DNA of 32,000 bases from Erysipelotrichaceae bacterium (lineage in GTDB: Bacteria > Bacillota_I > Bacilli_A > Erysipelotrichales > Erysipelotrichaceae): positions 1 to 32,000 of the forward strand of contig JAUVVC010000001.1 in the NCBI GenBank assembly GCA_030604855.1, written 5' to 3'. The notes beneath the pieces were generated by a model. The model was not told where the DNA came from. It saw only the letters and a list, made by a program, of their open reading frames with translations, and made no database searches. The position numbers and the translations under genes are program-made. Positions 1 to 32,000 of this stretch are shown here, one piece after another. How positions within the stretch are numbered: the stretch's first letter is position 1; every line of letters begins with the position of its first letter.

Positions 1-88
1 CTAAAATTCGAACAACACGTGTAACGTTTCCCTCAAGATCGTACAACTTTAATGCTTCACTAATTTCATACTTTGAATATGATGGCAT
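1..88 (-). CDS. 5' end of a gene running off the window edge; the visible N-terminus MPSYSKYEISEALKLYDLEGNVTRVVRIL resembles the HTH leader of transposase-accessory (OrfA-type) proteins
   Basis: The ATG is the reverse complement of cat at 86-88, with GAAAGGAAAAGT immediately upstream on the minus strand. The frame is open to nt 1. Only 29 codons are visible, so the function is a guess. Confidence 0.3.
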   Translation of the reverse strand, partial: MPSYSKYEISEALKLYDLEGNVTRVVRIL

Positions 89-119
89 ACTTTTCCTTTC
101 TGAGTCCAACTTTATGTCC

Positions 120-151
120 GCATGCCCGAGTATAAAATATTATGTGTAAAC
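120..151. repeat. IS256-family left terminal inverted repeat
   Basis: Hand alignment with the reverse complement of 1462-1493 gives 26/32 identities. Confidence 0.75.
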
Positions 152-244
152 GTCCACCAAACTAAGAGGACGAAGGTCTTTGAATATGGGAAGTTCATCC
201 AGTAAAATGTTAGTGACCAAACCTTCATTAACAGGAGAACTTCC

Positions 245-1429
245 ATGTCCAATTTTACCACAGAATTAATGACTGCACTTTTCAAAGGCGAAGGTGTTGA
301 AGAAATTATGCGCCTTGAGTTAGAGTCTGCGATGAATGAATTACTCAAAGTAGAACTCACCAGTTTCCTCGATTATGAGAAACATGATCCAAGGGGCTAT
401 AACAGTGGTAACTCACGAAATGGATTCTATGTCCGACAATTAAAGACGCGTTTTGGAGAAATCAGTGTCGAGATTCCACGAGATCGAAATGGAGAGTTTA
501 AACAACAGCTCATTCCATCCCATCAACGTTCCACCCAAGATTTAGAAAATATGGTGATTCAAATGTATCGACGTGGAATCACAACCGCTGAAATCGCTGA
601 ACTCATTGAGAAGATGTATGGAGCACATTACACGCCTCAAACCGTCTCTAATATGACGAAAGTGGTTCATGGCCAAGTAGAACGATTCCATAAGCGACCG
701 TTAAATGCACGATATTCTGTCATTTACTGTGATGCGACTGTTTTATCGGTACGAAGAGATAGTGTCGCAAAAGAAGCTCTTCATATCGTATTAGGCATTA
801 CCCCAGAAGGTCAAAAAGAAGTTATAGACTATCGTTTATTCCCTTCAGAATCCTGTGAGAATTACCGAGAAATGTTTAAGGATCTCAAAGAACGTGGTGT
901 ACAAGAAATACTTCTCTGTGTGAGTGATGGATTGAAAGGACTAAAGACAGTTTGTTTAGAAAACTTTCCGATGGCACGTCATCAAGCGTGTTGGGTTCAT
1001 CTTCAACGCAATGTCAATCGATTGGTTCGTGCAAGTGATAAGCGCCGTGTTATGCAAGATGTGAAATTGATCTACCAGGCATCCACACTTCAAGAAGCGA
1101 GACAACAGCTAGAAGTCGTTTTAAAGAAATACATGAAAGTGTATCCTAAAGTGATTCAACTGCTTGAGAATAACGAAGAAAGTCTCTTTAGTTTCTATGA
1201 CTTTCCTCAAGAGATTCATCCAAGCATCTATACGACAAATCTCATCGAAGGATTAAACAAACAACTCAAACGAGATACTAAACGTAAAGAACAGTTTCCG
1301 AATGAAGATTCACTTGATCGATTTGTTTGTATGAAGTTCCTAGATTACAACCAACGTTTCAGCGTAAGAATTCATAAAGGATTCGGAGTCGTAACCGCTG
1401 AACTCAATCAAATGTTTAAATCAGAATAG
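245..1429 (+). CDS. IS256-family (Mutator-type, Transposase_mut) transposase
   Basis: Full-length 394 aa. Family hallmarks are LDYEKHDPRGYNSGNSRNGFY, EIPRDRNGEF, YCDATVLSVRRD, LCVSDGLKGL, HQACWVHLQRN and TTNLIEGLNKQLKR. Confidence 0.95.
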   Translation: MSNFTTELMTALFKGEGVEEIMRLELESAMNELLKVELTSFLDYEKHDPRGYNSGNSRNGFYVRQLKTRFGEISVEIPRDRNGEFKQQLIPSHQRSTQDLENMVIQMYRRGITTAEIAELIEKMYGAHYTPQTVSNMTKVVHGQVERFHKRPLNARYSVIYCDATVLSVRRDSVAKEALHIVLGITPEGQKEVIDYRLFPSESCENYREMFKDLKERGVQEILLCVSDGLKGLKTVCLENFPMARHQACWVHLQRNVNRLVRASDKRRVMQDVKLIYQASTLQEARQQLEVVLKKYMKVYPKVIQLLENNEESLFSFYDFPQEIHPSIYTTNLIEGLNKQLKRDTKRKEQFPNEDSLDRFVCMKFLDYNQRFSVRIHKGFGVVTAELNQMFKSE

Positions 1430-1461
1430 ATTCCACCACTACACTTATTGTATGAACTAGA

Positions 1462-1493
1462 GTTTACACATAAATATTGACACTAGGGCATGC
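1462..1493. repeat. IS256-family right terminal inverted repeat
   Basis: Reverse complement gcatgccctagtgtcaatatttatgtgtaaac aligns with 120-151 (26/32). Confidence 0.75.
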
Positions 1494-1625
1494 AAATACG
1501 CGAAAAATGCTATTTCATATACAGTAAATAAAAGATTTTAAACTCATTGTTTTATACTCAAGATTTGAGCAAGTATTTCAATAGGCGTATAGTAATATAG
1601 AAAGACGGATTTAGTCATTTTTTCT

Positions 1626-2783
1626 TTACTTTAAAATGTAAAAATTAGGATCTAGAATAAACTCGCTATTTGTTTCATCAAGCCACTTATTTGAAATATT
1701 CGTTAACAATGAAAAGAGTGATGTGATCTGATAAATATAATTTGGTGTAACGCTAACAGTTTTGCACAAAAGTTTTCGATCTATTGTAAACTCCGTTATG
1801 TTTATTACCTTACCATCTGTTCGATCTCGCTCATCTTTATTCTCTAAATTCTCAAGTATAATAAATGAATGCTTTGGATTATCACTTGATAATTCCCGAC
1901 CTTTCACCGCAATTAGACTATTGTATTCAGTATCTTCGATGAACACTAGATGATTATTATAGTTTCTTGGAGAAAAATAAAAATAATATGATGTTAACCA
2001 AAATTTTAATTGTATAACACTTTCAATCCAGCTACGCGGATAATATGATGAGGATGATAGTTCTCTAATAATTTCATTAACCTCATTCGTTGTCGATTCG
2101 TACGTATCAAGAAAAAGGAACGCTGGGCAATGTATTTCTTTTAATTCTTGCTCAATTTGTTCACTTGATAGATTAGTGAATGCATTAACATTACTTAATC
2201 CCTCACTCATGTTTGTTCCTTTGAAGAAAATATTCCCTGATTTCTTTAAGATATTAAGCATATTTCCATCAATTCTCATCTTCATGTAATCATGAACAGT
2301 TTCAAATAACTTTCCTTTTAATTGAAGTGCTTTTATATTCAAAGTTATTATGCCTTCTATACGTTTAAGATCATTAATATCATTTGGGTCAAACATTGTT
2401 ATTCGATTATGTTCGAGATCGAATGGTACATCATCAATGCTTCCCATGGATGAATTGCATAAGCAAATTATACGATCCCAACCAATTGCTTTGGCTGCAT
2501 ATCCTGTTTCCAAAAGTACATTAGGATTTGGTGATTTTTTTTTATTCCCAATAACGTTGCTTATATCGGCAATAAACAATGAGCATTTGTCTATTTTTTG
2601 ATAGATGCTCGACATAATATCTGGAGAGCCAGTTAGTCCATGTGTATCTTTGTCTAATCTAATTGTGAGTTCGAAACTGTTGTCTCTCTCAAGTGATTTC
2701 AACGAGTTCTTTATAGATTTCTCAATAAAATTACGATTCTCATTTTGACTATCACTTTGCCATGAAAAGAATACTGTTTTCAT
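1626..2783 (-). CDS. Two-domain protein: N-terminal TIR-like / nucleoside 2-deoxyribosyltransferase-like domain (about aa 1-150) plus an unrecognised C-terminal domain of about 230 aa; candidate single-gene defence effector
   Basis: 385-aa ORF with SD AAGGAGA before the ATG. The N-terminus reads KTVFFSWQSD ... GSPDIMSSIYQKI ... LFIADIS ... NPNVLLETGYAAKAIGWDRIICL, the strand/loop/Glu pattern of TIR-like/NDT-fold enzymes. No TM segments are visible and the C-terminal part has no motif I recognise. Confidence 0.6.
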   Translation of the reverse strand: MKTVFFSWQSDSQNENRNFIEKSIKNSLKSLERDNSFELTIRLDKDTHGLTGSPDIMSSIYQKIDKCSLFIADISNVIGNKKKSPNPNVLLETGYAAKAIGWDRIICLCNSSMGSIDDVPFDLEHNRITMFDPNDINDLKRIEGIITLNIKALQLKGKLFETVHDYMKMRIDGNMLNILKKSGNIFFKGTNMSEGLSNVNAFTNLSSEQIEQELKEIHCPAFLFLDTYESTTNEVNEIIRELSSSSYYPRSWIESVIQLKFWLTSYYFYFSPRNYNNHLVFIEDTEYNSLIAVKGRELSSDNPKHSFIILENLENKDERDRTDGKVINITEFTIDRKLLCKTVSVTPNYIYQITSLFSLLTNISNKWLDETNSEFILDPNFYILK

Positions 2784-3076
2784 ACTTCTCCTTAACTTGA
2801 TTTACATCATACCTTATGAAAGATAATCTCAAGATTTTAATTTCTTCAGTTATTACTATTATACTGTCTTTTCAAAAGTAGTTTCGCTCTAAATTTTCTA
2901 CCAATACTTTTGGTTTTGAGTATGTCCATAATATTTTCTGAAAAAAATCTTTGCTGTGTGTTTAAAAATTCACTAAAAATTTCAATCCAAAAAAGCAACA
3001 TTATGGTGTAACTTATTGCTATTCGTCAATGTGACAATTAGCAGATTCATTTAAATTTGTTTAATGATTTTTAATA

Positions 3077-3283
3077 TTATATATTATATATTAACTCATC
3101 AATTGTGATTCGTTTTGAATTTATATGACACATCTTTACGTATATATTACTATCACGAATAATACTCAATGAAAACGATTCATGTAAATCAAAAACCTGA
3201 ATTAAATTCAAATTACAAAATTTCCAAATTTGTCCACAATTCTTACCTGTATTAAATTCAACTTCTACAATAAATAGATCCAT
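3077..3283 (-). CDS. Hypothetical 68-aa protein
   Basis: ORF preceded by a strong SD (AGAGGTGA, then an 8-nt A-run, then ATG on the minus strand). No recognisable motif. It lies between two nuclease/effector-type genes. Confidence 0.35.
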   Translation of the reverse strand: MDLFIVEVEFNTGKNCGQIWKFCNLNLIQVFDLHESFSLSIIRDSNIYVKMCHINSKRITIDELIYNI

Positions 3284-3409
3284 TTTTTTTCACCTCTATT
3301 ACTTTATACGTAAATGTTTTGAATTCTCCTTTTCAAATTTAACATTTAAATAGAAAAGTAGAACTTGAATAGAATCTCAGCCATAGTTACAAAGATGATA
3401 ATTGTCTTT

Positions 3410-4213
3410 TTAACTCTCAGTTCCTTTATTAATATAATCGATTAATTCTTTTTGCAGATCAAATTTGTGCTCAATATCAAGGTAAGTTTCAATTTGTATT
3501 ATTAACTCAGCAAGTCTATCATTAGCATGTGCGCTATTCATTCCTTTCATAAAGCGGTGTAATTGACTTCTATTAATGTTACATAAATCTTTTGCATATA
3601 GATAAACAGGTATTCTTTTATCGATCATTTCCTGAAGCTTTTTTCGATATAAATTCTTAACTTTTACATCATATCGAGTTGAACTTAGAATATTTAGTCT
3701 CAAATCATATTTAGTTGGTAAATAGTTTTCTATATTTTTATTAAGCTGTATTTTATTCGAATTTATATAAAACTTTTGAAAGTTGTCAGGCAAAATATTC
3801 AACCAAAAACTCTCTTCTTCAAAGTCAACGTTAATATAGAATTTCGTATTATATCCTTCGTTGATACTATTGTAAAAAGCTATCATCAAAGCTTCAACAT
3901 GATACGCTAATGATTGTGTATTATTCTTAGAAAAATTTGGATCACTAAAACTTCCCAATATAGAATTTTTAAAATCGCTCGGACGTAAAAGATAATCATT
4001 ATAAAGTGTACGATTACCTTTACCACTATAATGACTTGCTATTCGAGAAAGGGGATCATTACTAATACCAACATATTTTCTTTGTGTAACAATGTCTTCT
4101 ATTACATAAACGGAAATTTCTTTTCTTGCCTTTATATTTGCTTTGTTCTCATTTTTATCTTTTGTAATCGATTTAGCAATATCTCCGAACTGCAATGATA
4201 ATTGTTTTACCAT
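3410..4213 (-). CDS. GIY-YIG nuclease-domain protein with a C-terminal HTH-like module (homing-endonuclease-like architecture)
   Basis: The catalytic set is complete: VYVIED..RKYVGIS (GIY...YIG), the Arg in LSRIASH, the Glu in HVEALMIAFY, and the Asn in EGYN. The C-terminal segment VYLYAKDLCNINRSQLHRFMKG looks like an XRE-type HTH. SD is GGAGA. Confidence 0.75.
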   Translation of the reverse strand: MVKQLSLQFGDIAKSITKDKNENKANIKARKEISVYVIEDIVTQRKYVGISNDPLSRIASHYSGKGNRTLYNDYLLRPSDFKNSILGSFSDPNFSKNNTQSLAYHVEALMIAFYNSINEGYNTKFYINVDFEEESFWLNILPDNFQKFYINSNKIQLNKNIENYLPTKYDLRLNILSSTRYDVKVKNLYRKKLQEMIDKRIPVYLYAKDLCNINRSQLHRFMKGMNSAHANDRLAELIIQIETYLDIEHKFDLQKELIDYINKGTES

Positions 4214-4245
4214 AGTATCTCCAATAATAGTTTCTTTATATAAAC

Positions 4246-4274
4246 ATTATATTTATATAAGTAAACAATGTCAA
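4246..4274 (-). promoter_or_regulatory. Consensus sigma-A-type promoter for the GIY-YIG gene
   Basis: The minus strand reads TTGACA (plus 4269-4274), an exact 17-nt spacer, then TATAAT (plus 4246-4251). This sits about 33 nt upstream of the ATG at 4213. Confidence 0.65.
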
Positions 4275-4353
4275 ATAAATTATTTATCTTTGTGAATATT
4301 ATGTTTTTAAAAAGAAATAAATGTCTTATAATAATTATCAATAGGTGACAACA

Positions 4354-4569
4354 ATGGGAATGAAATATTATAAATTATTTGATCTCTTAAATCGAAGAAA
4401 TATAACAAAAACAAAAATGCGCATTGATCTTGGTATGAGTACGAAAACGCTAGCAAAGATTTCGGCTCATGAATCTTTATCAATGGAGATAATTGAAAAA
4501 ATATGTGCATATTTAGATGTTCAGCCTGGTGATATTATGGAATTTCAAAATGAGCATGTGGATATATAG
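4354..4569 (+). CDS. Small XRE-family (HTH_26 / YozG-like) transcriptional regulator
   Basis: The ATG at 4354 sits 5 nt after SD AGGTGA (the track's GTG at 4345 is less likely). Sequence NITKTKMRIDLGMSTKTLAKISAHESLSMEIIEKICAYLDVQPGDIMEF matches the short Cro/C1-type HTH with the ICxYLxxxxxDI tail. Confidence 0.8.
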   Translation: MGMKYYKLFDLLNRRNITKTKMRIDLGMSTKTLAKISAHESLSMEIIEKICAYLDVQPGDIMEFQNEHVDI

Positions 4570-4648
4570 GGGCTAAATCTATAATAAACAATACTTAATG
4601 ATAGTTTAATAATTATATGGGTAAGTTTTATTCATGACAGGGGGAAAA

Positions 4649-6652
4649 ATGTATATTTCGAAAGTAAAGATTAGAAATTTTAGAGTATTTAATAATAATG
4701 GGACAACTGCTGATTTCAAAAGAGGTGTTAATGCAATTATTGGTGAAAATAATTGTGGAAAATCTGCAATGATTGATGCAATAAGAATCGCATTTAGTAC
4801 TTCAATGTATCGTAAAGATATTTACTTTAATAATTCTGATTTTCATGTTGATATTAAAGGTGTTCGTAGCAATGAGGCGACTTTTGATATTTATTTTAAT
4901 GAAGTTCCACCTGATTTATTCGAGATTTGGAACCCTGAGGATAATAATAAAGGTGAATTTCATGTACAATATTTTACTGTAAAAACAGATGGTTCAGAGC
5001 GCATTAGATTTAGAATATGGGGTGGCCCAGATCAAGGAAATATTTTAACTTCTGAAACATTAGAAGCTATAAATTTAACATATTTAGGTGCGCTTAGAGA
5101 TGCAGATTTTGAATTAAAACCATCGAAGAATGGGAAACTAGCGAAGTTGTTTAGCTCTTTAGTAAAGACTGATGAATCAAAAAGAGCTGTTGTCGATATT
5201 TTTAAACAAGTTAACTCAAAAATCGAATCACAGGAGTCTTTTAAAAAAGTTGTGCAAACAATTAATGCTAATTTATCAGTATTAGAGCAAGATATATTAA
5301 AGCAACATATAGGTGTTGGATTAATTGAACCAAAATTTGAGTCAATAGCTGGATCATTAAGAGCGTGGTTAAACCCTAGATGGATTTTTTTACAGAAAGA
5401 TAATACGTTCATTCAAAGATTAGAGGAAATCTTCACTATCGAAGAATGGCAGTCGAATATCAAAACTGAAGTTGATGGAATATATTTTGATATTTGGTCT
5501 CTTGAGAATAAGGAAATTGATGATGATTTAAATATTGGGATTTCAAATCTATTTACGAACAAATTTGAAATTGTTCAAAATGGACTTGGGTATAATAATT
5601 TACTTTTCATGGCGACTGTTTTAGGAGACATAGAGACAGAGATATCAGATAATTTATTTAGTTTATTGCTTGTAGAAGAACCTGAGGCACATTTGCATCC
5701 TCAATTACAAGAATTAGTTCATAGTTTTTTTGAAAGTAACTCAAGTAATGTAAATGTTCAAGTGATTTATACAACACACTCTCCTACGCTTGTTTCAAGA
5801 ATTGGTATAGATAAATTAGTATTGTTATATGAAAATAATCAAGATATTGATTGTCTAACATTATCAAATAGTAAGCTTGATAGTAAAGATAAATTCTATT
5901 TAGAGAGATTTCTTGATGTAACAAAATCTCAAATGCTTTTTGCTAAAGGAATAATATTCGTTGAAGGAGTTTGTGAAGCGCTTGTAATTCCATGTTTGGC
6001 GGATTTATTGAATAAACCTTTATACAAATATGCAGTTACAGTTGTTAATGTAGATGGAGTTTCTTTCGAACCATTTGCGAACTTATTGTGTCATATTGAT
6101 AATCCAAAGAAAAAAACTATTAATTCAGTTATAATCACAGATGATGATAGATGTACTGATAAAAATGATGAATTAAACTATATCTCTAAAGATTATGATT
6201 TTGATTGTCCACCTGAAATATATGATTCAATTGCAACAAAATTAGATAGTGGTAAACCTTCAGAACGTTTTAATAAAATAAAAGAACTTTGTTTAGACGC
6301 TCACATAAAAATACAAAGTGCTCCTAAAACTTTCGAGTATGCACTTTCATTTTCACTTATAAATATTCAATATTTATTAAGTGCCATAATTGATACATAT
6401 CCAAGAGTTGGTTATGATCTTTTCGATAAAGTTGAGTCTCTTAATAATATTAGTAAAAAATCTATATGTATTTGGTTATTTATGCGTTCAAGATCAAAAG
6501 CTAAAGCAGAAATAGCTCAAGCACTTTCTAGAAGAATTATTGAGAAGAAAATATATAAAAAGAAAGATACTGTGTTTTATGAAGAGGAAATTAGCGATAT
6601 ATTCCAAGTTCCTGAGTATATAAAAAACGCTATCATAGCAGTTACAAATTAA
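4649..6652 (+). CDS. gajA: OLD-family ATP-dependent nuclease (ABC-type ATPase plus C-terminal Toprim), GajA-like
   Basis: Start taken at MYISKVKIRNFRVF after SD GGGGGAAAA. Motifs: Walker A GENNCGKS, Walker B/H-loop LLLVEEPEAHLHPQLQ, YTTHSPTLV, and Toprim IIFVEGVCEALVIP, VVNVDGVSFEPF, VIITDDDRC. Confidence 0.85.
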   Translation: MYISKVKIRNFRVFNNNGTTADFKRGVNAIIGENNCGKSAMIDAIRIAFSTSMYRKDIYFNNSDFHVDIKGVRSNEATFDIYFNEVPPDLFEIWNPEDNNKGEFHVQYFTVKTDGSERIRFRIWGGPDQGNILTSETLEAINLTYLGALRDADFELKPSKNGKLAKLFSSLVKTDESKRAVVDIFKQVNSKIESQESFKKVVQTINANLSVLEQDILKQHIGVGLIEPKFESIAGSLRAWLNPRWIFLQKDNTFIQRLEEIFTIEEWQSNIKTEVDGIYFDIWSLENKEIDDDLNIGISNLFTNKFEIVQNGLGYNNLLFMATVLGDIETEISDNLFSLLLVEEPEAHLHPQLQELVHSFFESNSSNVNVQVIYTTHSPTLVSRIGIDKLVLLYENNQDIDCLTLSNSKLDSKDKFYLERFLDVTKSQMLFAKGIIFVEGVCEALVIPCLADLLNKPLYKYAVTVVNVDGVSFEPFANLLCHIDNPKKKTINSVIITDDDRCTDKNDELNYISKDYDFDCPPEIYDSIATKLDSGKPSERFNKIKELCLDAHIKIQSAPKTFEYALSFSLINIQYLLSAIIDTYPRVGYDLFDKVESLNNISKKSICIWLFMRSRSKAKAEIAQALSRRIIEKKIYKKKDTVFYEEEISDIFQVPEYIKNAIIAVTN

Positions 6653-6659
6653 TAAAAAT

Positions 6660-8417
6660 ATGGAAAAACTAACTGAAGAACAGTCTAAGTTCATTGAAAT
6701 TGATGGTAATGTAGTGCTATGTGCTTGTCCTGGAAGTGGAAAAACATACATAATAGGAAAAAAAGTACTAAAATATTTGAAATGTTGGAACTTGAAGTAC
6801 AGTGGTGTTGCTATACTATCGTTTACAAATGTAGCGAGTAAAGAAATACAACGACAAATTGAAGAATTAGATGAAGCAAAATTATATGATTTAAATTTTC
6901 CGCATTTTAATGGAACCATAGATAGTTTCATTAATACGTTTATTTTTTTACGCTTTGGCTATTTAATGTATAAAGAAGTAGTTCAAAGACCAAAAATTAT
7001 TCATGATAACATAGGTGAAATAAACTTTCCTTATAGTGAATGTTATAAGAAACAATGTGCAAAGAATATAAATTGGTTTAAATGGAGTGGTGATCAACTT
7101 TTAAGGAATGGTAATATTATTAACTGTAATATAATAAACAAACCATGTATAGCTTACAAGAAACAAATGTTTAAAAATGGTTATGTAACTCAAGATGAAG
7201 TGCCAACTTTGGCATTAAGAATCTTAAAAAAATATCCACAAATAGCAATCGAAATAGCATATAGATTTCCAATAATTATAATTGATGAAGCTCAAGATAC
7301 CTCTCGAGAGCAACTGGAAATTTTTGAGATTATTGCTGATTGTGGAATAAACTCTGTGATTTTTGTTGGTGATCCAGATCAAGCAATTTATGAATGGAGA
7401 GATGCAACTCCAATGTATTTTTATGCAAAAATAAATGATAAGAATTGGCACCCATTATTTCTAACAGCGAATTTTAGGAGTTCCCAGAAAATATGTGATG
7501 CAACAATTAAGTTTTCGTCACATTTAATGAATAAAAGTATTAAGTCATTAGCAAAGTATGCTGATTTCGGTATAAAACCAGTACTTCTTCAAGTTAATCA
7601 AGATAAATCTAAAGAAGATATTGTTGATTGGTTTAAACACTTTTGCATTAAAAATGGAGTTGATCCTGAAAGTAAAGATGTTGCTATTTTGACACGTAGT
7701 AGAATAAATTCAGAAAGTGATATTACCGATTTGTGGAAAACAAGTGAAACAAAATATTTTGCATATGCAACATATTTGTGGCATTCTGGGTTAAGAAAAG
7801 ATGCGTTCGTTCAATGTGAAATGGGATTATTCAATTTGATGATAGGTGATTCAAATGGTCTAACTAAAGTAGATATTATATTCGAAGTTAATAAAAAGTT
7901 GGATTATAAACTATGGAAACATTTAGTTATACAAGTACTAACATTATTACCAAATTCAGAAATTGCGATTAAAACATGGAGAATAAATTTAATTAAAATT
8001 CTAGATGATTTAGTAAGAAGAGACATTATTTTCTGTACTCAAAATCGAAAAATGCAAGATATTATAAAACTAAAATCGAGGATTAAAATCGATGAAAAAT
8101 ATAGTACTGAGTTTCTTGAGAAATCAATTCGATACTATTTTGAAAAAAAATCTTCGAATGGAACAATATATTCAACAGTTCATGGTGTTAAAGGTGAATC
8201 CTATGACGCAATTTTGCTTTTAATAAATAAACTGAAAGGTAATACTTTAACTTCATCAAAATTACTAAATGGTTCTCTTGATAGTGAGCAAATACGAATT
8301 GCTTACGTAGCTATGACAAGACCAAGAAAGTTACTTGTTGTTTCAATTCCAAAACTAAGCGGAAAGAATGATTTAACAAGATTTCCAAACGAATTATGGG
8401 ATTATATTGAGATTTGA
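6660..8417 (+). CDS. gajB: UvrD/PcrA/Rep-like superfamily-1 helicase, GajB-like
   Basis: Motif I CACPGSGKTY, II IIIDEAQDTS, III FVGDPDQAIYEWRDA, IV LTANFRSSQKI, V/VI STVHGVKGESYDAILLL and AYVAMTRPRKLLVVS. It starts 7 nt after the OLD gene stop. Confidence 0.85.
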   Translation: MEKLTEEQSKFIEIDGNVVLCACPGSGKTYIIGKKVLKYLKCWNLKYSGVAILSFTNVASKEIQRQIEELDEAKLYDLNFPHFNGTIDSFINTFIFLRFGYLMYKEVVQRPKIIHDNIGEINFPYSECYKKQCAKNINWFKWSGDQLLRNGNIINCNIINKPCIAYKKQMFKNGYVTQDEVPTLALRILKKYPQIAIEIAYRFPIIIIDEAQDTSREQLEIFEIIADCGINSVIFVGDPDQAIYEWRDATPMYFYAKINDKNWHPLFLTANFRSSQKICDATIKFSSHLMNKSIKSLAKYADFGIKPVLLQVNQDKSKEDIVDWFKHFCIKNGVDPESKDVAILTRSRINSESDITDLWKTSETKYFAYATYLWHSGLRKDAFVQCEMGLFNLMIGDSNGLTKVDIIFEVNKKLDYKLWKHLVIQVLTLLPNSEIAIKTWRINLIKILDDLVRRDIIFCTQNRKMQDIIKLKSRIKIDEKYSTEFLEKSIRYYFEKKSSNGTIYSTVHGVKGESYDAILLLINKLKGNTLTSSKLLNGSLDSEQIRIAYVAMTRPRKLLVVSIPKLSGKNDLTRFPNELWDYIEI

Positions 8418-8428
8418 GTTGAACAAAA

Positions 8429-8442
8429 GATAATATATTATC
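8429..8442. promoter_or_regulatory. Perfect 14-bp palindrome GATAATATATTATC in the 37-nt helicase/nuclease gap (possible operator or internal -10 region)
   Basis: The self-complementarity was read directly. It is AT-rich, so about one such palindrome could arise by chance in this island; only its placement is notable. Confidence 0.25.
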
Positions 8443-8454
8443 GAAAGGACAAAT

Positions 8455-9192
8455 ATGAAACTGACAAATATTGTACCGACAGATTGGAGAAATCTGCAAT
8501 TTTTAGTAAGTGAATACTTTAAACAAGCTGGATATAATACTGAAGTAACAAAAAAAATCCAAATAGCAAGGGGAAGTGTTGAAGTCGATGTATATGTTAA
8601 ATCTGAATTTGACATAGCTGAAGTGTTTATTGTTGAATGTAAATTTTGGGAGACAAATATCCCGCAAGAGAAGGTACATGCATTTAGAACTGTTGTATCT
8701 GATAGTGGGGCTTCATTAGGAATAATGATTACTAAAACGGGTTATCAATCGGGTGCAAAAGAAGCATCTACTCATACAAATGTTAAGTTGTTAACATGGG
8801 ATGAGTTCCTTGAAATAATTAAGGATAAATGGGTAAAAAAAAGAACTAAGTATTTTTTAAAATTAGTTGATAAGTTGGCATTATTTTCAAATAAGTACGA
8901 TGCACCAATTCAAAATTTAACTTTAATTGAGAAAAATCTATATCTTGAAACACTTGATGAATACTCTAAACCATTTCATATTTATGAACCGTTAGGAATG
9001 TATAGTAGTTTTGTTAAAGTTGAGGATATAATTAGTAAGAACAATCTAGATTTTGATAATTATGAAAGCTTCTTTGATTCAGCTGAAGAACAACTTAAAA
9101 GATCATTGAATTTTTATTTTGATTTATTTCATATTATTGAAAAGGATAGGGAACTACCTGAAAAAACATTGTATGATATGTTTAGTCTTTAG
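8455..9192 (+). CDS. Mrr-type (Mrr_cat) PD-(D/E)xK restriction-endonuclease-fold protein with an uncharacterised helical C-terminal half
   Basis: WRNLQFLVSEYFKQAGY ... GSVEVDVYV ... FIVECKFW ... VHAFRTVV ... LGIMITKTGYQSGAKEA ... VKLLTWDEF follows the Mrr catalytic-domain order (D ... ExK). SD is AAAGGA. The last 120 aa or so carry no motif I recognise. Confidence 0.75.
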   Translation: MKLTNIVPTDWRNLQFLVSEYFKQAGYNTEVTKKIQIARGSVEVDVYVKSEFDIAEVFIVECKFWETNIPQEKVHAFRTVVSDSGASLGIMITKTGYQSGAKEASTHTNVKLLTWDEFLEIIKDKWVKKRTKYFLKLVDKLALFSNKYDAPIQNLTLIEKNLYLETLDEYSKPFHIYEPLGMYSSFVKVEDIISKNNLDFDNYESFFDSAEEQLKRSLNFYFDLFHIIEKDRELPEKTLYDMFSL

Positions 9193-9372
9193 TGAAATAT
9201 GAATCCATTATGTTTTATTTATTTTGCATGTAATTTGCACGATTGATAACAATCCTGTAGATTTATGTACAATTTATGCTAAAATATGAGTAGAAAATTT
9301 AGATTTTAACAGTTTTATTCAATCCTATTCCATTAATAGTGTCGTCCGACCCGGGGCACCATTAAGTTAACA

Positions 9373-9397
9373 AACTCTTGAAAAAAGAGTTTTTTTA
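9373..9397 (+). terminator. Rho-independent terminator (first one downstream of the OLD/UvrD/Mrr cassette)
   Basis: Stem aactctt (9373-9379) pairs with aagagtt (9385-9391), loop gaaaa, followed by a T-run to 9396. Confidence 0.7.
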
Positions 9398-9441
9398 TGT
9401 TCAAAAAGGTGTATGATAATGGATGTTTAGAGGAAAGTACC

Positions 9442-10101
9442 ATGCACTATCAAAACCGAAAAGTATTCACCACCACATGGATCTCCATACAGACCTTTCT
9501 CGCTGGAGCGATCAATGTCTATGCTATTTTCATGTTGGAAAAAACGATATCCCATCATACAGGTTCAATTTCCAAGGCGGCGATTGCTTTGGCGAATGGG
9601 AACTGGTTATTGGCGTTTCATCTGGTGTCCTATCTTTCTTTGTTTTTCGTTGGCGCTTTCTTTTCAGGTTTGACAACGTATAAACGTAATCGAGGTGTTC
9701 GTCTATTACACAGTGTGTATCCCATTCTTTTCGGCTTTCTTATTGTGCTGGGTTCACTTTTGAAATTTCGATTGGAAGATTTACTTAGAATCATGGCTTT
9801 TGGCATGGGCTTGCAGAATGGGACTTATATCCGCTTCAACAACATGCAGATCCGTACGACCCACATGACCGGTTATTTGACCGATGCGGCTGTCAGTTTT
9901 GGTAAAGCACTGAGAGGATCCATTGAGGAGCGAAACAAGGCCCTATTCATCAGCTATTCAATCTTCATGTTCTTTATCGGTGGATTGTTTGGAGCGTGGA
10001 TGCAATTGAGTCTTCAAACCTGGGCTTTGATCATCATGGGGGTTTTGTATATCTTTGTAGGAGTACTGGTCTTCTTCTTTCATCCAAAACATTTCAATTG
10101 A
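9442..10101 (+). CDS. DUF1275 (YoaK-like) integral membrane protein
   Basis: The ATG at 9442 follows SD AGAGGA (the track start at 9397 abuts the terminator T-run and is unlikely). Multi-TM protein with FLAGAINVYAI ... HHTGSISKAA ... TTHMTGYLTD, typical of the family. Confidence 0.7.
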   Translation: MHYQNRKVFTTTWISIQTFLAGAINVYAIFMLEKTISHHTGSISKAAIALANGNWLLAFHLVSYLSLFFVGAFFSGLTTYKRNRGVRLLHSVYPILFGFLIVLGSLLKFRLEDLLRIMAFGMGLQNGTYIRFNNMQIRTTHMTGYLTDAAVSFGKALRGSIEERNKALFISYSIFMFFIGGLFGAWMQLSLQTWALIIMGVLYIFVGVLVFFFHPKHFN

Positions 10102-10128
10102 AAACGCATCATGGAGATGCGTTTTCTT
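10101..10128. terminator. Bidirectional hairpin terminator between convergent genes
   Basis: aaaacgcatc (10101-10110) pairs with gatgcgtttt (10116-10125), loop atgga. It is flanked by an A-run and a T-run and overlaps the last codons of the amidase gene. Confidence 0.6.
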
Positions 10129-10900
10129 GACTGAAACATTTTACGATGCCCTTATATAAAGCGTGTGCAAGCTTGGTTTGATAATCACTGGATGATAATA
10201 AGCGATCTTCATCGGGGTTGGATAGAAAACCCAGTTCAACCGTCATGATCGGGACTTTTGACCAATTGAAACCCGTTTGATCGGTTCGAGTGATGACACC
10301 ACGATTCTTCATGCCGATTTCTTCTGTTAACGTCTTGAGAATGATTTCACCATAGATGCGACTGATATCTACGATATCAACCGCATAGCCAACGCTTCCA
10401 GGAACCAACATGGAAGCACCGTGAACATTGGAATCCTTGAAGGAATCCGAATGGATCCGTAACATCATATCGGCATTGTTATCATTCGCCAGATTTGCAC
10501 GATCGATATTGCTGGAAATCGTTTCATGATCGGTTCGTGTCATTATGACCCTAAACCCATCTGCCTCTAATAAATCGCGAAGCATCAGACTCACATTGAG
10601 ATTGATTTCACGCTCCAATGTGCCGGTCACAACACCTGTTGTCCCAACCCCATATTTCCTTTTCATGACTTCGGATCCAGGTGCTATGGGCTCCATGTCT
10701 AAGTTTACCCAAGGTCCGTGTCCGGGATCGATGACGATCACATGCGCTTTGGTTTCAACCGGGTTTATCTCAAGTTCAAGATTTTCGATCTTAGGCTGAT
10801 CAAGCTCAACAGTTTTTCGTAATGCACTAGAGTTTAAAGTAGCCCATCCTAATATGAGCATTGATAACAGTAATGTTAGTTCAAAGAATTTTTTAAGCAT
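10109..10900 (-). CDS. N-acetylmuramoyl-L-alanine amidase (Amidase_3 family), secreted or membrane-anchored
   Basis: VIVIDPGHG ... EREINLNVSLMLRDLLEADGFRVIMTR ... ADMMLRIHSDS ... VELGFLSNPDEDRLL. Start placed at MLKKFFELTLLL (hydrophobic signal/anchor) rather than the track's upstream Met. Confidence 0.85.
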   Translation of the reverse strand: MLKKFFELTLLLSMLILGWATLNSSALRKTVELDQPKIENLELEINPVETKAHVIVIDPGHGPWVNLDMEPIAPGSEVMKRKYGVGTTGVVTGTLEREINLNVSLMLRDLLEADGFRVIMTRTDHETISSNIDRANLANDNNADMMLRIHSDSFKDSNVHGASMLVPGSVGYAVDIVDISRIYGEIILKTLTEEIGMKNRGVITRTDQTGFNWSKVPIMTVELGFLSNPDEDRLLSSSDYQTKLAHALYKGIVKCFSQENASP

Positions 10901-10971
10901 TGGTATCCCCAAGAATAGTATGACACAAAATTGCGTTCCATATATCATTTATATTCAGACTAAAAATTAGA

Positions 10972-10997
10972 TAGAAAAGAGTCGATGTATCGACTCC
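10972..10997 (-). terminator. Rho-independent terminator downstream of the gltS-like gene
   Basis: gagtcgat (10979-10986) pairs with atcgactc (10989-10996). The minus-strand transcript continues with TTTTCT. It lies 17 nt after the stop. Confidence 0.5.
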
Positions 10998-11013
10998 AAA
11001 AATGAATGGTTCC

Positions 11014-12195
11014 TTAGCTCAATAAATTCATGAAGAATGTAATTACCAAGGGATTAAAAATATTTATGAATACAACCGTAATGACAGGGAGCACAAACCA
11101 TGCATTCGGTGCTGCTCCATGTTCTTCTATTACAGAAGCCATGTTCGCGATCGCATTCGGAGTCTGACCTAACCCGACACCACAATGTCCAGCGGCCATA
11201 ACCGCTGCATCATAGGATTTACCCATACTTCCAAAGGTGATGTAGTAAGCATAGACCATCATTACGATTGTTTGTGTGAGTAGGATGACAAGCATTGGTA
11301 TTGCTAAGCCAATTAATTTTGCGATATTCAATGACATTAAAGTCATGGATAAGAATAGATTCAATGCAACATTACTAACCAAATTCACTTCTTTTTCACG
11401 AATCTTGAAGTATCCAGCATCTGCCAAATTGCGTGCAACGGTACCACCAAACAAACAACCAACATAATAAGGGAAGGTTAAACCAGTTAAGCTGAGTAAG
11501 TAGGAAATGAAGGTTCCACCTGCGGCAGCGAGTAGTATCACCAAAATAGTGTTGAAGATATTACTTTCACTTGAGACGAGTTTATCACTTTCCTTTTCAA
11601 TGGTTTTGTCGTCTGCGAATTCACTTTTAAGTTTATATCTGTCAATTAAACGTTTCGCAACAGGTCCACCAACCAAACTACCTACGAATAATCCGAAAGT
11701 TGCAGCTGCTACACCGACGGTCGTAGCGGCTTCTGCACCAAGACTTTCAAAGGTCGGACCAAACGCAGCAGCTGATCCTACACCGCCAGACATAGAAATC
11801 GAACCCATTGATACACCTAAGAGTGGATTTAAACCGAATAGTGAAGCTAATCCAGCTCCGACACCATTTTGAATGAAGAGTAAGATGACAGCGACAACGG
11901 CTAATACTGCACCTTGTTTGCCACTCTTAAGGATGAGTTTGAAACTGACGCTGAAACCAATGGCTGTAAAGAAGATATTCATAAAGAAATCTTGAAGCAC
12001 ATTATCCATTTTAAGTGAGACATTAAACATTGAGAAAACGATGTAAGCTAAAGTACTGAAGATGATGCCGCCTATAACGGGAGCAGGAATGAAATACTTT
12101 TTGAATAGGGGTACTCTGTTTTTAATCAAACGGCCAAGACCAAAGACCAAAACGGCAATGCCAAGGGTTTGAACGATATCGAATGTAAGTGTCAT
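11014..12195 (-). CDS. gltS: Sodium/glutamate symporter family (GltS-type) transporter
   Basis: 393-aa polytopic protein. The N-terminus TLGIAVLVFGLGRLIKNRVPLFKKYFIPAPVIGGIIF and the glycine-rich re-entrant segments are typical of GltS. Confidence 0.8.
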   Translation of the reverse strand: MTLTFDIVQTLGIAVLVFGLGRLIKNRVPLFKKYFIPAPVIGGIIFSTLAYIVFSMFNVSLKMDNVLQDFFMNIFFTAIGFSVSFKLILKSGKQGAVLAVVAVILLFIQNGVGAGLASLFGLNPLLGVSMGSISMSGGVGSAAAFGPTFESLGAEAATTVGVAAATFGLFVGSLVGGPVAKRLIDRYKLKSEFADDKTIEKESDKLVSSESNIFNTILVILLAAAGGTFISYLLSLTGLTFPYYVGCLFGGTVARNLADAGYFKIREKEVNLVSNVALNLFLSMTLMSLNIAKLIGLAIPMLVILLTQTIVMMVYAYYITFGSMGKSYDAAVMAAGHCGVGLGQTPNAIANMASVIEEHGAAPNAWFVLPVITVVFINIFNPLVITFFMNLLS

Positions 12196-12884
12196 AGTTT
12201 TTCCTCTTTTGTAATCGTGCAGTCACTTTCGTGAAGTTTTTTATATGCCCAAGTGACATCAAGTAGTTCGCCTTGAGCAAGTTGATTCAATAATTTTTCT
12301 TCATAGTCTATAACAGTTTGGATCTTCTCAAGAATGCTTGGAGCATCCTGTGGTCGTATGAATACGACGCCATCTGCGTCACCCACGACAATGTCACCTG
12401 CATGGACTGCTTTTGATCCTATCGTTATTGGGTAGTTGATTTCGCCTGGGCCATTTTTGTAAGGTCCATTTGGAGATACAGCTTTTGCGTACACAGGGAA
12501 ATTCATTGTAGATATAACGTCGAAGTCACGAATTGCACCATCGATAATGATGCCACCCAACTTTTTATTTCGAGCGTTTTGAATCATGATTTCGCCCATC
12601 AATGCACGTTCTGTACAGCCATCTCCATCGATGACCAAAACATCACCTTCATGCGCCAAATCAATCGCAATATAAATCATTAAATTGTCTCCAGGAGCAA
12701 CTTTTACTGTTAGTGCAGGTCCTAGGATTTTTGCTTGATTGATTGGTTTGATCGATGAATGAACAGCAGCGTTTCGTTGCATGCAGTCGTCTAGATTTGC
12801 GACTTGCAAGTTGCGAAATGATTCAATCAGTTCGTTTGAGGGACGTTTAATCTCCTCGATAATGCGGTATCCTACAGTTGACAT
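12192..12884 (-). CDS. RraA-family protein (4-hydroxy-4-methyl-2-oxoglutarate aldolase / oxaloacetate decarboxylase-like)
   Basis: GDVLVIDGDGCTERALMGEIMIQNARNKKLGGIIIDGAIRD and GDIVVGDADGVVFI are signature blocks. Its stop overlaps the transporter start (ATGA, 12192-12195). Confidence 0.8.
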   Translation of the reverse strand: MSTVGYRIIEEIKRPSNELIESFRNLQVANLDDCMQRNAAVHSSIKPINQAKILGPALTVKVAPGDNLMIYIAIDLAHEGDVLVIDGDGCTERALMGEIMIQNARNKKLGGIIIDGAIRDFDVISTMNFPVYAKAVSPNGPYKNGPGEINYPITIGSKAVHAGDIVVGDADGVVFIRPQDAPSILEKIQTVIDYEEKLLNQLAQGELLDVTWAYKKLHESDCTITKEEKL

Positions 12885-13021
12885 AATCGATTTTCCTTAT
12901 CCTTTAACAAAGTTTTGTGCACATCTTTGATAACGCTTACAATTTAACATGGATTTTGGTATCTGAATAATAGATAATGTTTATATAATATATTAGAAAA
13001 ACCGATATATTGGAGGATACT

Positions 13022-13945
13022 ATGAATATTAATCAAATTGAAGCTTTTCTTGAAGTCGTAAGCTCAAAGAACATTTCTGAAGCAGCACGTAAGCTATATG
13101 TCTCCCAATCGACTGTTAGCCAACGAATTAAAGAACTAGAAGAAGAGCTTAAAATTACCCTATTCAATCGAGAACAGGGTAATCGAGAAGTGGAATTAAC
13201 AGCTTTAGGCCTAGACTTTCTTGTGATGGCAGAACAATGGTACTCAATGCTGAATGAAATGAGACAATTTAGATACAATCTTGATCGTTCGACAATTTCA
13301 ATCGGTAGTGTCGATATCGTTAATAATTATGGGTTCTCGAAGCTTTATCGTGATATCTTGATTCATGAACCTAATGTACATCTTAAAATCAATACACATC
13401 ATTCTTATGAGATACATGCTTTACTTGAAAATCATACGATTGATCTTGGTTTTGTCTTTAGCAAGACAAAGAATCGCAATCTTGATACTTTCCCAATCTA
13501 TTCAGAACGTATGTACTTAGTCTGCAATAAGTTAAGTAATTATTATGAAGGAATATTAGTCAAAGATCTAAGCCAGTCCAATGAAGTATATCTGAGATGG
13601 GGTCCAGAGTATTCCGATTGGCATGATTTATATTGGGACGCGAATAAAAGACCGCTTGTGACGGTGAATACAGGGAATTTACTAATTAATTATCTTTTAC
13701 ATGTGGAAAATACATGGACAATAGCACCCTTGTCTGTCATTGAGTCTTTTCAACATCTTGAAAACATTGTCTATTATGAAATAGAACCATCGCCACCGAA
13801 ACATGTATGTTATTTGCTGATGCATCATCTTCCTAAATACTCACACAGGAAAGGCATTGCACTATTTCGAAAATACTTGATTGAATTCTTGAAAACATGC
13901 AAGTGGATTGATGAGGTTTATCTGGAGAATTTTAACGAAAAGTGA
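13022..13945 (+). CDS. LysR-family transcriptional regulator, divergent from the RraA-like/GltS pair
   Basis: The ATG at 13022 lies 4 nt after GGAGGA. N-terminal HTH reads MNINQIEAFLEVVSSKNISEAARKLYVSQSTVSQRIKELEEEL, followed by a substrate-binding domain of about 200 aa. Confidence 0.9.
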   Translation: MNINQIEAFLEVVSSKNISEAARKLYVSQSTVSQRIKELEEELKITLFNREQGNREVELTALGLDFLVMAEQWYSMLNEMRQFRYNLDRSTISIGSVDIVNNYGFSKLYRDILIHEPNVHLKINTHHSYEIHALLENHTIDLGFVFSKTKNRNLDTFPIYSERMYLVCNKLSNYYEGILVKDLSQSNEVYLRWGPEYSDWHDLYWDANKRPLVTVNTGNLLINYLLHVENTWTIAPLSVIESFQHLENIVYYEIEPSPPKHVCYLLMHHLPKYSHRKGIALFRKYLIEFLKTCKWIDEVYLENFNEK

Positions 13946-14009
13946 TTGTACGGATGTATACTTAAGGAAAGTAGTAAATACTCACCTTAAGTGGCGAAAA
14001 GGAGTATTT

Positions 14010-14429
14010 ATGTTAAGTGAAATCAAACAAGGAATCTATGTCATACTTGGCAGTATCGTCTTGTTGGGTTTATCATTCATCGTTTATTTTGGTTTATTCA
14101 GGGTTTTTCAATTAATCTTGAATCCTGAAGGACGTTTTGGGTTTGTAGTGATACTACGGATTGGCTATGGAATCATTCTTGTATTACTTGCCTTCTTGAA
14201 TTATCGAAACAAAATGGCTGAATGGCTGAAGGCAAGCATTATGTCTGCAGGATTGGGTACTTTTTTGATTGGACTCTCAGTGAGTCTATACGAAACACCA
14301 ATCTTGGCCTATGGAGTGATTTTTATTACACTGAGTGCGACCACTTTTTATCTATATAGAACTCAACAAAAATGGTTTCATTATATTCCGATTGGAATGT
14401 CTCTACTTGCGATTTGGCTCTACATCTAA
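14010..14429 (+). CDS. Small integral membrane protein (4 predicted TM helices), function unknown
   Basis: The ATG at 14010 follows AAAGGAG. The track's longer N-terminus (13908) overlaps the LysR gene and lacks an SD. Confidence 0.55.
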   Translation: MLSEIKQGIYVILGSIVLLGLSFIVYFGLFRVFQLILNPEGRFGFVVILRIGYGIILVLLAFLNYRNKMAEWLKASIMSAGLGTFLIGLSVSLYETPILAYGVIFITLSATTFYLYRTQQKWFHYIPIGMSLLAIWLYI

Positions 14430-14480
14430 GTCGACTTTAGGGTCAAAATAGGGTATAATTAACGCATAAAAGAACCGTCT

Positions 14481-14533
14481 AAAAGAAAGGCTTTTGCACA
14501 ACACCTCGGTGTTCACCAAAAGCCTTTCTTTTT
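14481..14533 (+). terminator. Unusually long hairpin plus T-run (16-bp perfect outer stem, 3x3 internal loop, 5-bp inner stem with CUCG loop)
   Basis: aaaagaaaggcttttg (14481-14496) pairs perfectly with caaaagcctttctttt (14517-14532). Inner aacac/gtgtt pairs at 14500-14504 / 14509-14513. Confidence 0.65.
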
Positions 14534-14561
14534 GTATCTGGTTGAGGAAAGGAGGCTGTTT

Positions 14562-15119
14562 ATGGCCTATATCACGCATTTCTTATCAGGGAGTTCATAC
14601 CTGATATATCTCTTTATTTTCTTCGGAAAACTCATTGAGGTTGCCTTATCATCTTTACGTTCACAGTTGATTCATAAAGGACAACGCATACCTGGCGCAA
14701 TCATTGCGTTATTTGAATATGCTTTTTGGTTGATGATTACGGCATCTGCGATTCAAGGCTTTGCGGAAGATCCTATCAAAATTGGAGTTTTGATTGTGGC
14801 TTTTGCGAGTGGCCATGTATTGGGCTCATTGATTGAAGAGAAAATGGGTTTTGGTTACAGCACGATCACAAGCATCTTTACGGATAAAGAACGTGCCCAT
14901 CAATCTTCGGCCATCCTTCGTATGCATGGTTTTGCACTAACATTGATGAATGCGGAGGGCATGCTGGGAGAAGAACGTTACCTCTTATTGTGTGCCACAA
15001 AGCGAAAACATGTCTCTGAGGTCAAACGACTGCTTTTAAACAGTGATCCAGAAGTCGTAATAACGGTCCAATATACCCAACATATCAGTGGTTCACTTTT
15101 TCTAGGTTTAATAAAATAA
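14562..15119 (+). CDS. UPF0316 / DUF2179-type membrane protein
   Basis: The ATG at 14562 follows AGGAGG. N-terminal TM helices with GKLIEVALSSLRSQLIHKG are followed by a soluble C-terminal domain, as in the YebE/UPF0316 family. Confidence 0.65.
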   Translation: MAYITHFLSGSSYLIYLFIFFGKLIEVALSSLRSQLIHKGQRIPGAIIALFEYAFWLMITASAIQGFAEDPIKIGVLIVAFASGHVLGSLIEEKMGFGYSTITSIFTDKERAHQSSAILRMHGFALTLMNAEGMLGEERYLLLCATKRKHVSEVKRLLLNSDPEVVITVQYTQHISGSLFLGLIK

Positions 15120-15178
15120 TTATTGTTAAACAATAATATTGTGCTATACTAAAGTCAAAATTATTGTAAAACAATAAT
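15119..15178 (+). promoter_or_regulatory. Promoter bracketed by two near-identical 19-bp palindromic operators (ATTATTGT-N3-ACAATAAT)
   Basis: Site 1 is 15119-15137 (attattgttaaacaataat) and site 2 is 15160-15178 (attattgtaaaacaataat), centres 41 bp apart. Between them lies an extended -10 TGcTATACT (15142-15150). A TTGTTA -35 (15123-15128) sits inside site 1, and site 2 abuts the GGAGG SD. Confidence 0.6.
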
Positions 15179-15188
15179 CGGAGGTCTG

Positions 15189-16133
15189 ATGAAAAAGAAC
15201 ATCATCTCAAAATGGGGCTTTATCCTCATCTTCTTGTCTGCTTGGTTCATCACAAGTGAAGTCATACATCGAGATATTCAGTTAAACAGTGTATGGTCGA
15301 TTGGTAAACCATTGAGTTTTGGTTTGGATCAACTTTCACATCTATCCCTTTCGTCAACTTTGGGAAACCTTTTTGCATGGGTGATTTTCATTGGGGTAAG
15401 TGCCTTACCCATTTTAATTTTAAAATTGCTGAAAACTAAATACAATGAGCATCGTTTAAGTTATTGGATAGCGATCTTAATGGGAGCATTTGTAGCCTTA
15501 TCCATTTATGGTAGTTTAAATTATCTGTTCATATCACCCGTTCCTGGTATTGCCTTTGAACTTCAAGCCCAGATGCATTCGACTTTGATCACAATATCTT
15601 TGGGTTTATTCATCGTATTGTTATTGATTTCATTAAATTGGCCGATTCAAGGTGAAGAACGTTTGATTCGACTTTTTCAGATTTTTCTTTGGGCACTTGC
15701 CTACATCGGGTTAGCCTTGATGGGTGTTCTTAGTGCATTGGTATTGAATCCCACTTTTCAAGGTTTTCAACCCGAGTGGTTCAATGCCTTGATTCAACTC
15801 TTTGCACAACTTTTACCGATGGTCCTGCTTATCCGACTTATCCCAAATATTACGGAACTCATTGATCGTTACGGAAAAGAAGGTTTCTCGACAGAACTTC
15901 ACCCACTTTTAGGAAAAATAACTACCCAAAATGCTCAAGCGGTCTATGGCATGTTCATTATTCCATTGGTTTATAACTTGTATCAGTTGATTCTATTTAC
16001 AAATCAGAAGAGTGCTCACTTTACTTTCAATTTCCCATGGATTGAATTGATACTGTCCATTACGATCCTCTTTGTGATGCATTTATTGAAACGTGCCATT
16101 AAACTTCAAAGTGAGAACGAAGGATTTGTGTAA
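15189..16133 (+). CDS. Polytopic membrane protein (possibly DUF2975-like, the usual partner of YozG-type regulators)
   Basis: 314 aa, at least 8 hydrophobic helices, SD GGAGG. Assignment rests mainly on synteny with the following HTH gene. Confidence 0.55.
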   Translation: MKKNIISKWGFILIFLSAWFITSEVIHRDIQLNSVWSIGKPLSFGLDQLSHLSLSSTLGNLFAWVIFIGVSALPILILKLLKTKYNEHRLSYWIAILMGAFVALSIYGSLNYLFISPVPGIAFELQAQMHSTLITISLGLFIVLLLISLNWPIQGEERLIRLFQIFLWALAYIGLALMGVLSALVLNPTFQGFQPEWFNALIQLFAQLLPMVLLIRLIPNITELIDRYGKEGFSTELHPLLGKITTQNAQAVYGMFIIPLVYNLYQLILFTNQKSAHFTFNFPWIELILSITILFVMHLLKRAIKLQSENEGFV

Positions 16134-16360
16134 TGGCAATCCGTGTAACCCTCGAAGATCAACTAAAACGCAATCATATGACATCGAAAGAGTTATGCGA
16201 AAAAGTTGGCATTACCGAAGCAAATATGTCGCTGTTGAGAACGGGCTCTGTTAAAGGGATTCGTTTCAATACTTTGAATCGTATCTGCTATTACTTGCAT
16301 TGCAATGTGGAAGATATCCTGTCCTTTGATGGGAACTTGGAGGTTGAAGATGAAGACTAA
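16133..16360 (+). CDS. XRE-family HTH_26 (YozG-like) transcriptional regulator
   Basis: MTSKELCEKVGITEANMSLLRTGSVKGIRFNTLNRICYYLHCNVEDILSF. Its ATG overlaps the upstream stop (TAATG at 16131-16135). Confidence 0.85.
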   Translation: MAIRVTLEDQLKRNHMTSKELCEKVGITEANMSLLRTGSVKGIRFNTLNRICYYLHCNVEDILSFDGNLEVEDED

Positions 16361-17141
16361 AATAATATCAATTCTATTACTGCTTATCTTGAGTGGCTGT
16401 ACTTTAGCAAAGGCACCCGAAACGCTTGTCAAGCAAGAGCGTGAAGTCATCGGTATCTACATCACATCAGAGTCCATGTTAATTCAAGGAACCGTTTTGG
16501 ATACAAATGATAGTTCGCAGACGTATGCATTGATAAACAAGTATGAAAAGAATGGGGCAAGTTATGTGGAAAGCATCGTCTCAGGTAAATTCTATGACAG
16601 TTTGATGGATGTCAATGTGACAGATGAAAGAGTCACAAACACATTCACTGCGAAAGTTCCTGTTTTAACGCAAACTTCAGGAGTGGTCATCCAACATTAC
16701 GAGATTCTTAAAACAGCGGAGGGGAACTTTGTGATTGGCAACTCAATGCATGGCATCGGCTTGAATGGCGATGGGACTGCAAGCGTCAATTTTGATTTTA
16801 GCAAAGATGTTGAAGTCAATGGTCTGAAGACATCTGAAAGTCTCAGTTTCAATATTGAATATGTCCCAATAAATAGGTTGTTGAGTCTTAAGCTAATTGA
16901 GTTGAATGTAGATCATACTAAACTAATGGAAACGGATATGATGGAAACGAGTGAAGTCAATCTTCAAGAAATGACACAATACATACTTGTGGAAGAGGAA
17001 CGTATGAGCAGTGATGGAACGATCGTCCGCAACGTGTCGGCATACACTCGAAAACAGAATGAAGTCATTGAACATATGATCATTCGTACACCTGAGAGTG
17101 AAGTATTTGCCTCACCGGATACCTTACGTTTTATCCCGTAA
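16350..17141 (+). CDS. Lipoprotein of unknown function
   Basis: The ATG at 16350 follows GGAGG. Signal peptide MKTKIISILLLLILSGC carries the lipobox L-S-G-C. It overlaps the HTH gene end by 11 nt. Confidence 0.7.
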   Translation: MKTKIISILLLLILSGCTLAKAPETLVKQEREVIGIYITSESMLIQGTVLDTNDSSQTYALINKYEKNGASYVESIVSGKFYDSLMDVNVTDERVTNTFTAKVPVLTQTSGVVIQHYEILKTAEGNFVIGNSMHGIGLNGDGTASVNFDFSKDVEVNGLKTSESLSFNIEYVPINRLLSLKLIELNVDHTKLMETDMMETSEVNLQEMTQYILVEEERMSSDGTIVRNVSAYTRKQNEVIEHMIIRTPESEVFASPDTLRFIP

Positions 17142-17217
17142 ACAATTTAGAATGATAAAGATATGCAAATTTCGAAGCAATTTCTAGCAAATACTATGCA
17201 AAATAGGAGAAAAAACC

Positions 17218-17784
17218 ATGGATATCCAAATCTCAATTAAAGATACACGACTACATACAGAACGCTTGCTATTAAGACCTTTTGAACGGATAGATCTCGA
17301 TGATTTTTATGCATATGCATCCGTTGAAGGTGTTGGTGAAATGGCGGGTTGGCCTCATCACACTGATATCGAACTTACAAAGAAGATCCTTCAAGAGTTT
17401 GTGGACAAACAAGAAGTCTTTGCGATTGTCCATTTGAAATCGCTAAAGGTGATTGGTTCTTTGGGTATCCATCGCTCTTGGGCGAATGAAGATCCAGATT
17501 TGGAAGAGTTAAAGGTAAAAGAAATTGGTTATGTCTTGGCAAAACCCTACTGGGGTCAAGGCTTGATGGCGGAGGCTGTCAATGCGGTGCTTAGACATGG
17601 CTTTGAACATTGGAAACTCGATGCATTCACAGTCGGTCATTTCAAACACAATGCACAATCACGACGTGTCATCGAAAAGTGTGGTTTTACCTTCTATAAA
17701 GAGGATATCTATCAAGCGAAACAATTGAATCAGACATTTGAAGATCGAAAATACATTTGTTTTCGATCAGATGAGGACAAGTAA
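17218..17784 (+). CDS. GNAT-family N-acetyltransferase (RimJ/RimL-like)
   Basis: LLLRPFERIDLDDFYAY ... EIGYVLAKPYWGQGLMAEAVNAVLRHGF ... NAQSRRVIEKCGF. Confidence 0.85.
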   Translation: MDIQISIKDTRLHTERLLLRPFERIDLDDFYAYASVEGVGEMAGWPHHTDIELTKKILQEFVDKQEVFAIVHLKSLKVIGSLGIHRSWANEDPDLEELKVKEIGYVLAKPYWGQGLMAEAVNAVLRHGFEHWKLDAFTVGHFKHNAQSRRVIEKCGFTFYKEDIYQAKQLNQTFEDRKYICFRSDEDK

Positions 17785-18246
17785 ATGTGCGGCGTTTGTG
17801 AACGGATTCAAATGATTCAAGAGCATACCAATCCTTATTTCGTCATGGAGTTGGAAACTGGTTATGTCGTAATGGGAGACCATCAACGGATCCATGGATA
17901 TTCCTTGTTTCTCTGCAAACAACATGTTCATGAACTTCATCAATTGGACATGCCTTTTCGCGTAAAACATCTCACGGAAATGAGCATCGTCAGTGAAGCG
18001 ATTCACCGTGCGTTTCAAGCGGACAAGATAAACATCGAATCATTGGGCAATGGGGAGACACACCTCCATTGGCATCTCTTTCCACGTAAGCATGGGGACA
18101 CGCATGAGCCAGGTCCCGTGTGGTGGTTGCCGAAAGAAGAACTTTGGAATGATCGATTTCGGCCCACTCATGAAGAATTATCGAAGATGATTGAAACACT
18201 GAGATCTGAATTTATTAATCTTATGTCATCAGTTTCTAACGCTTAG
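17785..18246 (+). CDS. HIT-family (histidine triad) hydrolase
   Basis: Triad GNGETHLHWHLFPR, and an N-terminal CxxC (MCGVCERI) as in many HIT proteins. It starts immediately after the GNAT stop. Confidence 0.8.
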   Translation: MCGVCERIQMIQEHTNPYFVMELETGYVVMGDHQRIHGYSLFLCKQHVHELHQLDMPFRVKHLTEMSIVSEAIHRAFQADKINIESLGNGETHLHWHLFPRKHGDTHEPGPVWWLPKEELWNDRFRPTHEELSKMIETLRSEFINLMSSVSNA

Positions 18247-18304
18247 AGCGTAAAATCCATTAAGCTGCATGAATGTTTTATAATGGTTAAAAGGAGATCT
18301 TTAG

Positions 18305-18679
18305 ATGGACATCTTTCAAACATTTATTGATGAGATTCCCAACCCTGAGCATCGTCAACGATTCTGCGAAGTACTTGAACATGTCTCAAAGACATTCCCG
18401 CAATTAGAGAAGCGTTTTGCTTGGAACCAACCGATGTTTACCGACCATGGGACTTTTATCATCGCCTTCAGTGTGGCTAAGAAACACATGGCTTTCTCAC
18501 CGGAGTGGACCGGTATCCAACACTTTAAAGATCGACTTGAACAAGCCAAAGTCGATCATACCGACATGATCATCCGCGTACCTTGGGATAAAGCCTTTGA
18601 TTATGAACTCCTGGATGATGTCATACGATTCAATATAGAGGATAAAGCGAATTGCACGAGTTTTTGGCGTGCACGATAA
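18305..18679 (+). CDS. DUF1801 (YdhG-like) domain protein
   Basis: The size (124 aa) and the pattern FPQLEKRFAWNQPMFTDHGTFIIAFSVAKKHMAFSP are typical of the family. Confidence 0.65.
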   Translation: MDIFQTFIDEIPNPEHRQRFCEVLEHVSKTFPQLEKRFAWNQPMFTDHGTFIIAFSVAKKHMAFSPEWTGIQHFKDRLEQAKVDHTDMIIRVPWDKAFDYELLDDVIRFNIEDKANCTSFWRAR

Positions 18680-18689
18680 AAGGAGCACT

Positions 18690-19856
18690 ATGAACAATTT
18701 TATTTATAACATTCCCGTAAAAGTCTATTTTGGTGAGAACCAACTTGAACATCTTGGACCTGAAGTTAAGAATTATGGATCTAAGGTCTTGGTTACTTAT
18801 GGAGGAGGCTCCATTAAAAAGATTGGCTTGTATGACAAAGTCATGCATGAACTCAAAGAGATGGGTTTAGATGTCTATGAGTTTGGAGGTATAGAACCCA
18901 ATCCGCGCATTGAATCCGTTAATGCGGCAATTGCATTGTGTAAAGAGAAGGGCATTGAAGTCATTCTTGCGGTAGGTGGTGGAAGCACCATCGATGCAAG
19001 TAAAGTCATCGGGGCTGGTGTCTATTATGATGGGGATGCCTGGGATCTTGTTACGCGCAAAGCACCAATCAAGAATGCTTTACCTTTATTGACGATTCTT
19101 ACCTTAAGCGCAACGGGTTCTGAAATGGATGCCGGAGGGGTCATCACCAAACTTTCCACCAATGAGAAATATGGCATTGGTCATGAAAGCATGCTTCCAA
19201 AAGTATCGTTCTTAGATCCTACGGTGACCTACAGCGTCAACGCTTATCAAACTGCCTGTGGTAGTGCGGATATCATTTCGCATATTCTTGAACTCTATTT
19301 CAATACAACTGAGGACTTGCGTATGTTGGACTATATGATGGAAGGTTTGTTGAGAACGGTCATCGATTATGCACCAATCGCATTGAAAGAACCGACGAAT
19401 TATGAAGCTCGCGCCAATTTGATGTGGGCATCCTCTTGGGCAATCAATGGTTTCTTAAACGGGGGTAAGCGACAAGCGTGGTCTGTGCATCCCATGGAAC
19501 ATGAACTGTCTGCCTTCTATGACATCACACATGGTTTGGGCTTGGCTCAATTGACCCCACGTTTCTTACGCTACTGCTTGAATGAGCATACCGTATCACG
19601 TTATGTTCGTTTTGGAGTGGAAGTCTTTGGCATCGATAAGAGCTTGACACCTATGGAAGTAGCTGACTTAAGCATCCAAAAACTGGAAAGCTTCTTCTTT
19701 GAAACCTTAGGACTACAAAAAACTTTTACTGAAATCGGCATCGATCGCACGCACTTCAAAGCGATGGCCGATAAAGCCTGTCGTGGTAAGGAAATCAAAG
19801 GTTTCGTTACTTTGAAACCAGAGGATGTTGAGAAGATATTTGAGATGTGTTTGTAA
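18690..19856 (+). CDS. Iron-containing alcohol dehydrogenase (butanol dehydrogenase / YqhD-like)
   Basis: The ATG at 18690 follows AAGGAG. Sequence: MNNFIYNIPVKVYFG, LVTYGGGSIKK, AVGGGSTIDASK, and a His-rich metal site (HILE ... HPMEHELS). Confidence 0.9.
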   Translation: MNNFIYNIPVKVYFGENQLEHLGPEVKNYGSKVLVTYGGGSIKKIGLYDKVMHELKEMGLDVYEFGGIEPNPRIESVNAAIALCKEKGIEVILAVGGGSTIDASKVIGAGVYYDGDAWDLVTRKAPIKNALPLLTILTLSATGSEMDAGGVITKLSTNEKYGIGHESMLPKVSFLDPTVTYSVNAYQTACGSADIISHILELYFNTTEDLRMLDYMMEGLLRTVIDYAPIALKEPTNYEARANLMWASSWAINGFLNGGKRQAWSVHPMEHELSAFYDITHGLGLAQLTPRFLRYCLNEHTVSRYVRFGVEVFGIDKSLTPMEVADLSIQKLESFFFETLGLQKTFTEIGIDRTHFKAMADKACRGKEIKGFVTLKPEDVEKIFEMCL

Positions 19857-19878
19857 AGGAACTTCGGTTCCTTTTTTG
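19856..19878 (+). terminator. Rho-independent terminator after the alcohol dehydrogenase gene
   Basis: aaggaac / ttcg / gttcctt followed by TTTTT. Confidence 0.75.
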
Positions 19879-19891
19879 ATGGACTTGGTTT

Positions 19892-20596
19892 ATGCTTAAG
19901 GCAATGGAAAAACCAAATTCAGGCATTGGAACTCTAGCCGAAAAGAGTCTTCATGCCTTCGTCAAACATCATATCGAACCCAATGCCCTGAATCATGAAA
20001 TCAAGCTCATGGGTTATCATGTGGATATCTTCAATGCGCAAGGAATTGTGGAGATTCAGACTCGACAACTCTATAAACTTAAAGCCAAATTGGATGTCTT
20101 ACTGATGGAATATCCGGTAACCATCGTGCATCCCATTCCAGCTGTTAAAACTTTGGTATGGGTGGATCCCGTCACTTATGAAGCGACGAAGGAAAGAAAG
20201 TCCCCTAAAAGAGGTTCAATCTACGATGCGGTTCGTGAACTCTATGGTTTGAAAGATCGGATTGGACACCACAACCTTTCCATTACTTTGATTTTCTATG
20301 ACATGCGTGAGACACGATGGTTGAATGGTTGGAGTGCGGATCGTAAGAAGGGTTCGATACGTCATGATCGTGAACCGGTGGCTTGGATTGAGACGATTAC
20401 TTTTGGTTCAAAGTTCGATTATTTAATGTTTCTTCCTGAAAGTTTGAGTGAACCTTTTACTGTAAAGGATGTGGCTCAAGCGACACCACTCAATGAACGC
20501 AATGCATCACTTTTGGTAGGACTATTGAAGCATTTGAAACTCATTGAACAAGTGGGTAAAAAAGGAAGGGCTTATCTTTATCAACGAAAGGATTAA
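19892..20596 (+). CDS. Conserved hypothetical protein; possible PD-(D/E)xK-like nuclease-fold N-terminus and winged-helix-like C-terminus
   Basis: The pattern SLHAFVKHHIE ... GYHVDIF ... GIVEIQTRQLYKLKAKL resembles an Asp ... Glu-x-Gln/Lys nuclease core. The start codon choice (19892 or 19904) is uncertain and neither has a good SD. Confidence 0.4.
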   Translation: MLKAMEKPNSGIGTLAEKSLHAFVKHHIEPNALNHEIKLMGYHVDIFNAQGIVEIQTRQLYKLKAKLDVLLMEYPVTIVHPIPAVKTLVWVDPVTYEATKERKSPKRGSIYDAVRELYGLKDRIGHHNLSITLIFYDMRETRWLNGWSADRKKGSIRHDREPVAWIETITFGSKFDYLMFLPESLSEPFTVKDVAQATPLNERNASLLVGLLKHLKLIEQVGKKGRAYLYQRKD

Positions 20597-20623
20597 AAAA
20601 CACGATTCATTGAACCGTGTTTT
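20597..20623. terminator. Bidirectional hairpin between convergent genes
   Basis: aaaacacg (20597-20604) pairs with cgtgtttt (20616-20623), with an inner ttc/gaa pairing. Confidence 0.55.
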
Positions 20624-20630
20624 GTTTGAA

Positions 20631-21545
20631 TTAGAGTTTGCTTAATTCGACTGCGATTTGAGCCCCGACTTTGGCGTTGTTATAGACGAGTTGGATGTTG
20701 GAATCCAAGCTGTCACCACCTGTCAGTTCTTTGACTTTGGCTAAGAGGAAAGGGGTGCTTTCTTTACCTTTGACGCCTTGGTCGTTTTGTTGTCTAACCG
20801 CTTCAAGGATGGCGTCGTTGATGACTTTCGGATCCATTTCGTATTCCGCAGGGATTGGATTAGCCACAATCATGCCACCTTTGAGCTTCAAGTCCCATTT
20901 TGTCTTGAGGGCTTGAGCCAATTCTTTAGGTGTATCCACACGATAATCCACCCCGAAACCACTCTTGCTTGTATAGAAAGCTGGGAGCTCATCGGTTTGA
21001 TAACCAACGACCGGAACACCGTTGGTTTCAAGGTATTCAAGGGTCAAAGCAATATCCAAGATGGACTTTGCACCGGCACAGACCACCGCCACATCGGTTT
21101 GAGCCAATTCCAAGAGATCCGCAGAGATATCAAAGGTGTTTTCCGCACCTCGGTGAACACCACCGATCCCACCAGTCGCAAAGACTTTAATGCCAGCCAT
21201 GGCGGCTAGGATCATCGTGGAAGCCACAGTGGTCGCTCCGGTAAGACCTTTGGCGATGATGAAAGGAATGTCACGACGGGATGTTTTCTGCACATTCGGT
21301 GCTTTGCCTAAGAATTCGATTTCTTCTGGACTTAAACCCACCTTAAGACGTCCATTGAGGATGGCGATGGTTGCTGGTATCGCACCGTTGTCGCGAACGA
21401 TCTTCTCCACATTCAAGGCTGTTTCCACATTCTTGGGATAAGGCATCCCATGGGAGATGATGGTGGATTCGAGGGCTACGACCGCCTTGTTGTGGGCGAG
21501 GGCGGCTTTTACTTCTTCATTGATATCGAGATAGTTTTCAAACAT
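20631..21545 (-). CDS. psuG: Pseudouridine-5'-phosphate glycosidase
   Basis: [35 protein letters not shown] and [15 protein letters not shown] are signature blocks of the YeiN/PsuG (Indigoidine_A) family. Confidence 0.9.
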
Positions 21546-22617
21546 GTTTAAGCTCCTTTAGGGTTTCGTGTAATGTTAGTTCATTTAAATTCGGATTGAT
21601 GGTATCGGGATGCGAGAGGGCAAGTCGTGAAGCGGCCATCGCCACAGTGCAAGTCTCCTTGATGTCATATCCTTTAAGATAAGCGTAAACCAAGCCTGCC
21701 ATGAAGGCATCGCCCGCACCCGTCGCATTGATCACTTCAATGGCTTTGGTGGGGAAGTGATGATGGCTCTTTGCGTCAAAGACTTGAACCCCTTGCGAAC
21801 CCAAGCTGATGAAGCTGCGTTTGCATTTCAACTTCGCTCCCAGCTCAAGCAAGGGTGTCTCCGCATGACTGTTGGTCAGCACTTCGGCTTCCATTCGATT
21901 GGGTTTCAAAGTGTGAATATTCTTTAAGTGTTCCTTGATCTTTAAAGCCTTCTTCGTTGAGACCGTATCCACAAAGAACTTCGTCTTGGGATATTGAGTC
22001 AACAAATGATCCAAAACATCTTGCGAGAGATTGGTATCCAAGACAACCAACTGGGCATGTTCGATAATGGAACGTTTTGCTCGGATATGATCCACCGTAA
22101 GTTTTTCAATCGAATCCATATGATTGATGGCCAAGGCCATGTCATGCGTCTCATCCAGAATACTGAGGTAGGTTGAGGTCACTTCTCCGGAAAGCACCAA
22201 GGTATCCTGCATGTTCAAGCCGATCGCCTGTGCCTCCTTGAGGATCTTCTGTCCATAAGGATCATCCCCAATCACACTCATCAGTCGCGTTGGAATGCCC
22301 AAGCGGGCGCAGTTCTCCGCAATGTTGCGGCCGACACCGCCCAAAGACACCTTCACGGTCCCAATGTTCGAATCCTTATGTATCAGCTTCTCTTTAGGGA
22401 AACCTTGGATGTCGACGTTGGACCCCCCGATCACCAGAACATAGGGTTCATCTTGAACGATGTAGCCCTTGCCCAAGAGATAACCTTTCTTGAGCAGATT
22501 GGTGATGTGCACCGCAACGGAGGATCGGGTGATGCCTAAGCGGGAGGCGATGTCATTTTGTGAAATAGTGGGTTCTTGTTTTAAGATGTTTAAGATTTCT
22601 TGTTCACGTTGTGTCAT
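21538..22617 (-). CDS. psuK: Pseudouridine kinase (PfkB family) with an N-terminal winged-HTH extension
   Basis: The HTH reads [43 protein letters not shown]. PfkB motifs are [10 protein letters not shown] and [13 protein letters not shown]. It overlaps psuG by 8 nt. Confidence 0.85.
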
Positions 22618-22750
22618 GTTTTCCTTTATATTTGCTTAGAATCTAAATATATGCTTATTATAGAATGTACTTTGTATGAAATCAAGCCATATTTTATTGA
22701 ATGCGAAACTTTCTAGGCGTAAACTGAAGATAAATAAGGGAGGATATCTT

Positions 22751-24235
22751 ATGCGTGGTGTATTCACAACCGTAAAATTCTTACGCAATGAAATCTTTAA
22801 ATACGTATCCGCAGCTGCATACGAAAATTGGACCGTTGAACAGATTGAGAATATCCCGAATGAAGTTTTAGCCGATGGAGCTCCAAATTACCGTGACTCT
22901 GTCGAACGCGAACGAGAAATCGTGCGTGCACGTATCAAAGCCGCAATGAATATGGACATGGGCACCAATTTTGGTGAACATTTCGTCGAAGAAGATCTGG
23001 AATCATTGAGACACAAGAAGGTGGGTCGTGATTTGGTCACGGTCATTCCTCAAGCCTGTGAAGCCTGTCCAGAGAAAAGTTTCTTTGTGTCCAATGCCTG
23101 TCATGGTTGTCTGGCGCATCCTTGTGTCGAAGTCTGTCCGGTCAATGCCGTAAGTTTTGATCACCATGCCTTCATCGACCAGGAAGCCTGCATCAAGTGC
23201 GGTAAGTGTTATGATGTCTGCCCATATGGATCGATCGTCAAGAACGATCGTCCGTGTGTCGCCGCTTGTGGCGTCAACGCCTTTGTGAAAGATGAAATCG
23301 ATCGAGCCGTCATCGTCAGTGATAAATGTGTCAGTTGTGGCATGTGCATGGTGGCTTGTCCATTTGGTGCCATCGTCGATAAATCCGAAATCTATCAGTT
23401 GGTTGAAGCCTTGAATGGTCCAGATGAAGTGTGTGCCATCATCGCACCTGCTTTCATTGGTCAGTTTGGGGATAAAGTCACACCGGATCAAGTGGTTGAA
23501 GGCCTCCTTCAATTGGGTTTCAACGATGTGGGTGAAGTGGCTTATGGGGCAGATATCACAGCTGTGGATGAAGCACGTCACTTCTTGAAACATGTTCCTT
23601 TGGACCAAACGTTCTTAGCCACATCTTGCTGTCCTGCCTGGTTGCAGGTTGCGAAGAAGGAGTTGGGTCCAAAAGCTTATTGTGTTTCGGATTCGGCTTC
23701 ACCGATGGTGGAGACAGCGAACTATCTAAGACGCACTTTCCCGGATACGAAGATTGTTTTCGTAGGTCCATGTTCGGCGAAGAAGTTTGAAGCCGCTTAT
23801 ATGGATGTGCAGAATAGTGTCGACTTTGTCGTCACCTATGAAGAAATCAATGCGATGCTCATCGCCAAAGGCATCGATTTAGGAAGATTGGAGCCTACCC
23901 AGAAATTGAATCACGCCTCTGTCGATGGTCGTGGCTTTGCGATTTCAGGCGGTGTCTTGAATGCGGTAGAAAACGTCGTCAAACGTTTGGATCCCGACCG
24001 CGTCATCAAGGTTGAAAAGGCGCAGACATTATCTGAATGCAAGAAGTTATTGATGTTGGCAAAAGCAGGCAAGCGCGATGGCTTCATTATTGAAGGCATG
24101 GCCTGTCCAGGGGGTTGTGTCGGAGGTGCCGGTACGATCATTCATCAAACCCGCGCGAGTGCCAATGTCATGAACTTTGCACGTTCTTCTGAACGTTCCA
24201 CGGCGCTGAAGACCTACGAAGAATCGAAACCTTGA
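22751..24235 (+). CDS. [FeFe]-hydrogenase-family protein with multiple N-terminal 4Fe-4S ferredoxin motifs
   Basis: The ATG at 22751 follows GGGAGG. Four Cys clusters are present (CEACPEK..CHGCLAHPCVEVCP, CIKCGKCYDVCP, CVSCGMCMVACP). H-cluster motifs are TSCCPAW, GPCSAKKFE and MACPGGCVGGAG. Confidence 0.85.
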   Translation: MRGVFTTVKFLRNEIFKYVSAAAYENWTVEQIENIPNEVLADGAPNYRDSVEREREIVRARIKAAMNMDMGTNFGEHFVEEDLESLRHKKVGRDLVTVIPQACEACPEKSFFVSNACHGCLAHPCVEVCPVNAVSFDHHAFIDQEACIKCGKCYDVCPYGSIVKNDRPCVAACGVNAFVKDEIDRAVIVSDKCVSCGMCMVACPFGAIVDKSEIYQLVEALNGPDEVCAIIAPAFIGQFGDKVTPDQVVEGLLQLGFNDVGEVAYGADITAVDEARHFLKHVPLDQTFLATSCCPAWLQVAKKELGPKAYCVSDSASPMVETANYLRRTFPDTKIVFVGPCSAKKFEAAYMDVQNSVDFVVTYEEINAMLIAKGIDLGRLEPTQKLNHASVDGRGFAISGGVLNAVENVVKRLDPDRVIKVEKAQTLSECKKLLMLAKAGKRDGFIIEGMACPGGCVGGAGTIIHQTRASANVMNFARSSERSTALKTYEESKP

Positions 24236-24248
24236 TCAAGGTGAACGC

Positions 24249-24569
24249 ATGTTGGTTTTAAAGGATCGGCAATTCGATCCAACGATTGAAGATCATACCT
24301 TCATCAAAGATCAGATTGTTGGCTTACGTACAGTCGATGATGTCTTGGTGGTGGATTGGACGAAAAGCCCGCTGACGCCACAGGAAATCACTTGTACGTA
24401 TCTACCCATCGTTGAATTTGCCCACGAACTGGCGTATCGTGTTGAGCTCAAGATTCCCCTTGTCTTAATGACGCGCTTTTCATACGATGCGGATCCGATT
24501 GTTTTCTGTGGTCATACCTTGAATCCCTTTGCGTTTGAGGATGTGGAAGTCATACTCGATAAAAAATGA
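24249..24569 (+). CDS. Hypothetical 106-aa protein downstream of the hydrogenase gene
   Basis: ORF starting 13 nt after the hydrogenase stop, on the same strand, and ending at a shared terminator. No motif recognised. Confidence 0.45.
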   Translation: MLVLKDRQFDPTIEDHTFIKDQIVGLRTVDDVLVVDWTKSPLTPQEITCTYLPIVEFAHELAYRVELKIPLVLMTRFSYDADPIVFCGHTLNPFAFEDVEVILDKK

Positions 24570-24588
24570 GGACGTTTCGTCCTCTTTT
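24568..24588. terminator. Bidirectional hairpin terminator
   Basis: gaggacg / ttt / cgtcctc flanked by AAAAAA and TTTT. Confidence 0.65.
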
Positions 24589-25816
24589 ACTTGGCTTTGA
24601 TTTGATAAAGACGCCCTGCATCCGTGATGGCGTAGAGTGAGCCATCGATGCCTTGAGCCACATCCCGAAAGCGTTGTTTTTCGCTCTGCAATAAATGTTC
24701 TTCCGCAAGTACCGTATCCCCATCCAATACAATTCGTACGATGGCTTCTGCTCGCAAGCCGGCGATGAAGAGATTGTTTTGCCATTCTTCAAACATCGTG
24801 TGGTCATAGAAAATCATTCCACTGGGGGCAATGACGGGATCCCAGTAATAACGGGGTTCTTCCATGCCTTCTTTTTGCGTGAGTTTGTCTCCAATGGGAT
24901 TCCCATTGTATTCTTCACCATACGAAACGATTGGCCATCCATAGTTCTTCTCATATTGAATCAAATTAAGCTCATCCCCACCTTGCGGTCCCATTTCATT
25001 AGCCCATACCTCTTTCGTAAGGGGATGAATGGCGATGCCTTGCACATTGCGATGACCCAAGGAGAATACCGTAGTGGTGAAGCCTTCCACGATTTCTCCG
25101 TCTTTGCTTAGATAGTGAATCTTGCCATTTCCGTTCTCAGGATCTTGGGCTTGCATGCGTCGATCGAAATCTTGACGATCACCTGTGCTTAGATAAATGT
25201 TTTGCTTATCATCAAAGACGATCCGGCCCCCAAGGTGATTGTTTCCACTGAGATAGGGAAGTGCGACAAAGATGGTTTCAAAGTCATTGAGACGCTCGTT
25301 CTCTAAGTCCAACACGGCACGTCCGATTGCGGTTGCGGAACCTTGTGATGTGAGCAGAGCGTAGGTGAAGTAAAGGGTGGAATCTTGTTCATACTCAGGA
25401 CTGATGGACAGATCCAATAAGCCACCTTGGTTCTGTGTGTTGATGGTAGGGAAACCACTGATTCTTGAAAGAAAGGTTCCATCGTGATCTAAAACGACCA
25501 ATCGACCTTGTTTCTCCGTGATGACAAGTCGACCATCCGGAAGGACATCGATGCCCCAAGGCTCCACTAAGTCTTGGTTGAGGATCGCATAGGAATAGGA
25601 TGCCTGCGTCTGTGTGCTGGAGGCACGGGTCTGAGCTTTGAAAGCAGGTTCAAAGTCTGTGTTAGGACTGCGTGTTTCAAGCGGTGGATACAAAACAAGG
25701 CTTGGTTCTTCGACTTCAGGTATACGTGGCTCATTAATGATGGGTTTTGTTTCAGCTGTTGATGAACAAGCACTGATGAAAATTAGAATTGAGATGAGAA
25801 GGATGATTTGTTTCAT
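24587..25816 (-). CDS. PQQ-dependent sugar (glucose/sorbosone) dehydrogenase-family beta-propeller lipoprotein
   Basis: Start at MKQIILLISILIFISACSS (lipobox) after AGGAGG. Sequence includes PWGIDVLPDGRLVITEKQGRL, GGLLDLSISPEY, HLGGRIVFD, SLGHRNVQGIAIHP and YGWP. Confidence 0.8.
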   Translation of the reverse strand: MKQIILLISILIFISACSSTAETKPIINEPRIPEVEEPSLVLYPPLETRSPNTDFEPAFKAQTRASSTQTQASYSYAILNQDLVEPWGIDVLPDGRLVITEKQGRLVVLDHDGTFLSRISGFPTINTQNQGGLLDLSISPEYEQDSTLYFTYALLTSQGSATAIGRAVLDLENERLNDFETIFVALPYLSGNNHLGGRIVFDDKQNIYLSTGDRQDFDRRMQAQDPENGNGKIHYLSKDGEIVEGFTTTVFSLGHRNVQGIAIHPLTKEVWANEMGPQGGDELNLIQYEKNYGWPIVSYGEEYNGNPIGDKLTQKEGMEEPRYYWDPVIAPSGMIFYDHTMFEEWQNNLFIAGLRAEAIVRIVLDGDTVLAEEHLLQSEKQRFRDVAQGIDGSLYAITDAGRLYQIKAK

Positions 25817-25956
25817 GCGTTTCCTCCTATGATTAAGCTCAGTATAGGTTGTGTTCAATCATTTTTTAAGCTGAATGCCCATCTTTTTATGAAACGATCG
25901 ACCAAAATAAAAGCTTGGTCTTGAAATAGAGAATTAAAGCGTGTAGATTCACTAGT

Positions 25957-26799
25957 ATGGACTCAAATCAAAAACTAAAAGATTACTTAAGTAAACACGA
26001 AGTGAAGCTGGTCGCAAGCGATCTGGATGGGACCTTGTTGGATAAGTTTGGCATGCTCAGTGAAGCGAACCGCGAAGCCATCAAAGAAATCAAGCAGCGT
26101 GGCATAAAATTTGCCATCGTGACAGGAAGACCCTACTTTTCAGTCGGACCGTTACTATCCATGTGGGGCATTGAAGGTCTGGTGGATGTGATCATCGCAA
26201 ACAATGGCCTTGAGATCGGCATCCAAACCACAGGTGAACTACTTTTGGGTGAGAAACTGAGTGTGGATGCGATTCACTCGATCTTGGACTTGTATCAAGA
26301 TATTCCGGGTAACTTCTGTTTCTATGGTGACAATGCCTTGTATGGTGAAGAAATGGATGCGTTCATGAAACGTGTCAGTGTCAAGAATCATCTGCCCGCG
26401 TATGTGGTGGATCTTAAAACCTTCATTAAAAAAGACCTTGAGAAACTTCTCTTGGCCTGTGATCCCAATGATTTGGATTTGATCAATCGATTCTATCTTG
26501 ATCATCAAAGTGAATTGTATCGTGGTTTCAAATCACAAGATTATCTCTTTGAGTTCATGCATCCCAGCGTAAGCAAGTTGGGTGGCATTGAAAAACTGGC
26601 TCGCCATCTCAACTTCAAGGTTGAAGAGGTTGTGGCCTTTGGAGACAATCTCAATGATCTGGAGATGATTCAAGGCAGTGGCTTTGGAGTCGCCATGATC
26701 AATGGGGATGATGAAGTTAAAACGCATGCAAAGATCATCGCACCACATCATGATGAAGATGGCTTTGCGCACATCGTAAATCAAATGTTCGAACACTAA
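25957..26799 (+). CDS. Cof-type HAD-IIB phosphatase
   Basis: LVASDLDGTLL (DxD nucleophile motif), IVTGRPY, a cap domain, and the C-terminal FGDNLNDLEM. Confidence 0.85.
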   Translation: MDSNQKLKDYLSKHEVKLVASDLDGTLLDKFGMLSEANREAIKEIKQRGIKFAIVTGRPYFSVGPLLSMWGIEGLVDVIIANNGLEIGIQTTGELLLGEKLSVDAIHSILDLYQDIPGNFCFYGDNALYGEEMDAFMKRVSVKNHLPAYVVDLKTFIKKDLEKLLLACDPNDLDLINRFYLDHQSELYRGFKSQDYLFEFMHPSVSKLGGIEKLARHLNFKVEEVVAFGDNLNDLEMIQGSGFGVAMINGDDEVKTHAKIIAPHHDEDGFAHIVNQMFEH

Positions 26800-27152
26800 A
26801 CCATTAGGATTCGAACATTTTTTTCTTCGATGGCCTTACATTCGTCCTCATCCGCCAAATCGTCCGTGATCAAGATGTCCACGCGGGATAAGGCATTGGA
26901 TACAAAGGAATGATTGTGTCCGATCTTGGTGGAATCGGCTAAGACGAAGCGCGTCCCGGTACACTGTTTCAACATCAATTCGTTGATGGCGACTTCGGCT
27001 AAAACGGCCGTTGTAATGCCGACCTTAGAGGAAATTCCGCTGCAGCCGATGAAGGTTTTATTGGCACTGACGCGCGAGAGATTGTTTATCGCGAATTCAC
27101 CCACCATGGATTCTTTGGGTTCACGAAGTTCACCACTGGCATGTTGGTTCAA
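26796..27152 (-). pseudogene. 5'-truncated DeoR/GlpR-family regulator: only the C-terminal half of the sugar-phosphate sensor domain remains, and the HTH is missing
   Basis: GELREPKESMVGEFAINNLSRVSANKTFIGCSGIS ... FVLADSTKIGHNHSF ... VDILITDD matches the distal DeoR C-terminal domain. The reading frame runs directly into the opposing transketolase fragment. Confidence 0.7.
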
Positions 27153-27479
27153 GAAGCGATGAAAGCAGCTGCATTATTGGCTGAACAAGGTATCGAAGTT
27201 TCTGTCATCAACATCCATACGATCAAACCTTTGGATGAAGCACTTATCTTAGAATATGCTCAACGTTCCAAACTGGTCGTGACCTGTGAGGAACACTCGA
27301 AGTTTGGTGGTTTGGGTTCTGCGGTCGCGGAAACCTTGAGTAAGAATCATCCTACCAAGATGGCGATGGTGGCCATCAATGACACCTTTGGCGAGAGCGG
27401 GACACCCGCTGCACTGATCGAGAAATATGGTTTGACGGCCAAAGATATCGTCAAGACTGTCCTTGAAAGCTTTAAATAA
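27141..27479 (+). pseudogene. 5'-truncated transketolase C-terminal subunit: only the Transketolase_C domain (about 110 aa) remains
   Basis: LVQEAMKAAALLAEQGIEVSVINIHTIKPLDEALI ... VVTCEEHSKFGGLGSAVAETL ... TFGESGTPAALIEKYGLTAKDI. Its own terminator is retained. Confidence 0.75.
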
Positions 27480-27541
27480 AATTGAATCAAATTCCAAATT
27501 CTCTTGAATTTTAAACATATAAATCACATAAATTTTTAACG

Positions 27542-27574
27542 AAACCCCTTGTTTACACAAGGGTTTTTCTTTTG
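27542..27574 (+). terminator. Rho-independent terminator after the transketolase remnant
   Basis: cccttg (27546-27551) pairs with caaggg (27558-27563), loop tttaca, followed by TTTTTCTTTT. Confidence 0.65.
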
Positions 27575-27676
27575 ATTGAACAGTCTTTACTGAGGTGTTA
27601 TATTGAAACTGTTGAGTTTATTAATGAGCTCTGTTCATTGATTATTTTAGTCAATCATCGAATAAAGGAGAGAAAC

Positions 27677-28549
27677 ATGCGTCATCGTAAGACCATCGCC
27701 ACATTAACTATTCTTCTACTCTTACTAACAATTTTAAGCAGCGTACTGGGGATTCGAGCCTTTCAAATGGTAGATGGACCTCAATTCACTTCCCTTTATG
27801 GGGAACATATTCAATTGTTTGGACATGGTATATATGCCAAAGATTCAGTGTCGGTTGCAGTTCAAGGAATTGCGTCAGACTTTGTGACACTCTTTGTCAT
27901 GGTTCCCGTGACGATCTTCGCCTTATTGTCCATGCTTAGGAAATCCTTAAAAGGAACACTTGTCCTAACGGGACTGTTAGCTTACTTTCTCTATACCTAC
28001 ACATCATATACCTTTCTATGGATGTACAATCCCTTGTTTCTGGTGTATGTCGCTCAGATGTCATTGAGCTTCTTCGCCTTTGTCTTATTGATGATGAGTT
28101 TTGATATTCAACGCTTGCGAAATGCTATTTTGCCATCTTTTCCAAGATTGCCATTGATTGTGTTCATGGTGGTATTATCGATTTTAGTCGCAATGATGTG
28201 GTTGGGGCGAATCATTCCAGCGATGCTTGATGGAGTGGCACCCCTTGGTTTGGAGCACTATACGACATTGGTCATTCAAGCCTTGGATTTAGGTTTTGTG
28301 ATTCCGGCGAGCTTGGTCACCGTAGTTTTGTTGGCTCGTGATCATGTTTGGGGTTATTTCTTAGGCACAATCCTTATCTTTAAGTACGTGGCTTTATTGA
28401 TGGCAATATCGGCGATGGTTCTACTTATGTTCATTGAGAATACAGGGGCTTCCATGATTGAAGGCGCTGTGTTCATCGGTTTCACCGTCTTGGCATTAGC
28501 AATGATAACGTTTGTTTTTCGTGGCATTCGATCCACGCACATGACTTGA
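27677..28549 (+). CDS. Polytopic membrane protein, function unknown
   Basis: The ATG at 27677 follows AAAGGAG. N-terminal anchor is MRHRKTIATLTILLLLLTIL, with about 8 hydrophobic helices. Confidence 0.55.
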   Translation: MRHRKTIATLTILLLLLTILSSVLGIRAFQMVDGPQFTSLYGEHIQLFGHGIYAKDSVSVAVQGIASDFVTLFVMVPVTIFALLSMLRKSLKGTLVLTGLLAYFLYTYTSYTFLWMYNPLFLVYVAQMSLSFFAFVLLMMSFDIQRLRNAILPSFPRLPLIVFMVVLSILVAMMWLGRIIPAMLDGVAPLGLEHYTTLVIQALDLGFVIPASLVTVVLLARDHVWGYFLGTILIFKYVALLMAISAMVLLMFIENTGASMIEGAVFIGFTVLALAMITFVFRGIRSTHMT

Positions 28550-28555
28550 TACGAT

Positions 28556-29179
28556 ATGCGGAGATTTGAACGAGTTCTGATCGCATCCGGTATGTTGGGT
28601 GTGATTCTATATGTATTGCACACGATTATTGGCCAAATTCTTTGGCCAGCTTATGACCCCATTGCGATGGATATTAGTTCATTGACAGCAGATGGGGCAC
28701 CGAATGCCGCATTATTACGGTTCATGTGTGATGCGTATGCATGGACAATGTTGGCGATGGTTGGTACCTTGTTGATGCATACAAAACGCAAGAAGCAGAA
28801 CGCTTTGTTTATTGGGTTTAGTGTATTGATGGTCATGCAAATGACATCGTATTTCGGATATGGGTTATTCCCACTCGATGGTGATAAAACACAAATGTCA
28901 TTTCAGAACCAAATGCATATCCTGGTAACGATCATTGTTGTTTTTTCAACGATTTTGTCCTTCTTCCTAATTGCTTATGGCTTTCATAGAATTTCTCAAG
29001 CCAAGCTTAGAAACACCAGCTTGGTCTTTGCAATCCTAGTTACTGTATTTGGAGCACTGAATCCAATCATGATGGCGCAAGGAAGGAATATTTTAGGTTT
29101 GACGGAACGCTTAGTCATTTTTACGATCATGATTTATATGTTTGGTTTGTCATATTATTACAGTGTCATGGAAGTTTGA
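28556..29179 (+). CDS. DUF998-like membrane protein
   Basis: 6-TM protein with WPAYDPIAMDISSLTADGAP near the N-terminus, which is typical of DUF998. Confidence 0.6.
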   Translation: MRRFERVLIASGMLGVILYVLHTIIGQILWPAYDPIAMDISSLTADGAPNAALLRFMCDAYAWTMLAMVGTLLMHTKRKKQNALFIGFSVLMVMQMTSYFGYGLFPLDGDKTQMSFQNQMHILVTIIVVFSTILSFFLIAYGFHRISQAKLRNTSLVFAILVTVFGALNPIMMAQGRNILGLTERLVIFTIMIYMFGLSYYYSVMEV

Positions 29180-29275
29180 AAACCCAATCGATTGTATTAA
29201 TCCGGTATGTGTTGAGTCAGTTCTTAGTTGAATGTTTTAAAGGTGGTATAATGAAAGCATAAGAAGGTGATATTC

Positions 29276-29752
29276 ATGAAAGCCATCATATTCGTTCGCC
29301 ATTCAATTGCAGAGGATCTGTTAGATGGGATGGATGATGCGACGCGATCCTTGACCGAAAAGGGGAAAAAGAAGCTTCGCAAGATTAGTCCTTTTTTGAA
29401 ACAGATGATTCGTGAGTTTGAGACAGTATCCATTTTTAGCTCGAACCTGAAACGATCAATTCAAAGTGCTCAGATCTTAGCGAAGCGTCTCAAACGTAAT
29501 TATGCGGGTGAACAGACTTTTCTTCAGACCGGAGATACCGAAGCATTACTTGATTTGATAAGAGACGAAGATGTGGAATGCCTCATCTTGGTAGGGCATC
29601 AACCTTATCTAAGTGAGTTCAGTGAAAATTTGAGTGGTCTTGATCTACCGTTTGAAACTTGTGCGTGTGCATGCTTTAGAATCGATGAGGATGAATTCAA
29701 TCTGGAGTGGTTCGCGCAACCGCATTGGATGATGCGACATGGCAAGTCATAA
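29276..29752 (+). CDS. SixA-like histidine phosphatase (His_Phos_1 superfamily)
   Basis: The ATG at 29276 follows AAGGTGA. Sequence MKAIIFVRHSIAE carries the RH catalytic motif, and ILVGHQPYLSEF holds the second His. Confidence 0.7.
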   Translation: MKAIIFVRHSIAEDLLDGMDDATRSLTEKGKKKLRKISPFLKQMIREFETVSIFSSNLKRSIQSAQILAKRLKRNYAGEQTFLQTGDTEALLDLIRDEDVECLILVGHQPYLSEFSENLSGLDLPFETCACACFRIDEDEFNLEWFAQPHWMMRHGKS

Positions 29753-30560
29753 ACGCCTTGCTGTAACTCTTTTATCAAAATTATGGACTGCACAGTGTGA
29801 ACAAATCATTTTATGTGCGAAGTCGGTACAAGGTGTTGAAGAAGAGATTGAAATCGTACATCAGTATCGCATCGCAATCCGTAAAGCTCGATCTTTACTC
29901 GTATTTATGAAGCCTCTTTTGAAAGTGGCTTTTTTTATTCAAGTGAATGATCAATTGAAAGGATTTGCGAATCATTTCTCTAAAGTACGAGAGTGGGATG
30001 TACTGCTTGAATACTATCAAAGTACGTACCTGGAACATGTGGATGAAGACAAAAAATTAACAGAATACTTATTGGAAGTGCAAAGAAAAAATCGATTGGA
30101 TGCATATTCGCATTATGATGTTCAAGTCATCGTAGCTACTCTACAAACCTATATGCAAGATTTCGAAGTGAACGGATTTAAACATAAAGCAAAAAATGTA
30201 ACATGTTTATCTTTCGTCAAGAAACGAGCTAAGATATTGCGTAAAGCAATCGAACAAAAAGAAGACCGTTTGAAACCTAATGATTTCAAACGGATCCATG
30301 CTTACCGTATCGCGAACAAACGTCTCCGTTATGCACTTGAGTTGCTCAATCCTGATTTTGATGATGCATTCGATAAGCGAATAAAACGTTTGAAAGCAAA
30401 AACCGATCAATTGGGAAATCGTTGTGATCTTTATGTCATGCAAGAAGACTTACATGCTTTACGTGTGATTTGGGATCAAAACAGCGAAAAGATGATTTCT
30501 TTAAATGACTTTTTGATGTACATTTCATCTGAAATGACAAAGTCTGAAGCAAATGGATAA
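29739..30560 (+). CDS. CHAD-domain protein
   Basis: Helical protein with repeated H-x-x-R-x-x-x-K-x-x-R blocks (VHQYRIAIRKARSLL, IHAYRIANKRLRYALELL). It overlaps the SixA-like gene by 14 nt. Confidence 0.75.
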   Translation: MASHKRLAVTLLSKLWTAQCEQIILCAKSVQGVEEEIEIVHQYRIAIRKARSLLVFMKPLLKVAFFIQVNDQLKGFANHFSKVREWDVLLEYYQSTYLEHVDEDKKLTEYLLEVQRKNRLDAYSHYDVQVIVATLQTYMQDFEVNGFKHKAKNVTCLSFVKKRAKILRKAIEQKEDRLKPNDFKRIHAYRIANKRLRYALELLNPDFDDAFDKRIKRLKAKTDQLGNRCDLYVMQEDLHALRVIWDQNSEKMISLNDFLMYISSEMTKSEANG

Positions 30561-30616
30561 AGCAATCACGATAATCTTTGTTAAACTAAAATAAAGTGCT
30601 GCGAAAGGAAATCATT

Positions 30617-31639
30617 ATGAAACTTGGAATCGTTGGGGCGGGTATGATCGTCCATGATGTCTTGAGCTTTTTAACTCAGGTCAAAGGCATCGAAATCACT
30701 GCGATCTGCAGTCGCAAATCAAGCTATGAAAAAGCAAAGCAATTGGCCCAACAGGCAGACATCCCTTTGGTGTATGAGGATTTGGAAGCGATGTTAGAGG
30801 ATGATCAAATCGACGCGATCTACATTGGTGTACCCAATGATCAACACTTTGCCTTGGCGAAAACAGCCTTGTTGGCAAAGAAACATGTGCTCGTCGAAAA
30901 ACCCTTCACCAGCAATCATCGTGAAGCTTTGGTTTTGGCAGATTTGGCAAAAGAACAGGGTTGCATTCTCTATGAAGCGGTTTCGACGCATCATCTTCCC
31001 AACATGCTTTATTTGAAAGAGGACTTGCCTAAACTGGGCGAAATTCGTATCGTCACTTTAAACTATTCACAATATTCAAGCCGCTATGATGCGTTTAAAC
31101 AAGGCGTCATCGCACCTGCTTTTGACCCGAAGTTGTCGGGTGGAGCTTTGATGGATCTGAACATCTACAACTTGAATTTTGTCTTAAACTTATTTGGTGA
31201 ACCAACGAATGTGGAATATTTCGCCAATGTTCAGAAGGGTATTGATACTTCAGGTATCTTGATTTTGGATTATCCAACGTTCAAATGTGTCTGTACAGGG
31301 GCTAAGGATTGTAAGGCTCCGCTCTTTAACAGCATTCAAGGGGAGAAGGGTTCGATCATCATTCAATCTTCAGTGAGTACCTTGGTTAATTACCAAGTAA
31401 TTCTTAATGATTCAACTAAGAAGCAAAGTTCAACGACTGAAGGTGAAATTTTCAACTACAGTGAAGGGAAACATCGTATGTTTGATGTCTTTGTGGAGTT
31501 TGAACGGATCGTTCGTGAGGATGATCGTACGCAAGCGCAGAAAATGTTGGATCTCAGTGTGTTGAGCATGAAGGTTCAAACAGAAGCAAGAATGAAAGCA
31601 GGCATCGTCTTTCCTGCAGACTTGAGTGAGGTGCAGTGA
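30617..31639 (+). CDS. Gfo/Idh/MocA-family NAD(P)-dependent oxidoreductase
   Basis: The ATG at 30617 follows GAAAGGAAA. Sequence: MKLGIVGAGMIVHD (Rossmann fold), AIYIGVPNDQHF, VLVEKPF. Confidence 0.85.
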   Translation: MKLGIVGAGMIVHDVLSFLTQVKGIEITAICSRKSSYEKAKQLAQQADIPLVYEDLEAMLEDDQIDAIYIGVPNDQHFALAKTALLAKKHVLVEKPFTSNHREALVLADLAKEQGCILYEAVSTHHLPNMLYLKEDLPKLGEIRIVTLNYSQYSSRYDAFKQGVIAPAFDPKLSGGALMDLNIYNLNFVLNLFGEPTNVEYFANVQKGIDTSGILILDYPTFKCVCTGAKDCKAPLFNSIQGEKGSIIIQSSVSTLVNYQVILNDSTKKQSSTTEGEIFNYSEGKHRMFDVFVEFERIVREDDRTQAQKMLDLSVLSMKVQTEARMKAGIVFPADLSEVQ

Positions 31640-32000
31640 TGAACTTCAATGAGTTCTTGCATGCCCAAGCCCTGGAGATGGGTTTGGAGGCGGTTCGTTT
31701 CGTGAAAGAGCGTCAATGGCGACGGATTGGAGTCCGCATCATTCTCCATGATGTCTTGGTTTTTCAATACTTGATGGACGGTAAGAACGAAGATAATTAC
31801 CTTCAAGGAAAGATCAATGTCGTTAAAGAGACAGGTCTGAGTTCGGATGAAGTTTACAATCGAAGAACAGAATTTGAACACTTGTTGGATAAAGCGGAAT
31901 ATTGCGTCAGTGGTGGAGCGGTTCCCATCCTTGTGAATAATGAACTTTACGGAGTCATCGCCATCTCAGGGATGACGCAAGAAAAAGATCATGCGTTGGC
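31639..32000 (+). CDS. GlcG/HbpS-like (Haem_degrading, UPF0303-type) protein, 3'-partial at the window edge
   Basis: The ATG overlaps the upstream stop (TGATG at 31637-31641) and the frame is open to nt 32000. The SGGAVPI ... GVIAISGMTQEKDH block is typical of the family. Confidence 0.55.
   Translation, partial: MNFNEFLHAQALEMGLEAVRFVKERQWRRIGVRIILHDVLVFQYLMDGKNEDNYLQGKINVVKETGLSSDEVYNRRTEFEHLLDKAEYCVSGGAVPILVNNELYGVIAISGMTQEKDHAL

Follow-up and report, generated by a model that had tools for sequence, protein, structure and literature searches.

A 32,000-nucleotide stretch of an Erysipelotrichaceae contig (JAUVVC010000001.1, referred to here as the window) carries a gene for a 385-aa protein that joins an N-terminal TIR-like domain to a C-terminal domain of no known fold. 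This target protein is most likely an anti-phage suicide switch on mobile DNA, a reading in which we infer both the defence role and the NADase chemistry. By analogy with SpbK, E. coli TIR-V/IX and Evangelion, we propose, with a probability of roughly 55%, that it is a self-contained, single-polypeptide NADase defence protein that acts by abortive infection. In the mechanism suggested by these analogies, the C-terminal domain would sense phage infection, probably through a phage protein in multimeric form or some other molecule specific to infection, and sensing would cause oligomerisation that gathers the N-terminal TIR-like domains. This clustering would build a composite active site around E92, and the resulting hydrolysis and depletion of NAD+ would sacrifice the cell and so keep the phage from replicating.

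The features of the gene and its surroundings are given in Table 1. The intact reading frame, its own Shine-Dalgarno sequence and the motifs quoted in an earlier note on this DNA were all read again from the sequence, and the Shine-Dalgarno sequence is strong. The protein aligned end to end with homologues of 385-400 aa, and purifying selection on the gene is indicated by a crude pN/pS of 0.27, calculated against the locus L107 (a relative with 98% DNA identity). The promoter-like site upstream of it, which is a consensus match only, agrees with the consensus at 10 of 12 positions; the stretch containing it is kept in locus L019, where an IS256 element removes everything upstream of window position 3114.

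Table 1. Positions in the window of the target gene, its parts and its upstream neighbours.
Feature	Position	Strand	Basis or remark
Complete gene for the TIR-like + unknown-domain protein, 385 aa	1626..2783	(-)	ORF list; ATG start
Stop codon of the target gene	1626-1628	(-)	
C-terminal domain, aa 156-385 (230 aa), proposed sensor/regulatory module	1629..2318	(-)	AF2 model
Linker helix, aa 136-155, joining the two domains	2319..2378	(-)	DSSP on AF2 model
N-terminal TIR-like domain, aa 1-~135, probable CAP12/Pycsar type; predicted NADase effector	2379..2783	(-)	
Codon of E92, putative catalytic Glu, start of helix 87-100 (aC)	2508..2510	(-)	Read from sequence
Shine-Dalgarno AAGGAG	2788-2793	(-)	4 nt before ATG; read from sequence
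Promoter-like site TTGACG-18-CATAAT	3000..3029	(-)	~215 nt before ATG; consensus scan
68-aa ORF, candidate gene	3077..3283	(-)	293 nt upstream of target
267-aa GIY-YIG nuclease-like gene	3410..4213	(-)	627 nt upstream of target; Pfam GIY-YIG 9.3e-7

The C-terminal domain and the swap of N-termini

The C-terminal domain had been called unrecognisable, rich in aromatic residues and free of TM segments, and this description held in every search. No match to the domain was found in Pfam, NCBIfam or PADLOC, PDB sequence searches with the single sequence and with an 81-sequence profile returned nothing significant, and a Foldseek search of the PDB gave no known fold (best E 0.39, TM 0.13). The library searched in this way contains bacterial STING entries, which were found via the TIR domain yet left unmatched by the C-terminal domain. 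The AF2 model of aa 133-385 (pLDDT 90, pTM 0.84) has a helical bundle and, after it, an alpha/beta subdomain. The F+Y+W content of the domain is 13.0%, compared with 8.1% in the N-terminal domain, and the whole protein lacks a TM segment (maximum KD19 0.87). We also considered STING, SAVED, CARF, CNB and APAZ as receptor folds for this domain, and rejected all five on the Foldseek result.

A profile search with the C-terminal domain retrieved 338 clusters, and N-termini were classified for 148 listed representatives of these. A TIR-like N-terminus was present in ~28-33 of them and one or two TM helices in ~73, the remainder being fragments; the clusters of the form with two TM helices (2TM; ~70) were defined at 50% identity. 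The residues K168, D172, G/A221-F222, N302, W367, E374 and D378 form a core that is conserved across the TIR and 2TM forms, and a crude tree with strict labels implied ~5 TIR/TM swaps (bootstrap range 4-7). The exchange of TIR and 2TM N-termini on one C-terminal domain suggests that this domain is the sensor module and the N-terminus an exchangeable effector, and it adds independent support for the sensor-effector layout. Of the single-protein sensor-effector defence protein that the earlier note had described, the layout is therefore backed by this swap, whereas we infer the defence role.

The same exchange bears on an alternative that we regard as unlikely, namely that the target protein serves a nucleotide second-messenger pathway as an orphan effector. 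The C-terminal domain would then be the receptor for a diffusible signal (a cyclic nucleotide, cADPR isomer or similar) whose enzyme is encoded elsewhere, and ligand binding would make the TIR domains form filaments and deplete NAD+, as happens with TIR-STING or PycTIR. The TIR subtype is indeed that used by CBASS and Pycsar effectors, and TIR and TM effectors alternate on one sensor domain with STING (TIR-STING/TM-STING) and in Pycsar (PycTIR/PycTM) as they do here; the conserved polar residues K168, D172, N302, E374 and D378 could line a ligand pocket. However, among 146 neighbours of the TIR form and 128 of the 2TM form, no family of cyclases or CD-NTases turns up repeatedly, in a listing that would show any neighbour family with at least two members, and the window as a whole encodes no ThsA, cyclase, CD-NTase or Argonaute. 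The C-terminal domain also has no fold similarity in the PDB to STING, SAVED, CARF or CNB, and the gene moves as the single cargo of small mobile elements, which fits a self-sufficient unit better.

The N-terminal TIR-like domain and E92

The earlier note had placed the N-terminal domain in the TIR/NDT fold group, and it does belong there; it is TIR-like, probably of the CAP12/Pycsar type. The target protein scored 19.5 bits (E 0.001) against PF10137 of the STIR clan, below the gathering cut-off of 24.7, and this family was matched by 78 of 81 relatives at E<0.01 (best 7.2e-6); a precomputed PF10137 annotation is present on several homologues. PF10137 was the only Pfam match of the target protein at E<=10, with no NDT family and no DUF4062, and the NDT family was not matched by any of the 81 relatives either. 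In Foldseek searches, the top PDB matches of the domain were TIR-STING (7un8, 7e-5), NDT, DNPH1 and the SPARTA TIR, each with a probability of 1.0. A second TIR-STING entry (9lmq) was also matched, and the alignments to TIR-STING and the SPARTA TIR spanned ~155-165 columns. The top BFVD match (6.7e-9) is annotated as a CAP12/PycTIR TIR, and the model of the domain has a beta-alpha-beta topology.

Of the PADLOC models, none matched the target protein at E<=0.001, ThsB models matched no member of the family among the 81 relatives, and the CBASS 'Effector TIR' model was matched weakly by 34 of the 81. One PADLOC match, to RexA (E 0.0088, aa 1-82), was discarded as a chance hit because it was reproduced by 0 of the 81 relatives.

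The putative catalytic residue E92 lies in the motif NPNVLLETGYA (family block NPNVLxExGYA), downstream of LFIADIS. Its conservation, which the earlier note had made a test of its proposal, is complete in alignments of 25 and of 81 sequences, the latter having 21 invariant columns. F5, S10, N86, N88 and the PFD120-122 loop are likewise invariant or nearly so in both alignments. By DSSP on the model, E92 is at the start of the third helix (aa 87-100), which is the aC position of the catalytic Glu. In SfSTING, the catalytic E84 lies on aC and the pocket is composed of F6, S10, R78, N80, E84 and D110 (PMC9402430). The spacing N88-x-x-x-E92 in the target protein equals N80-x-x-x-E84 of SfSTING, and F5 and S10 match F6 and S10. 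Motif spacing and secondary-structure position thus point to E92 as the putative TIR catalytic Glu. Two strands of two residues each (76-77 and 84-85) were assigned by DSSP between bC (69-73) and aC, in a part of the model with a pLDDT of ~76-77. A beta-hairpin in the CC loop has been described as distinctive of CAP12/Pycsar TIRs (PMC13142454), and the short hairpin modelled at residues 76-85 is consistent with it. Two PF10137-type TIRs, those of SfSTING (PMC9402430) and Dictyostelium TirC (PMC13142454), are NADases switched on by oligomerisation, and by analogy the N-terminal domain is predicted to be an NADase effector.

A different chemistry, which we consider quite unlikely, is that the domain acts as an N-glycosidase on nucleotides or nucleosides (DNPH1, NDT or MilB-like), which once activated would cleave (d)NMPs or modified phage nucleotides and so starve or damage phage DNA synthesis. 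The fold matches to NDT and DNPH1 entries, including 2a0k and 8qc0, are about as good as those to TIR domains, and the Foldseek E-values for NDT, DNPH1 and CMP/hmCMP hydrolases are close to the TIR ones, so the substrate could be a nucleotide instead of NAD+. The arrangement D73...E92-x-G-Y-A, which we take to resemble the NDT/DNPH1 nucleophile motif, was counted on the same side. However, sequence profiles lead to the TIR family PF10137, while the NDT Pfam family is missing even at the permissive threshold used above; the best structural matches are to TIR-STING; and the pocket residues correspond to those around NAD+ in SfSTING. The putative hairpin between bC and aC in the model, as a CAP12/Pycsar trait (PMC13142454), also argues for a TIR NADase over an N-glycosidase.

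Genomic context and the search for partner genes

Homologues of the target protein at E<=1e-3 number 627, are mostly full length (385-400 aa), and are named only 'hypothetical protein' in every source. Counted by species-representative genomes, relatives of at least the N-terminal domain are encoded in 516 or more. The two-domain form occurs in Bacillota, Bacteroidota, Campylobacterota and other phyla, and ICEs/IMEs of gut Clostridia commonly carry it.

The gene is carried on mobile elements or islands at several loci. In the window it lies in a low-GC island (26-33% GC) that is bounded by IS256 and also holds HTH-GajA-GajB (Gabija, adjacent to the target gene) and an Mrr-like nuclease. In one lineage an integrase + Mob_Pre element carries a gene of the family and no other cargo, and one identical protein (P0037) was found with three different left flanks, one of them a conjugative T4SS region. 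Homologues are often ICE/IME cargo or located beside guaA, which adjoins a homologue in 19 loci; its variable orientation and position suggest an island insertion hotspot. We rejected guaA as a functional partner, its placement varying between -2 on the same strand and +1 on the opposite strand. A tblastn search of 50,697 phage records gave no match, and thus no support for a prophage hotspot.

Association of the family with defence genes appears modest. Neighbours in other loci include R-M genes, PemK, SIR2_2, Fic, AbiH and Abi_2, and PADLOC assigned genes among the 146 immediate neighbours to Mokosh, type IIG R-M, PD-T4-6, SoFic, ThsB, MADS and PDC-S66; most of these 146 are non-defence genes, and defence genes occur in a minority of the neighbourhoods. 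Some homologue loci, for example in B. cereus, are plainly housekeeping. The 2TM relatives often lie in radA-ispDF housekeeping synteny with few defence neighbours, and RadA/Sms was rejected as their partner since it reflects this synteny in one lineage.

The earlier note had reported no ThsA, cyclase or other partner, and we found none in the window and none conserved across lineages. No recurrent partner emerged from all-vs-all BLASTP clustering of the +-3 genes around 105 loci, which also ruled out a hidden partner among unannotated neighbours, or from Pfam annotation of the 146 immediate neighbours (38 species). A Thoeris-type adjacent effector gene (SIR2-SLOG, Macro-TM and others) was absent from the window and recurred nowhere among the 105 loci, and a short Argonaute was not recurrent among the 146 neighbours of the TIR form. 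In IS-free relatives, 1.9 kb of DNA downstream of the gene has no ORF; a non-coding partner in this stretch was dismissed after we found no notable tandem repeats and no Rfam match at E<=1.

These contexts could also be read as those of a toxin for maintenance of, or competition between, mobile elements, or of a non-immune regulator of NAD metabolism, either of which would not be a phage sensor; in the toxin version, the C-terminal domain would restrain the toxin for as long as the element is kept and no competitor appears. The frequent carriage on ICEs/IMEs, the island hotspot, the TA modules found near homologues in some loci and the several housekeeping-like contexts favour this reading, but it is very unlikely: no conserved adjacent antitoxin-like gene emerged from the BLASTP clustering, known phage-defence effectors are alike in architecture and TIR subtype, and defence genes lie beside several homologues, as Gabija does in the window.

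The remaining question of context concerns the 68-aa ORF and the GIY-YIG gene upstream of the target. The 293-nt upstream gap given in the earlier note is the distance to the 68-aa ORF, which was predicted by gene callers in loci L018, L020, L107 and L108 and has no Pfam or PHROG match. Because it differs from its L107 counterpart by only one nucleotide, selection on this ORF cannot be judged. The GIY-YIG gene also matches the PHROG GIY-YIG homing endonuclease (4.8e-6) and has a pN/pS of 0.11. Both are linked to the target gene only in relatives at least 97% identical in the target protein, homologues at most 88% identical with usable flanks never have a GIY-YIG neighbour, and in L019 an IS256 end interrupts the 68-aa ORF and parts an intact target gene from the GIY-YIG gene. 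The GIY-YIG gene is a lineage-specific neighbour, not a family-wide partner, and the word 'solitary' used in the earlier note must be qualified for those close relatives, in which both travel with the target. Their constant linkage would allow for a multi-gene unit in the target's own lineage. A three-gene cassette there of GIY-YIG nuclease, 68-aa protein and TIR-like protein, possibly with a divergent HTH regulator, in which the TIR-like protein would not act alone, is the least probable reading: a 3.06-kb block (window 1490-4553) recurs at 96.6% identity in both L107 and L108, next to DUF6414 + AAA_2 in place of Gabija, and its genes are under purifying selection (for the 68-aa ORF, with the single difference noted above), but a linkage of this restricted range may be simple inheritance, the gaps between the genes are wide (293 and 126 nt, and 627 nt from the GIY-YIG gene to the target), promoter-like sites lie between them, and the IS256 of L019 separates them.

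Relation to known systems and significance

The design of one protein that pairs a TIR-like effector with a variable sensor region is already known, and the self-contained NADase defence protein that we favour would be a further case of it. [quoted passage not shown] The target protein is likewise one protein, is carried on mobile elements (an ICE for SpbK) and would combine a non-enzymatic sensor with a TIR. The order of the domains is reversed, since SpbK has an N-terminal four-helix bundle of 94 aa and a C-terminal TIR, whereas the putative sensor domain of the target protein is ~230 aa of mixed helical and alpha/beta structure and its TIR is probably of the CAP12/Pycsar subtype (PF10137), unlike that of SpbK; no sequence similarity between the two proteins was detected. 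[quoted passage not shown]

The closest solved structures to the N-terminal domain are those of TIR-STING (CBASS Cap12, e.g. SfSTING; 7un8 and 9lmq), and TIR-STING and PycTIR share with the target family an N-terminal TIR and, going by the profile matches of its relatives, PF10137. The position of the catalytic Glu and the pocket residues would correspond to those of SfSTING by sequence comparison, and the sensor alternates between TIR and TM forms in relatives of the target as in TM-STING and PycTM. Unlike in TIR-STING and PycTIR, the C-terminal domain is not STING-like or CNB-like, by the lack of a fold match in the PDB, and unlike in CBASS and Pycsar, no CD-NTase or cyclase gene lies next to the target in the window or turns up repeatedly in the sampled loci. 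Evangelion (Eva01, DUF4062 family), whose proposed outcome is NAD+ depletion and abortive infection, resembles the target family as a single gene borne on mobile elements. Its core is DUF4062, for which the target protein gave no match, having PF10137 only; and unlike in Evangelion, the auxiliary region of the target folds independently as a large, conserved domain, which is found with TM N-termini too. The likeness to SPARTA is confined to the TIR part, to which the TIR-APAZ chains align over ~161-166 columns in Foldseek, and the target has neither an APAZ fold match nor an adjacent short Argonaute. Some relatives matched the PADLOC models PDC-S35 and CBASS 'Effector TIR' weakly over the catalytic core (aa ~59-150), with E-values reaching only 1e-4 to 1e-6 and coverage confined to this core; the PDC-S35 models, unlike the target, have a C-terminal TIR-like part (profile positions ~173-237 of 264-278). 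The E. coli plasmid relatives of the N-terminal domain, at 275 aa, also have their TIR-like part in the C-terminal half.

The 'undescribed architecture' of the earlier note is therefore accurate at the level of the domains, whereas the general design is documented in SpbK, TIR-V/VI/IX and Evangelion. Current discovery pipelines pass over standalone TIR proteins: single-gene candidates are discarded both in a systematic TIR survey of 2025 and in a domain-centric screen of 2026. PADLOC 2.0 has no model for the target family. Direct tests would be easy, owing to the compact design of one gene and one invariant Glu. If the target is a defence protein, its C-terminal domain would be a new sensor domain for the catalogue, and the TIR/2TM swap would open a second family that has no recognisable immune domain. 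We suggest, more tentatively, that the C-terminal domain may be a new immune sensor that detects a conserved infection cue alone and to which either a TIR-like NADase or a two-helix membrane effector can be coupled. If this is true, one-protein defence systems of this kind would form a widespread family that has gone unrecognised, and the ~70 2TM clusters, in which no known defence domain is present, would belong to it.

The gene and its TIR-like domain

The target open reading frame was confirmed as an ATG-initiated gene containing the motifs quoted in the earlier note, and it is not a chance reading frame, because 627 database proteins matched its product at E<=1e-3 (the majority full-length proteins of 385-400 aa), 21 columns were invariant in an alignment of 81 diverse sequences, and crude pN/pS was 0.27 against a relative 98% identical in DNA. 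Every source names the family members hypothetical protein. As had been described, the gene has its own Shine-Dalgarno sequence and a 293-nt upstream gap, beyond which a 68-aa ORF lies, and the product has no transmembrane (TM) segment and is rich in aromatic residues in its C-terminal part (F+Y+W = 13.0%).

Features of the window and of related loci discussed in the text
Feature	Coordinates or loci	Strand	Remarks
IS256-family element	245-1489 (transposase 245-1429)		end ~1489, 136 nt downstream of target stop
Target ORF	1626..2783	-	ATG start, 385 aa
Shine-Dalgarno AAGGAG			ends 4 nt before target ATG
68-aa ORF	3077-3283		upstream of target; called by gene callers in related contigs too
267-aa GIY-YIG protein	3410-4213	-	Pfam 9.3e-7; PHROG 'homing endonuclease with GIY-YIG motif'
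HTH_26 gene	4345-4569	+	Gabija locus, low-GC island
GajA	4634-6652	+	PADLOC 7e-168
GajB, UvrD-type	6660-8417	+	Gabija locus
Mrr_cat restriction-endonuclease-like gene	8455-9192	+	after GajB
671-aa protein	L008 5935-7950; 10 further loci (L009-L011, L064-L066, L069-L072)		Streptococcus loci
guaA-flanked loci (examples)	L008, L012, L028-L031, L064-L072

The placement of the N-terminal domain among TIR-like and nucleoside 2-deoxyribosyltransferase folds was borne out by profile and structure searches. The sole Pfam match of the target was PF10137 (CAP12/Pycsar TIR), at 19.5 bits and below the 24.7 cut-off, and 78 of the 81 relatives matched this family; 34 of them weakly matched the PADLOC CBASS 'Effector TIR' model. 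An AlphaFold2 model built from the 81-sequence alignment (pLDDT 86, pTM 0.76) matched TIR-STING (7un8, 9lmq), nucleoside 2-deoxyribosyltransferases, DNPH1 and SPARTA TIR-APAZ at Foldseek probability 1.0, in alignments of ~155-165 columns each that span the N-terminal domain only, and its best viral structural match was a protein annotated CAP12/PycTIR TIR (6.7e-9). The assignment to PF10137/CAP12-Pycsar TIR is solid at the family level.

E92, which had been proposed as the catalytic residue, was invariant in the family alignment, as were D44, T47, G52, P54, D73, S75, N86-P87-N88, G94, A96, P120-F121 and R127. In the model it lies in the first residues of the third helix (87-100). The catalytic Glu of TIR-like hydrolases is carried at the aC position (PMC9402430), which E92, as a putative catalytic residue, appears to occupy. 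The NAD+ pocket of the TIR-STING protein SfSTING is formed by F6, S10, R78, N80 and E84, together with D110 of the partner subunit (PMC9402430). Judged from sequence and secondary structure, the probable counterparts in the target family are F5, S10, N86, N88, E92 and the PFD120-122 loop, with identical N-x-x-x-E spacing.

The C-terminal domain and its alternative N-termini

A separate model of aa 133-385 was confident (pLDDT 90, pTM 0.84) and predicted a helical bundle and then an alpha/beta subdomain, ending in a long helix. This domain had rightly been called unrecognisable, as it had no match in Pfam, NCBIfam or PADLOC and nothing significant in the PDB by sequence or profile, while a Foldseek search of the predicted structure against 350,542 PDB chains returned no known fold (best E 0.39, TM 0.13). 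Variants of ~600 aa (P0059, P0066, P0083, P0148, P0158 and P0159; loci L046 and L047), from the B. cereus group, Paenibacillus and other hosts, carry an extra, apparently helical extension of ~215 aa beyond this domain, with no annotation.

A profile of the C-terminal domain alone, searched against 1.84 billion cluster representatives, recovered 338 clusters, and N-terminal types were assigned for the 148 listed representatives among them. A TIR-like N-terminus was present in about 28-33 of these, and about 73 were proteins of ~285-300 aa (2TM relatives) in which the first ~60 residues form one or two predicted TM helices and the domain follows directly; the remainder were fragments. Residues K168, D172, G/A221-F222, N302, W367, E374 and D378 were common to the TIR and TM types, and in a crude neighbour-joining tree of the domain the two N-termini did not form separate groups, and at least 5 changes between them were required (bootstrap range 4-7). 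One sensor domain alternating between TIR and TM partners is the pattern of STING and Pycsar effectors. This alternation argues that the C-terminal domain would be a sensing or regulatory module, and the N-terminus an exchangeable killing module.

Genomic context and mobility

Context was sampled in nine protein look-ups with Pfam-labelled neighbours, in genome loci at species level (n=80), by BLASTP clustering of the three genes on either side of target homologues (105 loci), and by Pfam searches of 146 immediate neighbours from 38 species; no partner recurred across lineages in these samples. The gene is solitary in this sense, but lineage-specific neighbours were present. Upstream in the window's own lineage are the 68-aa ORF and the GIY-YIG gene. 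Purifying selection acts on the latter (pN/pS = 0.11), whose product may be either a defence nuclease or a homing endonuclease of the free-standing kind; at 90% identity this product falls in a cluster with 80 members, among them an Erysipelotrichaceae MAG. One Clostridia clade (8 loci) has an XRE-type HTH gene upstream. A divergent Streptococcus target subfamily (11 loci; S. oralis, S. mitis, S. parasuis and S. orisratti) was always immediately preceded, on the same strand, by the gene for a 671-aa protein that matched nothing in Pfam or PHROG, in the interval between guaA and an R-M cluster; the two may form a lineage-specific two-gene system. The commonest neighbour was guaA (GMP synthase; 19 loci, several lineages). 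Its variable position and orientation fit an island insertion hotspot, not an operon partner, suggesting that islands bearing the family integrate repeatedly beside guaA.

The target lies within a low-GC island (26-33% GC at about 1.4-9.3 kb of the window, versus 39-49% elsewhere) bordered by IS256. In the related contig L019, an IS256 end (2-101) meets the sequence at window position 3114, within the 68-aa ORF, and insertion therefore occurred on either side of the target in different strains. In IS-free relatives (L019 1593-3495; L107 9586-10678), ~1.9 kb downstream of the target gene is AT-rich, with no ORF of at least 64 aa, notable tandem repeats or Rfam match; it may represent a decayed region or a non-coding feature that has escaped annotation. 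The island also contains a complete-looking Gabija locus (4345-9192). Towards the 3' end of the HTH gene (~4553), homology to the related contigs L107 and L108 is lost. Beyond this point the window has Gabija, whereas DUF6414 and an AAA_2/Torsin-like ATPase are encoded in L107 (4736-6860) and L108 (722-2846). The pattern suggests that defence cassettes are swapped at a fixed breakpoint, in an exchange hotspot anchored by the HTH gene. Outside the window, homologues were the only cargo of one integrase and Mob_Pre element and were carried by ParA/resolvase/MobA-type ICE/IMEs with AbiH or Abi_2 close by, and an identical protein (P0037) had three different left flanks, one a conjugative T4SS region. 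PADLOC (E<=1e-10) identified Mokosh, type IIG R-M, PD-T4-6, SoFic, ThsB, MADS and PDC-S66 among the 146 neighbours, but the majority were not defence genes and some loci were plainly housekeeping. Elsewhere in the window (20631-22617, minus strand), an Indigoidine_A-like gene (pseudouridine-5'-phosphate glycosidase type) adjoins a PfkB kinase fused to HTH; this pair, like the neighbouring Fe-hydrogenase and Fe-ADH genes, is ordinary housekeeping, and these genes point to an anaerobic Firmicute host.

Proposed activation, alternatives and novelty

In the best-supported reading, the target would be a single-protein abortive-infection switch, in which the C-terminal domain would sense an infection cue and oligomerise, the clustered TIR-like domains would form active sites, and these would hydrolyse NAD+. 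This activation logic is borrowed from SfSTING and SpbK. The latter, a single-protein defence of B. subtilis ICEBs1, is likewise carried on an ICE, and it becomes active when it docks on the phage portal, a dodecamer; the general rule stated for it is that accessory-domain oligomerisation brings TIR domains together (PMC12847820). The earlier note's sensor-effector defence protein is partly supported, by the module logic and the lack of a cross-lineage partner, but we still infer the defence role.

Foremost among four alternatives is an orphan effector answering a diffusible nucleotide signal. No ThsA, cyclase, CD-NTase or Argonaute was found anywhere in the window, and the neighbours of the 2TM relatives included no cyclase or other recurrent partner, the sole repeated one being housekeeping RadA/Sms with ispDF. 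Second in weight is nucleotide N-glycosidase chemistry instead of NADase activity. Less weight falls on a toxin that would maintain mobile elements or act in competition. A three-gene unit of target, 68-aa ORF and GIY-YIG is a minor alternative because, although block 1490-4553 (these genes and HTH) is kept at 96.6% identity in L107 and L108 while the adjacent system differs, the linkage was observed only in relatives at least 97% identical in the target protein, and the IS256 end in L019 interrupts the 68-aa ORF but not the target.

PADLOC 2.0 has no model for the family, and weak matches to its PDC-S35 and CBASS-TIR models covered the catalytic core only; two recent systematic screens explicitly leave out standalone or single-gene candidates. 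A 275-aa hypothetical protein near a RelE/ParE TA pair on E. coli pETEC_35 (NC_009787.1; L105 3656-4483), of a kind found on E. coli IncF plasmids, shares 39% identity with the TIR-like core of the target over its C-terminal half, and the PADLOC candidate PDC-S35 has a similar layout. The suggestion of an undescribed architecture holds at the level of domains only: the C-terminal domain and its sharing with 2TM proteins are new, the PF10137-type TIR is familiar, and the general design of a single protein that joins a variable sensor region to a TIR or TIR-like effector is established in SpbK, E. coli TIR-V/VI/IX and Evangelion/DUF4062. As a candidate, the family is widespread and easy to test, and its putative sensor domain is new; the concept is not categorically new.
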